This document shows positions 1-64,000 of a stretch of 64,000 bases of DNA, one piece after another. The translations under genes and the position numbers were made by a program. The notes beneath the pieces were generated by a model. That model searched no databases. It saw only the letters and a program-made list of their open reading frames with translations, and was not told the DNA's origin. Each line of letters starts with the position of its first letter. Position 1 is the first letter of the stretch. The stretch comes from Candidatus Altiarchaeota archaeon (GTDB lineage: Archaea; Altiarchaeota; Altiarchaeia; IMC4; SCGC-AAA252-I15): contig JBDRLL010000041.1 of NCBI GenBank assembly GCA_043813075.1, forward strand, positions 1-64,000, in the 5' to 3' direction.

Positions 1-58
1 TTGACTTTTATATGTTGGGGTTGAATACCTGTCTATTTATTCAAATGGAGTTGATATT

Positions 59-484
59 ATGCCTGCGAAGAAAGGAGATAACGTGAGGATAGAGTATGAG
101 GGTAAGCTGGATGACGGCACTGTCTTTGACAGCAGTGATAAGCAGGGCAGTCCGCTGGAGTTTGAACTTGGTTCTGGGAAGGTAATCCCAGGTTTTGAGA
201 ATGCCGTCTTAGGCATGGAGTCGGGGGATGAGAAGGAGTTCACGCTGAAGCCTTCCGACGCCTACGGAGACCATGACCCCATGATGGTGCAGGAACTGCC
301 TAAAAGCAATTTCCCTGATAACGTGGAGTCAGGCATGATGTTCATGATGGGTTTAGACGGTGGAATACAGATGCCAGTAACTGTTGCGGAAGTCAGTGAT
401 GATACGGTCAAACTGGACATGAATCACCCTCTGGCAGGGAAGAACCTTAACTTCAGGATAAAGGTTGTGGAAATCTCCTCATGA
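59..484 (+). CDS. slyD: FKBP-type peptidyl-prolyl cis-trans isomerase (SlyD-like)
   Basis: GD.V.I.Y.G.L.DG.VFDSS, VIPGFE.A..GM..G, DMNHPLAGK.L.F motifs; SD GGAGTTGA upstream. Confidence 0.95.
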   Translation: MPAKKGDNVRIEYEGKLDDGTVFDSSDKQGSPLEFELGSGKVIPGFENAVLGMESGDEKEFTLKPSDAYGDHDPMMVQELPKSNFPDNVESGMMFMMGLDGGIQMPVTVAEVSDDTVKLDMNHPLAGKNLNFRIKVVEISS

Positions 485-1675
485 CCTTGCCTGCCTGACT
501 TCATCCATCTGCTGTTGCTTCATATCAGGGTTGGGGTGGAATATGTCGCCGAACTTGCCTAGATAAATCTCCTTTAAAGTGAAGTCGCCCCTGCGGTAGG
601 CTTCCCTCCTGGAGGCTCCGACAGCATCCAGTACTTCAACGCCCCGCTGCCAGTCGTCTGACATGAGGACGTGGTACATCACGCGCTTGCCCATAAGGTC
701 TTTGACTGGAGGGTCTCCTGGAACCTCCCGGTAGGCGTTGTATAAAGTGAATATGATTTCCTGCGTCTCAACGTCGCTAGCCAACGCCTTTATGACCTTG
801 CTGCCGTCCTCATGGGTTATGGCCTTCGCGAGACGCCTTACCCCTCCGTCGGATTCCGGCTCTGTGGCGAGGACGTCAAAGAAGGCTAGGGCCGTCCTCG
901 GCAGGTTCTCCTTCATCCTCCGCACCACCAGCCCCCTGTTTTCCTCACTCGAAATGTATTGGAAGAATCTCTCCAGCTTCCGGTCTGAACTGAAGAACTC
1001 TGATATCGCCCCGTACCTGACTTCCAGACTATCGTGGTTGAGTAGCTGGGTTATCTCCGTGTCAGACTTCAATCCTCCGGCAGACTCCAGGTGCTGGGAT
1101 TCCACCGGCCTCGCCAGCGGCATTATCTGGCTTACACTCTCCTTCTCCTTCACCGACGGGCTCCTGACGTTTGCCCATAGGACCATCTTCTGCTTGAGGC
1201 TTCCTGCGCTCCCGTTCGCCACCCTCCGCATTATCTGCCATCCGGCGGGATAGTTGAATAGCTCGCGGACGACTTCAGGGCCGTGCTCGGTCTCGTTCAT
1301 CATCCGGTTGTAGAGTAGGTCGCCTGTGTTTGAGCTCATAGCGTTAGCCAGACGGCTGGTGCTCCATGGTCCGGTGCAATGCTCCCTTATAGCCTCGGAG
1401 AGTCCCGTAGGGTCCCTGTCGATCAGCCCTAGTATGGCCGTCTGCACCTGATCGTCAGCCAGGTTTTGCATTAGCGAACGGTAGGAGCGCACCCTAGTGA
1501 AGGTTCTCGCGAAGAATTCAGCGCCAGCGTCGCCATTCAGTCCGTCGAGTATCTGTTGGCTGCTGAGTCCGGCCTTAAACCAGGATAAGGGGGCTACTGA
1601 ACCTAGCTTACGGTCCAAGTCCGCGTTGACGTCGGCTAGCCTCGGCCTCTGATGCTCCTCGACGGGGGCTGGCAT
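479..1675 (-). CDS. Hypothetical alpha-helical protein, 398 aa
   Basis: Long ORF; TATA-like TTATTTAA about 25-30 nt upstream; one HEAT-like segment (LLNHDSLEVRYGAI); no family recognised. Confidence 0.7.
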   Translation of the reverse strand: MPAPVEEHQRPRLADVNADLDRKLGSVAPLSWFKAGLSSQQILDGLNGDAGAEFFARTFTRVRSYRSLMQNLADDQVQTAILGLIDRDPTGLSEAIREHCTGPWSTSRLANAMSSNTGDLLYNRMMNETEHGPEVVRELFNYPAGWQIMRRVANGSAGSLKQKMVLWANVRSPSVKEKESVSQIMPLARPVESQHLESAGGLKSDTEITQLLNHDSLEVRYGAISEFFSSDRKLERFFQYISSEENRGLVVRRMKENLPRTALAFFDVLATEPESDGGVRRLAKAITHEDGSKVIKALASDVETQEIIFTLYNAYREVPGDPPVKDLMGKRVMYHVLMSDDWQRGVEVLDAVGASRREAYRRGDFTLKEIYLGKFGDIFHPNPDMKQQQMDEVRQARS

Positions 1676-1728
1676 AGATAATACCAGGAATCAGTGTCTT
1701 AAATAACGGGTTCCCATAATAAACTCCA

Positions 1729-2445
1729 ATGAGGCTGCTTATAGACCATAAAGGCCAGAGGTATCTCGTTAAAGACGGTGAGGACTTGCACACCAAGTAC
1801 GGGTTGTTGAAGTCAGGAGACATCGATTCAGCCAAGCCGGGGGGGACCCTCACATCGAATACGGGCGTCAGGTTCACTGTCATAGACCCGGACATACTCG
1901 ACTTCATCTCTAAGGCCAGGCGGGGTCCGCAGGCCATGACCCTCAAGGACATGTCTTTGATTGCAGGATATGCTGGCCTGCACACTGGGAGCAGGGTTGT
2001 TGAGGCTGGGACTGGCAGCGGATTGTTCACAATGTATCTCGCCCACATCATACATCCCGGGAGGGTGGTGACGTATGAGGTGAGGGAGGATCATGCGAGC
2101 ATCGCTAGGAGTAATTTCGAGAGGTTCGGGATAGGGAACGTCGAATTGAAGCTGCAGGACGTTTATGAGGGAATAGATGAGGGGGGGTTGGATGCGGTGC
2201 TGCTTGACTTGACTGAACCGTGGCGGGTCGTGGAACACGCCCGGAAGGCGTTGAATGTCGGCGGCCGACTGGTATCCTACTCGCCGAGTATTAACCAGTC
2301 ACGCCAGCTGGCTGAAAAGCTTGAGGGATTCGAGTACGAGACCTTCGAATGCATCCTGAGGGAGTGGAAGGAAGAATCCATGCGGCCTGACACTAGGATG
2401 TTGGGACACACCGGATTCCTGACGGTGGCGAGAAGGCTTCGGTAG
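1729..2445 (+). CDS. trmI: tRNA (adenine-N1)-methyltransferase TrmI/Gcd14
   Basis: LHTKYG N-domain, RGPQ...KD, VVEAGTGSG SAM motif, LDLTEPW, C-terminal GHTGFL. Confidence 0.95.
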   Translation: MRLLIDHKGQRYLVKDGEDLHTKYGLLKSGDIDSAKPGGTLTSNTGVRFTVIDPDILDFISKARRGPQAMTLKDMSLIAGYAGLHTGSRVVEAGTGSGLFTMYLAHIIHPGRVVTYEVREDHASIARSNFERFGIGNVELKLQDVYEGIDEGGLDAVLLDLTEPWRVVEHARKALNVGGRLVSYSPSINQSRQLAEKLEGFEYETFECILREWKEESMRPDTRMLGHTGFLTVARRLR

Positions 2446-2483
2446 GTGTTTCAGTGGATGTTGCAGTCGCATAATACGTTTAT

Positions 2484-2741
2484 CTATTGCTTTTCTGCGG
2501 GTTTGTTTTGCAGGACTAGATGTTTTCTTACCCACCTGCCGAGATGATTCACCCCAACCACTAGGAGTATTAAGCCGATTATTATCGGAGCGTCTATCCT
2601 TATCCTGCCTTTGCTGGTATCGAGACATAGCTGGTAGGGGCAGCATCCACCAAAGCATCCGCTAAACCATCCGATCAGCGCAATGTCGAGTATAACGAGA
2701 ACCATGTAAGCGAGGATGTAATGCTTTTTCCCGGACCCCAT
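2484..2741 (-). CDS. Small two-TM membrane protein with Cys-rich loop
   Basis: Two hydrophobic stretches flank GCFGGCCPYQLC. Confidence 0.6.
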   Translation of the reverse strand: MGSGKKHYILAYMVLVILDIALIGWFSGCFGGCCPYQLCLDTSKGRIRIDAPIIIGLILLVVGVNHLGRWVRKHLVLQNKPAEKQ

Positions 2742-2799
2742 GATAGAGTATTATGTTAGAGGGGATTATATCCTGCCCCTGCGTTGAAGTCAGAACCCT

Positions 2800-4047
2800 T
2801 TACACTGGAGGCCGGACTATGAGGTCGGACCTGCCGTGTATTATGTCGAGGGTGTGGTATATGTGCTCGAAGAAGGGGTAGAGTTTCGGGCCGTAGCCGT
2901 CGAAGTAGAAGTGCATTGAAGTGTAGTTGAGCGCGATGACGACTAGTAGGGGGTATAGGGGGAGTGGACGGTCCTCGTGCCGGGATATCATCCTGGACTC
3001 GTATACGACGAGTATCGCTAGGAATGACGTGAACACCATCATGTTGTTCCACCGTTGTATGTCCCATCCGAGGAAGTGGGCGAAGAAGGGGGATGCGCAT
3101 GATATGATGAATGCTGGGGGCATTAAGCCGCTGTTTGGGAAGCACCTTTTAACCAGCAGGTAACCGAATATCATGAGGGATAGTATCGATGGGGCGAGTA
3201 TCAGGAGTGACTCCATGATGGCCCTCTGGTGGAAGCTGCCAGACCATATGGGGGACATGTTGCGGGTATGGTCTACGGCGCCGGTAGTGATTACTGAGAA
3301 TACGTCCAGCCTCGGGGGGAAGTCAGAACGGGATCTTATGTGCTCCAGCAGGTCAGGCAGATTGAGTACGTCCAGCGTCCCGTAATAGTCGACCGCCAGC
3401 ACCAGGCCGGACAGGATGATGACGGATATTATCAGGTATGCCCGCACGTCGGAGAATTTGATTCCCGCCTCCCTGCCTTCCTGGAGCCTGATCATCAGGG
3501 AGAAGAATAGTAGGGGGCCGAAGAATATGGCCATGACCTCGTGCAGTAGGACTAGGGTGCAGAGGCAGGATAGTATTAGTATGAAGTATTCTCCGTCACT
3601 CATCTTCCAGCCACGCGACTTCAAGAGCAGTAGGGATATCACTAGTATGCCCAACTGGTCGAAGTAGCCTATTATGTGGGCGTAGAAGCCCATCGCAGGG
3701 GAGGAGAAGAGGACTAGCGCCGGGAAGAGGAAGCTCTTCCTCCTGCCGTAAGCCCTGAGGGAGAGGGATAATAGGAGTATCAGGGAGGCGGCGAATATTA
3801 TTGAGATTATGGATAGGAGGACGTTGTATTTGTAGAATTGGTCGCCCAACAGGGCGTAAAAGACGGTGCCTGCAAGCCCCCTTTTTATGAAGCCGTACTC
3901 GTAGCTGAACGTGTAGTGGGTTGCAGCCCACAATCCAGGGTATCTTATCCCCTTCAGTACTGATATTAAGGCGAATGCAAACAGTACTAGCGTGACCTGA
4001 ACCCTCTCGCTACTCAACCATATCCTAAGCCGACTCCAGTCCAACAT
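2800..4047 (-). CDS. Polytopic membrane protein, possible GT-C-type glycosyltransferase
   Basis: About 10 hydrophobic segments; Y.YGFIKRGL.GT, GYFDQ, LLHE, GWD..RW loop motifs. Confidence 0.7.
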   Translation of the reverse strand: MLDWSRLRIWLSSERVQVTLVLFAFALISVLKGIRYPGLWAATHYTFSYEYGFIKRGLAGTVFYALLGDQFYKYNVLLSIISIIFAASLILLLSLSLRAYGRRKSFLFPALVLFSSPAMGFYAHIIGYFDQLGILVISLLLLKSRGWKMSDGEYFILILSCLCTLVLLHEVMAIFFGPLLFFSLMIRLQEGREAGIKFSDVRAYLIISVIILSGLVLAVDYYGTLDVLNLPDLLEHIRSRSDFPPRLDVFSVITTGAVDHTRNMSPIWSGSFHQRAIMESLLILAPSILSLMIFGYLLVKRCFPNSGLMPPAFIISCASPFFAHFLGWDIQRWNNMMVFTSFLAILVVYESRMISRHEDRPLPLYPLLVVIALNYTSMHFYFDGYGPKLYPFFEHIYHTLDIIHGRSDLIVRPPV

Positions 4048-4074
4048 TTTATAAAGATGGGGGTTCGCAGTATT

Positions 4075-4251
4075 TTATTTCACTGTTATGCTAGACTGCT
4101 CGGCCCACATCTTATTGTACAAGTATATCTGATGGTTTAGGGCAGCCACTATGACGTCGTAGGGTAGGCCGTTGTTGGTCGTCTGGGTCCGGGCCAGCCC
4201 CTCCTCGTCTATCGTGATCTCCAGCAGGAACTTATGTTCTTTGACTTGCAT
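4075..4251 (-). CDS. Unannotated 58-aa protein (MQVKEHKFLLEITIDEEG...SSITVK)
   Basis: Read by eye: SD GGAGGTGA just upstream of ATG; the ORF fills the gap between the flanking genes. Confidence 0.7.
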   Translation of the reverse strand: MQVKEHKFLLEITIDEEGLARTQTTNNGLPYDVIVAALNHQIYLYNKMWAEQSSITVK

Positions 4252-4264
4252 GACTTCACCTCCA

Positions 4265-6349
4265 TTAGCTGAACAGTGAATCCCATACCCTTCCGAAGAA
4301 GCTTCTCTGCACGACCTTCTGTATTTCAGGCTTTCGCTGGCACATGCAGCGGGCGTCAGCTCCTGTAGCAGACTGGGAGGTGAACACGCATTCGAAGTCG
4401 TCCGGGCAAGAGCCGATTGAACACTTGTCTGGAGACGGGTCCTCTATGCTCCTGCACTCGTTGGAAGGAACTGTTGGAAACATGGTTGTGGTAGTCGTAT
4501 CCTGTGGCTCCACGCACTTGCAGTAGCCTACTCCTGCAGTGTCTACGACGTATCCGCACTCGTAGTCCGGTGGACAGACACCCTCCATACACATCTTCTC
4601 GTTTGGGTTCTTTAGGTCAGTGCACTTCCTGCCTGAAGGCATTGTTGTCGTGGTCTCCAGCACGCACTCGCACTTGCCGATAGCTGCGGAAGCGTACATC
4701 ACGTAACTGCACTTGTGGTTTGGAGGGCATATGCCGTCCATGCACTGCATGGCGCCCGCATCGGTTATAGCCTCGCACCGGACCTGCCCGGATAGCGTCG
4801 TGGTTGTGGTAGACTTCATAACGCACTTGCAGTACGCGAGGTTGGCTGCTGCCGGGGACTGCACGTACTTGCAGTCATACTCCGGCGGGCAGATGCCTTC
4901 AGCGCAGGTCTCGTAGCCTGCCTGCATTGCCTCGCACCTCTTGGAGTCCGGTATTGTAGTGGTAGTGCCTTCAACGCATTCGCAGGAGCCTCCAGCGACC
5001 TGGGCCGCCAGGTAGCCTGGCGAGGCCCCTCCTGGCATGAAGACGCACCGTGTTCCCGGCGGACATACTCCCATCGTGCATGTGTTAGCGTTGGCTGGTG
5101 ATGTCTCCTCGCACTTGCGGGGGAGTGTTGTGGTAGTCTCCTCCGGGCAGTCGCATGGAACGCACTTGCATGATGGTCCGGGCATGTTAGCAGCAAGGTA
5201 TCCTGTGGTGGCCCCTCCTGGCATGAACCTGCATACGTAGTTCGGTGGGCAGTCACCCTTCACGCACATCCTGGCGGAGGGGGGTGATATGTCTGAACAT
5301 GGGGGGTATAGTGTTGTTGTGGTCGTTGCTTGGATGCACTCGCATGTGGTATGAACGTTTTGCGCTGCCAGGTATCCGGCTGAAACGCCTCCTGGCCGGA
5401 GCATGCATCGCATGCCTGGCGGGCATGACCCCTGCGAGCAGGTGTTAGCGTTTGGATTCTCTATGGAACGGCAGTTGACTGGCGGCTGTGTTGTGGTGGT
5501 TGCGCCAACGCACATGCAAGCTCGGACTGCGTTGCCGTCCTCGTCATGTGTTACTACGTACTTACATTTCTGGTCTGGCGGGCAGAGGGCTTCCATGCAG
5601 GTCTTTTCGTTCGGGTCCTTGACGGCTTCGCAGCGGACCTGCGATAACGTAGTTGTGGTAGCTGCCTCGCACTTGCATTTTCCAACCTGGTTGCCTGCTG
5701 TGTCATAGCCTGTGGGGTAGAACGTGCATGGCAGGTTATTAGGGCATGACGCACGCTTGCATTTTTCTGGAGACGCGTCCTGGACTGCCTCGCACCGGAC
5801 GATTGAAGGCAGTGTCGTGGTGGTCGTGTCGTCTACGCAAGCACATGCGGGGACTTGCATTGCGGCAACACCTTGGGCCTGGACGTAAATCAGCTTGCAT
5901 ACCTTGTTGTCAGGGCAGATGGCGTCCATACATGTCTTCTCATTAGGGTTCTGGACTGCCTCGCATCGTGTTACTGAAGGCTGTGTTGTAGTTGTGGCGT
6001 CCTGGGACTCTGCGCAAACACACTTTTTCACTTGACTGCTGGCGAATGTGGCGACGTAGTAGACGCATGGTCTGCCGTCCAGGCATGACGCACGCTTGCA
6101 GTTCTCAGGCGACGGGTCTGGGACAGCCTCGCAATCATAGTCAGAATACTGTGTTGTTGTTGTCGTCCGCAGGGTCAGTGACGTGCGACCCTCTTCCGCA
6201 GACAATACGCGTGCGAGCGTTGTCGTGGTCGTGACCAGGTTTGCCACTGGTATCGGGGTCTTGGCGATTGCGGCCGAAGCGTTTGGCGTTAACATAAAAA
6301 AAAGTGTCATTAGGATAATGGTCCGGGAAAGTGCTTTAGCAGAGTCCAT
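4265..6349 (-). CDS. Secreted Cys-rich protein with 11 tandem 6-Cys modules separated by Thr runs
   Basis: Signal peptide ending ASA; repeat C-x9/10-C-x4-C-x5-C-xn-C-x-C-TTTT; amphipathic C-terminus FFGRVWDSLFS. Confidence 0.9.
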   Translation of the reverse strand: MDSAKALSRTIILMTLFFMLTPNASAAIAKTPIPVANLVTTTTTLARVLSAEEGRTSLTLRTTTTTQYSDYDCEAVPDPSPENCKRASCLDGRPCVYYVATFASSQVKKCVCAESQDATTTTQPSVTRCEAVQNPNEKTCMDAICPDNKVCKLIYVQAQGVAAMQVPACACVDDTTTTTLPSIVRCEAVQDASPEKCKRASCPNNLPCTFYPTGYDTAGNQVGKCKCEAATTTTLSQVRCEAVKDPNEKTCMEALCPPDQKCKYVVTHDEDGNAVRACMCVGATTTTQPPVNCRSIENPNANTCSQGSCPPGMRCMLRPGGVSAGYLAAQNVHTTCECIQATTTTTLYPPCSDISPPSARMCVKGDCPPNYVCRFMPGGATTGYLAANMPGPSCKCVPCDCPEETTTTLPRKCEETSPANANTCTMGVCPPGTRCVFMPGGASPGYLAAQVAGGSCECVEGTTTTIPDSKRCEAMQAGYETCAEGICPPEYDCKYVQSPAAANLAYCKCVMKSTTTTTLSGQVRCEAITDAGAMQCMDGICPPNHKCSYVMYASAAIGKCECVLETTTTMPSGRKCTDLKNPNEKMCMEGVCPPDYECGYVVDTAGVGYCKCVEPQDTTTTTMFPTVPSNECRSIEDPSPDKCSIGSCPDDFECVFTSQSATGADARCMCQRKPEIQKVVQRSFFGRVWDSLFS

Positions 6350-6410
6350 GGTACGGGTAAAAAATCAGAGGGAGCGCTAATAAATAAAAAAAGAAGAGGT
6401 TTTAGAGGTC

Positions 6411-6962
6411 TTATTCGACCTTTATCTTCTTCTTCCCTGAGTCTTCCTTTGGCTTCAAGCGCTTCATCTTTACCTCTAGGATGCCGTTCTTGTATGTTGC
6501 CTTAACATCCTCCTGAAGTATTTCTGAGGGGAGCTTGAGTTCCTTGTGGTACCTCCGTTGGTCGTCGTTGACCTTGATTTCAAGCGACTTCTCACTGGCA
6601 TTCAGTTCTATGTCTTCCTTGCTGACTCCAGGGATCTCGGCGATGACTGTTACCTTATCCTTTCCGTCGATAACGTCGACGAGAGGCTCCCGTTCCCCTG
6701 GGACTTGGACGTCACCCCTACGGGGCACGTTGCCGAACTCGTTTAATATGGGTTTGCCGTCTGGGCCGGAGTGCATGCTGAAGCCGTAAACGTAGTTCTT
6801 GCCGGGATGCATTTCGCTTGAGCCGACGCCAGCCATGGCCTCGCGTATTATACGGTTCATGTGCTCGTGCATCCTCTCGAAGTCTTCGTCAAAGCCGAAC
6901 ATGCCTCCGCCGAAGAAGTCGTCGAACGGTCTCCGCCTCCTCGGCTTGTCTTCATCATCCAT
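6411..6962 (-). CDS. hsp20: Small heat shock protein, archaeal Hsp20
   Basis: YGFSM..GPDGKP...EFGN, EPLVDV, ATYKNGILEV alpha-crystallin motifs; SD AGGTGA before the ATG at 6962. Confidence 0.95.
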   Translation of the reverse strand: MDDEDKPRRRRPFDDFFGGGMFGFDEDFERMHEHMNRIIREAMAGVGSSEMHPGKNYVYGFSMHSGPDGKPILNEFGNVPRRGDVQVPGEREPLVDVIDGKDKVTVIAEIPGVSKEDIELNASEKSLEIKVNDDQRRYHKELKLPSEILQEDVKATYKNGILEVKMKRLKPKEDSGKKKIKVE

Positions 6963-6971
6963 TGGATTCAC

Positions 6972-7397
6972 CTACTCTATTTTTATTTTATGTGACTTGT
7001 CTGTCTTAGATTTCTTCGCCAGCTTGATCTCTAGGACTCCGTCCTTGTATTTTGCCTTTGTCTTGTCTGCGTCCACTTCTGCGGGAAGCTTCATGCTCCT
7101 GAGGAAGCTGGAGTACCTTCGCTCGCACATGTGGTATCCTTCATCCTCCTTCTCCTCCTCTGACTTACGCTCTGAAGTAACGGTAAGGGTGTCGTCTGTA
7201 AGCTTTATGTCTATGCTGTCCTTGTCTGTGCCGGGGATGTCTAGCCGGACTGTTATGGAGTCCTTGCCGTCGATAACGTCGGTCAAGGGCCGTACAACAG
7301 GCTTGTCGTTCTTGCCGGTCAGTAGTGGCCGGTTAACGTCCCTGAACATTCTCGCGAATGCGCGGTCCATTTCCTCGAATGGGTCCCAGTAAGCCAT
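6972..7397 (-). CDS. Small heat shock protein, Hsp20/alpha-crystallin
   Basis: WDPFEEM, ERRYSSF.RS..LP, AKYKDGVLEI, C-terminal I-x-I. Confidence 0.95.
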   Translation of the reverse strand: MAYWDPFEEMDRAFARMFRDVNRPLLTGKNDKPVVRPLTDVIDGKDSITVRLDIPGTDKDSIDIKLTDDTLTVTSERKSEEEKEDEGYHMCERRYSSFLRSMKLPAEVDADKTKAKYKDGVLEIKLAKKSKTDKSHKIKIE

Positions 7398-7539
7398 TTT
7401 TCACATCACCTTTGTTTGTTTTATGGATATATTATGTAAAACGAATATAAAAATCCTGTGTTTTTCAATAGGTTTGAGTGTATAGCAATTGCCCTATTTA
7501 TGCTGGTAATACGGTTTATTAACACCAGAGAGGGTTTTT

Positions 7540-9720
7540 ATGCCTGAGGCAACAGTTGATCCCAGTAAGCGTGGAAGTCAGAGGGTGGATAGGAATCTCG
7601 CTGAACAGGGATTCACGCCAGAGGACATGAATACCCCCATAAAGGACCTTGAGCCTGTTAAAAGGAGGATTGCGCTGCAGCCGTTGGTTAAAGCGCTCTC
7701 AGACACCTCCAGCCGCATACTAAACACTCCAATAGGCGAGCTGAACACTGCATTGAAGCATGGGGATGATTTGACGAGACTGTACAGGTACCTGGAGGGC
7801 GGCACACCAATAATGGTTTCCGCCAACCCGCTGGACGGAGTAACAATCCCAAAACCTCCGCCAGACATACTATTGGCTGCTGAAGCCAAGAAAGCCAACC
7901 TAAGGGCCACGAGGTCGCCTAGGGGAGGGAAATTCATCAGGAAGGAACTTTATGAAATGCTGAATGATGAAAGCTACATAGTTCCGAGGCTTAACGCCGC
8001 ACTGGAGCAGCTCATAGCGAACGGCTACATCTCGAACCCGCTTGAACTTGGGGCGGTAAGATATGTCAGGAAGAACGAGGACGTCAGGACGCCGCCAGAG
8101 ACAGATGTCGGCTGCGTCCTGGTATTCCATCCTGCCACAAGAAAGGGCGCTAGCGCGGAAGACAGGAACCTCAGCCCGAGGAGGCCTGTCTCAGTAGAGT
8201 TCGACGCTGCCGGGAACATAACGAAGATGAAGGAGTACAGTCCCGCGCACGGGAGGAAGCTGTTGACGCCGATAAACGCGTACATAGACATTGTTGATGA
8301 AATGCGTCCTGGTGACGAGGAGACGTACTACTACAGGAGGCTGAAGTTCGAGCCCATAGAGGTTGCTGCAGGAGAGCTGGATGAGAAGGCCAGGAGGATA
8401 GTGGAGTTGGGTGAAAGGGATGGTACTGCCAGGACCTTCGACGGCAGTGAGATACGGTTCTATAACCTCAAGAGGCCCCGGGACGTGGATGAAGTCGGTT
8501 TTGGTGTGGACAGGATAGGTCTTGTCACAGAGATGGGTATTGAGGGTGGGGGGACAGTCTCAGGATTAATGAGAATCGTTGAAACCCCCTGCATACAGTC
8601 AGAGGTTGGTGGAGTGAGGTTTGGTATTCACCTGGAGCCCAATGACTTGGGGGTTCCTTCAAGGGAGACGCTTGAAAGCAGGATACATGAGATAGCGTCG
8701 CAGGAAAACCAGTGGACTTTCTCCGAGCCGAGGATGAGTTATACTGACAGGAAGGGTGAGATAAGAAGGGTTCTGACAGACTTGTCCAACGCTTCACCGC
8801 CCGTGCTGATGGCAGACCCTGCGTCACGTATGGAGTCTCAAGCCAGGTTCCTGGAGGAGATGAGTCCTGCAGTCCCGTACCTGATAGAATTAAAGCACAA
8901 GCTACCTGAATTCGTGAGACAGACCGCTGCCGAAGTGCCTGGGGAATCTCCGGAACTGAACAAGCTGGCGACCGCGTCATACGCGCAACTATTCCAGGCT
9001 GCAGCCAGCATGGTTGGTAAGGGAAGGGCGGTCAACATACTCTGGCCCCTCGAGAGCGTCGACAATTTTTTGGAAGGCTATTTGGATTATCTTGAAGCCA
9101 ACGACCGGGAGTACGCCATGACTGTCGGGCATGTGGTTCAGGACGCAGTCAGGCCGTTGAACCTTCAGAACCAGAGCAGGATAATATCGGAACTCCAACA
9201 GCAGGGTGAGATGACTAGGAGGCATATCAGCTTCGAGGCGGGGAGGATCAGGGAGGAGATAGGCGAGACCGAGGAGGTGATGCTAAGGCACTTGGACAAG
9301 ATTGGTGCGGATGGTGAGAGGCATGTTGGGAGGATAGCTGAGGCCCTGCCTTTGATGCAGGATGTTCTGGAGGAGATAGGCGCGGACACCACTAGAATAA
9401 GGGAGGCTTTACGCAGGAAGGATACCACGCTTGTGTTGGAGGCGGGGATAAGCACGTTCTTCGGCGGAGCCAAGCTGAAGAGGGAGATAAGCCTGGGCAG
9501 CGTTGATGATGCAGTCATAAGGGGTGCGGAAAGAATAAGGGAGGATGTGAGGCATGAGGGCAAGATAAGCCCTGAAGGCGAGTCGAAGCTGGGTAGGGCG
9601 ATGAAGATTATCGGCGGGAGCCTGAGGTCGCTGGCCAGGATGATGAAGAGGAAGGACATACCCAGGGATGATGTCGTACAGCTGAACGAGCTACTTACCT
9701 ACGAGGCTTTAAGTGCTTGA
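7540..9720 (+). CDS. Hypothetical 726-aa protein with C-terminal coiled-coil-like region
   Basis: Long ORF with host-like codon usage; TTTATTAA just upstream; no family recognised. Confidence 0.75.
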   Translation: MPEATVDPSKRGSQRVDRNLAEQGFTPEDMNTPIKDLEPVKRRIALQPLVKALSDTSSRILNTPIGELNTALKHGDDLTRLYRYLEGGTPIMVSANPLDGVTIPKPPPDILLAAEAKKANLRATRSPRGGKFIRKELYEMLNDESYIVPRLNAALEQLIANGYISNPLELGAVRYVRKNEDVRTPPETDVGCVLVFHPATRKGASAEDRNLSPRRPVSVEFDAAGNITKMKEYSPAHGRKLLTPINAYIDIVDEMRPGDEETYYYRRLKFEPIEVAAGELDEKARRIVELGERDGTARTFDGSEIRFYNLKRPRDVDEVGFGVDRIGLVTEMGIEGGGTVSGLMRIVETPCIQSEVGGVRFGIHLEPNDLGVPSRETLESRIHEIASQENQWTFSEPRMSYTDRKGEIRRVLTDLSNASPPVLMADPASRMESQARFLEEMSPAVPYLIELKHKLPEFVRQTAAEVPGESPELNKLATASYAQLFQAAASMVGKGRAVNILWPLESVDNFLEGYLDYLEANDREYAMTVGHVVQDAVRPLNLQNQSRIISELQQQGEMTRRHISFEAGRIREEIGETEEVMLRHLDKIGADGERHVGRIAEALPLMQDVLEEIGADTTRIREALRRKDTTLVLEAGISTFFGGAKLKREISLGSVDDAVIRGAERIREDVRHEGKISPEGESKLGRAMKIIGGSLRSLARMMKRKDIPRDDVVQLNELLTYEALSA

Positions 9721-9761
9721 AGAGGCCCGTATTTAAGCGTCAAACACTATTTCTAAGCAGT

Positions 9762-11558
9762 ATGGGCAAAGCGGACTACGTCTTCGAAGTATCCTATGAA
9801 GTGTGTAACAAGATAGGCGGCATATACACGGTTATAAAATCCAAGGCCGCCCAGATGATCAAGAGATACGACGGCAGATACTACACGGTAGGATACTATA
9901 ATCCGAGTAAAGCCCGCAACGAGTTCGACCTGCTGGAGTCAACGCACCCTGAGATGGATGAGGCGTTCAAGAGGCTGGAGAAGAGGGGTATAAAATGCTA
10001 TTGCGGAGAATGGCTTATACCTGGGAAACCGAGGACCATACTCATAGAAGCGAGCGGCATGAACAGTGAGATAAACGCGATAAAAGCACACTTGTGGGAG
10101 AAGTACAACGTGGACTCGCTCACTTCCGACTCGTGGTTCAATGACCCTGTGATATGGTCGCAGGCAGTCGGCATAGTCCTGGAGGAGTTGATGAAGGTAA
10201 AGCCATTCAGCGAGGGTAAGTGTGTCGCACACTTCCATGAATGGCTTAGCGGGGCTGCACTACTGTATCTTAAGGAGAAGAACGTTAGGATAGGTAGCGT
10301 ATTCACCACCCACGCCACCATGCTGGGCAGGACCATAGCGGCGTCTGGAGCAGACTTATATGACATTGTGGACAAGGGACTTAAGGAAGGCTCTAAGGCA
10401 ACGCCTGACATGGCTAAAAGATACGGCGTCGTCGACAAGCACACTATGGAAGCCGCTTCAGCCAAGGCTACTGACGTTTTCACGACCGTGAGCGAGATAA
10501 CGGGCCGTGAAGCGGAGTTTGTGCTGGGCAGGAGGCCGGAGGTCTTGTTGTTCAACGGGCTTGACATGTCGAAGTATCCGGAGATGGAGGAGTTGTCCAT
10601 ACTAAGGCGGAAGTACCGTCACGAGATGCGGAAGTTCCTGAGGGCGTATTTCACCAGGTACTATGACATCGACATGTACGACATATGCAGCATGTTCCTC
10701 TCTGGGAGATACGAGTTCCACAACAAGGGCATAGACGTTTACATCGACTCGTTGGGCAGGTTGAATGAGAGGATGAGGAAGGATAAGTCTGAGCGGCGTG
10801 CTATCGCATTCATATTCGTGCCGACCGACACGAGGGGGGAGAACATACAGGTGCTGAAGGACATAACCCTTTTTGAGGACATGCACGACAAGGTGGAGGA
10901 GATGCTCCCTGAGATAAAGGACAACATAATGAAGTCAATTGTCATAAAGGGGGAGATACCGAAGAAGATCATAAGCGACGAGACCATGCAGGAGTTGAGG
11001 ACCATACTCACACACTTCCACGAACGCAGGGGTCAGATACCGCCGTTATGCGCTTTTGACTTGAACTATCCTGAGGAGAAAGATGAGATACTGAAGGCGT
11101 GCAGGAGGAACGGGCTTCTGAACCGTAAGGAGGATAAGGTGAAGGTAGTGTTCTATCCCGCATACCTGACGTCAGCAGACCGTATGATATCCATGGAATA
11201 CAATCATGCCACACTCACGTGTGATGTTGGAGTGTTCCCATCGTTCTACGAACCGTGGGGGTACACGCCACTGGAGTGCGCTGCGCAGGCAACCCTCTCG
11301 ATAACGACGGACTTGGCAGGCTTCGGCTTGTTCATCAAGGGTAAGGGGGAGGGTGTGCAAGTCCTTAGGGTTGACGACCGCAGATACGAGGACATAGTAT
11401 CGGATTTGACTGACATGCTGTATGAGATAGTGAAGCTAGAGAAGAAGGACATAACAAAGAGGCGTATAAACGCCCGCGACCTGGCTTTCCTAGCTGACTG
11501 GAGCGCTCTGGCTGAGAACTACGTGAAGGCGCACGACATCGCAGCGGAAAAACTCTAG
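9762..11558 (+). CDS. Glycogen synthase, GT3 family
   Basis: FEVSYEVCNKIGGIYTVIKSK, HFHEWL, FTTHAT.LGR, GRYEF.NKG.D, GVFPSFYEPWGYTPLE; ATG at 9762 preferred over TTG at 9717. Confidence 0.95.
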   Translation: MGKADYVFEVSYEVCNKIGGIYTVIKSKAAQMIKRYDGRYYTVGYYNPSKARNEFDLLESTHPEMDEAFKRLEKRGIKCYCGEWLIPGKPRTILIEASGMNSEINAIKAHLWEKYNVDSLTSDSWFNDPVIWSQAVGIVLEELMKVKPFSEGKCVAHFHEWLSGAALLYLKEKNVRIGSVFTTHATMLGRTIAASGADLYDIVDKGLKEGSKATPDMAKRYGVVDKHTMEAASAKATDVFTTVSEITGREAEFVLGRRPEVLLFNGLDMSKYPEMEELSILRRKYRHEMRKFLRAYFTRYYDIDMYDICSMFLSGRYEFHNKGIDVYIDSLGRLNERMRKDKSERRAIAFIFVPTDTRGENIQVLKDITLFEDMHDKVEEMLPEIKDNIMKSIVIKGEIPKKIISDETMQELRTILTHFHERRGQIPPLCAFDLNYPEEKDEILKACRRNGLLNRKEDKVKVVFYPAYLTSADRMISMEYNHATLTCDVGVFPSFYEPWGYTPLECAAQATLSITTDLAGFGLFIKGKGEGVQVLRVDDRRYEDIVSDLTDMLYEIVKLEKKDITKRRINARDLAFLADWSALAENYVKAHDIAAEKL

Positions 11559-11562
11559 AACG

Positions 11563-11676
11563 TCAGATTATGCCCAATGCTGGGAAGCCGGAACACAGTA
11601 TGCCGCCCATTATGCTGGTTGAGACTGCGGCGCCGACCGTCGAATCGAAGGTCTCCATCTCTGGCTCATGCAGCAT
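11563..11676 (-). CDS. Unannotated 37-aa peptide MLHEPEMETFDSTVGAAVSTSIMGGILCSGFPALGII
   Basis: Read by eye: ATG directly follows the upstream TAA; SD GGGGTGAGG; the ORF fills the gap up to the convergent glycogen synthase stop. Confidence 0.7.
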   Translation of the reverse strand: MLHEPEMETFDSTVGAAVSTSIMGGILCSGFPALGII

Positions 11677-11955
11677 TTACCTCACCCCAGGCAATCCTTC
11701 AGTACCAGGATAATTGGATTTTATGATGCTTGTGACAATCTGCTGGGCCCTGACCTTGTCCTCATCCCCGTAGTCCCTCTCCCCCTCGCCGAATGGTGTT
11801 ATGACGTTGAACTGGAATCGCCCATCCTTAACGACGAGTGCTATATGCCTTTCAAGCGGGGAGCCGAGTATGGACTCCAACTCATCATCCTCTGTGATTG
11901 CAGTCATTATCTTGGAGAGATAATCAAGTCTTATCCCAGTCAACTGTTCTGCCAT
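11677..11955 (-). CDS. Hypothetical 92-aa acidic protein
   Basis: ATG-start ORF with globular composition, 14 nt downstream of the PEBP gene. Confidence 0.75.
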   Translation of the reverse strand: MAEQLTGIRLDYLSKIMTAITEDDELESILGSPLERHIALVVKDGRFQFNVITPFGEGERDYGDEDKVRAQQIVTSIIKSNYPGTEGLPGVR

Positions 11956-11969
11956 GATAATTATACGGA

Positions 11970-12611
11970 CTATTCTTTTTTATAATTACCCATTAGCTCG
12001 GACTCAGCGAGTACATGGCCTCCAATGGCGGTTAGAACATCTTTTTTACGGGATTCCTTCGTCAAACCGAGTTTTGAGTCGAGCGCGTAAAGCCGGAAGT
12101 AGTATCTGTGGGTGCCTGACGGCGGGCAGGGGCCGCCATATGACTGCCTGCGGAAGTCGTTCATGCCCTGGGTGGAGCCTGCAGGCACCGTGTCTTCAGG
12201 TATCACGGTAGTGTCGGCAGGTATGTTCCAGACTATCCAGTGGTCCCAGTTTCCGGAGGGCGCGTCAGGGTCGTCGACGATTATCACGAGTGTCTCGCAT
12301 CCTTCTGGAACTCCGCTAATCTCTAATGGAGGGTTTATGTCGTCCCCCTGGCAGGTGTATTTGCGGGGTATCATACCCCCATCCTCGAATGCACGGCTCT
12401 TTATGTCCATTTTCACAACCTCCTTTCTGATCGTAGTTGAAGTTTCCTTGTGTTTTATGGTTGTCGGCGTGTTCACGCCAAGATTGGTTGATGTGGTCAT
12501 TATTGTTTTGAGTGTTGATGTGGTCTCGAGCGTGGTTGTCTTAGCAGGATCGTTGGGTGATATGCATCCTGCCGTGATGACGATGAGCAATAGTAGGGAG
12601 TAGTAGTTCAC
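11970..12611 (-). CDS. YbhB/YbcL (PEBP, Raf kinase inhibitor-like) protein with lipoprotein signal and Thr-rich linker
   Basis: ITAGC lipobox-like sequence; DDPDAP, HWIVWNIP, YGGPCPPSGTHRY.F. Confidence 0.93.
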   Translation of the reverse strand: MNYYSLLLLIVITAGCISPNDPAKTTTLETTSTLKTIMTTSTNLGVNTPTTIKHKETSTTIRKEVVKMDIKSRAFEDGGMIPRKYTCQGDDINPPLEISGVPEGCETLVIIVDDPDAPSGNWDHWIVWNIPADTTVIPEDTVPAGSTQGMNDFRRQSYGGPCPPSGTHRYYFRLYALDSKLGLTKESRKKDVLTAIGGHVLAESELMGNYKKE

Positions 12612-12641
12612 ATGATGTATATTCGCATGAGTATTTAAGAT

Positions 12642-13607
12642 TCACGCATACCTTAGCACACGGTACACCGCATACCAGGGCGGCATCATCAGGAGGAATC
12701 GGATTTTCCGGAATATCCTGTGTGTCGCGGTGAATCCGGTGTCGAGCAGCGGCTTCAACTGTTTTTCCGGTAGCGGGGCTTCCAGGGCATGGAATCCTGA
12801 GTCATCCATCCTCCACCCATGTTTCGCAGCAGTGTAGTCCGAGTGAACGAGCTTTTCGAGGCCAGCCCACTGGCCACCACCTGATCGCCTGCCCCATTCG
12901 CTACGCCACATGTTGAAGTGGAAGTAGAGGAATTCATATCCATAGTCCTTGTTGTTCGTTATCCTGCCGTCGGACCAGTACCATTCATGTGGGTAATCCC
13001 ATGTCCCGTCGGTCCACGGCCGGTCATTGGTGAATGGCGTGCTGAAGCTTTCCGCAAAGTAGTTTGATTTGCGGTCTATCACGCTGAAGAAGTAGAATTC
13101 ATCGAACCGCTGGCAGCGGTCCGTCTCTATCACCCCCGCCCACCCCTCGTATCTGGAGTACATGTCCCTTACTTCAGGAGTGTTTCTCATGAGGCAGAAG
13201 TGGGCTGACACTCGGTCCCGGTGGAATGATATGACATCATGGGATAGCACCTCGTCTGTGAGGAACTTGCGCATGTCCCCGTAGAGTAGGTCCAGGTCCC
13301 CGAAGCCCCAGTAATCGTATCCCACAATGTGTTCCTCGAATAGCTTCCCGTACATCGGCTTTAGGTCGCATATCTTGTATGTGTTGGTTATCTTAAGGTT
13401 GACACCGAGCCGTGAGTTGGCGAGCTTGTTGAATTCACGCAGGCTCATGTCAACGAACTCCACGTTGCTGGTGGTGTTTTCAGGGGTGCCACAGTCAGTG
13501 AATATGATCCAGTTGATGGTGGGGTTATGCCGGCATGACTCGAGGAAGATGTTTATCCATTCAGGCCATTCCCCGAAGTAGGGTATCAGAACCGCTATCT
13601 TCTTCAT
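12642..13607 (-). CDS. DUF6625-like putative glycosyltransferase
   Basis: IPYFG.WP.W...FL.SC..N, YKICDLKP.YG, YDYWGFGDLDL.YGD, FDE. Confidence 0.8.
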   Translation of the reverse strand: MKKIAVLIPYFGEWPEWINIFLESCRHNPTINWIIFTDCGTPENTTSNVEFVDMSLREFNKLANSRLGVNLKITNTYKICDLKPMYGKLFEEHIVGYDYWGFGDLDLLYGDMRKFLTDEVLSHDVISFHRDRVSAHFCLMRNTPEVRDMYSRYEGWAGVIETDRCQRFDEFYFFSVIDRKSNYFAESFSTPFTNDRPWTDGTWDYPHEWYWSDGRITNNKDYGYEFLYFHFNMWRSEWGRRSGGGQWAGLEKLVHSDYTAAKHGWRMDDSGFHALEAPLPEKQLKPLLDTGFTATHRIFRKIRFLLMMPPWYAVYRVLRYA

Positions 13608-13617
13608 TTACAACCGC

Positions 13618-14682
13618 CTATTTGGCCATGTATATTGTTTGCGAGGGGAACGCGAATTCTATGCCCTCCTTCGCGAATGTCTCTATAAGCCCCAGGTTTA
13701 TCTCCTGCTGTGTGTCCATGTATTTCACGTATTCACTGGAGTTTATGTAGTATACTACCTCAAAGTTCAGGCTTGAGTCCGCGAACTCCTTGAAGTGGAC
13801 TCTATCCAGTTCCGCGAGCTCTTGCTTGGATATTATGCCCTTCACCATTTCAGGTATGTTTCGGAGTATTTCTGGTGGCGTGTCGTAGGTCACGCCGAAT
13901 CCGAACACTATCCTACGCCGCTCCAGGTGCTTGAAGTTGTGTATCCGCGTGTTCGTCAGCTCCTTGTTGGAGACTATGAGTTCCTCCCCGACGAGCGTCT
14001 TTATCCTGGTTGTCTTGATACCAATCTTCCGCACTTCACCGCGGTCCTCGCCAATCACTATGAAGTCGCCGACCTTGAAGGGCTTGTCCAGGTATATTGA
14101 AAGCGAGCTGAATATGTCCTCGAGGATGTTCTGGAGCGCGAAAGCGATGGCGATGCCGCCGATGCCGACACCCGCTATGAGGGCGGAGATGTTGAAGCCT
14201 ATGTTGTCCAGTATTAGTAGTGCGGCGACAAGCCAGAGGGAGTACTTCAACGCGCCGGACATGTTTTTTATGATTGAAACGTCGTCGACCCTGTCTTCCT
14301 CACGCCTCTTGGCCACCACCTTCCTGGTGCCGTAGTCGAGTATGGACTGGATTATCCGCACGACATAGTATGTGCCGACGATCATCACCGCGTAGCTCAG
14401 GTATTTGTCGAGTATTCCAGGCAAGACTATGAACTGTATCGAAAAGTACAGTGAGAGAAGCAGGTAGAATGACCAGGGTATGGCGTTTATCACATCCACC
14501 AGCAGGTCGTCAAAGTCGTTCTTAGTCTTCCCAGCCAGGATGGTGATCCTCTTCAAAACAAGTCTTTTGAATAATTCCAGCACTATTAAGGCCAGGATGA
14601 AGACGAGAAAGGCAGAAACATACTCGCCAACGAGGTTGCTGCCGATCTTAAAGCCCAAAAAAGATTTAACATCAAGAGACAT
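13618..14682 (-). CDS. mscS: Small-conductance mechanosensitive channel
   Basis: GIGGIAIAFALQ, DKPFKVGDFI, IG.KTTRI, GIEFAFPSQT. Confidence 0.95.
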   Translation of the reverse strand: MSLDVKSFLGFKIGSNLVGEYVSAFLVFILALIVLELFKRLVLKRITILAGKTKNDFDDLLVDVINAIPWSFYLLLSLYFSIQFIVLPGILDKYLSYAVMIVGTYYVVRIIQSILDYGTRKVVAKRREEDRVDDVSIIKNMSGALKYSLWLVAALLILDNIGFNISALIAGVGIGGIAIAFALQNILEDIFSSLSIYLDKPFKVGDFIVIGEDRGEVRKIGIKTTRIKTLVGEELIVSNKELTNTRIHNFKHLERRRIVFGFGVTYDTPPEILRNIPEMVKGIISKQELAELDRVHFKEFADSSLNFEVVYYINSSEYVKYMDTQQEINLGLIETFAKEGIEFAFPSQTIYMAK

Positions 14683-14721
14683 AGCTTAGTATCTATTACT
14701 AAAAACACTATAAAACTGTGA

Positions 14722-16209
14722 CTAGCAGCCGTCTTCATTCACGAAGCAGGGGTATCCGCCCCCAGGCCACTTCCAGACGCTGCTGCTCCACCCGGAATAC
14801 ACTGGATGGGAGCTGCTGTAGAAGTCGCTTACGGCAGACGCCTTGCTGCAGTCGCTGCAGCTGCCGCAGTCACAGCACTCGCCATGGTTGTTGTAGTAGT
14901 ATGAGTTGGTGATAGTCCCCCTGACGTAGCCCACGAGGCCGCCCCAGCAGACGTTAAATGGCGTCGGCAGGCTTCCTGCCGCGAATGAGGATGTCACGCT
15001 GCCTCGCACGTCGCCGACGAGGCCGCCACGGTATTGTCCTGAACCGGTTATCTTCACGTCAGCGTAGGAGTATCTTATGTCTCCCCTGCTGTCGCCGACA
15101 AGTTCCCCGACATATTGTCCACTGGATTTTATGCTGCCTGTTGCATAGCAGTTCTCTATTGTGCCGCCTATAAAGTTGTCGGCCGTTATCGGGCCTGCAT
15201 ACTGGTTACCGCTCGGGCAGCCTATCTCGACGTCTTTCAGACCAAGGTTCTTTATCACACCGCTGTTTATCATGAATAGTCCAACATACTGTCTGGTGCT
15301 GATGATGGATAGGCCGGTTATCTTATGGCCTCCGCCATCGAAGACGTCAGTGCTCCTCGGGCCGTTCAACGGCTGGAATCCGGGGTAGGCTAAGCAGTCT
15401 ATGTCGTTTGTCATCAGATAGTGCTGTGATGTGGGATAGTATTCGCGCCTCACCAGCTGTAGCTGGCAGCAGTCGGTGACCTCCCAAGGGCTGGATGCTG
15501 AGCCATCCCCGTTCATTGGAGTGCATGATAGCGTGGTTGTGGTCGTGGTGCTGGATGTCGTCGTTGACGAAGTTGATGTCGTCGTGGTCTGGCCGAAAAG
15601 GGTGGTCGATGTCGTGGTCATCGGAGTCTGCGTGGTCGTGGTCGGGTCAGGGAGGGTAGTAGTGGCCTGCGGGAGGATGGTCGTCGTTGTGGGGACGACA
15701 AGTGTCGTAGTCGTCTGCACGACCACTGTAGTAGTGGTCTGGCCGGATAGGGTTGTGGTGGCGGCCTGCCCGGGGGACATGTATTCCCCGACTATCGGGC
15801 GTTCTCCTGAGAACGTCTTGGATACTCCGCCGGCACCGTACTCGTATGATACTTCCACCGGCTTGGAATATGTGCCGGTGCCCCCTGTTATAGACCCGGA
15901 GACCTTCTTTTTCTCCCCGAACTTTAGGAGTATAGGCTGTGGCAGTATGTTCTCCCCGTCGACCATCAACTCGGTTATCGTCACGTCTTCACCGGCATTG
16001 TTCCGGACAGACAACTGCACCTCCCCATCAGCAGTTATAGCCCAGTTTAGTATGCCTATCTCAGAACTAGTCCAGTAGGAGCGTGAACCCATTATGTCCT
16101 GAGCGGGGGAGGCAAGAAAATCACTTATGATGGAGACCACTATCACGCCGGTTATGACCACAACCGCCAAGACAACCAGGTACTCGGTGGACAACTGGCC
16201 ATAACCCAT
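14722..16209 (-). CDS. Class III (pilin-like) signal protein with Thr-rich stalk and GLUG-repeat domain
   Basis: N-terminal G|QLSTEYLVVLAVVV; long poly-Thr region; Y.MTNDID, FDGGGHKITGL, GGLVG repeats. Confidence 0.8.
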   Translation of the reverse strand: MGYGQLSTEYLVVLAVVVITGVIVVSIISDFLASPAQDIMGSRSYWTSSEIGILNWAITADGEVQLSVRNNAGEDVTITELMVDGENILPQPILLKFGEKKKVSGSITGGTGTYSKPVEVSYEYGAGGVSKTFSGERPIVGEYMSPGQAATTTLSGQTTTTVVVQTTTTLVVPTTTTILPQATTTLPDPTTTTQTPMTTTSTTLFGQTTTTSTSSTTTSSTTTTTTLSCTPMNGDGSASSPWEVTDCCQLQLVRREYYPTSQHYLMTNDIDCLAYPGFQPLNGPRSTDVFDGGGHKITGLSIISTRQYVGLFMINSGVIKNLGLKDVEIGCPSGNQYAGPITADNFIGGTIENCYATGSIKSSGQYVGELVGDSRGDIRYSYADVKITGSGQYRGGLVGDVRGSVTSSFAAGSLPTPFNVCWGGLVGYVRGTITNSYYYNNHGECCDCGSCSDCSKASAVSDFYSSSHPVYSGWSSSVWKWPGGGYPCFVNEDGC

Positions 16210-16246
16210 AGAGTATTATGGGGCAGATGATTTTAAAAAAAACAGT

Positions 16247-17197
16247 CTAGACCGCGAAGAATGTCAGCCGGATGTACATGAATAGGATGTAGAATATCAT
16301 CAGTACTGTGGACTCCTTCCGGTTCAAGTCAAGATGATTGTATAGGAGGAGTAGTGCTACGAGCGTTGCAGCAAGCCAGAAGACGAAGTCGAACTTAAGC
16401 ACAGTCTGGGAGACGTTGAATCCCGCTATCACAGCCCCGATGCCGAACGAGAACAGGGGGTCTGTTATGTTGCTGCCGATCAGGTTACCAAGGGAAAGCT
16501 CGCCAGACTTTTTTAGTACGGCGCGTATGGACACTGACAACTCCGGCATGCTGGTGCCCAACCCCACGAACAATCCGATGATGGACTCCGTGATACCCCA
16601 CTTCGTCGCCAGGGACACCCCGTTACCCACGATAACGTCGGCGCAGTATATTACTATTATAAGGCCGACGAATACTTTTATGGTGTCGAGGGTGATGTTA
16701 TACTCCCGCCTGTGCATCTTGTCTTCGGCGTCGGACGACTTCTTCTCCTGAGTGAATATGTAGACAAGGTATGCTATGTAGGTTGCCACTAGTATCAGAC
16801 CCTCCCCGCGGGTCACGTGTCCGTCTATCGCGGTAGCGTACATCAGGAGGAGGGCTATGACTAGCATGAATCCGTCGCGTCGCAAAGCTTTCATGGGCAT
16901 AGTCAGGGTCGCTATGAAACCGGTTATCCCGAGGAGGAGTGTTATCTGCGCGAGCTCGCTGCCGATTATGTTGCCGACAGCTATGCCGGACGCGTCAACA
17001 CCGGCACGCGTGCTCAATCCGGACATGATGTTTGTGAATATCTCTGGGAGTGACGTGCCTATCGAGGTTATAGTCAATCCTATTGTGAGCTCGGAGACCC
17101 TCAGCTTGCGGGCTATCTCCCGTGCAGCCTCAACAGCCAGGTCGCTGCCGAGGGACAATCCGACTAGGCCCAACAGTATGAGTATTAGCTCGCTCAT
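16247..17197 (-). CDS. Ca2+/Na+ antiporter, YrbG/CaCA family
   Basis: Two alpha repeats: GTSLPE...GNIIGS and GTSMPE...GNLIGSN. Confidence 0.93.
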   Translation of the reverse strand: MSELILILLGLVGLSLGSDLAVEAAREIARKLRVSELTIGLTITSIGTSLPEIFTNIMSGLSTRAGVDASGIAVGNIIGSELAQITLLLGITGFIATLTMPMKALRRDGFMLVIALLLMYATAIDGHVTRGEGLILVATYIAYLVYIFTQEKKSSDAEDKMHRREYNITLDTIKVFVGLIIVIYCADVIVGNGVSLATKWGITESIIGLFVGLGTSMPELSVSIRAVLKKSGELSLGNLIGSNITDPLFSFGIGAVIAGFNVSQTVLKFDFVFWLAATLVALLLLYNHLDLNRKESTVLMIFYILFMYIRLTFFAV

Positions 17198-17233
17198 AGG
17201 ATAGAGTATTAGTTTTTACTTTAATATCATCTT

Positions 17234-17974
17234 TCACTCCACGACAGGCGAGGCATCCTGGTCGAATGGATTGGTCCTCATTGCGAGGGAGAATAGGTAG
17301 GGGTATTCCAGCTTCAGGTGGCGCATGTAGTCCAGCCACTCGTAGACTATGCGTTCATACGCGCGTTTAACGTCTCCCTGAAGGTGTTTCAAGTCGCTTT
17401 CAGGCAGTTTAGTGGAGTCTCTCCTGTTCTCAAGCTCTTCAGTCAGGTGGAATACCGCCTGCAGCATTTCCGTGAAAGAGTCATGCTCCAGCAGCGTCGG
17501 ATTCTGCAGCATCCTCAACAGGAACCCTCTCTTGCCGACCAGGAACGAGCGCATGCCTGGAAGGTCTGCCACAGAAAGGTCAATGTCGTACTGATATTCC
17601 CCAAGACTGGACGAGACAGTTGCGAAATCATTATCACTCCAGTCGCCTTTCACAATCAGCTTGCCGCGAATCTCGTCTAGGCCAGGATCGTAGTCTGAGA
17701 ATAGTGTGAGCAGATGAGTGCCCACTTCACTGAAGAACGCGCCTATCACCATGTTCAGCTTCTGAAGCCGGGAACGCTTCTCCTTCAGATTCAACAGCTC
17801 ATGGATTATCAGGGTTACGAAAAGCACTTCCAGCGGGAGGAAGGCTATGTCGCCGAGCATATAGATGAATATGTGGTGGGAGTCCTTGAATATCAGATAG
17901 TGCATGTAATATAGGGCTGCTGTTGAGAATATCAAGACCAATCCTAGTCTAGCCTGCCAGGCCTGTTTTTTCAT
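17234..17974 (-). CDS. Hypothetical protein with two N-terminal TM helices
   Basis: Hydrophobic N-terminus followed by a helical domain (KLNMVIGAFFSEVG, NPTLLEHD.F, YPYLFSLAMRTNPF); 3 nt downstream of the HDAC gene. Confidence 0.8.
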   Translation of the reverse strand: MKKQAWQARLGLVLIFSTAALYYMHYLIFKDSHHIFIYMLGDIAFLPLEVLFVTLIIHELLNLKEKRSRLQKLNMVIGAFFSEVGTHLLTLFSDYDPGLDEIRGKLIVKGDWSDNDFATVSSSLGEYQYDIDLSVADLPGMRSFLVGKRGFLLRMLQNPTLLEHDSFTEMLQAVFHLTEELENRRDSTKLPESDLKHLQGDVKRAYERIVYEWLDYMRHLKLEYPYLFSLAMRTNPFDQDASPVVE

Positions 17975-17977
17975 AAT

Positions 17978-19120
17978 CTAAATCCTGCATTTTTTGTCAG
18001 GCCCTGCGGCCTCAGACTCGCCGTAGTCCGGCGCTTCAGCCCATATCCTCGACGCCTTGAGGTTGTCCTCCAGCTCCTCAAGCAGGTCCACAGTGGACTT
18101 CATCACTTCACCCTCCACATCCTCCCCATACTCGAAGCCTGCCAGGGTTGAGGCTATGACATGGTTTGTGACTGGAAGGGTCTGCAGGTTGTAGCCTCCC
18201 TCAAGCTCTAGGACCAGCTTGTCGTTGCACACATCTGAAGCCAGTTCCATCATGGCTCGCGTCATCGCCGCGAAGCCCGCGTCGGTGACATTCAACTGTG
18301 AAATCCGGTCTGACTGGTGAGAGTCCTGCCCAGCAGACACCACAACCAGGTCTGGCTTGAATTTCTTGGCGCGGGGTATGACGAACTCCTCCAGGAAGTA
18401 CATGTAGTCCGCGTCGCCGGTGCCTGCCTGCACAGGGAAGTTGATTGTGTACCCCCTACCGGCGCCCTCGCCAATCTGGTGGACGAACCCGACTCCAGGA
18501 TAGAATGAATGAGGGTCCTGGTGTATCGACATGTTGAGTACGGACGGGTCGCTGTAGAAAGTGCCCATAGTACCGTTGGGTGCGTGAGCGTCCCAGTCGA
18601 AGAGGAAGACTTTCTTGACGCCATACTTCTCCTGCATGTATTTGATCATTATGGACACGTTGTCGAAGTAGCAGAAGCCTGTGGCCTGATTGACTGAAGC
18701 ATGATGTCCGGGTGGCCGGACCAGCGCGAAAGAGTTCTTAAGCTCCCCGTTCCACACCATCTCGCCGGAGGTAATGACTCCTCCCGCTGCTAGTAGTGCA
18801 GTGTCATAGGTTTCCTTGCAGACGTAGGTGTCAGAGTCTATTATGGAGAAGAGTCCGGGGCCGCCTTCACTCAGGCAGCGTATGTAGTTCACGTGCTCGA
18901 TGGAGTGCACGCGCGTTATGTCTTCGACGAGCGCAGGGTCTGGCCGTATCAGTCTAGCAGTATCGAGGATCTTGGTCTTCATGCCGTTGAATGGGTCCAG
19001 TATCTCCTTCCTCCGGAAGTAGTCCATGGTGCACAACAACCTCTCCGGGCACTCTGGATGCTGCTGTATCTGCCTGTGCTTCAGGTAGTCTTCATGGTAT
19101 ATTATGCCTGTCTCCATCAT
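17978..19120 (-). CDS. Zn-dependent histone-deacetylase-family protein deacetylase
   Basis: HPECPERL, RPPGHHA, GFCYF, DWDAH..NGT, SAGQD.H..D, LEGGY. Confidence 0.95.
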   Translation of the reverse strand: MMETGIIYHEDYLKHRQIQQHPECPERLLCTMDYFRRKEILDPFNGMKTKILDTARLIRPDPALVEDITRVHSIEHVNYIRCLSEGGPGLFSIIDSDTYVCKETYDTALLAAGGVITSGEMVWNGELKNSFALVRPPGHHASVNQATGFCYFDNVSIMIKYMQEKYGVKKVFLFDWDAHAPNGTMGTFYSDPSVLNMSIHQDPHSFYPGVGFVHQIGEGAGRGYTINFPVQAGTGDADYMYFLEEFVIPRAKKFKPDLVVVSAGQDSHQSDRISQLNVTDAGFAAMTRAMMELASDVCNDKLVLELEGGYNLQTLPVTNHVIASTLAGFEYGEDVEGEVMKSTVDLLEELEDNLKASRIWAEAPDYGESEAAGPDKKCRI

Positions 19121-21789
19121 CCATCCTTCTTTAAGTACATCGTCAGGCTGTCTATGTCAGCATCCCTCGTGGACTCTATCGTGAACCCTAGACTCTGCGC
19201 AAGATGCTTCATGGGCAGATTGTCTTTTATCACCGTCGCATATATTTTATCCAGGTTCTTCGCCCTCCCAACCTCGATAACCTTTTTCACAAGCTTGGAG
19301 CCTAAACCTTTCTTCTGCCAGCTGTCTGTGACGACAACCGCGAACTCGGCACTATATTCACCGGGATCGAACATGAGCCTGCTGATGCCAACCAACCTGC
19401 CTTCGTGCTCCGCGACAATCGCTATCTCGCGGTCATAGTCGTTGTGGCAGTATCTGACCAGCATCTCATGAGTTATGTCACGTATGACATGGAAGAAACG
19501 GTAGTGCATTGTAGTCTCAGAGAATGATTGGAACAATTCCTTGAGCTTGGGCTCATCCTCAGGGCGTATCGGACGCAGCATCACATTCTCACCACCCTTG
19601 ACCTCATATATCTCCATGTATTCGGCGGGATAAGGCATTATGCACAAGTGCTCGTAGCCCTTCTTCTGCTTCTTCTCGTCTATGACTATCCTAGCGTCTA
19701 ACGCTATGACCTTATCTTTACATGCCAGCAACGGGTTTATGTCGATTTCAAGTATGTCCGGATGATCGACTATCAGCTGCGAGAAACGGATTATGGTCTT
19801 CTCTAACTCCGTGAGGTCTGCTGGCGGACGATCCCGCGAACCCTTCATGAGCAGTTCATAGCTCCTAGTCTCCTCCATCATCCTGCGGGCTAGAGTCTGG
19901 TTCAACGGCGGCAGGCCGATGCCCTTGTCCCTCAAGACTTCAACCAGCGTGCCGCCAGAACCGAATGCTATGACCTGGCCAAAGACCTCATCCCTCTTGG
20001 AGCCCAACAGCAGTTCGAATCCGCGGTCCATTATCATCTTCATCACAGCCACCCCGCGTATCCTCGCGTCATGCTTGTACTTCCTGGCGTTCTCCATTAT
20101 CCTGTCGAAAGCCTTCTCGACCTCATCATCCGCATATATGCCGAGCATCACGCCTCCAGCATCGGTCTTATGGGTTATGTCAGGGGATTCTATCTTCAAC
20201 ACTACAGGATACCCTATCTCGTTCGCAGCCTTGACGGCCGCCTCCTTTGTCTCCGCGAGGAATGCGCGATTCGTGTTTATGCCGTATTCGATGAGGAAGT
20301 CCTTGGACTCTCTCTCAGATAGCACGTAGCAGCCTTCGTCAGCATTCTTCGTTATTAGGTCAGCTAGCATGCGGTTGTTTGGGACTACTCCTGTGATCAG
20401 TTCTTCAGGGGTTTCGTGCAGGAGCTTGAGGTTGTTCCCGTACTCGTAGCCGAGTATCAACGGTGTGACCGCCTTCTCTGGAGTCGGGTAGACTGAGATG
20501 TTCTTATCCCTCAGGTATTTCCTGGCGTCCTCCACAGTATCACCTCCCATCCAGCATGCTGTTATGGGCTTGTCAGAGTCCTTCCAGACTTCCGCCACCG
20601 ACCGGGCTATCTTATCGGGGTCTGTGCCGGCCTGGGGAGTGTATATGACGACTATGCCGTCTATATCCTTGTTTTTAACGCACTCTTCGAGAGCGCTCTT
20701 GTAGCGGTCAGGGCCTGCGTCACCCAAAACGTCTATTGGATTGCTCCTGCTCCATGCTGGAGGTAATTTCTTGTCAAGCCTGCTTATCGTATCGCCTGAA
20801 AGCCCGGCTAGCCTGCCGTTCAACTCGATTATCTTGTCGGTGGCCATAACCCCAGGCCCGCCGGCATTAGTGATTATGGCCATCATAGGGCCGTTGGGCA
20901 GACGGCCTCTCGCAAGCTTGTCTGATATGTCGAACAACTCGTCTATCTCGTTGACTCGGACCACGCCCGCCCTCTTGAATGCGGCAGTGTACACGTCGTC
21001 CGAGCCGGCTATAGCGCCCGTATGCGATACCACCGCCTTCCGGCCTTCCTCGAACCTGCCGGACTTAACGATCACTATTGGCTTCTGCCTTGCGAATCCG
21101 CCTGCAGCGCTCATGAACTTCTTCGCGTTCCTGACGGACTCCATGTAGATGACTATGCTCCTGGTCTTCGGGTCCCTGCCAAAGTAGTCTATGAGGTCTC
21201 CGTAATCCACATCCAGCATTGATCCGATGGAGACGAAGTAGCTGAATCCTATGCCCCTCTTGTTCGCCCAGTCTATGATGGACGAGCAGAGCGCACCGCT
21301 CTGGCTTATGAAGGCTATGCTGCCCTCCAGGGGCATGCTTATGGCAAAGCTTGCGTTGAGCCTTAACCGGGGGTTTATCACGCCAAGGCAGTTGGGGCCC
21401 ACGATACGTATCTCGTATTTGGTGGCTATCCGCTTGACTTCCTCCTCCAGCTTCCTTCCGTCCTCACCAGCCTCCTTGAATCCGGCGGAGATTATCACAG
21501 CGCTCCTGACGCCAGACTCCCCGCATTCCTCAAGTATTGTAGGTACCGTCTTAGCTGGGGTGGCTATGACCGCCAAGTCGACCTTCGTGGGTATGTCCTT
21601 AACGCTCTTGTACGCGTGGACTCCCTGTATGCTCCCATGCTTTATGTTGACGGGGTACACTGTGCCCTTGAACCCGTGGCCCAGCATATTCGCCATCAGG
21701 GAGTAGCCTACACTTCCTTCCTCGTTGCTTGCGCCGATGACAGCTATCGTCTCCGGAGAGAACACCTCCTCCAATCCTTTTGTAGGCAA
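19117..21789 (-). CDS. ADP-forming acyl-CoA synthetase (alpha+beta) fused to C-terminal GNAT (Pat/PatZ architecture)
   Basis: IAVIGAS, GPNCLG, SQSGAL, SHTGA, HKTD.GGV, DINPL, then RPIRPEDE...RFF...DYDRE...WQ.KGLG. Confidence 0.93.
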   Translation of the reverse strand: MPTKGLEEVFSPETIAVIGASNEEGSVGYSLMANMLGHGFKGTVYPVNIKHGSIQGVHAYKSVKDIPTKVDLAVIATPAKTVPTILEECGESGVRSAVIISAGFKEAGEDGRKLEEEVKRIATKYEIRIVGPNCLGVINPRLRLNASFAISMPLEGSIAFISQSGALCSSIIDWANKRGIGFSYFVSIGSMLDVDYGDLIDYFGRDPKTRSIVIYMESVRNAKKFMSAAGGFARQKPIVIVKSGRFEEGRKAVVSHTGAIAGSDDVYTAAFKRAGVVRVNEIDELFDISDKLARGRLPNGPMMAIITNAGGPGVMATDKIIELNGRLAGLSGDTISRLDKKLPPAWSRSNPIDVLGDAGPDRYKSALEECVKNKDIDGIVVIYTPQAGTDPDKIARSVAEVWKDSDKPITACWMGGDTVEDARKYLRDKNISVYPTPEKAVTPLILGYEYGNNLKLLHETPEELITGVVPNNRMLADLITKNADEGCYVLSERESKDFLIEYGINTNRAFLAETKEAAVKAANEIGYPVVLKIESPDITHKTDAGGVMLGIYADDEVEKAFDRIMENARKYKHDARIRGVAVMKMIMDRGFELLLGSKRDEVFGQVIAFGSGGTLVEVLRDKGIGLPPLNQTLARRMMEETRSYELLMKGSRDRPPADLTELEKTIIRFSQLIVDHPDILEIDINPLLACKDKVIALDARIVIDEKKQKKGYEHLCIMPYPAEYMEIYEVKGGENVMLRPIRPEDEPKLKELFQSFSETTMHYRFFHVIRDITHEMLVRYCHNDYDREIAIVAEHEGRLVGISRLMFDPGEYSAEFAVVVTDSWQKKGLGSKLVKKVIEVGRAKNLDKIYATVIKDNLPMKHLAQSLGFTIESTRDADIDSLTMYLKKDG

Positions 21790-21840
21790 ATCAATGCACC
21801 CCTTTTTTGTGATTTAGTTATGAGCAGGCAGATAAAAATG

Positions 21841-23517
21841 CTATGATGCGTTCAAAGCCCTCTTTACAGTGACGTTTAACGTGTTTATCATTGAACCGTC
21901 CACCAGATAGGACTCCTTCGTGATGGGGCTTAGTACGCCGTCCTTAACCAGGACTACGAGCGTGTGCTCCCCGTCAGGAAGGTTTCTTATGTTGTAGAAT
22001 CCTTTCGGACCGGTAGTGTAGTATTCTGCCGAAGTGGACACACCAACCCTCGCGTATTCTATCGGCTTACCGTCCTCGTCCAGTATGAAGCCGGACAAGT
22101 CGGATCCTTCCTCGAAATCATGGTGGCCGTAGGGCAGGGTCTTGTAACGTATTTTAGCGGAATCGATGAGTAGATTATCCGCCATGACAGTCAGGTCCTC
22201 CACATAATACGGGCCGTCGAATCCCATGCTGTTTATCGCGGTTCCGCTGAAGGACAGGTTAACTGACTGTGTGTTCTTTTCCAGGAATACTGTCGTCTTG
22301 TTAGAGCATATCCTCCTGCTTTCATTGGAGACGAGCCAGCCGGAGAACGTGTAGTTAGCGTCCTCGCGGGTGCTTAACCCTATCATGAACACGATGCTGT
22401 CTAGAATACCATCACCATCAACGTCAGTAGTGTAGTCGTAGTCGTAGCTGGTGAACTCTATCATAGGCCTCCTGAACTGCTTGTAGTTACGGTAGGGCAT
22501 CTTAAGGGACTTGAATTCGACGTGCTGGCCGTCTTCCACACGCCTTAATTCAATGTTGAGTATCATCTCCCCGTTGACTCTTGCCTTGTATATCTGGGAG
22601 CCTTCGAACACCAGGCGTTCCGTGTTCCCGCCTTCAATAAGGTACTTGTCGACCTGGTAGGAGACGAAACTGTCTTTTAAGACGCCCGTCTCAGGGTCGA
22701 CATAATCCAGGTAGCCGCTCAACAAGTATCTCCCGGGATTCCACACCTCCATCTCCAAGTCAGCGTACATGTAGTCGTACAGGCCGTCACTGTCCTGGTC
22801 CCTCATGAACTCCCACACGTCAGATATCCTTGCTGGAGGCCTTTCAAATTCATCATGAGCGTATGATCCTATGGGAAGGTATGATGTCTCCGTATAGTAG
22901 CCTGTCTCGCCTTTACCGCATAGGGTCAGGTTCACGTCGTATTCCCCGTCATAGCCTGCCATGGATATGTCTTCACCACTGAAGTTAAGGGACACAACAG
23001 CCATGCCCGCAGTAAGGTTAAGGGGTAGGGAGTATAGTTCGCCTGAATCAGGCAGGCTCCTCACCCCATAGTCTGACACCAACTGTTTTTCACCGCCGGT
23101 CAAGAGGCCGGAAAGCATGTAGCTGCCGTCTTCATCAGCCTCCACCTCGACATTGACGATAAGACTATCATATACTCCGTCACCATCAGCGTCTTCAGGT
23201 ATTGAGGAGGCCACTTGGATTATCCTCGGGGGGTGTAGGCCCGTATTGTCCTGCATTAGGGGGTTGCATCTTGGCCGGACTATCGGATTGGAGTCTGAGA
23301 ATATCTCCGACTCGATGATGCTAGTGGCGTTAGTAGCGCCCTTTCCCTTGGGGATTGTCGCCATCGTAGGCACTGTGAAAAGCAAGCCCTTTATCGTAGA
23401 TGACGTTGATGTTGTCACGGTTACGGTTGCTACAGGTGGTTCCGGTGGTCCCGAGCAACCTGAAGCAAGGACGAGCAATAGTATGACCGTAAGCCAACGC
23501 ATATTAATGATTAGCAT
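21841..23517 (-). CDS. Lipoprotein with three Ig-like repeats carrying DxDxDG motifs and a C-terminal carboxypeptidase-regulatory-like domain
   Basis: LASGC lipobox-like sequence; DADGDGVYD, DQDSDGLYD, DVDGDGILD; alternative start at 23502. Confidence 0.8.
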   Translation of the reverse strand: MLIINMRWLTVILLLVLASGCSGPPEPPVATVTVTTSTSSTIKGLLFTVPTMATIPKGKGATNATSIIESEIFSDSNPIVRPRCNPLMQDNTGLHPPRIIQVASSIPEDADGDGVYDSLIVNVEVEADEDGSYMLSGLLTGGEKQLVSDYGVRSLPDSGELYSLPLNLTAGMAVVSLNFSGEDISMAGYDGEYDVNLTLCGKGETGYYTETSYLPIGSYAHDEFERPPARISDVWEFMRDQDSDGLYDYMYADLEMEVWNPGRYLLSGYLDYVDPETGVLKDSFVSYQVDKYLIEGGNTERLVFEGSQIYKARVNGEMILNIELRRVEDGQHVEFKSLKMPYRNYKQFRRPMIEFTSYDYDYTTDVDGDGILDSIVFMIGLSTREDANYTFSGWLVSNESRRICSNKTTVFLEKNTQSVNLSFSGTAINSMGFDGPYYVEDLTVMADNLLIDSAKIRYKTLPYGHHDFEEGSDLSGFILDEDGKPIEYARVGVSTSAEYYTTGPKGFYNIRNLPDGEHTLVVLVKDGVLSPITKESYLVDGSMINTLNVTVKRALNAS

Positions 23518-23531
23518 GCAATAAGAAAAGC

Positions 23532-24446
23532 CTATCTCCCCCGCAGATCGTATACGGCGAGGAAACCGCAGTTCAGGCTCTCCTTATCAGGGTAAGAGTA
23601 GGGTAGGCCGCATATTATGCTGGCGCCCGCGTCCCTGTGGAATCCCAGGCCCCAGTCACGTCGTTCTCCATCCATGACCTGCGCAACGTATTTGTTCACG
23701 GTTGCGGGGGTTACTTTGCCGCTATCATTGAATTCTCTTGCCGCCCCCGCGTCAAGGCGTATTTCAGGCAGCCTGCCGTACACGAAAACATAGTTAGAGC
23801 CCACCTTACTGCGATAGTAGTCGAGGACACCGCCTAGTATCTGCTGTGAGAGACCCAGGCCCTGGAGCCTGTCGTCGACTTCAGCCAGCAGCAGGAATCC
23901 TGCACCTGCACCATGCCTTAACTCCCCTTCCCGCATGTTTTCCAGTTCAGTGAAGTTGACGTAGGGGTTGGGGGAGTTCGGGTGGGTGACTGCGGAGGTA
24001 AGCTCGTCCATCGTGAACCTTCCTCTCGCAGCCAAAAGCTTCTCGAAGTATTCGTCAGGATAGGCCATAGTCTGCTTTGACAGGTTGCATCCGATTACAC
24101 TACCTTTACTTAGTGTGAATGAGGCGCCTTCACGGGATTCTACCTTAACGTCATCGCCAGTGTAGCGGAGTACTGAAGGCCTGACAGGGATCGTGCTCAT
24201 CCAGCCCACAAGCTTGGCTATCTCAGCGTCCTGGAACGAGCGGTCGCCTATTGACGGGTTCTGCCTGTGCCGGAATACCACATATTCGCGGAGTCTTTCA
24301 TCAAGGTTTGACTGCCCAGGCTCTATCACCTCCAGCCGTGACTGCTCTGTGATGAACTGCATCGCCTCCCGGCGTTTCGCACCCAAATCCAGTACGCTGG
24401 GCGGCTGCGGGTTCCTTCGCTTCCCCCCATGCTCTTCGATATTCAT
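23532..24446 (-). CDS. GNAT-fold protein resembling YkwB-type acetyltransferases, with N-terminal extension
   Basis: V...LQGLGL (motif A), YGRLP, Y...V..G...D..L.FH...GA, PDKESL. Confidence 0.65.
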   Translation of the reverse strand: MNIEEHGGKRRNPQPPSVLDLGAKRREAMQFITEQSRLEVIEPGQSNLDERLREYVVFRHRQNPSIGDRSFQDAEIAKLVGWMSTIPVRPSVLRYTGDDVKVESREGASFTLSKGSVIGCNLSKQTMAYPDEYFEKLLAARGRFTMDELTSAVTHPNSPNPYVNFTELENMREGELRHGAGAGFLLLAEVDDRLQGLGLSQQILGGVLDYYRSKVGSNYVFVYGRLPEIRLDAGAAREFNDSGKVTPATVNKYVAQVMDGERRDWGLGFHRDAGASIICGLPYSYPDKESLNCGFLAVYDLRGR

Positions 24447-24447
24447 A

Positions 24448-24936
24448 CTACTCCTCCACTGTGGTGCAGCACGCCATCAATTCTTTGAGGAATGCCACCA
24501 CCGCCTCCTCCTGCCATAAGTTTTGGATGTATTTCGGCCATATCCTACGGAGATTGCCTATCGCAGTATACCCGTCCAAGCCCTGTGTGTATCCTAGGTA
24601 TGCTGCCAGCATTGTGCCTGTCCGGTCCCTGCCCAGGTAGCAGTGCACTAGCACCGTCTTGCCAGGGTTAGCCTGCATGTAGTCTATGAACTCGCGGAAC
24701 TGGTGTTCAGAGGGGGTGGTGAAGTCTGGGACTGGGATGTTGATGTGGGAGATGCCGTAGGAGTCCAAGTCTTCCCTGCTGTAGGAGGGGGTATCGTATT
24801 CCTCATTGTTCTGGAGGGATACTACCGCGTCTATACCCTCCTTCTTCAATGCGTCCAGCTCCTTGACGCTGGGTGTCGCGCTCCCAGCCAGCCGGCCGTT
24901 TATTATCCAATGGAAGTTGTCAGGCAAGTCGCTCAT
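24448..24936 (-). CDS. Dual-specificity protein/tyrosine phosphatase
   Basis: HCYLGRDRTG (Cx5R), IPVPDF general-acid loop, N-terminal NF.W. Confidence 0.93.
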   Translation of the reverse strand: MSDLPDNFHWIINGRLAGSATPSVKELDALKKEGIDAVVSLQNNEEYDTPSYSREDLDSYGISHINIPVPDFTTPSEHQFREFIDYMQANPGKTVLVHCYLGRDRTGTMLAAYLGYTQGLDGYTAIGNLRRIWPKYIQNLWQEEAVVAFLKELMACCTTVEE

Positions 24937-24944
24937 AATACACC

Positions 24945-26639
24945 TTACTGGAAGTATGCGTTAACGACATACTGGGATACCATGCGATGGGTGTTGAAGT
25001 AGGAGCCGTTGAATGCTATATTATTCACCATCATCTTTATCCACCTGCCCCTGTTGCCGTAGTACATGGGGATTATCCGGTCCTCCAGCTTCTGGTAAAG
25101 GTCTTCCGCATCCTGGCCGTGGTCCTCCACCTCGTTAAGCTCCTCTGGACTGGGGCCGATACTCCATCCGGTGAAGTCCTCTATATGGCCTTCTATCCAC
25201 CAGCCGTCGAGAACCGAGAAATTGAGGACTCCATTCACTGCGGCCTTCATGCCGGAGGTGCCTGACGCCTCCAGAGGCCTTAGGGGCGTGTTCAACCATA
25301 GGTCTGAGCCGGAGACGAGCAGTTTTGCGGAGTACATGTCGTAGTTGTTCAGGTAGATCATGTTTATCTTGCCGCTCAGCTCCCGCATCTCCTGGATTAT
25401 CTTTTTCAGTAGCTTCTTGCCTTCAGTGTCTTTTGGATGGGCCTTCCCGCCGTAGATGACTTGTATGCCCCCCTCTCTCTCAGCCATGGCCAGCAGGCGG
25501 TCGGTGTCTGTCAAAAGCAGGTCAGGCCTCTTGTATGCGGTAGCCCTCCTGCCGAATCCGATTGTCATCGTATCATAGTCTAAGTCTGTCTTGTAGTGCT
25601 TGTTGACGAAGTCTATCAGGTTCTTCTTTGCGGTAGCGTGCGCGTTCCATACGTCTTGCCCGGGAATGCGGAGTGCGAACCGCATTACGTAGGGGTCTAT
25701 CCTCCATGGGGGTATGTGTTTGTCGAATACTTTCGCCATGGGCTCGGAAACCCATGTAGGCGGGTGTATTCCATTGGTTATGGCCTCGATATTGTATTCA
25801 GGGAACATTTCCTGCGCCACTTCACCATGCATCTTGGCAACACCGTTGATGTATTTCGAGTGGTATAATGCCAGGTGGGTCATGTTGAGTCTCTCATCCT
25901 CGTCCAGTATGTCGTCGTGGTCTAGGCTAGAGTATTCCACGTAGTCCCCGAGAACAGTCTCGACCAACTTCCTCTCGAACCGGTCGTGCCCTGCGGGAAC
26001 TGGAGTGTGTGTCGTGAACACGCAGAGTTCACGTACCCGTTCTATGTCGTTCTCATACCTGTCCATGAGCTCGAGGGATAGCAGAGCTGAATGCCCTTCA
26101 TTCATGTGGTATGCCACCAGGTTGTCGTGGTCCAGGACTTGAAGCATCCTGACGCCGCCAATCCCGAGTATGGCCTCCTGCTTGAACCTGTATCTGCTGT
26201 CTCCGCCATATAGGTGGCTTGTCAGCTTCCTGTCCTCCGGGTCGTTGGTCTTTATGTTAGAGTCCAGGAAGAGGACTGGTATCTTATGCCCTCCAATGCC
26301 ATCTACCTCATGGACCCAAGCCTGAAGGAGCACGTCCCTGCCCTCCAGGTTGACTGTCACCTTCTCGGACAAGAGCCTCATGTGCTGGGAGTGGTCCCAG
26401 TTCACGGGATTCTCCAGCTGGTTGCCATCGCCGTCGATGACCTGATAGAAGTACCCTTTCTCGTTCAGGAGGGATAATGCCACTACGGGAACACCAAGGT
26501 CTGCGAAAGACTTGATGGTGTCGCCAGCCAGTATGCCCAACCCCCCAGCATACACGGGCATCTCTTCAGAAAGGCCTATTTCAAAGCTGAAGTAGGCTAC
26601 TTTCCTCTTCTGCGGAGCGTATTCCTGGTACTTGTTCAT
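24945..26639 (-). CDS. glgP: Alpha-glucan phosphorylase, GT35
   Basis: VAYFS.E.G, YAGGLG.LAGD, HMNEGH, FTTHTPVPAGHD, EASGTSGMKA (PLP Lys). Confidence 0.97.
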   Translation of the reverse strand: MNKYQEYAPQKRKVAYFSFEIGLSEEMPVYAGGLGILAGDTIKSFADLGVPVVALSLLNEKGYFYQVIDGDGNQLENPVNWDHSQHMRLLSEKVTVNLEGRDVLLQAWVHEVDGIGGHKIPVLFLDSNIKTNDPEDRKLTSHLYGGDSRYRFKQEAILGIGGVRMLQVLDHDNLVAYHMNEGHSALLSLELMDRYENDIERVRELCVFTTHTPVPAGHDRFERKLVETVLGDYVEYSSLDHDDILDEDERLNMTHLALYHSKYINGVAKMHGEVAQEMFPEYNIEAITNGIHPPTWVSEPMAKVFDKHIPPWRIDPYVMRFALRIPGQDVWNAHATAKKNLIDFVNKHYKTDLDYDTMTIGFGRRATAYKRPDLLLTDTDRLLAMAEREGGIQVIYGGKAHPKDTEGKKLLKKIIQEMRELSGKINMIYLNNYDMYSAKLLVSGSDLWLNTPLRPLEASGTSGMKAAVNGVLNFSVLDGWWIEGHIEDFTGWSIGPSPEELNEVEDHGQDAEDLYQKLEDRIIPMYYGNRGRWIKMMVNNIAFNGSYFNTHRMVSQYVVNAYFQ

Positions 26640-26640
26640 T

Positions 26641-27117
26641 TTATCCGAACTTCAGGGAGATCAACTCCCCGACGTAATTGCTTAATGCTATGACTATGAC
26701 GGCAATCAATAAATGCTCTAGTATGACGCCAGCAGGCTTGTCGCCCTGGTCCCTCGCGATAACGTAGCTTAGGACTGCCAGAACAGAGAGGCCCCATGCT
26801 ACGCTCACCACCATCGCGGAGCTCAAGTCTAGGAGTATGACTGGTATGATGAATGTGAGGGCGAAGATGAATTTGGAGAAGAATGTGGAGAGTGTTGAAG
26901 TCCATACCTCCTGATGGGTGTGCTTGTTCTCCGACTCCTCTGAGATGTGTATGCCGAGGGCGTCTGAGAAGGCGTCGGCTATCGCTATTGTCAGTATCCC
27001 CCCGACGACCACGAGCTTCGAGCCGGTCCCGGAATTCAGCCCCACCATCAGTCCGAGAGTCGTTATCGCCCCTGAAGTCAGTCCGAAACATAATCCAGTC
27101 TTGAGCGAGTGATCCAT
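26641..27117 (-). CDS. VIT1/CCC1-family membrane transporter
   Basis: FGLTSG.ITTLGL, IAIADAFSDALGIHISEE. Confidence 0.85.
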   Translation of the reverse strand: MDHSLKTGLCFGLTSGAITTLGLMVGLNSGTGSKLVVVGGILTIAIADAFSDALGIHISEESENKHTHQEVWTSTLSTFFSKFIFALTFIIPVILLDLSSAMVVSVAWGLSVLAVLSYVIARDQGDKPAGVILEHLLIAVIVIALSNYVGELISLKFG

Positions 27118-27166
27118 TGGTAGTTATTGGTCTTCATTTAATTTAACTCCCTCATAATCTATTTGA

Positions 27167-27937
27167 ATGCTTGAGTCGACATTCCAGCACATCCAGGGGG
27201 TTGGCGAGAGGACTGAGAGGCATCTGTGGGAGCGCGGCTGCAAGAACTGGGATCTGCTGATCCATGATGACTTCAACCTACCCAAAGACACGTACAGGAG
27301 GCTTAAGGCAGGGGTCATGGAGAGCAAGTGCCGTCTGGAGTCCATGGACCACGATTACTTCAGGAATAATCTCCCCAGGAGCATAACCTGGAGGGCCTAC
27401 GAGAACTTCAGGAACCATGCCTGCTTCATGGACATCGAGACTACGGGACTTTCCCCTGAGCATGATGACGTCACCACAGTATGCGTCCACAGTCCGGCAG
27501 GAACGGAAAGCTATGTTGCAGGGAAGAACCTTGGCAGGCTGAGGGACGATCTTAGGGAATTCAGATACATTGTGTCATTCAACGGCAGCCGTTTCGACCT
27601 GCCATTCCTAACCCGCCGGATGGGCGTCAGATTCAACCAGATACACTTAGACCTCCTGTACCCACTCAGACGCCTGGGATACTCTGGCGGCCTCAAGAGG
27701 ATAGAGAAGATGCTTGGCTTCTCGAGGGATACTGAGGGGGTCGACGGCTATGACGCAGTCCGCCTCTGGAGGGCTTACAGGAAGAACAGTGAGGTTGAAG
27801 TTGCGGGACGGCGTGTTTCCGGAGAGGATGCGCTGAATCTTCTCGTCGATTACAACAGAGAGGATACGGTTAACCTGGAGAGCATCACGGAATTCGTCGT
27901 CAAGGAGATGAGGGAGAGGCACAGGAGATACTTGTAG
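27167..27937 (+). CDS. YprB-like RNase H-fold exonuclease
   Basis: HhH-like IQGVG, FMDIETTGL, FNG..FDLPFL, GGLK.IEK.LG, YNRED. Confidence 0.9.
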   Translation: MLESTFQHIQGVGERTERHLWERGCKNWDLLIHDDFNLPKDTYRRLKAGVMESKCRLESMDHDYFRNNLPRSITWRAYENFRNHACFMDIETTGLSPEHDDVTTVCVHSPAGTESYVAGKNLGRLRDDLREFRYIVSFNGSRFDLPFLTRRMGVRFNQIHLDLLYPLRRLGYSGGLKRIEKMLGFSRDTEGVDGYDAVRLWRAYRKNSEVEVAGRRVSGEDALNLLVDYNREDTVNLESITEFVVKEMRERHRRYL

Positions 27938-27939
27938 GC

Positions 27940-30900
27940 TTATACTTCCTTGACGTACCGCTTGCAGTATTTGTAGACAGGGAGCGTGCAGGGTTGTTCT
28001 TCAGCGTGTATGAATCCTATTGGAGTGTCGTATTCACGCTCCTCGGTCTCGCATTGTATGGTTATGTTCTGCTTAGCATAGTGCTTGGCACTGTAGCTGT
28101 ATAACGGCACTGTTCCAGGCAGGTTGGAGTTGTACACGTACCCCATGAAGCCGTTGATCACATAGTCATTGTCTGACGTGTCATTCGCGTCCAGGCTCAG
28201 GAAAAAGTCGCGTTTGCCCGCGTTATAGTACCTGTAGAGTCTGCTCGTGTCATGGCCTGGAGTCAGCCTGATGTAGCCCACGATCTTGCTTCTGGTATAG
28301 CCTTTCATCGAGTTCGAGACGAATGTTCTTGTATTCAAGCACGCGTCAGTGGATACTGTGTGGAGTCCTGTCTCCTCATTCTGGAAGAGCCAGAGCAGGC
28401 TCGAGTTAGGCTCCCAGTACCTGCTTGAATACCCCAGGTTATTGCCCCAAGAGAGCGTGTAGTTCTCCATGTCTGTCGTTAAATCAACACAGTCTGAAGT
28501 GCACGAGCTCTTACTGTAGCCTATAGTCCCGACACGCACATAATCAGAGTCAGCGGAAGAGTTGAAGAACGACGTGAGCTTGTGATTCTTTTCTCCTGTG
28601 CCGAAATCAGCCATAACCAGCATGTGCAACGGCTGCCTGCCGGACTCGTTGACATCGCCCAAATACCCTAGAGTGGATATCCGGGAATACTTGTTTGAAA
28701 ACTGATTCGCCTCACCGCACTCGTCTATGCTCACCATCCGCTCAACAACACATACAGTGCGGGTACAATCCATCCCAAACAGCCAGCAGAAGAACCTGCC
28801 GATAGCCTCAAACAGGTCAGCGAGGAAGTCTACTATAGCAACAAGGACATCCACTATGAACTCCAAGACAGCCACTATAACGTCAGCAATCAACTCCAGA
28901 ACACTGACTATGAGGTCGCCTATTGCAGCCAGGGCTGCAAGAGGGTCATACCAGAACATCGCAATATCCTGCAGGTCGCTGGCCAGACTGTCTATGAACT
29001 CGTTTAAGCCGGAGACCACTCCGCCAACAAGCTCGTCTGCCGCACCGAACACACCCCCAATCAACGGGACCTTGTCCGTATGACCCCCCCAGCCCAAGAG
29101 CAGGTCTGACAGTCCACTAACTATGGTTGTTACAGTTCCTCCAAACATTTCGACTAGTCCTTCAACAACTTCCCCATCCGCGAAGTCGTCGGCACCGTTG
29201 CTCATCATTGAGAGGGAGGTCGAGAACGCGAGCTCTGTTTTTATGTCATCTAGGTCTCCAGCGGGCAGAGACTGGTTGGAGACCGCTATATACAGCCTTT
29301 TCCACAACAGTATGTCACTGTCTCCGAGAGTCATCTGACCCCAGTACCTGGCCAGCCGGTCCTCTGGTATCTCATACTGGTAGCCCCACGGATTGTATAT
29401 CGCATACACTGTCTCCATCTCACCGGGAACACCAGTAGGGCGTGAGCAATAGTTGACTACCACGATGAAGTGGCCGGCAAAAACGTTTCCAGTCCCGTCG
29501 GTCGTTAACACAAGCATTACCGGAATACCACGGTCTATGAACCGCCGTATCTCACTGAAGTCTCCGTTCTGGTATACCTCAGCGTTCACTCCCTGACTGC
29601 GGGCATACTCAACTAGTATGGTGGGGTCCCCGAACATGCCCCCTTCATTACCCCACGAGTGTTCTGAAGCCGAAGCCCTGCATTCATCGTCCACCGTGAA
29701 GTGGGTGTGGGAGTCGCTTCCAGTAAGGTACCTGAGTATGTATGCGAGACTGGTTGTACCGCACGCGTTCGTAGGCCCCTGACCCGGCAGCCATATGCTC
29801 TCTATCTGCGTGGTCCGCACCACCGTGCTAGTGTGCCCTGCCTCATCGGTTACTGTGTGGGTTATGTTGAACACGCCGTCACTCTGGTACTGGACTTGAA
29901 CGTCTTCTAACGTTAAGTCATCTGACCATGGAAGACTCCAGCGGTAATCAGTGATATTAACGCCGGATACGGGATCGGAATTGTCGAAATGATCTATTGT
30001 CGCCCCCCGATTGTATTCTACAAAGAAATCAGCCCTAGGCAGGTCCGGCTGCGGGGAGCCGACCGTGATGCTGCGGCCCACTGTCGCCGACTCGCCGTCG
30101 TCGTCTGTCACAGTCAACCAGACCATGTGCTCGCCGTTGCTGAGGTCGTGGGAGAAGTTCTGTAGTGTGGTGTTGAATCCGTCGGCCTCAAAGTACCAGA
30201 GCCTTCCAGTGATGTTCCCGTCATAGTCTGATGACGCGTCCGTGAAGTTGAAGTAGCCGTAGAAGTGGTCCTTCTCGAACGTGAAGTCCGCGTGCGGAAT
30301 CCTGTTCTTCGGTGGGGTGCCGTCCCATACTGGGTAGCCGAGTTCTCTGGGCAAATCCCCGTGCTCGTCACGATAGTATAGGCCTCCAGGGCTTTTGGAC
30401 CTGCCTATCTTCATTAGGTCGTTTTCACCGCATGATACTTGAGTCATAGGCTCTTCACCGAGCTCTGATGCAGGCTCTCCGAGATCGGACAGGCCAGGTA
30501 GTTCTACTGTAATCCTCTGTGTTAGGTTGTTGTTACCCTCATTGTATTCATCAACACTGTGGCCACTGTCTACGAATGCGACCACGTCAAACTTGCCTGC
30601 CTTCTGGAATATCAGTGTGTTGTTCAATTGTATCACTGTGCTATTACCCGCTGGTAGTGGTGCGACGGGCACTGTGATGGGCTCGCACGTCCAGTATACA
30701 GTTAGATTCACTGCAGGAGCGTCGTCGAAGCCTATGTTGGCGACCTCTATCCGTAGTGAGACCACGTCGAGAAGCCCGACGTCGTCGGGAGCATAGTTTA
30801 TACGGGTTATGGTCAAATCAGGGAGAAGCATGCACACGCCACCACTACATGCCTCGCCGCCCACACACCCTGTGAACAAGTGGCTTATCCGGGTTCCGTT

Positions 30901-31206
30901 ACAATAGTATTCCTTAACGTGCGTCGTGTTAACACACTCATCATCGACTGTGGTAATGCACGTCACACTATCCTTCCTATGAGAGTCAACCGAACCCAAG
31001 GAGGGGCCGCTGCATGACGTGCATAGTAGTAGTCTCTTGTCGAAGACGTACCTGCCGTATATCGCAGGTTTGTATAGGTTATCACTGTTGAACTGCATGA
31101 CTGAGGGCGTCATCATCGCCTTTGTCTTCGTCATATCAGCCACCTTAGCAGAGGTTAGGGGGGATAGGAGGATCAATGCTAGGAACATGAGCAGCATACG
31201 CTTCAT
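27940..31206 (-). CDS. Secreted multidomain protein: Cys module, CARDB, two PKD, C39-like Cys peptidase, amphipathic helical region, C-terminal aromatic repeats
   Basis: Signal peptide; PDLTI...VDEYNEGNN; F.DASSD.DG.I...W.F; NACGTTSLA...GHFIVV...YNPWG; LYRYYN...GYV....PGTVPLY. Confidence 0.85.
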   Translation of the reverse strand: MKRMLLMFLALILLSPLTSAKVADMTKTKAMMTPSVMQFNSDNLYKPAIYGRYVFDKRLLLCTSCSGPSLGSVDSHRKDSVTCITTVDDECVNTTHVKEYYCNGTRISHLFTGCVGGEACSGGVCMLLPDLTITRINYAPDDVGLLDVVSLRIEVANIGFDDAPAVNLTVYWTCEPITVPVAPLPAGNSTVIQLNNTLIFQKAGKFDVVAFVDSGHSVDEYNEGNNNLTQRITVELPGLSDLGEPASELGEEPMTQVSCGENDLMKIGRSKSPGGLYYRDEHGDLPRELGYPVWDGTPPKNRIPHADFTFEKDHFYGYFNFTDASSDYDGNITGRLWYFEADGFNTTLQNFSHDLSNGEHMVWLTVTDDDGESATVGRSITVGSPQPDLPRADFFVEYNRGATIDHFDNSDPVSGVNITDYRWSLPWSDDLTLEDVQVQYQSDGVFNITHTVTDEAGHTSTVVRTTQIESIWLPGQGPTNACGTTSLAYILRYLTGSDSHTHFTVDDECRASASEHSWGNEGGMFGDPTILVEYARSQGVNAEVYQNGDFSEIRRFIDRGIPVMLVLTTDGTGNVFAGHFIVVVNYCSRPTGVPGEMETVYAIYNPWGYQYEIPEDRLARYWGQMTLGDSDILLWKRLYIAVSNQSLPAGDLDDIKTELAFSTSLSMMSNGADDFADGEVVEGLVEMFGGTVTTIVSGLSDLLLGWGGHTDKVPLIGGVFGAADELVGGVVSGLNEFIDSLASDLQDIAMFWYDPLAALAAIGDLIVSVLELIADVIVAVLEFIVDVLVAIVDFLADLFEAIGRFFCWLFGMDCTRTVCVVERMVSIDECGEANQFSNKYSRISTLGYLGDVNESGRQPLHMLVMADFGTGEKNHKLTSFFNSSADSDYVRVGTIGYSKSSCTSDCVDLTTDMENYTLSWGNNLGYSSRYWEPNSSLLWLFQNEETGLHTVSTDACLNTRTFVSNSMKGYTRSKIVGYIRLTPGHDTSRLYRYYNAGKRDFFLSLDANDTSDNDYVINGFMGYVYNSNLPGTVPLYSYSAKHYAKQNITIQCETEEREYDTPIGFIHAEEQPCTLPVYKYCKRYVKEV

Positions 31207-33887
31207 ATGCCACCTCCCACGGGCGCGTCGCCACCATATTCAATGTATATCGTATCGTCCTCGTCTATGGCGACGATGTAGTCGTCGTATTCTCCGCCAA
31301 GTAGTCTGCCTGCGGCTAGGCCATCGTACTTGGTGAACGGGAAATACATGACTTTAAGCAGGCCTGTGAGGTCGTAGACGAACACTGCGCCATCATCGTC
31401 CACGCCGACGAGGAATTCCTGCTTTTCGTCGCCGACAACGTCTGCCACAGTGAGGCCGTCGTATGGCGTGTACCTGTCCAGGTTCACCATCATCTTCTCG
31501 TGCATTAGTGTGTCGTAGACTGTAAGACGGTCGTTGGAGCTTTCGATGAATATTATCTCCTTATGCCCGTCGCCGATGACGTCTGCCACGGTAAAACCGT
31601 CGTGGCGGTCGTTGTCGCCGAGGTAGCGGACTCCGTTGAATCCTGAGGGTAGTGTAACATCCCTCAGCAAAGCCCCGGACGCGTCGTATATGTGGACCAG
31701 ACCATCGTCGATTGACGCGACAAGCAGCTCTTCTTTCCCGCCACCCATGACGTCACCCACTGCAAAACCATCGTGAGTGTTGAAATCGATATTGTAGTTG
31801 GCTATAAAGCCGCCTGAACCGTCATAGATGTAGGCGTTACCGTCCTCGTTGTTTGCGATGATGATCTCGTCCATATCATCACCAGACACGTCGCCGACAA
31901 GTAGATGATCATACTGGGTGAATAGTGTGGTGAAGTTTGCGAGAACCGTCCCGCCAAGGTCATGGACTATCATCCGTCCGTCATCCTTCTTCGCATGGAT
32001 TATCTCGTCCAATCCGGACGGGTGGACGTTGCCTACCGCAACATCATCCCAGTGTTTCAGTAATGCGTGGAAGCTAACGCCCTCCCTGCAGCTGCATAAT
32101 GTGCCGATCTTGTAGTGGGACTCGTTGACCAACACCTTCTTGTTTATTGAAGTCGAGTTCACGTTGCCTGCCATGTCACAGGCACTCACCCTGTAGACTA
32201 CAGTACTATAATTCATGAATGAAGAGTTAGTGTAAACACAGGACTCTACCGCACCACCGCTGAGACAGCAGTCGGCCACCCTGCGCTCGTCAACATAATT
32301 GCATTCTGTGTCGTACCCAGACTCGAATAATGTCATTGTACGTATGCCGCTCGCGTCAGAGGCAGTGTATGTGACATCGGCTTCGGTGAAGTAGAATATT
32401 GTCGCAGGGTCGGTGGTGATGTTGATTACTGGCGTGGTGAAGTCAACCCTGTCATACATGAAGTCCTGAGTTATGTCTCCTGCACACAGGTCATGGATGT
32501 TCAACGTCACGCTTGGCGGAATCCACGAGCCCTGCAGCGGACAGCCGTCACACAGACGCATGTCAGTGTATATGGGCGTCAGCTGCCAATCACCCTCGCC
32601 GAGACAGCCCTGGTACACTATGTGAGGGTCTTCAGGAGTCGCGTTAGCTGGTCCGGCTGGTATCGGAACCTCCCTGCCGCTGGACGTGTGGGTTGCAAGT
32701 ATCATCACGTATGGCACGTGCTCGTCGCGGAAAGGCCTTACATCCCCCTTAACTTTACGGCAGCCTATCTCATAGCATGTTGTGCCAGTCCCACATGGTG
32801 TTGGAGCGCAGCCACATGGACGGTAGCTTAGGCCGCCAGGGGCCCCCAACGCAGCCTGAGCGGGGGTCAGGCAGGAGCATCCGCCAGGACATGTCGGCCC
32901 TGGCCGATAGCAATACATTGGTATTGGTGATCCGCCGGTTCCACCGTCAACGACGGTCCCTCCTCCCCCAGGTTCCATGGTTCCGCAGGTGGCTGTGCTG
33001 CATTGTTGACGGCTTGGGCCGAACATCATGCTGGCTTGGTCTGAGGTAAGGCACGTGCAGTCTCCACTGCATCCGGGAGTGTCACCGGACGTATCCTGCA
33101 CGTCAATGCTTCCGTCGAGGGTCTCCACGTTGCCCATTGAGTCCGTTACCTCGACGACCAGCATGGTTCTGGCGGACAGGGGGTTCCCATCGTATGTGCA
33201 AGAGTATGTCTGCGCGTTAGTTGGGTAACATGTTTTAACCGTCTTACCGCCCAGCTTGAGTTTTACAAGCCGTATGCCGTCCAGGTCCACGACGTTCATG
33301 CTGTGGCCAACTCGGTCACGGTTCTTGAATGGAATCTGGGGGAAGTTACTGTATTCTATTGTTGTGGGGTTGTCGGAGACTAGGGTGGTTAGGGTTAGTC
33401 GGGTTATAACGTCGCCTGCCGTGAACATTGTCGTCGACGTGGTTTGGATTGTAGTCGTCTGTTTCTGGGTGGTGGTAGTGGCCTTTATAGTGCTTGTCGT
33501 CTGGAGGGGTAGTGTCGTTGTTGGCGATTGCTTTAGTGAGGTAGTTGTCTGGGAAGGCTTTAAAGTCGTGGTCGGAGCCTGGCAGGTGCACTTCCCATAG
33601 TAGTCAATGCAGAGCAGGTTGTTTGGGCAGTAGCCTTCACAAGTGTTGCTCTTAGGGTTTAGAGTACAAGGCATGAGTGTTGTGGTAGTTGATGTTGTTG
33701 CCACACAAGCACAGTATCCGCCTGGATGAGTCAGGTATAGTTTGTAGGAGCACGCCTGACCGGAGGGGCATGTGCCAGAGCATGTTGGTGGGTTGGAGTA
33801 GGAGCAGGTGTACTGCTGTTGAGAAGAGGCTGACACAGATAGTATCATCAATAGGCCGAATAAAACTGTCTTTTTCAACCAACCCAC
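31203..33887 (-). CDS. Secreted protein with 6-Cys modules, Thr linker, Ig-like parts and C-terminal FG-GAP/VCBS-like repeats
   Basis: Signal peptide; repeated (V/A)(G/A)DV.G(D/G)...E motifs (GDVSGDDMDEII, GDVMGGGKEEL, ADVIGDGHKEI, ADVVGDEKQEF); overlaps the next gene by 4 nt. Confidence 0.85.
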   Translation of the reverse strand: MGWLKKTVLFGLLMILSVSASSQQQYTCSYSNPPTCSGTCPSGQACSYKLYLTHPGGYCACVATTSTTTTLMPCTLNPKSNTCEGYCPNNLLCIDYYGKCTCQAPTTTLKPSQTTTSLKQSPTTTLPLQTTSTIKATTTTQKQTTTIQTTSTTMFTAGDVITRLTLTTLVSDNPTTIEYSNFPQIPFKNRDRVGHSMNVVDLDGIRLVKLKLGGKTVKTCYPTNAQTYSCTYDGNPLSARTMLVVEVTDSMGNVETLDGSIDVQDTSGDTPGCSGDCTCLTSDQASMMFGPSRQQCSTATCGTMEPGGGGTVVDGGTGGSPIPMYCYRPGPTCPGGCSCLTPAQAALGAPGGLSYRPCGCAPTPCGTGTTCYEIGCRKVKGDVRPFRDEHVPYVMILATHTSSGREVPIPAGPANATPEDPHIVYQGCLGEGDWQLTPIYTDMRLCDGCPLQGSWIPPSVTLNIHDLCAGDITQDFMYDRVDFTTPVINITTDPATIFYFTEADVTYTASDASGIRTMTLFESGYDTECNYVDERRVADCCLSGGAVESCVYTNSSFMNYSTVVYRVSACDMAGNVNSTSINKKVLVNESHYKIGTLCSCREGVSFHALLKHWDDVAVGNVHPSGLDEIIHAKKDDGRMIVHDLGGTVLANFTTLFTQYDHLLVGDVSGDDMDEIIIANNEDGNAYIYDGSGGFIANYNIDFNTHDGFAVGDVMGGGKEELLVASIDDGLVHIYDASGALLRDVTLPSGFNGVRYLGDNDRHDGFTVADVIGDGHKEIIFIESSNDRLTVYDTLMHEKMMVNLDRYTPYDGLTVADVVGDEKQEFLVGVDDDGAVFVYDLTGLLKVMYFPFTKYDGLAAGRLLGGEYDDYIVAIDEDDTIYIEYGGDAPVGGGI

Positions 33888-33941
33888 CTAGTTAGAAATG
33901 GTTTTTATCGTATTAAAGGTTGTTATGGATGGGGGTAATCG

Positions 33942-34070
33942 TTAGACTAGCGTGGACTGTTTGAGTTCCTTCCTCACAGTCATCTCTTTTTTGCCTTCAG
34001 TCCCTGCTTCTTCAGTCCTGCACCTGAACCGTATCTCAGAGACGGTGGGCCTCAGGTAGTTTAGGTCCAA
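33942..34070 (-). CDS. Possible 42-aa ORF downstream of SSB, ending KQSTLV
   Basis: TTG start 2 nt after the SSB stop; no clear SD. Confidence 0.35.
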   Translation of the reverse strand: MDLNYLRPTVSEIRFRCRTEEAGTEGKKEMTVRKELKQSTLV

Positions 34071-34072
34071 TG

Positions 34073-34348
34073 TTATTCGAGCTTCTCTAGGGCGCCGAAT
34101 TTTCCTGCTGAGACCTGGAGTTTGCCTTGGTAGCTCTTACACCAGCCTTTCGTTATCTTGACTTTGTCGCCTATGCCGTACTGGTTGACTTGCTCGTTCC
34201 AGAGCGTCAACTGCACGTCTCCTGTGTCGTCTTTTGCTGAGGCGTTCTGTACTGGGCCGTAGCTTGTGTCTCGTGGCTCCTCTATGTCTGTTATCTCCAG
34301 TGTTATATCGTCCACTGGCGTCCTGTCTTGTAGTTCGCTGACTTTCAT
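34073..34348 (-). CDS. Single OB-fold ssDNA-binding protein (SSB/RPA-like)
   Basis: MKVSEL, DDTG.V.LTLW, GDKV.I..GW...YQG.LQ...GKFG. Confidence 0.88.
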   Translation of the reverse strand: MKVSELQDRTPVDDITLEITDIEEPRDTSYGPVQNASAKDDTGDVQLTLWNEQVNQYGIGDKVKITKGWCKSYQGKLQVSAGKFGALEKLE

Positions 34349-34413
34349 GTTCTAATGTATTCGCAATCAGACAATTAAATTAGTTAAGTATCTTTTTTAT
34401 ACCATAATATTTA

Positions 34414-34432
34414 TATATGATATAATCATATA
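34414..34432. promoter_or_regulatory. Inverted repeat TATATGAT-ATA-ATCATATA overlapping a TATA-like element
   Basis: Perfect 8-bp arms in an AT-rich intergenic region. Confidence 0.45.
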
Positions 34433-34631
34433 ATGTATTACAAAGTATGAGTGCGGGGTGATCAGATAATTGTCATAAAAAAAGGCATTACAAAAAAAAG
34501 TGTATATATTACACTGAAAACCAATCAAGATATTGGATGGCTCGAAGGAGTAAGTAATGCAAAAATAAGACAATATCCCAGCGGGATGGGGATAAACCCC
34601 CTATCTGACCCTAAAGCACTCCAACAATAAT

Positions 34632-36521
34632 CTATTTACTGACAGGCATCAGATCCTCAAAATAACACCTGACCAACTCGCCCAGACTCCACGCCTGACT
34701 AATGCACCCGCCATGGGCATGCGGCTCATCACCATCAAAGACCTCGCTGACACAACCAAGGCCTGCATCAAAGAGATGCCTGGATAAAAAAGACTCTACA
34801 AGATCTATGCAACGCGACCTGGCGCCAGCACCACGATAACGCAAAACCGCCCTGACATAGGGACCCAGAAGCCAAGGCCAGACGGTGCCGTTGTGATAGG
34901 ATGCGGCCCTCTCATCAAAGCCTCCGACATACCTGCCCCGGTAGCGAGAATCGCCCCTAGCGAGAGTCCGCAGACCATAGGGTGTAAGGAGCTCAGAGTC
35001 CACCAAGTCAAGAATCTTCAATGCCTTGTCTTCAGGCACGACATTATAATCCATTGACAACAAGAGGACCTGGTTAGGCCTAATGCTACCGTCGCCAAGA
35101 CAGTCATCCAGGTAAGAGCCGTTCCAATAGTTTTCCATGAAATTATCCTCAAAACCTGATATGAGGTCGTCTACCCCAGCTTCGTCTCCGACAAGCTTGG
35201 ATAGTGACTTCATGACGCGCAGAGCATTGTACCATAAACCCTGGACTTCGACAGCCTGACTGCGGCTCAACGTGTCCATCCAGGTGCCTGAATCATGGTG
35301 TAATATCCCATCCCTACACCATCCAGAATACTTTTTGACTATGTCTTTCATAGTCCACCAGTATGCCCTCAAGAAACGCCGGGCATCATCATTGCCTGCG
35401 TACTTAGCATAGGAGTTAACCCGGTCTATTAGCCAGAGGGAAGAATCGAAGTCACGGTATTCAGGCACACCCTTGTTGAAGACGGTCGGTATCCTGCCGC
35501 CGTAAACATTCCTGAGGAATCCGCCGAGTATCCTCTCAGCCTCACCAAGCCGCCCGGTCACAAGACACAATCCGGGGAGGCTTATCATAGTATCCCTGCC
35601 CCAGTCGTCAAACCAGTGATAGCCGGCCATAATGCTCTTCCTGCCATCAGAGTCAACAAGGAATGAAGACGTGTTGCATAATAGAGTGTAAAGCCGCAGA
35701 TCCTTGAAACCAGACTTCAATGGAGTCTTCGAGGAGGACAGACCAGTGAACACCCTCCCGCAATCCCTCTCGTCAACGCCAGACGCGACGGTGAACGAGA
35801 ACTCGATTCCACTACCTTCATCAACACTTGTCTTAAAGTATCCGGGGTAAAAGCCGTTGTCAACGTGATCCTCCCCCCTCCGCTCATCCATGAAGTACTT
35901 GAAGTTACGATGCCAGTTGGAGCAGACGACAGACTCCATGAGGTCGTTGTAGACTAGTAGATACGTGTCGGGAGACTGGATGCCAAACGCCCTATCGTTG
36001 AATGACTTGCATTCAAAGATGTCTGAGACGCCGAGCAGTCCGTGAATGCTCCGGCAGGATACGACAGGATTAACCCTGAACTCAACAGGACCGGGAGAAT
36101 TGTTGGAAAGCATGTAGGAGACCTTCAGCGCATTGAAGCCTTGATACATTCCCAACCTCTTCACCAGCGACACGCCCCCAACAGAATACCTCAACTCGAA
36201 CGAGTGGGGGGTGGACTTGACTGAATCGAGGTAATTAATGCCTTCAGCCACCCGGGTGCCGTCAGAGTAATCGTTGACGCCCAGACCATGCCCCACACCC
36301 TCGACAAAAAGCTCTTCATCCAGCTTCAAGAGCATCACCCTCCGGTCGATGACTGGGAATGACGAGACCAGGAGTCCATGATACTTGCGGGTGTTCAGGC
36401 AAGAGATTGATGAAGAGGAATACCCTCCCAGACCATTGGTCAACAGGAATTCCATTGAAGACGGGTCGGCGACTGACTTCAAATCCAGCTCAAAACCATC
36501 ACTAGCTCCCCTTTGCTGCAT
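34632..36521 (-). CDS. Glycogen debranching enzyme (amylo-alpha-1,6-glucosidase, GH133-like)
   Basis: EFLLTNGLGGY, TRKYHGLL, AGYHWF.DWGRDTMISLPG, YHNGTVWPWL, QAWS..E. Confidence 0.95.
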   Translation of the reverse strand: MQQRGASDGFELDLKSVADPSSMEFLLTNGLGGYSSSSISCLNTRKYHGLLVSSFPVIDRRVMLLKLDEELFVEGVGHGLGVNDYSDGTRVAEGINYLDSVKSTPHSFELRYSVGGVSLVKRLGMYQGFNALKVSYMLSNNSPGPVEFRVNPVVSCRSIHGLLGVSDIFECKSFNDRAFGIQSPDTYLLVYNDLMESVVCSNWHRNFKYFMDERRGEDHVDNGFYPGYFKTSVDEGSGIEFSFTVASGVDERDCGRVFTGLSSSKTPLKSGFKDLRLYTLLCNTSSFLVDSDGRKSIMAGYHWFDDWGRDTMISLPGLCLVTGRLGEAERILGGFLRNVYGGRIPTVFNKGVPEYRDFDSSLWLIDRVNSYAKYAGNDDARRFLRAYWWTMKDIVKKYSGWCRDGILHHDSGTWMDTLSRSQAVEVQGLWYNALRVMKSLSKLVGDEAGVDDLISGFEDNFMENYWNGSYLDDCLGDGSIRPNQVLLLSMDYNVVPEDKALKILDLVDSELLTPYGLRTLARGDSRYRGRYVGGFDERAASYHNGTVWPWLLGPYVRAVLRYRGAGARSRCIDLVESFLSRHLFDAGLGCVSEVFDGDEPHAHGGCISQAWSLGELVRCYFEDLMPVSK

Positions 36522-36582
36522 GTAATAGAGTATTTTTATGCGAACGATATAAATAAGATACCTCGCAGATTAGGTGGGTGGT

Positions 36583-37809
36583 ATGACTTCAGTATGTTTT
36601 TACTTTCAAATGCACCAGCCATACCGGCTGAAATGGTTCTGGCCTGGAGACGACTATAAAGGCCCCCTCGAAGACCATTATTTTGACACTGAACTGAACA
36701 AGTGGACTCTCCACAAGGTAGCCGGAAAATGCTATTGGCCTGCCACCCAGAACATACTACACAACATAGAGCTGCTTAAGAACGAGAAGAGGAAGTTCAA
36801 GGTGAGCTACTCGATATCGGGCGCCGTGCTGGAGCAGATGGAGAGGTGGGACAAGGACCTGCTCGAATTGTTCAAGCAGCTGGGGGAGACGGGCTGCTGC
36901 GAATTCCTCTGCGAGACGAGATACCATAGCCTGTCCAGCCTGTTCGACCTGAGGGGGGAGTTCGTAGAACAGGTCAAGGACCACCGTCAGATGATTAAGG
37001 ATTATTTGGGCCAGAAGCCGAGCGTGTTCAGGAACACTGAACTACTGTACCATGACACAATAGCGAAGGAGATTGAGGACCTCAAGTTCAAGGCGATAAT
37101 GACGGAGGGCACTGAGAAGATACTTGAGGGGTGGAAGAGCCCCAATTATATTTACTCCAGGAAGGACGGGAGGATAAAGGTCTTGCTTAGGAACTACAAG
37201 CTGTCCGACGACATAGGATACAGGTTCAGCGCCAGATGGTGGGAGGGATGGCCGCTAACCGCCGAGAAATACGCGGACTGGCTCTCATGGACTCCAGGCG
37301 ACACGATAAACATATTCATGGACTACGAGACGTTCGGAGAGCACCAGTGGGATGATACGGGGATATTCTATTTCCTCGACTCGGTGCCCTGGAAGATCCT
37401 GGAGAAACAGCATTTGGAGTTCAACACGCCCAGCGAAGTGGTGGACAAGTACCATTCCAGGGGGGAGATACAGGTCCCATGGTATGAGACGGTATCATGG
37501 GCTGACATGGAGAGGGATCCGAGCGCATGGCTGGGCAACCACATGCAGCACCTTAATTTCACGGAGTTGAAGCGTCTTGAAGACGAGGTTAAGAAATCAG
37601 GGAACAAGGAGTTCCTTAGGATATGGAGGATGCTGCAGATTTCAGACCACTTCTACTACATGTGCACGAAGGGTATGGGAGACGGTTCTGTGCACGAATA
37701 TTTCAGCCATCACGGCAATCCCTTCGATGCGGGGCTGAACTACCACGCAGTGCTCTCAGACTTCAGGGAGAGGGTGATTAGGGAGAGGTATGAGAAAAGA
37801 AGGAGGTGA
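36583..37809 (+). CDS. GH57 alpha-amylase
   Basis: YFQMHQPYRL, FRNTEL, LSDDIGYRFS, FMDYETFGEHQW, SDHFYYM. Confidence 0.95.
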   Translation: MTSVCFYFQMHQPYRLKWFWPGDDYKGPLEDHYFDTELNKWTLHKVAGKCYWPATQNILHNIELLKNEKRKFKVSYSISGAVLEQMERWDKDLLELFKQLGETGCCEFLCETRYHSLSSLFDLRGEFVEQVKDHRQMIKDYLGQKPSVFRNTELLYHDTIAKEIEDLKFKAIMTEGTEKILEGWKSPNYIYSRKDGRIKVLLRNYKLSDDIGYRFSARWWEGWPLTAEKYADWLSWTPGDTINIFMDYETFGEHQWDDTGIFYFLDSVPWKILEKQHLEFNTPSEVVDKYHSRGEIQVPWYETVSWADMERDPSAWLGNHMQHLNFTELKRLEDEVKKSGNKEFLRIWRMLQISDHFYYMCTKGMGDGSVHEYFSHHGNPFDAGLNYHAVLSDFRERVIRERYEKRRR

Positions 37810-37810
37810 G

Positions 37811-38341
37811 TCACTCGAATATTGTTATCTCACTGACCGTCCTCATCCTAACTATCGCTGCAGGACCTGTTGTTATCACATACTCGGAACAATGCCCGGA
37901 CGTTAGGAGGGTCTTGTTGCCGTAGAAGAGTATGTCCTTAAGCTGTTCTGAATCCAGGTCTGCGACGCAATCCCCAAGGCATTCGACAGAGTCGATGCAC
38001 TCCTTCCCATAATCGTATGCGCGGGGGTTGCAGACCTTCTCTGTCGAGTTCCCGATAACCCCCCAGTAGCCGTCATAGTATATGCATGCGTCAAATGATG
38101 ATGGCAGGCAGTAGCTGCTATTCCAGGGGGTAGTGTACCATATCCAACCATTGTCGATACCATGCTTCCTGCAGTATGGATAGCGCTTGATGAATATGCT
38201 CCAGTTAGCTGGCACTTCACCGATGATAGGGACTGTTGAGGTGGTAGTAGACTGCGTGCCATCATCCCCCGAAAAACCAGAGATAAGGTAGTGCGCGATT
38301 ATAGAGCCGGCTAAAAGCAGGAGGATAACCTTTACTTCCAC
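37811..38341 (-). CDS. Membrane-anchored or secreted Cys-containing hypothetical protein
   Basis: N-terminal hydrophobic segment, Thr linker, CNP...D.GK.C.DS.EC.G.C. Confidence 0.7.
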   Translation of the reverse strand: MEVKVILLLLAGSIIAHYLISGFSGDDGTQSTTTSTVPIIGEVPANWSIFIKRYPYCRKHGIDNGWIWYTTPWNSSYCLPSSFDACIYYDGYWGVIGNSTEKVCNPRAYDYGKECIDSVECLGDCVADLDSEQLKDILFYGNKTLLTSGHCSEYVITTGPAAIVRMRTVSEITIFE

Positions 38342-38407
38342 GTAAAAGAAATAGGTTCAGCACAATAAATACCAGCTTCATGAATGATGCGGCTTGAGTG
38401 TATGCTA

Positions 38408-39577
38408 CTATAGTCTTTCGTAGACGCTAACGTATTTCTTGCTCAACTCGCTCCAGTCGAATTTACGGGCCTCTTTAACGCACATCCCAGCCATCTTCTT
38501 TATGCTCTCGCCAGTCGTGTCGCCGAACAAGTATTTTATCCCCCATGCTATGCTCTCAGGAGTCTGATGAACCTTAACCCCAGTCCTGAAATTGTCTATC
38601 ACCTCTGAGGGGCCTCCAACATCACAGGCCACGACAGGAGTCCCGGAAGCCCACGCTTCAAGGGTTATTATCCCGAAAGGCTCGTTCCTGGAGGGCACAC
38701 AGACTATGTCAGCAGCCTTTAGAAGCCTCTTCTTATCCTCCTCAGAAACGTAACCCAGTATCCTTAGGTTATCCTGCACGCCAAGCCACCATCCGCGGCC
38801 CCTTAGATGGTCTAGTATGTCTCCTGTGCCTGCGAAGACGAACACTGTCGAAGGGAAGTCGCGTAATACTATGGGTACCGCCTCCATGAGCAGGTCAGGG
38901 CCCTTCTGGTATGATACCCTACCGAGGAATAGGACGACTGGGGTGAAGGGGTGTATGCCGTAGGACTCCTTGACGCGTCCAGCATCGATTTTTCCCGCGT
39001 ATTCGTCAATGTTTATCCCATTGTATATCACGGATATCTTGTCTTCAGGAATCTGGTATTCGCGCATTATCTCATGTTTCATGCCGTGGGATACTGTCGT
39101 GACCTGCTTGCTTATGTACCCGCCAAGCCACTCCCTGTGCCTTATCCTTGCTGAAAACCAGTTGTCCGCGAAGTGGTTCCCGTTCCTCCCGAACTCTGTG
39201 CTATGGCAGGTCCATACTAGGTTGTCGTAACCCTTGTTCGACTTTATGTTTGCTAAAGCATTCACGACATGCCAGTCGTGGGCGTGTAGGACGTCGAATT
39301 TCCCGTACTCTCCCTCGATGTGATGGAAGGAGGAGACCATGGAGTCGCCGAGATGGTCCATGTATTCTATGAAGTCTTCCATGCCGGGTGTGACACACCT
39401 GTGCTCGTGGACGCCGTTGATCTCGGCATGCTCAGGCTGCCCCTCCCCTATCCGGGTGAACACGTGGACTTCATGTCCTTTAGCAGCCAATGCTTCAGCA
39501 AGCCTTGTGGCTACTACTGCAACGCCTCCTGTGGGGACTGAGTTGAGAGTCTCCCACGAAAAGAATCCGATCCTCAT
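38408..39577 (-). CDS. GT4 glycosyltransferase, likely alpha-glucan related
   Basis: FFSWE....GG, HAHDW, HSTE.GRNG, QKGPD, PSRNEPFGI..LEAW. Confidence 0.93.
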   Translation of the reverse strand: MRIGFFSWETLNSVPTGGVAVVATRLAEALAAKGHEVHVFTRIGEGQPEHAEINGVHEHRCVTPGMEDFIEYMDHLGDSMVSSFHHIEGEYGKFDVLHAHDWHVVNALANIKSNKGYDNLVWTCHSTEFGRNGNHFADNWFSARIRHREWLGGYISKQVTTVSHGMKHEIMREYQIPEDKISVIYNGINIDEYAGKIDAGRVKESYGIHPFTPVVLFLGRVSYQKGPDLLMEAVPIVLRDFPSTVFVFAGTGDILDHLRGRGWWLGVQDNLRILGYVSEEDKKRLLKAADIVCVPSRNEPFGIITLEAWASGTPVVACDVGGPSEVIDNFRTGVKVHQTPESIAWGIKYLFGDTTGESIKKMAGMCVKEARKFDWSELSKKYVSVYERL

Positions 39578-39578
39578 G

Positions 39579-39788
39579 TTACTCGGCTAAAGCGATCATT
39601 AGCTTGTTTTTATCAGAGTCTACCCGAACCTTACCTTCACGGGCAAGCCAGCCCAGAGCCATGTCGAATAAATCGGTCTTTAGCTTTGATTTCTTCTTCA
39701 AATCCGTTGAAGTCATGGGTTTCCCGTTAGCGGATAACGTAGAATAGATTATCCCTGCAGAAGACCCTATTTCGCCCCATAAGTCCAT
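39579..39788 (-). CDS. Small winged-helix protein, DUF2582-like
   Basis: IG..AG.I...L...ALGWLAREGK signature; SD GAGGTG. Confidence 0.85.
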   Translation of the reverse strand: MDLWGEIGSSAGIIYSTLSANGKPMTSTDLKKKSKLKTDLFDMALGWLAREGKVRVDSDKNKLMIALAE

Positions 39789-39887
39789 TAAACCACCTCA
39801 AGATATATAGAGTTAGATATGTGCGATTTTGCTTAAAAATAGGTGTTTATATTGTCGAAATTACAATAACTTATGAGGTGTTGTGAC

Positions 39888-40046
39888 ATGTCTTTGACAC
39901 TTGCTATAGCAGCTGGCGGGTTATTTCTGATAGGCTTCTACTGCCTTTTCTATCTAGCACACCTATTAGACTGGAGTGTTAGAACATTGAGCGGTAACAA
40001 GCAGGGGCTTATCTTCGACCTTGAGCCGGTTAAAAACGAGGATTGA
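39888..40046 (+). CDS. Unannotated 52-aa single-TM protein (MSLTLAIAAGGLFLIGFYCLFYL...)
   Basis: Read by eye: TTTATAT element, SD GAGGTG, ATG at 39888; stop abuts the nop5 stop. Confidence 0.65.
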   Translation: MSLTLAIAAGGLFLIGFYCLFYLAHLLDWSVRTLSGNKQGLIFDLEPVKNED

Positions 40047-40047
40047 A

Positions 40048-41130
40048 TCAACTGTTAAGCGACTTCACGCGTGCTTCGAAGTCACTGCGTAGCTTATCCC
40101 CTATAAAGTCGCCTTTAAACGCGTCGGACCTGGAAGCCAAAGCCAGCTTAGCCGCGAAAGTACGGGCGATCTTGCCCCTCTGGTTCTGTGGGGCGCCCCT
40201 GATCTCTGGAAGCTGGAATATGACGCCATGCTTCGGCGGCTTCTTCCCTGTCTTAAGGAACCTGAAGAAAGCGTCTTCAGCGCCGAGTATCTGAATCGTT
40301 CCGGCAGGCATTATGGAAAGCCTCTTCATCCCGCCTGCGATAGTGATCACCCTAGCCCCCAGGAGCGGTCCTGCTAGCGCGCTAATGTTCGGCGCCACCT
40401 TAGACATCCTGCGGACTATGAAACCCTCTATCTCAGCCTTTGTCTTATACATCGAGAGTATCCTCGATGAAAGCTCTTTCACAGGCTCATAATCCTCCTC
40501 ACCCCACCCTACGCCTATAGAGTCGGTAGAACATTCCACTATCCTCTGATGCTGGGAACCGTCCAATCCAGTCTCCGACTTGCTGAACGACTCCCTCAAC
40601 CCGACTTCGTTCACGAGCCTAACATAGACTTCATGCTCTTCCACTATGTTCCCCAGCTCCGGGAAATGCAGTGAATACCATTCCCTAAGCCTAGTGGCCA
40701 TGCGGTTCAGCACTTCTTCCAGGTCGTCTATGCAGCCGACGGCCTGCATTATGTCCTGCTCTTCCTCCACATCCCTCATGGCCTCGCGGGTTAGTATTAG
40801 GTTCACGTCAGAGACAAGCGAGTCCACCTCCTTCCTGGAGACTCCTATGTCCTCCGCAATCGAGTATATGTCGACTACCGCATCGTCTTCGATGAACTTC
40901 AACCCCAGCTGCCTGCCGTGGAATCTGGAGGGGTTCTTGACAGTAACCGAGTCTCCGCCAGTTGACTTGTATTCCCGGAGAACATCCTCTTCCTCACTGC
41001 AGACTGAGTCCACAGTCTTCTCCAGTATCGAGGATACTGCAGCAGCGTCCCGGGGGAATATGCGTTTGGACAGTATCCTACCGTCTTTAAGCAGGAAGCA
41101 TCCTAGCACATTAGTCTCTAACCGCACCAT
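40048..41130 (-). CDS. nop5: C/D-box sRNP protein Nop5 (Nop56/58)
   Basis: RLREWY..HFPEL, APN...LAG..LGAR, TIQILGAE.A.F, PPKHGVIFQ, RGKIAR. Confidence 0.95.
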   Translation of the reverse strand: MVRLETNVLGCFLLKDGRILSKRIFPRDAAAVSSILEKTVDSVCSEEEDVLREYKSTGGDSVTVKNPSRFHGRQLGLKFIEDDAVVDIYSIAEDIGVSRKEVDSLVSDVNLILTREAMRDVEEEQDIMQAVGCIDDLEEVLNRMATRLREWYSLHFPELGNIVEEHEVYVRLVNEVGLRESFSKSETGLDGSQHQRIVECSTDSIGVGWGEEDYEPVKELSSRILSMYKTKAEIEGFIVRRMSKVAPNISALAGPLLGARVITIAGGMKRLSIMPAGTIQILGAEDAFFRFLKTGKKPPKHGVIFQLPEIRGAPQNQRGKIARTFAAKLALASRSDAFKGDFIGDKLRSDFEARVKSLNS

Positions 41131-41184
41131 TGTAGGAGAAAAAATATGGAATAGGGGGTTAATAAAACCCCCTCGAGGGTATAT

Positions 41185-43394
41185 TCAGCCTCCGAGGCTG
41201 GATCCCTTGCCCTTATCGAAGCTTCCCTTGCGCTTTGAACGGAACAGGTGGGCGGCTATTATCACTATTATGAACAATATAGCCAGCACAACCAGCACGA
41301 CAATCAGGGGCAGCAGCATGCCGGACAGCAGCGAGCTCTTCTTGGCGAATATGCCGGACGCCGCCTCGTATCCGTTGTCGCTGACTTCGAGGGTGTAGTT
41401 GCCTTCCAGCTCTGCGCCAGCCGACACTCTCCCGCTTGAACCGGTCTTCAGCGTCATCTTGTTGCCTGACGGAGACGTCACTATCACGTCGACCCCGGAT
41501 ACAGGCTTGCCCCTGCTGGTAAGGTTGATCACTATCTTGTCGTCCTCAAAGAAGGCGCCTATCATCACGGGCCGCGGCTTGACGTTGAATTCCGCGGATG
41601 CTGTGGAATAGCTCTGTTTTGATGCCTGCACGGTGTGTTTTCCTGATGCCTTCGGGGTGAAGGTGTATTTTGACGTGGCTTCCGTTGTTATGGTCCCGTC
41701 TGGGGCGGTCACCCTTATCTCGGAGTCTACTGCAAGCCCTGTTGAGTCGGTGGTGGTGATGGTTATGCTGCCGTCCAACTCGACTTCAGGCACGCTGAGG
41801 GCTATCTTAAGTTCGTCGCCTATTAGCAGGCTGGATTTTGACGTTGAATACCCGCTCTTGCTGACCACTATCGTGTGCTTGCCCACCTCAGACACCAGGA
41901 ACTTGTATAGTCCGTTGGCGTCTGTGGAACCGATTATCGGCTTGCCTTCGACAGACACGCTCGCACCCTCCACAGGGTTCCCGCCTGAGTCCAGCACCTT
42001 CACTACCACTTCACTCCCCTTCTGCAGGGAGTCTGCGGCAGGTAACTTCACGTCGAAATTGTTCTCAACCTTGAAGGTGTCGGTAGCCTCCTCGAAACCG
42101 GTCTTCGAAGCCTTCACAGTGTAGTCTCCGGAGGATGACGGGGTGTAGGAGAGTTTTCCTTCGGTGTTGGTCTTCTCAGTTAGCGTCTGCGGGAGTCGCC
42201 TGCACGCACGATGGTTATCGTCGCGTCGGAAACGGGGTCTCCGTCAGCGTTCTTAACGAGTATCTCCACGGCTTTCCCCGAGTTCACGGACTCTGGAGTG
42301 GCTGATACTGACATCACCGGCCTTTCATCCAGTGTGACCGTCCTCATGACCAGGTCGTATGTCCCGTCGTCGCCTGCGGAAAGCGTGTACGTCCCCTTCG
42401 TGTTGAATGTGAATGATACTGAGCCGTCAATGCCTGTGCGTCCGGTGGTGTATGTTCCAGGACCGCTCACTGTCACGGTCACGCCGATGGCTGGGGCGCC
42501 GTCCGGGCGCGTCACGTTGACCTTGAATGCCTGCCCGACCTTCGGGGATTCTGGCATGGGAGCGCTCATCCTAAGGCTGTTGGAGACGTTGAATATTATG
42601 GTGTGGAGGCAGTATTCCGGGTCCTCATCCCACACGTCCAGCCGGTATGCGCCGTAGGCTTTGCTGCTGAACTCGTCTTCTATCGTGACTTCACGGGTGC
42701 CGTCGCTCTTAGTGTACTTGCTCCACGCGTCATCATCCTGGTCCCATGCGTTCTTGTCGCCCTTGTCTGAAAGCCAGGTTATGCGCATGTCAGCCCGGTC
42801 ATCGTATTCGTCGCCGTCTTCGTTAGTGACTTCTATCGTAATCTGGTCCTCGAGCGTGGGATTCTCCATGCTCAGCGAGACGGAACCGAATTCCGCCGCG
42901 TCACCACCCATCTCGTAGTTGTCGTCTGCCTCGTAGTCGTCCATCAGGTCGCCGTCAGACACTCTAACGGTCACGTCGTGGTCGCCGCAGTCGTAGGCCA
43001 TGAGGAGGGCGTTCCAGAGGTTGCGGTCGTCCTCGTCCTCGTCCTTGAATTTGTCGGAGTCTATGGTGTACTCGTAGTCTTCTCCTTCAGTGAACTCCAG
43101 CTCGAAGTCCTCCTCAAAGTGGACTCTGGTGCCGTCTATCTCGATGGTGAACTCCATCCGGGATTTTGACTTGTTTCCAGGCCCTATGTCCTCATCATCG
43201 AAGTCGACGTCCTTGAAAGTGATCTTCAGGACCAGGTCCTGGGCTAGATCCATGTTATCGTCGTCAATCTTCAGCTTAATCTCGTCGAATTGAACTTCAT
43301 CGTATGCGGAAGCGGTTTGTGCCACAGCCAGAAAAAGAGCGAGAACAATAAAAAATACGGGTAAAATCCGGGTTATACGACCATACTCCATCAT
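41185..43394 (-). pseudogene. Ig-repeat surface protein split by a 1-nt frameshift near 42191 (or an assembly error)
   Basis: ORF 42180..43403 and ORF 41185..42117 join as GDSPQTLTEKTNTEGKLSYTP...VKASK if one C is added to TCCCGC; signal peptide in the first part, TM anchor in the second. Confidence 0.75.
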
Positions 43395-43508
43395 TGAAAA
43401 CAACCTCCTTATAATTGTGTTTTTATTAATTTACCCCGACTGGTATCAAGGCTATTTTATATATTAAAAAAGAGCATATAAAAATGCTTTATAATACAAG
43501 AGAGTTGG

Positions 43509-45575
43509 TTATACCCCGCCTAGCCTGGATCCCCCCGACTCGTCGAACATTCGCGAAGACCCGGTCTTCCTGTGCTTGCCATGCTTCTTCCGGGGTTTTT
43601 TACCATCCACTGCCGGCGGCCCTCCCTTGTAGTGTTTCCACAACTGGATTCCCGCTATCAGGACTACTGAGACCGTTATTATCACGAAGACTGGGACTAC
43701 CAGGAGCAGTATGCGGTAGGACCTGGCTACGTCCTCCTTCCGCGTGATGCTCTCGTAATTCCTGTTTCCGCCGGTGTTCGCGGTCACCGTGACAATCCCC
43801 TCGCCCTCTATATCGAAGGATGCCACGCCCTGATTGTTTGTGACTGAATTCTGGGTCCGGGTCTTGGAGACGACCGTGACGTTTATGCCTGTCACCGGCT
43901 TGTCCCTGCTGGAGACCTTGACCAGAAGCCTCTCGTTCTCAGAGACGCTTGACGAGATGCTTAAAGGATGCGGGCTTACCTTGAGGAGGGTGTTGTTTGA
44001 TATGTAATTGGGTTTTGAGACCTCGATCTTGTATTCGCCAGGCTTCTCAGCCTTGAACTTCTTTTCCTGTGTAGTTGAGATTGTGGATATGTCGTCCGGG
44101 TCTATTATCTTTATGTCTGCGGCGACTTGGCCGTCGGGGCATGCGGTAACGGATGCGGTCACGTCATCCCCGACTTCAACCTCGTATTTGTCCAGCTGTA
44201 TGTTCAGGAAGCCGCAGGGCTTGACTGTAACGCTCGTGTTCCAGTAGCCTTCCTTGGCGACTTCGAGAACATACTCTCGTGAATCGTTCAGCAGGAATTC
44301 CACCTTACCCTCAGGGTCCGTCATCTTCCTGAGGGATGTTCCGAGAACCCTGACGACCGCGTCGCTGACCAGCTTGTTGTTCTGGTCTAGGACTATTATC
44401 TTTGTGACCGCCACCACTGTCGGGGTCTCAGGCTCCACGTTCACCTTGAAGCTGTTTAGGATGGTGAAGCCTCCATGGGAGGTGGCGTACTTTTCTTTCT
44501 GGACTTCAACCTCATAGTCGCCGATCATCATGCCCTCCCCGTAGGTGACCCTGCCGTCGCTCATTGAAGTGAACTCCTTGGAAACGCCGTCCGGCGAGGT
44601 TATTATGACCCGTGCATCGGAGAGAGGGCTTCCCCCCGCGTTGAGCGATATCGTGACGGGAAGTCCTAGAGCCGGGGTTTCGGGGGATATTGCTATTGCT
44701 ATGTCAGCCTTGTCGCGCACAATAAGGGTCTTGTTCACCCCCCAGTATCTCGTGCTTATGTCGCCGAGCGTGAGTATGTATTCGCCAGGCTCGCTTATCG
44801 TGAAGTTGGCGTAGCCGGCTATCGTGTTGCCGCGCACCACAGCATAAACCTTCCCGCCAGAGTCGAATATCTTCGTGCCTATGTCGGAGTTGGCTGGGAA
44901 GGCTATGACCACCATCTCGCCAACCACCGGGCTTTCAGGACGGGGGCCGTCGACTATCATCTCTTTCTTAGCGTAGAATTCCAGGTCCCCACAGTATTCG
45001 GAGTCGTCTATGTGGAGTGTGTGCTTCCCTGTGTTGTCTGGCTTGAACTTGAGGACTCCGTTGAATGCGCGAGTGCTTATCGTGTCCATCTGCGGGTGCC
45101 TGACTTCCACGTCCACCGTCGGTATCTGGCTGTTGGACTTCTTGTCTATCAGCGTTATCCTCACGTCCTTGTTCACTAGCGGAGCGGCAGGCTCGAACAG
45201 TATTTTAGGCACGTTGCCTATGTCGACGCCCATTGATTCGTTGTCTATCAGCTCTCCGCTGGACGTGAACAGCTCCACCCTCGCTTTGTGGGGGCCGCAT
45301 TTTAGCGTATACCTGTCCCAGTTGTCCAGAACCCATTCCCCCTCAATCTTGTCTTCGTCTATCTTCCCCACCTTCGGGCCGTAGTTTATTTCGTCTATGT
45401 AGAATTTGGCGTTTACGCCCACTGCTTCCCCTGATATTTCAGCGGTTAGTGTGAATTTCTTCCCGTATTCTATGGGGTCCTTGTCGATAGTCAGCTCCTT
45501 TAGTCTGACCGCGGATGCTACTGAAGCAAGCATCGAAAGTACTGCAATGGCTAGAATAAGTCTCTTAAGATACAT
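43509..45575 (-). CDS. Surface protein with tandem Ig/carboxypeptidase-regulatory-like repeats and C-terminal TM anchor
   Basis: Signal peptide ending ASA; repeated T..(D/E)G.V.F...G.Y.(I/L).V.K.(G/N)Y; TM helix followed by a basic tail. Confidence 0.85.
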   Translation of the reverse strand: MYLKRLILAIAVLSMLASVASAVRLKELTIDKDPIEYGKKFTLTAEISGEAVGVNAKFYIDEINYGPKVGKIDEDKIEGEWVLDNWDRYTLKCGPHKARVELFTSSGELIDNESMGVDIGNVPKILFEPAAPLVNKDVRITLIDKKSNSQIPTVDVEVRHPQMDTISTRAFNGVLKFKPDNTGKHTLHIDDSEYCGDLEFYAKKEMIVDGPRPESPVVGEMVVIAFPANSDIGTKIFDSGGKVYAVVRGNTIAGYANFTISEPGEYILTLGDISTRYWGVNKTLIVRDKADIAIAISPETPALGLPVTISLNAGGSPLSDARVIITSPDGVSKEFTSMSDGRVTYGEGMMIGDYEVEVQKEKYATSHGGFTILNSFKVNVEPETPTVVAVTKIIVLDQNNKLVSDAVVRVLGTSLRKMTDPEGKVEFLLNDSREYVLEVAKEGYWNTSVTVKPCGFLNIQLDKYEVEVGDDVTASVTACPDGQVAADIKIIDPDDISTISTTQEKKFKAEKPGEYKIEVSKPNYISNNTLLKVSPHPLSISSSVSENERLLVKVSSRDKPVTGINVTVVSKTRTQNSVTNNQGVASFDIEGEGIVTVTANTGGNRNYESITRKEDVARSYRILLLVVPVFVIITVSVVLIAGIQLWKHYKGGPPAVDGKKPRKKHGKHRKTGSSRMFDESGGSRLGGV

Positions 45576-45678
45576 TTTTCGTAAGATTATTGTATAATGT
45601 GCTTAAATACTGTTCCCACCCCGTGACTTACTTTCCAACATTAAGGTATATAAATAATATCTTATATAATAAAAATAC

Positions 45679-46137
45679 TTAGTCTAAGAATAATACCATT
45701 TGTATTGCGTCTTCTTTTTTGAGCGTATACTGCTTCAACAAAGCCTCGACAGAAAACCCGGAATCCATAAAGAAAAAAAACGCGTCCCTATTGGAAGACT
45801 TGACTGTCGCGACAACACGACCAACACCATGAGCCTTCAGGAAAGAGAGGACAAACCCCATCATTGAAGCGCCCACGCCACGCCCCCGATAACCATCGCC
45901 AACAGAAATCGGGCCAACCTCCGCACGACCGACAGTCTCGAAGAACAACACGCCGACATACCCGACAACCCTGCCGGAGTCCTCAGCCACAGCCAGACGA
46001 AAGTCGCTGCGCTCCGACACAGACAACACGAAGTCACGGTCCACCGGAAAGTCCTCGAACCATTGGGCGCTCTGAGAGTGGAGGCTGACAACATCATCAG
46101 CATCACCGGGCCTAAACCAACGCACCAACAGATCCAT
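45679..46137 (-). CDS. GNAT acetyltransferase
   Basis: V...YRGRGVG motif A, N..A..F...GF. Confidence 0.88.
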   Translation of the reverse strand: MDLLVRWFRPGDADDVVSLHSQSAQWFEDFPVDRDFVLSVSERSDFRLAVAEDSGRVVGYVGVLFFETVGRAEVGPISVGDGYRGRGVGASMMGFVLSFLKAHGVGRVVATVKSSNRDAFFFFMDSGFSVEALLKQYTLKKEDAIQMVLFLD

Positions 46138-46189
46138 CCGTTATTATTAATCAAGCACCAACTAATTTAATCAAACAAGGCCAGGGATT

Positions 46190-47404
46190 ATGAAGTACAT
46201 AATAATAGTCGGCGACGGCATGGCAGACAGGCCCATAAGGGAGCTCGGCGGGAAGACGCCGCTAGAGGCGGCCAAAACCCCTAAAATGGATGAGATAGCC
46301 CGTAAAGGCCGTTGCGGCATGGTCAAGCACTTTTACAAGGGCATGCCCCTTGACTCAGGGGTCGCTAACCTTAGCATACTGGGATACGACCCGAGGAAGT
46401 ACTACTCGGGAAGGGGGCCTCTCGAAGCAGTCAACATCGGAGTCAAACTCAATCCGGGAGACATCGCAATGAGGTTCAACTTCATCACCGTCGAGGATGG
46501 GAGGATAACAGACCCTTTCTCAGGCCACATCACCAACGATGAGACCAAGGTGCTCGTCGAAGAGTTGCGGAAGAATTTCGGGAGAGAAGGCGTTGAATTC
46601 TACCAGGGAGTCAGCTACAGGAACCTTCTCGTACTTAGGTCTGGTGCGGGATACAGCATGGAGTTCGAGTCAACCCCCCCGCACGACATAACCGGAGAGG
46701 ATGCGGGAGAACACATGGTGAAGGCGAAGTCGGAGGCAGGCAGGAAGACCGCGGACTTCCTCAACAACATGATTGATGAATCCGCCAGGATACTGGGAGA
46801 GCACCCGGTTAACAGGAGGAGGATTGAGGAGGGGAAGAACCCGGGCAACATGATATGGGTGCAGGGCGCTGGAGTGAAGACTGAGATGCCGCAGTTCAAT
46901 GAGAAGTACAAGCTCACAGGAGCGCTCATATCGGCCGTAGACCTACTGAAGGGGATGGCGAGGGAGATAGGCCTTGAAGTCATCAACGTACCCGGCGCCA
47001 CAGGATACTTGGACACCAACTATGAGGGAAAGGCTGACGCCGCATTGAAGGTGCTTGAGGAGAAGGATTTCGTGTTCACCCACATAGAGAGCACTGACGA
47101 GTCCGGGCACGAGGGGATAGTTGAGCATAAGATACGGGCTCTCGAGGACTTGGACAGTAGGGTTGTCGGGAGGATTATGAGGGGGCTTAGGGGGGATTAC
47201 AGGATAGCCATCACAGCAGACCATCCTACGCCAATAGAATTGAGGACCCATTCAGACGACCCTGTGCCTTTCGCGATATACGACAGCAGCATCGAAGACT
47301 CGGACGACGTGGAACGGTACACTGAGAGGGAGGTCATGGAGAAGGGCTCCCTTGGTAGCATCATAGGATACGAGTTCATGAACCTGCTGGTCAGACGCTC
47401 TTGA
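46190..47404 (+). CDS. apgM: Cofactor-independent phosphoglycerate mutase
   Basis: GDGMAD.P, KTPLE.A.TP.MD, S.VANLSILGYDP, DE.GH.G, ADHPTP. Confidence 0.95.
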   Translation: MKYIIIVGDGMADRPIRELGGKTPLEAAKTPKMDEIARKGRCGMVKHFYKGMPLDSGVANLSILGYDPRKYYSGRGPLEAVNIGVKLNPGDIAMRFNFITVEDGRITDPFSGHITNDETKVLVEELRKNFGREGVEFYQGVSYRNLLVLRSGAGYSMEFESTPPHDITGEDAGEHMVKAKSEAGRKTADFLNNMIDESARILGEHPVNRRRIEEGKNPGNMIWVQGAGVKTEMPQFNEKYKLTGALISAVDLLKGMAREIGLEVINVPGATGYLDTNYEGKADAALKVLEEKDFVFTHIESTDESGHEGIVEHKIRALEDLDSRVVGRIMRGLRGDYRIAITADHPTPIELRTHSDDPVPFAIYDSSIEDSDDVERYTEREVMEKGSLGSIIGYEFMNLLVRRS

Positions 47405-48494
47405 GATCCCAGTTCTCAGACATTGGAGTGAACTGGCTTGACTGGGGGCTCTCCGAGCCAGAGCCGAGTATGTTCGGGCTCTTTATGCCAGTGACTATCG
47501 TTATGACCTGTATCTTCTCCCTCAACGTCGGGTCGATGCGCGCACCCCATGTTACGGAAGCCTTAGGGTCAAGCTCCTTTGTTATCAACTCGCCGATCTC
47601 ATTGGCCTCGCCGAGGCTCATGTCGTCGCCGCCTATGATGTGTATGAGCGCGCCGCTGGCGTGACTGTAGTTCACTTCAAGCAGGGGGTGGTTGAGGGTG
47701 TTCCTGACCGCCTCCTCTATCCTGCCGGGGCCCTCGCCTTCGCCGACGCTGATGACCGCAACCTTCCCTCCGGAAAGCACCGCCTTGATGTCAGCGAAAT
47801 CCAGGTTGATGAGGCTTGGCTCCATGATGGTCTCTGTTATGCCCTTAAGCGCGCGGGCTGTCACCTCGTCTGCGACGCTGAACGCCTTGTCCAACGGCAG
47901 GTTAGGCACATACTCCACAAGCTTGTTGTTGTCTATGACTATGACTGTGTCGGCAGACTTCCTCATGTTCTCTATGCCCTCCCTGGCCTTGTCCAGGCGG
48001 GCGCGCTCCATCTTGAATGGGAACGTTACTATCGCAACGACTATGATGCCGAGATCACGGGCTATCTCAGCTATTACTGGAGAGGCTCCTGTGCCTGTGC
48101 CGCCTCCCATGCCGGCTGTGATGAACATCATGTGGGTGCCTGACAGGACTTCAGCTATCTCTCGCCTGCTTGACTCCGCCGCCTTGGCGCCCAGCTCAGG
48201 GAACCCTCCGGTGCCGAGGCCTCGCATAAGCTTGGCGCCTATGAGGACTTTCGTCACATTGCCCTGCAGCTTATGCAGGTCCTGCTTGTCGGTGTTTATC
48301 GCGATCAGCTCCGCGCCCTCTATGCCAATCCTCTGGAGGCGGTTGATCGTGTTGTTTCCCGCGCCACCGATCCCGCAGACAACTATGCGCAGGTGGCCCG
48401 CATCATCGAACTCATCGTAGAACCTTTTTTCCAGCGTACCGTGTTGTATAGCAGCGTCTACTATGGAGTCCACTTTATCTTGTAAGTTATTCAT
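47391..48494 (-). CDS. ftsZ: Cell division protein FtsZ (FtsZ2-like N-terminus)
   Basis: GGAGNNTINRL, GMGGGTGTG, INLDFAD; possible alternative GTG start at 48473. Confidence 0.97.
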   Translation of the reverse strand: MNNLQDKVDSIVDAAIQHGTLEKRFYDEFDDAGHLRIVVCGIGGAGNNTINRLQRIGIEGAELIAINTDKQDLHKLQGNVTKVLIGAKLMRGLGTGGFPELGAKAAESSRREIAEVLSGTHMMFITAGMGGGTGTGASPVIAEIARDLGIIVVAIVTFPFKMERARLDKAREGIENMRKSADTVIVIDNNKLVEYVPNLPLDKAFSVADEVTARALKGITETIMEPSLINLDFADIKAVLSGGKVAVISVGEGEGPGRIEEAVRNTLNHPLLEVNYSHASGALIHIIGGDDMSLGEANEIGELITKELDPKASVTWGARIDPTLREKIQVITIVTGIKSPNILGSGSESPQSSQFTPMSENWDLKSV

Positions 48495-48532
48495 AGGGGA
48501 AGGTATTTAAACACGTAAGCCACTTATTCATA

Positions 48533-48811
48533 TGGTGAACTAGGCTGGGGGGATAGGCGTCCCCTGTAACCTCAAACCGTCTTCATGGAGGGGCTGAAGC
48601 CTGGGAGGCGAGACATGAGCCCGGCTTTTGGTCTGGGCTCCAACAATGAATTCTCGTCTCACAGGACTGTGTGCTGTAGAAACCTGGTCAGGCCCGGGAG
48701 GGAGCAGCCATACCTATGGCGTTACGGTGCTTGTGAGGGTTCCGGGAACGAGGAAGAGTCCAGGTTAAACCAAGAGCCATGCTTATGACTCCACTCCCGG
48801 CGCGTTCACCA
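48533..48811 (+). ncRNA. Archaeal signal recognition particle 7S RNA
   Basis: Terminal helix TGGTGAAC/GTTCACCA; Alu-like 5' part (GGCTGGGGGG...CCCCTGTAACC); helix 8 GGTCAGGCCC-GGGA-GGGAGCAGCC; TATTTAAA at 48504-48511. Confidence 0.93.
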
Positions 48812-48826
48812 CAAGAGAGAATGGAT

Positions 48827-48994
48827 TTATCCTAGAACTATCTTGGATAGGAGCTCCAGAAACACGACTGCCACTGCGATACCGATTATTACTTTCGGGC
48901 TTACCTTAGGACCGCCCTCGTCAACGTCAAAGTAACGTATAAGACCCGCGCCCCCCATGGGACCCTCGCTCCTGTGCTTCTTCAATGACGGCAT
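48827..48994 (-). CDS. secG: Preprotein translocase subunit Sec61-beta (archaeal SecG), 55 aa
   Basis: Read by eye: GAGLIRYFD....PKVSP followed by a single TM helix. Confidence 0.92.
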   Translation of the reverse strand: MPSLKKHRSEGPMGGAGLIRYFDVDEGGPKVSPKVIIGIAVAVVFLELLSKIVLG

Positions 48995-49033
48995 TTTACC
49001 TGTTAATATGGTAATTCAGGGTTTAAAAGCCCC

Positions 49034-50074
49034 TTAGTCCATCCTGCAGGTGAGGCATAATTCTTTTTTACCCCACACACCTGGTTCTGAGTCGGTTACA
49101 GTCCAGTTAATGGTGAAACTACCCTGGAGGGATGATGAAGACTGCCATCGGCTAACTGGAATCCCTTCTTTGAAGCATATCCTGACTTTGTCGCTAAAGC
49201 CGTTATAGTTGAAGCACTCTCCGTCTAAAGTTAGTCTGTCATATCCTGCACGCTTTAAAACATCCCTCATCACGGGGATTGTGAATAGAGACGACATGTT
49301 TAGCCTGCGTTCGCCACAACTCACGTTAGTCAGGTTTGCGTTTCTTTCAATCACATCGCATAGACAAACGTCAACACCATCCTCCTTGTCGTAGTGCTGG
49401 TAGCAGTAGTAGTTTCCAGAATAGCCCCAGTACCTCTTGTCATAAATTAGCTCGATTACTTCACCATCCCTCACCCTCATGTCATAGTTTTGGAAACCTG
49501 ATGATCGGTGACCTCCTTTCATGCGAAAAACAACTGTGTACTCATTCAGGGTTTTGTTATCTTCGATTAGTTCCGTGAGTTCGTAGGCTAATACTTCTGA
49601 ATTGTTTGTGCACTCATCTATTTTCTTGAGGGCGTTCAACTCTGGGTCGGAGAACATGCCGCTGCTCGCCATAGAGTATATCAACCTGCACTTGTTGCCC
49701 AGGTCAAAACGGTAGAAGACTCCTGTCTTGTAGGGTATTGAAGCCTGTCTGCTTCCAATGTGTATCCTGCCTTCCTTATCAAGTCCTTTAAAGGTGAGTG
49801 AATACTCGTTCCTATCGTATGCCTCACTGTACGTTTTCGTTATACTGGTTAGTCTTCCGCCAACCCATATCGGCTTGCTGCCATTGGACGCCCACTCATC
49901 GCATTCCGCGGCGCCTACAGAATCTATGTTAGCGTCAAAGCTCTTTGAGAGTTCAAGACACAAATCAGACTTCAAAGTTGTTGAAGTAGAGTCTTGTATG
50001 ACATTAGTTGGCTGTGACACACACCCGCAAAAAAGCGAGAACATGAATGCAAAAAACAGTGTCTTGACTTTCAT
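49034..50074 (-). CDS. Cys-containing lipoprotein of unknown function
   Basis: MKVKTLFF...FCGC lipobox-like sequence; ATG 2 nt after the proS stop. Confidence 0.75.
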   Translation of the reverse strand: MKVKTLFFAFMFSLFCGCVSQPTNVIQDSTSTTLKSDLCLELSKSFDANIDSVGAAECDEWASNGSKPIWVGGRLTSITKTYSEAYDRNEYSLTFKGLDKEGRIHIGSRQASIPYKTGVFYRFDLGNKCRLIYSMASSGMFSDPELNALKKIDECTNNSEVLAYELTELIEDNKTLNEYTVVFRMKGGHRSSGFQNYDMRVRDGEVIELIYDKRYWGYSGNYYCYQHYDKEDGVDVCLCDVIERNANLTNVSCGERRLNMSSLFTIPVMRDVLKRAGYDRLTLDGECFNYNGFSDKVRICFKEGIPVSRWQSSSSLQGSFTINWTVTDSEPGVWGKKELCLTCRMD

Positions 50075-50076
50075 AT

Positions 50077-51477
50077 TCAGTAAGTCTTCGCGACCTTTAT
50101 CTTCTTTCCTTTTGCCCCGCATTTCGCGCATTCCATCTCGTCATCGCTCATCGAGAGGATTGTTGAGATTGATTCGATGGGCTTGGCACATTCCTTATCA
50201 CCGCACCATCCGGTCGTGATGATGCCCTTACCCATATTCTCCCGGACGTCATCCATGGTCTCGGCCTCGTATAGGCGTTCGTCGAACTTCTTCTGCGCTG
50301 CATACCTCATGCTGTCCTGAACGTCATCCAATGCTTGATTCAAGTCGAGTTCAGTCAAACCGACACTCTTCTTCTCCCCGTTATCCCTCCTGACGACCAC
50401 AACCTTGCCCTCCTTCATGTCCCTGGGCCCTGCCTCAATCCTCAATGGAACACCCTTCTTCTCCCATTTGAAGAACTTGTCTCCAGGACGCTCACCGCCC
50501 CTGTCAACCACGTACCTGACGCCACTCTTCCTCAGTTTATCCTCTATCTTGCCGACGTAGGCCATCACCTCGTCCCTACCGGTTTCCTTGAACAGTATTG
50601 GAACTACGACAACCTGTATGGGGGCGACCTTAGGAGGCAGAGCAAGACCCTTCTCGTCGCCGTGGACGGAGATGACTGCCGCGAGAAGCCTGCCGAAGCC
50701 TGGGCCGTATGAAGTCTGCCATGCGTGATGCTTCTTACCGTCCTCGTCGTCGTAGCTGAGGTCGAACACCTTGCTGAAGTGCTGGCCAAGGTTGTGTATC
50801 GTCGCAAGCTGCATGGTCCTCCCGTCAGGCATGATTGTCTCGAAGGCTATGGTGTATTCCGCGCCAGGGAACTTGTCCCAGTCAGGACGCTGGTTGACTT
50901 GAACAGGGATGCAGAGAAGCTCGTTTATTAGCCTACCGTATATACCCTTGATTGTCTCTATGTTCTCCAACGCCCCCTCCCGCGTAGCGAATGCCGTGTG
51001 GCCTTCATTCCACGCAATCTCCCTGCTCCTGATTAACGGTCTGGTGTGCTTGGTCTCGTACCGGTAGACGCACACTGTCTGGTGTATCTTGATTGGCAGG
51101 TCGGCATGGGTCCTTGTCCATAAAGCGAACATCGGGTACATGCACGTCTCGCTTGTTGGGCGTAGAGCCATCTTCCGCTCCAGCTGGTTCGCGCCTGCGT
51201 GTGTTATCCAGTAGACTTCATCCTCGAAGCCGGCGATATGCTCGGTCTCCTTGGCGAGCAGGTCCTCTGGTATCGCGACAGGGAAGAGCATGGGGTCGTG
51301 GCCGTCCTCCTCCAGAAGGTCCTCCAGGAACCTCTGCATCACACGGATTATCTTCATGCCGTAGCCGCGGTAGACTGGCATGCCCTTCACGGGATACCGT
51401 GTGTCGACGACCTCGTTCTCCTCCAGCATACGATGATACCATTCAGAGAACTCAGTCAAATCCTCATCATCACCCAT
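50077..51477 (-). CDS. proS: Proline--tRNA ligase, archaeal/eukaryotic type
   Basis: ALRPTSE, YRYETK.TRPLIR.RE, HNLGQ.F, VAPIQVVVVP, C-terminal AKTY. Confidence 0.97.
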   Translation of the reverse strand: MGDDEDLTEFSEWYHRMLEENEVVDTRYPVKGMPVYRGYGMKIIRVMQRFLEDLLEEDGHDPMLFPVAIPEDLLAKETEHIAGFEDEVYWITHAGANQLERKMALRPTSETCMYPMFALWTRTHADLPIKIHQTVCVYRYETKHTRPLIRSREIAWNEGHTAFATREGALENIETIKGIYGRLINELLCIPVQVNQRPDWDKFPGAEYTIAFETIMPDGRTMQLATIHNLGQHFSKVFDLSYDDEDGKKHHAWQTSYGPGFGRLLAAVISVHGDEKGLALPPKVAPIQVVVVPILFKETGRDEVMAYVGKIEDKLRKSGVRYVVDRGGERPGDKFFKWEKKGVPLRIEAGPRDMKEGKVVVVRRDNGEKKSVGLTELDLNQALDDVQDSMRYAAQKKFDERLYEAETMDDVRENMGKGIITTGWCGDKECAKPIESISTILSMSDDEMECAKCGAKGKKIKVAKTY

Positions 51478-51515
51478 AGACTAGTATTATACCATAAAAG
51501 TTAAAATAAGGGTTT

Positions 51516-53033
51516 ATGCGCTGGAGGGATGAGTTGACGGCGGCAACCGCCGTAATTATCCTAACACTGATAATAGGCACACCGAGCCTGACGTATATCC
51601 TCGACATAGACCATGGAGAACACGCGTATGTCGCATCAGCATACCTGAGGGGGAAGACCATATACACAGACGTCTTCTTCGTAAGAACGCCATTGAATTA
51701 CATCATATACGCCGTTTCAGAGGTACTCTTCGGCCATTCAATGATGTCGATAAGGCTGTTCGACATCATATGGCAGTGCGCCACCGCCCTAAGCATACTC
51801 GCACTCACAAACCGTTTCTACGGGCGCAAGTATGCGGGCATTATCTCCGCATTCATATACGTACTGCTGTACTACTCGAATAAGTATGCGGATACTGCGC
51901 AGGCGGACGGCTTCACCACACTCCCGGTGACCCTCGCCCTGCTGGCGTACGTTCACGCAAAGAAGTCTGACAGGCCATGGACATGGGTTTTATGCGGTAT
52001 GCTCCTTGGGACGGCATTCACCATCAAGTACCCGATAGCGGTATTAGTCCTGATACTACTTGCGTTCATGACAAGGAGGGAGGGGCCTGGGGATTGGCCC
52101 AAACGCGTATCATGGATGATTGCAGGGTTCTGCGTGCCGCCGCTTCTAATGACCGCATCCCTTGCGGCAGAAGGTTCGCTCTACGACTTCCTGTTCATAC
52201 AATACTATCACATCAAAGGCTACAGTTCAGAGACTGTGACCCTTAGGATAGCATTAATACTCTATTTCGCACTAACCTGGATGCCGTTCAACCTGGTGCC
52301 GCTATACGAGGCATACTCGCTGAGGAGCAGGAAATCCTCCACAAGCCAGTACTTGATATTGTTCTGGTGGATTGCGGGACTCGCCCACATGATAGTCCAG
52401 AATAAATTCCTCCTGTATCACAGGCTGCCCATGATAGCGCCACTGTCGATCATCACAGCCCGCATACTGATCGAGATGTACGGATACTACACGATTCACG
52501 CACCCAAAGTCAGGATAGTCTTCTTAAGCATACTGCTGATCGCAGGCTACAACATTTACGTGAAGCTAGGCCACAACGACTCGCTGACAGACTTCACTGA
52601 CCTGATGCTCCAGAGGAGAGACCTCAACAGCATATACATGGAATCCGAGTTCGGGAAAAAAGGCATAATGAACGTGTCAGACTACATCAGGGAAAACTCG
52701 ATGCCTGACGACACGATAATCGTGTGGGGCTTTAACGCGGGCATATACTTCCTCTCCGAAAGGGAGTGCGCGTCAAGATTCCCGTTCAACTACCCGCTCT
52801 ACGGGAGATATGACTACACAGATGGATTCCGGGAACAGTATATCAGGGAATTAGAAGAAAACCGACCATCACACATAGTGATCATGAGAAACGACTCCAT
52901 GCCACTGCTTGTGATGACAGACGAGGACTCCTTCCATGCGTTCCTCGAATTCAAGGAATTCCACGACTTCACGACAGAGAACTATGACAGGAAGAGGGAG
53001 ATAAATGACTTCATCATATACGAGAGGAAGTGA
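51516..53033 (+). CDS. GT-C membrane glycosyltransferase (PMT/ArnT-like)
   Basis: D.G..AY......G...Y.D.F....P after TM1; multiple TM helices; YIREN..PDD.I.VWG C-domain. Confidence 0.8.
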   Translation: MRWRDELTAATAVIILTLIIGTPSLTYILDIDHGEHAYVASAYLRGKTIYTDVFFVRTPLNYIIYAVSEVLFGHSMMSIRLFDIIWQCATALSILALTNRFYGRKYAGIISAFIYVLLYYSNKYADTAQADGFTTLPVTLALLAYVHAKKSDRPWTWVLCGMLLGTAFTIKYPIAVLVLILLAFMTRREGPGDWPKRVSWMIAGFCVPPLLMTASLAAEGSLYDFLFIQYYHIKGYSSETVTLRIALILYFALTWMPFNLVPLYEAYSLRSRKSSTSQYLILFWWIAGLAHMIVQNKFLLYHRLPMIAPLSIITARILIEMYGYYTIHAPKVRIVFLSILLIAGYNIYVKLGHNDSLTDFTDLMLQRRDLNSIYMESEFGKKGIMNVSDYIRENSMPDDTIIVWGFNAGIYFLSERECASRFPFNYPLYGRYDYTDGFREQYIRELEENRPSHIVIMRNDSMPLLVMTDEDSFHAFLEFKEFHDFTTENYDRKREINDFIIYERK

Positions 53034-53044
53034 GCGAGAGTGCT

Positions 53045-53076
53045 GCGGCGGCCGCACCTCCTTAAGCGGCCGCCGC
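53045..53076. terminator. Perfect 11-bp GC hairpin between convergent genes
   Basis: GCGGCGGCCGC-ACCTCCTTAA-GCGGCCGCCGC; terminator role is an inference. Confidence 0.5.
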
Positions 53077-53100
53077 GTTCTCTGGGGCCTCGTCAACGCC

Positions 53101-53256
53101 TCACCCTTTATGAGCCTGTGAATCGGATAGGTTCTTTAGCTGCCTGACTGCGTCGCTCAGGCTGGGTCGCTCTATCCCTTCCCTGATGCACTGGTTCTTC
53201 GCCCAGAGGAGTATCTTATGGGCGTTCTCGTCGATAGAGATGTTTTTCACTCGCAA
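53101..53256 (-). CDS. Unannotated 51-aa ribbon-helix-helix protein (VapB/DUF217-like)
   Basis: Read by eye: KNISIDENAHKIL...K...PSLSDAVRQL strand-helix-helix pattern; SD GAGGT; TTG start (or GTG at 53250). Confidence 0.7.
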   Translation of the reverse strand: MRVKNISIDENAHKILLWAKNQCIREGIERPSLSDAVRQLKNLSDSQAHKG

Positions 53257-53372
53257 ATAACCTCGTAAAATGACTTGTAGAATTATTTGTATTTAGACTT
53301 TAAAAATACATTGTAAAATACACGGATAACTGGCGGGCAGTATTTTGTGTTGCGCGTGCTGGAGGATAGCCT

Positions 53373-53591
53373 CTAGAACTTGATTATTCCAGATACACGG
53401 ATTATCTTGAGGATTATGAACAGCGAGATTGCTGCGAAAAACACCTTTACCACCCCTGAAAGCAGATTGTCGATGAAGAGGATGCGCGGGTCGAAGGACA
53501 GTTTGTCATGGGAGTAGATGATTATGATAAAGGATACTATGAAGACATAAAACACTAGTATTATTATTTTGTCTCCTAAATCATTAACCAT
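53373..53591 (-). CDS. Small two-TM membrane protein, 72 aa
   Basis: 3' part of track ORF 53373..53846, taken from MVNDLGD; strongly hydrophobic. Confidence 0.55.
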   Translation of the reverse strand: MVNDLGDKIIILVFYVFIVSFIIIIYSHDKLSFDPRILFIDNLLSGVVKVFFAAISLFIILKIIRVSGIIKF

Positions 53592-53600
53592 AGATGAGAT

Positions 53601-54308
53601 ATGGAGATTAAGGTAAAAAGCCTTCTTGACGGGGCTAAAGAGGCCGCAGGCCTTACGGTGATGATAGACGTCTTCAGGGCATTCACCACGGCAGCGTACG
53701 TCATGAACAACAATGCGGACAGGATCATGCCGGTCGGCGGTGTTGAGAACTCTTTCAGGATAAAGAAGGAGAATCCGGACTACATCCTCATGGGAGAGAG
53801 AAAAGGGGTTAAGATAGATGGATTCGACTACGGCAACTCGCCTCACGCCATAAGAGATGTGGACTTCACAGGCAAGACTGTGATACTGACGACCAGCGCA
53901 GGCACACAGGGGATAGTGAATGCCGAAAACGCGGACGAGATAATACTCGGGAATTTCGTTTGCATGAAGGCGATAATAGGATACATAAGGAAGTCCGACT
54001 CCAGGGTGGTGACGCTCGTCCCACTAGGACACTTCGGTATGGTGAAGAACGACGAGGACGAGATGTGCGCCAGTTACATGAAGAAATCGCTTGAAGGTAG
54101 GGAACCTGACTTCAATGAGGTCAAGGAATGCATCAGAGCATCCAAAAGCGGTTCAAGATTCTTTGACGACACAAAACCGGAATTCCCACAGGAAGACTTC
54201 GAATTATCCATGGACTTGAACAGATTCGACTTCGTGCTGAAGGTGATGAAGACTGACGAAGGTGAGAGGATAATAAAGAAGGTGGAGGTAAGCGAGCTTA
54301 CTTCCTGA
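53601..54308 (+). CDS. comB: 2-phosphosulfolactate phosphatase family
   Basis: [33 protein letters not shown]. Confidence 0.92.
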
Positions 54309-55278
54309 ACATCTTCCTAAGCTCCTTGCCGACGGTCTCCACCAGCAGAAGCTTGTCTCTCCCACGCATCTCCCTGAGCTTCTCCTGACCGGACTCGCAC
54401 TCTGAAACCCATTCCTCAGCGAACTTGTCGGACCGAATCTCCTCCAGAATCTTTTTCATCTCCTCACGGGTAGCCTTGGTGATTATCCTCGGCCCGCGCG
54501 TCCTCCCGCCATACTCGGCAGTGTTTGAAACGCACTTCCACATGTATTCAAGACCATCCTGGTATATCAAGTCGGTTATAAGCTTTAGCTCGTGGAGCGT
54601 CTCGAAATACGCTATCTCCGGCTGATACCCTGCCTCGACGATGGTGTCGAATGAAGCCTTAATCAACTCCGAGACACCGCCGCACAAGTCCACCTGCTCT
54701 CCGAACAAGTCCGTCTCAGTCTCCTCAGTGAAGGTGGTCTCCAAGACGCCGGCCCTGGTCGCGCCAAGAGCCTTTGCGATGGCTAGTATCGTGTCCTTCG
54801 CATTCCCAGTGTAATCCTGTTCAACGGCAATCAACGCTGGAGTCCCGAAACCGTCCTGATACGTCTCCCTGACACGTATTCCAGGAGCCTTAGGGGCAAC
54901 CATGATGACGTCAATGTTAGCTGGAGGCTTTATCCTCTTGAAGCGTATATTGAAGCCGTGACTGAACATCAATGCGTCACCCTCCTTCAGCCCAGGCGCT
55001 ATCTCAGAGTCATATACCTTGGCCTGGACTTCATCAGGAAGCAGGATGTGGACTATGTCCGCCTTCTCCGCAGCCTCCCTTATGGGATAGACCTTGAAGC
55101 CCGCCTTCTCCGCCTTCTCCGCGGAAGCGTCTTTTATGGAACCTATTATGACATTCAGCCCGGAATCCCTCATGTTCAAAGCCTGGGCAGACCCCTGGTT
55201 CCCATATCCTATGATTGCAATAGTCTTGTCCTTGAGCACGCTTAAGTCAGCGTCTTCTTCGTAATATACCTTCGCCAC
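54298..55278 (-). CDS. ilvC: Ketol-acid reductoisomerase
   Basis: [44 protein letters not shown]. Confidence 0.97.
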
Positions 55279-55336
55279 CTCAGATCACCCTTGAAAATGG
55301 TTTTAAGTTATGGGAAGAGCGCATAAAAACGTTAGG

Positions 55337-55636
55337 TCACCTGCGTCTCCTGTTGAATTTGAACCTTCTGCGGTCTTTTATGGCCAGACTACCGCCGCCG
55401 GCAGTCCTGAACTTGCGGGAATGGTCGAGTATCCCCAGAAGATGCTTCGCGTCCGAGAGCTTCTCACTGTCCCCGGAATCCGCGTAGTCCGACAGGAGGC
55501 CGTTTATCTTCTGTAGATGATAGTCGCCCTTGTAGCGTTTCGCGAACTTGACGCACAACTGGACTCCCTTCTCATCGCTCTCGCCGAAAGCCTCCATTAT
55601 CTCCTCAATCACGCTGTGGCTTGCGTTCATCATCAA
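55337..55636 (-). CDS. Hypothetical 99-aa helical protein with basic C-terminus
   Basis: Overlaps the CBS gene stop by 4 nt. Confidence 0.7.
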   Translation of the reverse strand: MMMNASHSVIEEIMEAFGESDEKGVQLCVKFAKRYKGDYHLQKINGLLSDYADSGDSEKLSDAKHLLGILDHSRKFRTAGGGSLAIKDRRRFKFNRRRR

Positions 55637-56052
55637 TGCTTGCGGGTCATGCGAGACCCCACTTCAAACCTGAAGAGCCGGTCCACGACCGTCTTCTTTA
55701 TCACACCCACAATCTTGCCTTTGGAGTCGACCATGACAACCCTGTTGGTGGTAGTGTTCTTCAGAGCCTCCAATACTTCCCCGACGTCCGCATTCTTGTC
55801 GACCTTGACTAGCGGCTCCAGCTTCAAGTCACTGACCTTCAGCTGGGTCACGTTAACCCCGCTCCCTATGGCCCTAAATATCATGGAGTCGGTAACCATG
55901 CCTATGTACTCTCCATTAGCGTCCTTCACAAGAGCAGAACCGACGTTCTCATCCTCGAATATCTTGGCGAGAGACGTCATCGGGTCTGACAGCCTGCAAT
56001 AAATCAGTTTTTTCCTCGCGTATTCAAACGGCATCCTCATCTGCGTCATCAT
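55633..56052 (-). CDS. CBS-pair domain protein
   Basis: VGSALV.D..G..IGMVTD and R.V.VD..G.IVG.I motifs. Confidence 0.85.
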   Translation of the reverse strand: MMTQMRMPFEYARKKLIYCRLSDPMTSLAKIFEDENVGSALVKDANGEYIGMVTDSMIFRAIGSGVNVTQLKVSDLKLEPLVKVDKNADVGEVLEALKNTTTNRVVMVDSKGKIVGVIKKTVVDRLFRFEVGSRMTRKH

Positions 56053-56702
56053 TAACCCCCCATCTTTTTACGTTTAATCATCTTAAGCCTGAAGAACCCC
56101 TCACGCTCCCTCTCGTCAAGACGCATGTCGATATACTTCATTGTCGCCTTGATCCGCGGTATTACCCTGTATTCAAGAGCGTTGACCCTGCGCTTCGTCT
56201 TCTTAGTCTCCGCAGACAAAGCCCTCAAGGTGCTCTCAACCCCAGCCAGCTCCACGAGATCCTCCAACAGCCGCTCATAGGCCAGTGAAGTGGAGTCTGC
56301 GACAGGATGGCTGAGCATCATGCCATACCCCCTTGACTCAGCATCCCTGACTGAATCGGTTAGAGAAAGGCTGTCTATGCGGATGCCCATGATATTCTTT
56401 GAATCGCATTTCACAGCCAGGTCCCTGCCAATGGAAAGGGAGTATGACGCCATCTCACTCGGGCCGACAATGGATTCCGCGGCATTATACATGCGGTGGG
56501 CGTTGTGCAGGTTGTCTGAAGTCCGCGACACGACATTGTCAGCGTCACGGGCGGTATTCATGAACTCCACCATCAATGCATCACGCTTCTCCTTCAGAAG
56601 GCGGTAACCCTTGTCAGCGAGCCTAAGCTTGTGCTTAAGCCTCAGCAACTCCATCCTCGTCGGATGAACCCCCTCTATTATCTCCTCATTCATTCCTATC
56701 AC
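56052..56702 (-). CDS. atpD: A/V-type ATPase subunit D
   Basis: [27 protein letters not shown]. Confidence 0.97.
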
Positions 56703-58081
56703 TTACGGTGGGCTGGATGGAATTCCTCCAGAATCTTCGGGTCAACACGCTTAAGATCCCTCTCAGGCAACACTGTGAGAAGATCCCATCCAAGCTCAAG
56801 AGTATCCTCGATAGAACGGTCCTCATCACGGTCCTGCGACAGGAACTCACCCTCAAAACGGTCAGTGAACTCGAGGAACTTATGATCGCGCGTAGTCAAA
56901 GCCTCCTCGCCCACTACAGCCACAAGATCCTTCAGGTCACGGCCCTCAGCGTAAACCGCATACAACTGGTTGGAGACTGCGAAATGATCCTTTCTCGTCC
57001 GGCCCTCACCAATCCCATTGTTCATCAACCTGGATAGTGAGGGTAAAACGTCCACTGGCGGGTATATCCCCTTCCGGTGTAGGGGACGGGAGAGCACGAA
57101 CTGCCCTTCAGTGATGTACCCCGTCAAGTCGGGTATGGGATGCGTGATGTCGTCGTCAGGCATCGTCAGTATCGGAAGCTGGGTTATGGACCCCTTCTTG
57201 CCGCGTATCTTTCCCGCGCGCTCATACATTGAAGCCAGGTCAGTGTACATGTACCCGGGATACCCGCGCCTGCCTGGAACCTCCTCCCTAGCAGCACCAA
57301 CCTGCCTTAAAGCCTCGCAGTAGTTGGTCATGTCAGTCAGTATCACAAGAACCTGGTATTCCTGGTCGAACGCAAGGTATTCAGCACACGTTAACGCAAG
57401 CCTCGGCGTGATTAGCCTCTCGATGGCAGGATCGTTCGCCAGGTTAAGGAAGCTGACTATCCTGCCTGAAGACCCGCTGGACTCGAAGCTGCGCCTGAAG
57501 AACACAGCCTCATCATGGGTTATACCCATGGCCGCGAAAACAACCGCGAAATCCTCCTCCTTACCCAACACCTTAGCCTGCCTGGCAATCTGCGCGGCCA
57601 GGTCATTGTGGGGAAGACCGGATGCCGAGAATATAGGCAGCTTCTGACCCCTGACGAGAGTGTTCATGCCATCGATACTTGACACCCCAGTCTGTATGAA
57701 GTCCCGGGGATACTCCCTGGCTGAAGGGTTGAGCGGCATCCCATTCACATCCCTCCTGTCTTCAGGAGTCAAATCCCCCATCTTGTCTATCGGCCTGCCG
57801 GCGCCATCGAAGACGCGGCCCATCATGTCCGCGGACACTGGTAGCATGAGGGTTTCGCCCAGGAACTTTACTGTAGTCTCCTTGGTGTCCAACCCGGAGG
57901 TGGATTCGAAAACCTGCACAACCGCCTTGTTCTCGTAGGCGTCAAGCACCTGGCCCATCTTCCTGTTGCCCGCAGGGTCGGTTATCTCAACCACTTCACC
58001 GTATCGTATTCCCTTAGTCTTCTCAATCACCATCAGCGGACCCTTCACCTGGCTCACAGTCTTGTATTCTATGACAGTCAT
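56699..58081 (-). CDS. atpB: A/V-type ATPase subunit B
   Basis: [36 protein letters not shown]. Confidence 0.98.
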
Positions 58082-59994
58082 TCCTCAGACACCTCCTCTG
58101 CGCCAGCATCCCCCGGTTTTTTCCCGCGTTTAACCGGCTTCTTCACCGGTTTTTTGGTCTTCTTAGGCTTCTCACTCCCCTCAGGAACCTCCTCTTCACT
58201 GCTGTCATCAACTTCTGCAGGAGCGTTCTTCTTTTCCTCAGCCTTGTTCTTGGACTTGACTATCTCCTCGCTTGTGAACGAAGATTTTATCTTTGATAGT
58301 ATGGATTCCGCGACCCCGTCGAACTCATCGATATTAACGTACTTCATGCGTGATATCTCCTCCACGACAGGCATGCTTATTATGTCCTCAACCAACATGC
58401 CCTCGTCGACCGCATCCGACGCCGCATGATAGAATTCCATTAATGTCTTCAACATGGCATACTGCTTCTTCAGAGGGCAGAACGTGTCCACCTCATGGTA
58501 GGCGTCCTGCTGGAGGAAGTCCTCCCTTATCATCCTAGAAGCCTCGAGCACCATCCTCTCGTAGTCGGGTAGGGCGTCCGCACCCACCAACTGCACTATC
58601 TCCATGAGCTCCGACTCCCTCTGAAGCAGGTTGAACGACTCCCTCAGGAGCGAGACAACGTCCTCGCTAACATTCTTCCTGAACCAGTCCTCAAAAGACT
58701 TGGCGTAAAGCGAATACGACGTGAACCAGTTTATCGCAGGGAAATGCCTGCGGTCAGCGAGCTTAGCGTCCAAAGCCCAGAAAACCCTGACTATGCGGAG
58801 AGTGTTCTGGGTGACAGGCTCCGAGAAGTCCCCGCCCGGCGGCGAGACAGCGCCGATAATGCTTGCAGAACCAGTCAATCCGCTACCCGCGCACTCGACT
58901 TTCCCAGCCCGCTCATAGAAGCTCGCGAGCCTCGCCCCAAGGTATGCTGGAAACCCTTCCTCGCCAGGCATCTCCTCAAGCCTCGATGATATCTCACGCA
59001 TGGCCTCAGCCCACCGGGAAGTCGAGTCAGCCATCATCGCGGTGTTATAACCCATGTCACGATAGTACTCCGCTATGGTTATGCCGGTGTACACTGACGC
59101 TTCACGCGCAGCCACAGGCATGTTAGAGGTGTTTGCTATCAGCACCGTACGCTCGAACAACGGCCTGCCGGACTTGGGGTCTATGAGCTTCGGGAAGTCA
59201 TCCAACACTTCAGTCATCTCGTTGCCACGCTCGCCGCAGCCCACGTAAACGATTATGTCCGCGTCAGACCATCTGGCGAGCTGGTGCTGGACCACCGTCT
59301 TCCCTGCCCCGAAAGGACCTGGTATCGCGGCAGTACCCCCCTTAGCCATCGGGAAGAAGGAGTCGAGAATCCTCTCCCCAGTCACCAACGGCTCGTCAGG
59401 CTCCAGCCTCTCGGCCACAGGCCTCGGAGTCTTCACAGGCCACTTGTGCATCATCGACAGTTCAGTGCCGTCCTCGAGGACGCACACCGTATCATCCACA
59501 GTATGCTCGCCTCCGCGGACTTCCCGAACCTTCCCGGACACGTACGGGGGCACGAGTATCCTGTGCTCCACAGCCTCCGTCTCCTGGACTGCGCCAAGCA
59601 CGGAGCCGCCTGAAACCATGTCGCCCGCCTTCACTGTAGGCTTGAAATCCCACTTCTTCTTACGGTCCAAAGACTGCACCGTCAGCCCTCTCGCGATGAA
59701 GTCGCCGGACATCTCCTTGATCAATGACAGGGGACGCTGTATGCCGTCATAGATGGACTGTATGAGGCCTGGACCCAGCTCCAGTGATAGTGGGCTTCCA
59801 GTGCCCTCCACCGGCTCGCCAGGCTTCAATCCAGTAGTCTCCTCGTATACTTGTATCGAGGCGGTGTCGCCTATTATCTTGATTATCTCGCCGATAAGCT
59901 TCTCATCCCCAACGTACACCAGGTCATACATCTTGTCCCCCCTCATGCCGTCAGCCTCTATCAGCGGCCCTGCTATACGCGTTATCCTACCCAT
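58078..59994 (-). CDS. atpA: A/V-type ATPase subunit A with charged C-terminal extension
   Basis: GPFGAGKT P-loop, [19 protein letters not shown]; no intein. Confidence 0.98.
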
Positions 59995-59995
59995 C

Positions 59996-60289
59996 TTAGC
60001 TCAACTCGAATCCTACAGTGTCCTTTATCAGGTCGCTTATCACAGTGTATTCGCCGGAATCCGGCGGCACTACCTGGACTATATTCTTTTTCCTCAGTTC
60101 ACCGAGCCTTCCCTCCATCATCTTACCGGCGTCTGAAGACAGGATGATCAACGACTCATCATCCCTTATCCTCTCGTACACTTCGTCCATATTCTCCTCT
60201 GTCAGGACGTACGTTGTCTTTATTCCAGCCAGCCGGAATCTGCGGACAGCATCCCTGCCCCCGATGAATACCACACTCTTCTCACTCAT
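59996..60289 (-). CDS. atpF: A/V-type ATPase subunit F
   Basis: IG..D.V..FRLAGI, C-terminal I...VGF; operon position. Confidence 0.92.
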
Positions 60290-61317
60290 TTTATTAACCG
60301 CCCCAGCTCGTCCGGGCTTAGGCCCAGATGCTTTCCAATGAGAATGGTCTTTAGTCTTGATGTTTCGTTATACTTGTCTTTAACGTATTTAAGTATGAAG
60401 TACTGGCTTAGCGGATTCATCATCGCGCGGTAGCCAAGCTCCCTGTCGACGAAGGAGTTCAGCTGCCGGAGGATGTAGTCCGGGTCGTCTATGTTCTTCA
60501 CGTAATCCTGGAGTATGCTGCCATATCTCGTCTCAGACAATGCCTTCACGGCGCCCACCACGTCGGACTGCACTAACTCGTCGAACCGCCGTCCATCAAG
60601 TACTGCCCGGACTCCTGAGGAATACTTCAACGGGTCGAAGCCGGACGACTTAGCCCTGAAAGCCAGGGCGACATCAATCGCCTCCACCCTGAGCCTGAGA
60701 TACCATTTGAGGGCGCCACCCACAACACCTATCTTCGACACCAGTATGTCCCGCTCGACCATAGACTTCAAGGAAGACAAGCTCTTATCATCCCCAAGGT
60801 ATTGAACGGCCCTTTTGATCACAACGGAATATTCGGGCATTATGCTGCACAAACCATCTATTGTAGGGGCCTTCGACGCTGCCTCAATCAGATTCCCGTC
60901 CATCAGTCCGAGGGGTGATAAAGAACTGATTATTTCAGATGACTGCATGCCGGATAGTATGCCACCCACTATCGTGGACACGTTCCTAGCATCCCATTCG
61001 CCAAGGAAAACTATGTTCAACTCAGCAGCCTCGCGGGCTGGGATCATTGAGGAGACCTCCTTAAGAACCCTCTTGAAGTGCTTCATCAACGCAGCCTCAA
61101 TGGATTCAGGGTTTACCCCATCGGACTTGATGCCCCCGACTTCACGGGCGTAGTCACTGTTCTCAAGAGTGGTTATTACCTCGAACGCACCCCTAGACTG
61201 GAGGAAGGACTCGTAGTCCCTCTGAGAGTACATCTTCGAGTACATTCCAGAAAGCCTACCCTGAGCATAGGAATACTTTGCGTTACCCAGACCCACTGTT
61301 ATTGCAGGAAAGTCCAC
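60286..61317 (-). CDS. atpC: A/V-type ATPase subunit C
   Basis: Y.Y...R...M.SK, WD..N..TI, E...LK.I..GK..GL; operon position. Confidence 0.9.
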   Translation of the reverse strand: MDFPAITVGLGNAKYSYAQGRLSGMYSKMYSQRDYESFLQSRGAFEVITTLENSDYAREVGGIKSDGVNPESIEAALMKHFKRVLKEVSSMIPAREAAELNIVFLGEWDARNVSTIVGGILSGMQSSEIISSLSPLGLMDGNLIEAASKAPTIDGLCSIMPEYSVVIKRAVQYLGDDKSLSSLKSMVERDILVSKIGVVGGALKWYLRLRVEAIDVALAFRAKSSGFDPLKYSSGVRAVLDGRRFDELVQSDVVGAVKALSETRYGSILQDYVKNIDDPDYILRQLNSFVDRELGYRAMMNPLSQYFILKYVKDKYNETSRLKTILIGKHLGLSPDELGRLIK

Positions 61318-61319
61318 TT

Positions 61320-61871
61320 CTACTCGAACAATATCCTAGTCACCTTAGGCATTAGTGAAGGCTTCAGACGCCCGATATGCTGCCCCAGCCTGCCGTCAAT
61401 CCTCGCGGAACCGTCCCTGGACTCTATTATGACCCCGAAGTCCCCGACATCAGACTCCCTCACCTCAAGCTTTGATTCAACGAGGCCCGCATACTTTCCG
61501 TCCACCAGTATGACCGGGTCTGGGCCGAGAAGCTCGTGCCCCTCAAGCATCTTACGGATTATCCCCCTCTTCTCATCTTCCGGGAGCTGTAGTATCCTCT
61601 CATGCAATCCCTGGAAGAACTCCCCCAGCAGCTGGTTTTTGAGTGAAGACACCCGCCTAGCGGAATCCATCCTCGCCCTGCCCACAACCTGCTTTTCCAC
61701 GGATGCGGCATCCTTCTCAGCCTGCCGGATTATCTTCTCAGACTCCCGTTCAGCCTCCTCCCGCACCTCAGAATCCAGTCTGGATATCTGAGACTCTGAC
61801 TCGGCCCGTATCCGGGATATCTCCTCTTCAGCCTCTTTCCGGATCTTATCCTTCAAGTCTTCTAAACCCAT
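61320..61871 (-). CDS. atpE: A/V-type ATPase subunit E
   Basis: MGLE start, coiled coil, G.I.ES.DG...ID, C-terminal LF; ATG at 61871. Confidence 0.9.
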   Translation of the reverse strand: MGLEDLKDKIRKEAEEEISRIRAESESQISRLDSEVREEAERESEKIIRQAEKDAASVEKQVVGRARMDSARRVSSLKNQLLGEFFQGLHERILQLPEDEKRGIIRKMLEGHELLGPDPVILVDGKYAGLVESKLEVRESDVGDFGVIIESRDGSARIDGRLGQHIGRLKPSLMPKVTRILFE

Positions 61872-61873
61872 CT

Positions 61874-62371
61874 TCAGAGTATTCCGCCAAAGTTCAGCAT
61901 CATGAAGGCGACAAGCAGCCCGAACAAAGCCGCAATCTCGGTCATGACTATGATTATTATCAGCTTGCCCATGATCTTCTCGTTCCTGGCTAACGCGCCT
62001 ATAGATGATGCCGCCAGCATGCCCTGGAATACTGCTGATATGCTGGTCAGACCGACTGCAAGACCTGCTGAAAGGCATATGAACCCCTGTTCAATGGTCA
62101 AATCGCCCCGCCGTATCCCAAGGACTATGAGTATCGCACCCAACGCGCCGTAAATCAACTGCGTCTGAGGCATCAAGTCCAATACCAGAAACTTTCCGAA
62201 AAGCTTCTCATTCTCCGTGGTTGCTCCGATAGCGCTCTGCCCGGAAATCTGAAGGGCGTATGCCGCGGCTATGCCAGAGATTCCAATCGCAAACATCGCA
62301 CCCAACGCCGCCAGGCCATTACCTGAAAATATCAGGGCGTGCAGTATGATGTTTGGTTCCGCTATAACCAT
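61874..62371 (-). CDS. atpK: A/V-type ATPase proteolipid subunit K/c, four-TM duplicated form
   Basis: Two hairpins; PQTQLIYG in the first, FQG and MTE in the second. Confidence 0.95.
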   Translation of the reverse strand: MVIAEPNIILHALIFSGNGLAALGAMFAIGISGIAAAYALQISGQSAIGATTENEKLFGKFLVLDLMPQTQLIYGALGAILIVLGIRRGDLTIEQGFICLSAGLAVGLTSISAVFQGMLAASSIGALARNEKIMGKLIIIIVMTEIAALFGLLVAFMMLNFGGIL

Positions 62372-62380
62372 TTAATCACC

Positions 62381-64000
62381 TCATGTTGTGTAAGTGTATA
62401 TCCTTTCATCTTTAAGTGGCTTGAACTCCTCCCCACCTCCAGTGTAGAATGCGTTGAAGAATTCAACATAATGAAGCCTTAAAGTATGCACGAAAGCGCC
62501 CATCGCGTTCATGAGTATGTTAGTTAAATGGCCTAGAATAAAAATGCATGAAGCCAGAACCACCCCGGCCACCGGTATCTGGTAGGCCATGTATGCTATG
62601 AGATTTATGGTGAACGCCATCACACCGGTCGTCAACAGCAGGGCCATTATCCTCGCGTAGGATAGCGTGTTCCCCAAAAAACCGGAAACCTGGAGGTAAA
62701 ACCCTATTGGACCCTCGTGGACGAACAGTGCGGCGAACCCCAGTGCGGCCGCGATTAATGCGGGAGTCGCATAGGACGGGCTTAGTGTGTGGGCTTCAGC
62801 AGGATACGCTGTCGCTGCTAGAGCTATGCCGGCCGCCATTATCAGGAACCATGACATGTACTTCAATACGGCGGTCCGGTAGTTTCCGTTGATCACGCTC
62901 TCGCAGAATCCGAGAGTGAATCCGGTGAAGATGTGTAGGATTCCTATCGCACATGTTATCGCCAGGACCAGTATCATGTTCTCCCCGAGCATGGGGTCGA
63001 ATAGTAGGGCTATGCTCTCTGATGTTGTGCCGAGGACGTATTCACTGTAGAAATTGCCGAAATAACTTCCAGTCAAGACTCCTCCGAATACTGTTGAAAA
63101 CCCCACCATAGCGGTTATTGTGGAAAAATCCTTCAGGGACTGCGAGTACTTCCCGTACATCCGGTAGAGGAGGAGGGAGGCAAACAGCATGAATATACCG
63201 TAGGGAACATCCCCCAGCATTATGCCGGAGAAGAGCATGAACGTGGGCGCGATGAATGGCGTGGGGTCGACCTCATTATACCTGGGTGAGGAGAACAGCC
63301 GGGTGAGTAGTTCGAATGAGCGGATTACCGGCGGATTATCTAGCAGCACCGGAGCGTCCTCAGGCTTCCAGTCCACTTCCACGGAATTCAAGCCCTGCGT
63401 GGACTCGTCTATGACGTCCAGTATCCGTTGGCAGTGCTTTCGAGGAGTCCACAGGCTGGCGTAAACCAGCTTTCCTGTTGAAGCCATGCTGGAGTAGACC
63501 TCGCAACGCTTCTTCTCTATCTCAAGAAGCTCCTTGTATACTATTAGCAGCTGGTAGTTCTCCTCATACAGCGCCCTCAGTCTCTTACGAGACTCCTCCA
63601 ACGCCTTCCTGAAAGACTCGACCTCGATGCTCATCATGTCGGAGAGGCGGCTCAGATAGCCTTCGCCGAGGACTTCCTTGACCGGCTCGAACCTGCACTG
63701 GGAGAGTATCTCGTTCAAATCGCCTTCATGATTCTCCAGCACGCAGAATGCCGCCGGCATCTTGTCGTCGGCTTCCCCATACGCAGACAAATACTCCTTC
63801 CCGAACGCATCCTGGAGACGCGACTCCAAACGCTCCCTGAAGTCAGATGGTATTGAACCCGCGGTGACGTAGAGGAATCGTGATGGGCCGGAATACTTCA
63901 TGTGGAAGTCGAAGTCACGGTATATCGAGTATTCAACAACCCTCGCATCCAGCTCCCCCACCATGGACTCCAACTGGGTTACGCTCTTAGAGTAGGAGTG
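62381..64000 (-). CDS. atpI: A/V-type ATPase subunit I/a, 5' end outside the window
   Basis: P.Y.EVDPT, GD..YG, LSYARIMAL, HTLRLHYVEFF. Confidence 0.95.
   Translation of the reverse strand, partial: HSYSKSVTQLESMVGELDARVVEYSIYRDFDFHMKYSGPSRFLYVTAGSIPSDFRERLESRLQDAFGKEYLSAYGEADDKMPAAFCVLENHEGDLNEILSQCRFEPVKEVLGEGYLSRLSDMMSIEVESFRKALEESRKRLRALYEENYQLLIVYKELLEIEKKRCEVYSSMASTGKLVYASLWTPRKHCQRILDVIDESTQGLNSVEVDWKPEDAPVLLDNPPVIRSFELLTRLFSSPRYNEVDPTPFIAPTFMLFSGIMLGDVPYGIFMLFASLLLYRMYGKYSQSLKDFSTITAMVGFSTVFGGVLTGSYFGNFYSEYVLGTTSESIALLFDPMLGENMILVLAITCAIGILHIFTGFTLGFCESVINGNYRTAVLKYMSWFLIMAAGIALAATAYPAEAHTLSPSYATPALIAAALGFAALFVHEGPIGFYLQVSGFLGNTLSYARIMALLLTTGVMAFTINLIAYMAYQIPVAGVVLASCIFILGHLTNILMNAMGAFVHTLRLHYVEFFNAFYTGGGEEFKPLKDERIYTYTT

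What the first reader, a model, noticed from the sequence alone, without database searches (positions are those of the whole stretch)
11563..11955. Candidate archaeal peptide system: RiPP-precursor-like 37-mer coupled to a 92-aa orphan
Seen: a peptide missed by the ORF track, MLHEPEMETFD-STVGAAVSTSIMGGILCSGFPALGII. Its ATG follows the upstream TAA with no gap, and the SD GGGGTGAGG is embedded in the last codons of the 92-aa gene. It is sharply bipartite: an acidic 11-aa leader holding all the charged residues, and an uncharged 26-aa core rich in Gly/Ser/Thr/Ile with one Cys. Established: leader-core organisation is typical of RiPP and bacteriocin precursors. Inference: a precursor or signalling peptide, with the 92-aa protein as leader-binding chaperone or immunity factor. 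I recognise no radical SAM, YcaO or Lan enzyme in the window, so any maturase would act in trans. The C39-like protease at 27940 is secreted and not clearly linked.
Basis: partly seen in the sequence, partly recalled or inferred. Interest (0 to 1): 0.78.

Follow-up and report, generated by a model that had tools for sequence, protein, structure and literature searches.

The report
Conserved archaeal microprotein coupled to orphan gene
A 37-residue peptide gene that starts right after the stop of a 92-residue orphan gene is a real, conserved and selected gene pair in a family of Altiarchaeota, but it shows none of the marks of a modified-peptide (RiPP) precursor, and its function is still unknown.

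Summary
On the minus strand, a 92-aa ORF (11677-11955) is followed at once by a 37-aa ORF (11563-11676), with an SD-like GGGGTGAGG in the last codons of the first gene.

The peptide gene is real:
- 10 of 14 readable homologous loci (Altiarchaeota genomes and metagenome contigs) carry a related 22-37-aa ORF.
- Each starts within -1 to +6 nt of the upstream stop.
- Three different stop codons and all three relative frames occur, so it is not a truncated 130-aa protein.
- Changes are mostly synonymous (9 synonymous, 2 non-synonymous in 19 codons for one pair).

What is conserved is the C-terminal tail, hhGGxhGxxhGxh-COOH, a glycine zipper. The acidic N-terminus is conserved in composition only.

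The RiPP or bacteriocin reading is not supported. No maturase, transporter or peptidase is linked in any peptide-bearing locus. The supposed core is conserved while the supposed leader varies. Cys, Ser and Thr are not conserved.

The 92-aa protein belongs to a very small orphan family with no Pfam, NCBIfam, PDB or fold match. Its basal paralogue is coupled to a DUF167 gene instead of a peptide.

Best reading (about 0.4): a co-translated two-protein module in which the peptide's glycine-zipper helix packs against a partner or itself, and probably tethers to the membrane in most lineages.

The parts
11677..11955 (-). Gene for the 92-aa cytoplasmic orphan protein (stop TAA at 11677-11679). Predicted fold is helix-helix-hairpin-helix, followed by a low-confidence C-terminal extension, NYPGTEGLPGVR.
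   Evidence: ORF. Orthologues at 41-72% identity. AF2 model, pLDDT 78. No family hit.
11563..11676 (-). Gene for the 37-aa peptide (ATG at 11674-11676, TGA at 11563-11565).
   Evidence: ORF. Homologous ORFs in 10 of 14 loci. Profile hits only downstream of the 92-aa gene. dN well below dS.
11680..11688 (-). Shine-Dalgarno-like GGGGTGAGG inside the last codons (P-G-V-R) of the 92-aa gene. It ends 3 nt (the TAA stop) before the peptide's ATG.
   Evidence: Sequence. The same place holds GGAGGTGA, or that sequence with one mismatch, in most orthologous loci (up20 strings).
11644..11676 (-). Acidic N-terminal head of the peptide (residues 1-11, MLHEPEMETFD). Conserved in composition only.
   Evidence: Alignment A4. 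Charges.
11566..11616 (-). Gly-rich hydrophobic C-terminal tail (SIMGGILCSGFPALGII). This is the window's version of the family motif hhGGxhGxxhGxh-COOH, here with a 3-residue insertion that includes a Pro.
   Evidence: Alignment A4. Tail columns and helical wheel. Hydropathy.
9717..11558 (+). Context only, not part of the module. A convergent eukaryote-type (GT3) glycogen synthase gene whose stop lies 4 nt from the peptide's stop.
   Evidence: PF05693, E = 2e-138. The same convergent neighbour occurs in L024 and L025.

Best explanation
This is a two-gene small-protein module specific to one family of Altiarchaeota. The upstream gene encodes a soluble alpha+beta protein of about 92 aa. It is a derived paralogue of an order-wide orphan family whose basal form is translationally coupled to a DUF167/YggU gene. 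In the derived form, a C-terminal extension (NYPGTExLPEVR) carries in its last codons the ribosome-binding site for a 22-37-aa peptide that starts at the stop codon, so the two proteins are made together. The peptide has a variable acidic head and a conserved C-terminal helix. The helix has a glycine face (GG, G, G at i, i+1, i+4, i+8), a conserved aliphatic face and a variable face. I infer that the glycine and aliphatic faces form a packing interface, either with the 92-aa protein or with copies of the peptide itself (a glycine zipper). In most lineages, this window included, the tail is fully hydrophobic and I infer that it also inserts into or lies on the membrane as a tail anchor. Shown: both genes are real, and they are coupled, exclusively linked and under purifying selection; the helical three-face pattern is in the sequences. 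Inferred: binding, membrane association and any cellular role.
For: Coupling:
- In 10 of 14 readable loci, the peptide start lies -1 to +6 nt from the first base of the upstream stop.
- GGAGGTGA-like sequences lie in the last codons of the upstream gene.

Exclusive linkage:
- All 6 significant peptide-profile hits in 21 family genomes lie directly downstream of a 92-aa orthologue.
- None of the 12 basal-type paralogue loci, which lack the C-terminal extension, has such a peptide.

Selection:
- L002 against L025, last 19 codons: 8 identical, 9 synonymous, 2 non-synonymous. NG86 dN is 0.109. The binomial P for at least 9 of 11 synonymous at p = 0.25 is 1.3e-4.
- dN is below dS in the 6 of 7 pairs where both could be computed. 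In the seventh, dS was not computable.

Tail motif:
- The motif is gapless in 8 peptides, with G3, G4 and G7 invariant and G11 present in 7 of 8.
- On a helical wheel, the glycines span 200-300 degrees. Four of the five conserved aliphatic positions span 100-180 degrees; the fifth, position 1, sits at 0 degrees.
- All Asp and Lys substitutions of the two charged variants (L027, L038) fall on the remaining 340-80 degree face.

Hydropathy:
- Mean Kyte-Doolittle hydropathy of the last 13 residues is 1.84-2.25 in 8 of 12 peptides.

Precedent for partnering with the downstream product:
- The basal paralogue is followed by a DUF167 gene that overlaps or abuts it. Pfam confirms this in L036 and L047, and G000 itself has this pair on contig C34.
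- Four further loci show a downstream ORF of similar sequence, judged by eye.

Likely oligomerisation:
- Tandem two-domain family members exist, which suggests the domain works as a dimer.
Against: - No experiment or model shows binding.
- Two peptides (L027 with four Asp in the tail region, L038 with Lys) cannot be classical transmembrane helices. Hydropathy over 19 residues reaches 1.6 in only 5 of 12, and the window's value is 1.49. Membrane insertion therefore cannot be the universally conserved property.
- Net charges of protein and peptide are not significantly anticorrelated (Spearman -0.24, p = 0.45, n = 12).
- Two extension-type loci (L009, L010) carry only short acidic ORFs without the tail. 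Two others (L006, L007) carry an unrelated ORF in the slot.
- The window's own tail departs from the consensus by an insertion that includes a Pro.
- No expression data are available.
Confidence: 0.4

Rival explanations
1. RiPP or class-II-bacteriocin-like precursor. The acidic N-terminus is a leader. The peptide is cleaved at a Gly-Gly or Gly-Ala site and/or modified by enzymes encoded elsewhere. The 92-aa protein is a leader-binding chaperone or immunity factor.
For: - The peptide is bipartite, with an invariant GG.
- By protein-language-model features, the nearest Atlas clusters to the 37-mer are double-glycine class II bacteriocins (PF10439) and a microcin H47 family. The score is 0.84, which the tool rates as a lead only.
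- The genome encodes a true C39 peptidase domain and many B12-binding radical SAM genes (11 matches in G000).
- In L006/L007, a B12-radical-SAM gene follows the slot.
Against: - None of the 10 peptide-bearing loci has a maturase, peptidase or transporter gene in the flanks read.
- The C39 protein is a 268-aa protein with an N-terminal hydrophobic segment and a Thr/Ser-rich linker. It is not fused to an ABC transporter and lies on another contig.
- No YcaO was found in the 89%-complete genome.
- L006/L007 lack the peptide homologue. The orthologues of their radical SAM gene in G015, G017, G014 and G000 have no 92-aa family gene beside them in the loci fetched.
- The 'leader' is the least conserved part and the 'core' the most conserved.
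- Cleavage after the invariant GG would leave only 9 residues.
- Cys occurs in 3 of 10 peptides.
- There are no Pfam hits to PF10439, PF03047 or PF05402.
Confidence: 0.1
2. Toxin-antitoxin-like pair. The peptide is a membrane-active, pore-forming glycine-zipper toxin, and the co-translated upstream protein neutralises it. This is analogous in layout to GhoS/GhoT or to small hydrophobic toxins with a protein partner.
For: - The gene order is a small soluble protein first and a hydrophobic or amphipathic peptide second, tightly coupled.
- The L038 variant looks like a cationic amphipathic helix.
- One genome (G012) has two peptide-bearing copies plus a third paralogue.
- L009 sits among ParE toxin-antitoxin genes.
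- The neighbourhood varies between genera.
Against: - There is no match to any toxin, antitoxin or defence family in Pfam, NCBIfam or PADLOC.
- The module is confined to one archaeal family. Divergence looks vertical, and synteny with glycogen genes is retained across at least two genera and one metagenome contig.
- It derives from a paralogue that pairs with a non-toxin DUF167 gene.
- One variant has an acidic, non-hydrophobic tail (L027).
Confidence: 0.12
3. Accessory pair of glycogen metabolism, for example a granule- or enzyme-associated adaptor.
For: In 4 of the 14 readable loci the module lies in a glycogen cluster:
- L025: debranching enzyme, then the 92-aa gene and peptide, facing a convergent GT3 glycogen synthase.
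- The window and L024: convergent glycogen synthase.
- L022: debranching enzyme directly upstream, and a synthase about 2 kb downstream.
Against: - The other loci lie beside ScpA/ScpB, FtsZ, a PMT_2 glycosyltransferase, DUF447, Trm1 or toxin-antitoxin genes.
- The four glycogen-linked loci are the closest relatives, so this may be inherited synteny.
- A Tyr in the acidic head, which would recall a glycogenin-type primer, is present in only 7 of 12 peptides and is absent from the window's.
Confidence: 0.07
4. The 37-codon frame is a chance ORF in a 118-nt convergent intergenic spacer.
For: A 37-codon open frame is not rare by chance. No RNA or protein evidence is available.
Against: - It is conserved in position across 10 of 14 loci, with different frames and stop codons.
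- Substitutions are mostly synonymous.
- Profile hits occur only at this position.
- The tail is conserved also in loci with no convergent gene nearby.
Confidence: 0.03

Closest known systems
The basal paralogue of the same orphan family, coupled to a DUF167/YggU (PF02594) gene
   Same: It is homologous over residues 5-80 (E = 1e-4 to 1e-7). It has the same helix-helix-hairpin-helix core. Its stop also overlaps or abuts the start of the next gene.
   Different: It lacks the NYPGTExLPEVR extension, and its downstream partner is a ~95-aa DUF167 protein rather than a 22-37-aa peptide. It is present across the sister family as well (15 of 22 genomes). G000 has both forms.
Class II bacteriocins with a double-glycine leader (Pfam PF10439 Bacteriocin_IIc, PF03047 ComC)
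   Same: Both are short, with an acidic N-terminal part, a GG and a Gly-rich hydrophobic C-terminal part. These clusters are the nearest neighbours by language-model features (0.84).
   Different: There is no Pfam hit, and no C39-ABC exporter or membrane immunity gene in any locus. The peptide is much shorter, with 9 residues after the invariant GG. The N-terminal part is not conserved. The host is archaeal and the neighbour is a cytoplasmic protein.
RiPP precursor plus a PqqD-like recognition element (RRE)
   Same: A small peptide gene lies next to a ~90-aa protein of no catalytic family.
   Different: The order of secondary-structure elements (helix-helix-strand-strand-helix) is not that of the RRE winged helix as I recall it. 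There is no PF05402 hit, no maturase nearby, and the conservation pattern is reversed.
Transmembrane glycine-zipper helices (GxxxGxxxG), as described for channel-forming and oligomerising membrane segments, and the Pfam Gly-zipper families. The literature and family names are recalled; none was read here.
   Same: The G-x3-G-x3-G spacing is present in 7 of the 8 gapless tails, on one helical face. The segment is hydrophobic in most members.
   Different: No Gly-zipper family appears among the Pfam hits. The segment is short, 13-19 residues, and ends at the C-terminus. Two members carry charges on the third face.
Small accessory membrane microproteins encoded next to their partner (KdpF, CydX, AcrZ type), and the type V toxin-antitoxin pair GhoS/GhoT. 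Both are recalled.
   Same: A tiny hydrophobic product is co-transcribed and coupled with a partner gene. For GhoST, a ~100-aa alpha+beta protein precedes a small membrane peptide.
   Different: The partner here is a soluble orphan protein, not a transporter or oxidase. There is no sequence or fold match to GhoS or to any toxin-antitoxin family.

Membership tests
RiPP precursor / biosynthetic cluster | A modifying enzyme gene (radical SAM/SPASM, YcaO, LanB/C/M, ATP-grasp and the like) co-located with the precursor | tested here: not met
   None in the flanks of the 10 peptide-bearing loci, which extend 0.1-4 kb depending on contig length. A B12-radical-SAM gene stands only beside L006/L007, which lack the peptide homologue, and its orthologues elsewhere are not linked.
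RiPP precursor / biosynthetic cluster | A leader (recognition sequence) conserved across family members, with a more variable core | tested here: not met
   In alignment A4, the N-terminal 12-20 columns have no conserved residue beyond Met1, while the C-terminal tail carries the invariant glycines.
RiPP precursor / biosynthetic cluster | Conserved modifiable residues (Cys/Ser/Thr) in the core | tested here: not met
   Cys occurs in 3 of 10 peptides (window, L005, L008). No Ser or Thr column is conserved.
RiPP precursor / biosynthetic cluster | Post-translational modification or leader cleavage of the peptide | not testable with these tools
   This needs intact-mass peptidomics.
PqqD-like RiPP recognition element (for the 92-aa protein) | PF05402 sequence match or a winged-helix RRE fold | tested here: inconclusive
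   No Pfam or NCBIfam hit and no PDB sequence hit. Fold searches gave nothing above Z 5.1 or below Foldseek E 0.6, and no RRE was listed. A missing fold match does not exclude the fold.
Class II double-glycine bacteriocin | Match to PF10439 or PF03047 | tested here: not met
   0 families for the 37-mer at E <= 0.1. There is only a feature-space likeness of 0.84.
Class II double-glycine bacteriocin | A dedicated C39-peptidase ABC exporter | tested here: not met
   None in any locus. The only PF03412 domain in G000 is in a 268-aa non-ABC protein on contig C17. The genome is 89% complete.
Class II double-glycine bacteriocin | A double-glycine cleavage site that ends a conserved leader | tested here: inconclusive
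   GG is invariant, but it lies 9 residues from the C-terminus. A second, weaker G-G/A/S lies about 20 residues from the end in most peptides. Cleavage cannot be tested here.
Glycine-zipper transmembrane helix | GxxxGxxxG on one helical face | tested here: met
   G3, G7 and G11 of the 13-residue tail are present in 7 of 8 gapless peptides, and the glycine columns (G3, G4, G7, G11) span 200-300 degrees. The window's own tail has GG and a small-xxx-small pattern, but with a 3-residue insertion.
Glycine-zipper transmembrane helix | An uncharged hydrophobic span long enough to cross a membrane | tested here: inconclusive
   Mean hydropathy over the last 19 residues reaches 1.6 in 5 of 12 peptides. 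The window's value is 1.49. L027 (0.24) and L038 (0.25) are charged.
Toxin-antitoxin or defence system | Match to a known toxin, antitoxin or defence family | tested here: not met
   Pfam, NCBIfam and PADLOC gave 0 families for both proteins.
Orphan family of the 92-aa protein (unnamed) | Significant sequence homology over the whole domain | tested here: met
   Orthologues at 41-72% identity. The profile search found 47 representatives at E <= 1e-3 and 6 at E <= 1e-10 among 1.84 billion proteins.

The most novel reading that the evidence does not exclude
The pair is a new, Altiarchaeota-specific peptide system. The glycine-zipper peptide would be a membrane-active effector, that is, a leaderless or double-glycine bacteriocin-like or pore-forming peptide. 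The co-translated orphan protein would be its dedicated cytoplasmic holder, chaperone or antidote. It would have no homology to any described bacteriocin, RiPP or toxin-antitoxin family. The hypervariable ORF that replaces the peptide in genus g8 (L006/L007) would then be a diversified effector in the same slot.
Probability: 0.15. Interest if true: 0.7.

Novelty: new variant of a known kind. Interest (0 to 1): 0.45.

Why it matters
Small proteins under 40 aa are often missed in archaeal annotation. Altiarchaeota are uncultivated, so lineage-specific genes are among the few handles on their cell biology. This case gives a clean, testable example: a microprotein with evidence of selection, a defined conserved helix motif, a built-in translational coupling signal that doubles as coding sequence, and a partner from a protein family with no known fold relative. 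If the pair forms a complex or a membrane tether, it would give a first function to an order-wide orphan family, including the form coupled to DUF167. If instead it proves to be a membrane-active peptide with an antidote, it would be a new archaeal conflict system. It also shows that a leader-core appearance in a single sequence is weak evidence for a RiPP.

Tried and rejected
- Co-folding the 92-aa alignment with the peptide alignment (complex prediction) gave 'no answer' (scores 0.18 and 0.01; the mark is 0.32). This is neither for nor against binding.
- Sequencing runs: no RNA holder was listed, only DNA contig runs. I did not lay reads, because contigs cannot show expression.
- Fold searches of the 92-aa model and of a tandem two-domain relative found nothing convincing: Foldseek E >= 0.14, and VIA Z <= 5.1 with generic two-layer alpha+beta hits such as MamB-CTD, 4-OT/MIF and RimP-N. 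The PDB profile search found 0 hits. The ESM Atlas search for the 92-aa protein found nothing above 0.78.
- Ribosomal-stalk-tail mimicry: the tails of some peptides, L027 above all, recalled to me the acidic-hydrophobic C-terminus of stalk proteins. The genome's own aP1 ends in ...EEEAASGLASLFG, so the likeness is one of flavour only. I dropped the idea.
- Glycogenin-like Tyr primer: Tyr is not conserved. Dropped.
- Charge complementarity between protein and peptide is not significant.
I repeated it with the 7 closest rows.
I therefore could not ask whether gene callers have predicted the peptide elsewhere.
- Earlier findings of this scan: nothing was returned by place or by sequence.
- Literature: three full-text searches found no paper on this pair. 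The terms were Altiarchaeota + small proteins (6 papers); glycine zipper + small protein + archaea (8 papers); and archaea + RiPP + precursor peptide + double-glycine (15 papers). I saw the search listings and the starts of abstracts only, and read no paper.
- The read-through translation with TAA=X gave no family hit either.
Full report
**1. The observation**

On the minus strand, the window holds a 92-aa ORF (11677..11955, stop TAA) and, directly after it, a 37-aa ORF (11563..11676) that reads MLHEPEMETFDSTVGAAVSTSIMGGILCSGFPALGII. The ATG at 11674-11676 abuts the TAA. GGGGTGAGG at 11680-11688 lies in the codons for the last four residues (P-G-V-R) of the upstream gene. The peptide's stop lies 4 nt from the stop of a convergent glycogen synthase gene (9717..11558; PF05693, E = 2e-138). 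All charged residues of the peptide are in its first 11 positions.

**2. Host**

The window carries an archaeal SRP RNA. The record titles of four homologous loci name Altiarchaeota or Altiarchaeales. The assembly, G000, is 1.8 Mb in 41 contigs and 89% complete.

**3. The 92-aa protein**

It has no hit in Pfam, NCBIfam or PADLOC, and a profile of it finds nothing among PDB sequences.

Homologues are scarce and confined to close relatives:
- One protein query found matches in 34 of 61 related genomes at E <= 0.01. These fell in the window's own family (15 of 20 genomes), the largest sister family f5 (15 of 22) and two smaller families of the same order (3 of 3). None was found in 12 genomes of two other families of the class.
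- With a profile of the seven closest sequences, 12 of 21 genomes of the family match at E <= 1e-8.
- A profile search of 1.84 billion representative proteins found 47 at E <= 1e-3 and only 6 at E <= 1e-10.
- I scanned 45 of those 47 against Pfam (P0002 and the 54-aa P0021 were left out). None had a family over the shared domain, and 3 had weak zinc-ribbon or Urm1 matches elsewhere in the protein.

The AlphaFold2 model (pLDDT 78) is helix-helix-hairpin-helix with a low-confidence C-terminal tail. Neither this model nor a model of a tandem two-domain relative (pLDDT 76) has a convincing match among solved structures: Foldseek E >= 0.14 and VIA Z <= 5.1.

The family has two forms.
- **Basal form.** It is about 80-90 aa and ends near ...IIKxNTV. 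It occurs across the order and lacks any small downstream peptide. Its stop overlaps or abuts a DUF167/YggU gene. Pfam confirms this in L036 and L047. In four more loci the downstream ORF looks similar by eye.
- **Derived form.** The window's gene belongs here. It adds the extension NYPGTExLPEVR.

G000 has both forms. The basal one is on contig C34, followed by DUF167.

**4. The peptide gene is real**

I could read the sequence downstream of 14 derived-type homologues: L001-L010, L025, L026, L027 and L038. L011 is broken into two frames and was left out. L021-L024 duplicate L003, L002, L004 and L005.

- Ten of the 14 have a related ORF of 22-37 aa: the window, L002, L003, L004, L005, L008, L025, L026, L027 and L038 (alignment A4 holds nine of them).
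- Their starts lie -1 to +6 nt from the first base of the upstream stop.
- The upstream stop is TAA in 2 loci, TGA in 7 and TAG in 1.
- Seven of the ten peptides are in a different frame from the upstream gene. A nonsense mutation or read-through of a 130-aa protein is therefore excluded.
- In most loci, the last codons of the upstream gene spell GGAGGTGA or a one-mismatch variant. The conserved P-E-V-R end thus doubles as the ribosome-binding site. That this sequence is complementary to the 16S rRNA 3' end is recalled, not tested here.
- A profile of the peptides, run on the 21 genomes of the family, gave 6 hits at E <= 5e-8. All lie directly downstream of the 92-aa orthologue. One further hit at E = 0.1 lies inside a 408-aa frame and is noise.
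- Between L002 and L025, the last 19 codons are 8 identical, 9 synonymous and 2 non-synonymous. NG86 dN is 0.109, with dS saturated. The binomial P is 1.3e-4.
- dN is below dS in the 6 of 7 pairs where both could be computed. In the seventh, dS was not computable.

The remaining four loci differ. L009 and L010 carry 22-28-aa acidic ORFs without the hydrophobic tail. L006 and L007 carry an unrelated ORF (see section 8).

**5. What is conserved in the peptide**

The N-terminal part is acidic and often holds an aromatic residue, but it aligns poorly. The C-terminal 13 residues align without gaps in 8 peptides as h-h-G-G-x-h-G-x-x-h-G-x-h, ending at the C-terminus. G3, G4 and G7 are invariant, and G11 is present in 7 of 8.

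On a helical wheel:
- the glycines occupy 200-300 degrees;
- four of the five conserved aliphatic positions occupy 100-180 degrees, and the fifth (position 1) sits at 0 degrees;
- the variable positions occupy 340-80 degrees.

In two lineages the variable face is charged. It is Asp-rich in L027 (MLSEMMGGDFDMSMLGGDMGFDLGGF) and Lys-rich in L038 (MEESGKWRNIIGGKLGKIIGAI). Elsewhere it is hydrophobic.

Mean hydropathy of the last 13 residues is 1.84-2.25 in 8 of 12 peptides. Over 19 residues it reaches 1.6 in 5 of 12, and the window's value is 1.49. The window's own tail keeps the GG but has a 3-residue insertion that includes a Pro.

This pattern fits an alpha-helix that packs through its glycine and aliphatic faces. 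It does not fit a lipid-embedded helix in every lineage.

**6. Neighbours**

No conserved partner gene exists beyond the pair itself.

- Four loci lie in a glycogen cluster. In L025 the order is debranching enzyme, the 92-aa gene and the peptide, facing a convergent glycogen synthase. The window and L024 have the convergent synthase. L022 has the debranching enzyme directly upstream and a synthase about 2 kb downstream.
- Elsewhere the neighbours are ScpA or ScpB (L004, L026, L027), FtsZ (L003), a PMT_2 glycosyltransferase (L038), DUF447 (L008), a C39_2-domain gene and ParE pairs (L009), and Trm1 and a flavoprotein (L010).
- In the window, the gene upstream on the same strand is a PEBP/YbhB protein (11970..12611). 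This pairing is not seen in other loci.

**7. The RiPP or bacteriocin reading**

Against it:
- No maturase, peptidase or exporter gene was found beside any of the 10 peptide-bearing loci.
- No YcaO was found in the 89%-complete genome.
- The only true C39 domain is in a 268-aa protein with an N-terminal hydrophobic segment and a Thr/Ser-rich linker, on another contig, and it is not fused to an ABC transporter.
- The 1088-aa protein at 27940..31206 has CARDB, PKD and C39_2 domains and lies 16 kb away.
- Conservation is the reverse of what I recall for RiPP families: the tail is conserved and the head varies.
- Cys is present in 3 of 10 peptides.

For it:
- The GG is invariant.
- The language-model neighbours of the 37-mer are double-glycine bacteriocin clusters, at a score of 0.84, which the tool rates as a lead only.

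I put this reading at about 0.1.

**8. The g8 variant**

In G008 and G019 (L007, L006), the slot after ...PEVK-TAATG holds a different ORF of about 50-65 aa, and two frames are open there. Between these two genomes, whose flanks are nearly identical, a stretch of about 130 nt is almost unalignable. A B12-binding radical SAM gene follows on the same strand.

Such genes are very numerous in these genomes, with 11 matches in G000. The orthologues of this one in G015, G017, G014 and G000 have no member of the 92-aa family in the loci fetched. I therefore treat the adjacency as local to these two genomes. The hypervariability remains unexplained.

**9. Most likely mechanism**

I commit, at about 0.4, to a co-translated two-protein module. 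The peptide's glycine-zipper helix packs against the 92-aa protein or against itself. In most lineages, this window included, the hydrophobic tail also tethers to the membrane, leaving the acidic head in the cytoplasm.

What is shown and what is inferred:
- Shown: both genes are real, and they are coupled, exclusively linked and under selection. The three-face helix pattern is in the sequences.
- Inferred: binding, localisation and any cellular role.

Precedent: the basal paralogue is coupled in the same way to DUF167, and tandem two-domain members exist, which suggests a dimeric unit.

Rivals:
- toxin-antitoxin-like membrane peptide, 0.12;
- RiPP or bacteriocin, 0.10;
- glycogen accessory pair, 0.07;
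- chance ORF, 0.03.

The remaining probability is for functions not considered here.

**10. Verdict**

This is a new, lineage-restricted microprotein and orphan-protein pair of unknown function. It is of moderate interest and can be tested by co-purification, localisation and peptidomics.

Noticed in passing
L006:1301-1495 (-) and L007:1770-1964 (+): In genus g8, the slot after the 92-aa gene holds an unrelated small ORF. Two near-identical genomes differ by an almost unalignable stretch of about 130 nt between conserved flanks. A B12-binding radical SAM gene follows on the same strand.
   Followed up: partly
G000:C34:4853-5089 (locus L047), and L013, L016, L018, L019, L036: The basal paralogue of the 92-aa family is followed by a DUF167/YggU gene that overlaps or abuts its stop. 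This looks like a second conserved coupled pair, found across the order. Both proteins are of unknown function.
   Followed up: partly
window 7540-9720 (+): A 726-aa protein with no Pfam or NCBIfam family. Its stop overlaps the start of the GT3-type glycogen synthase gene by 4 nt, so it may belong to the glycogen cluster.
   Followed up: no
window 9717-11558, 24945-26639, 34632-36521, 36574-37809: Glycogen genes are spread over the window: a eukaryote-type GT3 glycogen synthase, a phosphorylase, a debranching enzyme and a GH57 enzyme.
   Followed up: no
window 27940-31206 (-), and G000:C17 (locus L046:1453-2259, -): Two C39-type peptidase domains sit in non-transporter proteins. One is a 1088-aa protein with CARDB, PKD, C39_2 and DUF5648 domains. 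The other is a 268-aa protein with an N-terminal hydrophobic segment, a Thr/Ser-rich linker and a true PF03412 domain.
   Followed up: partly
G000, whole genome: B12-binding radical SAM genes are strongly expanded: 11 matches at E <= 1e-30 in G000 and 1-10 in 18 of the 20 other genomes of the family.
   Followed up: no
P0009-P0012, P0019, P0043: Tandem two-domain members of the orphan family (161-188 aa) exist. The AF2 model shows two copies of the helix-helix-hairpin-helix unit joined by a disordered linker.
   Followed up: partly
L005:18-269 (+) / L037, and L049:585-791 (-): Extra paralogues of the family lie within 1.5 kb of the peptide-bearing copy in G012 and head-to-head with the 92-aa family copy in G008 (whose slot holds a different ORF), which suggests local duplication.
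   Followed up: no
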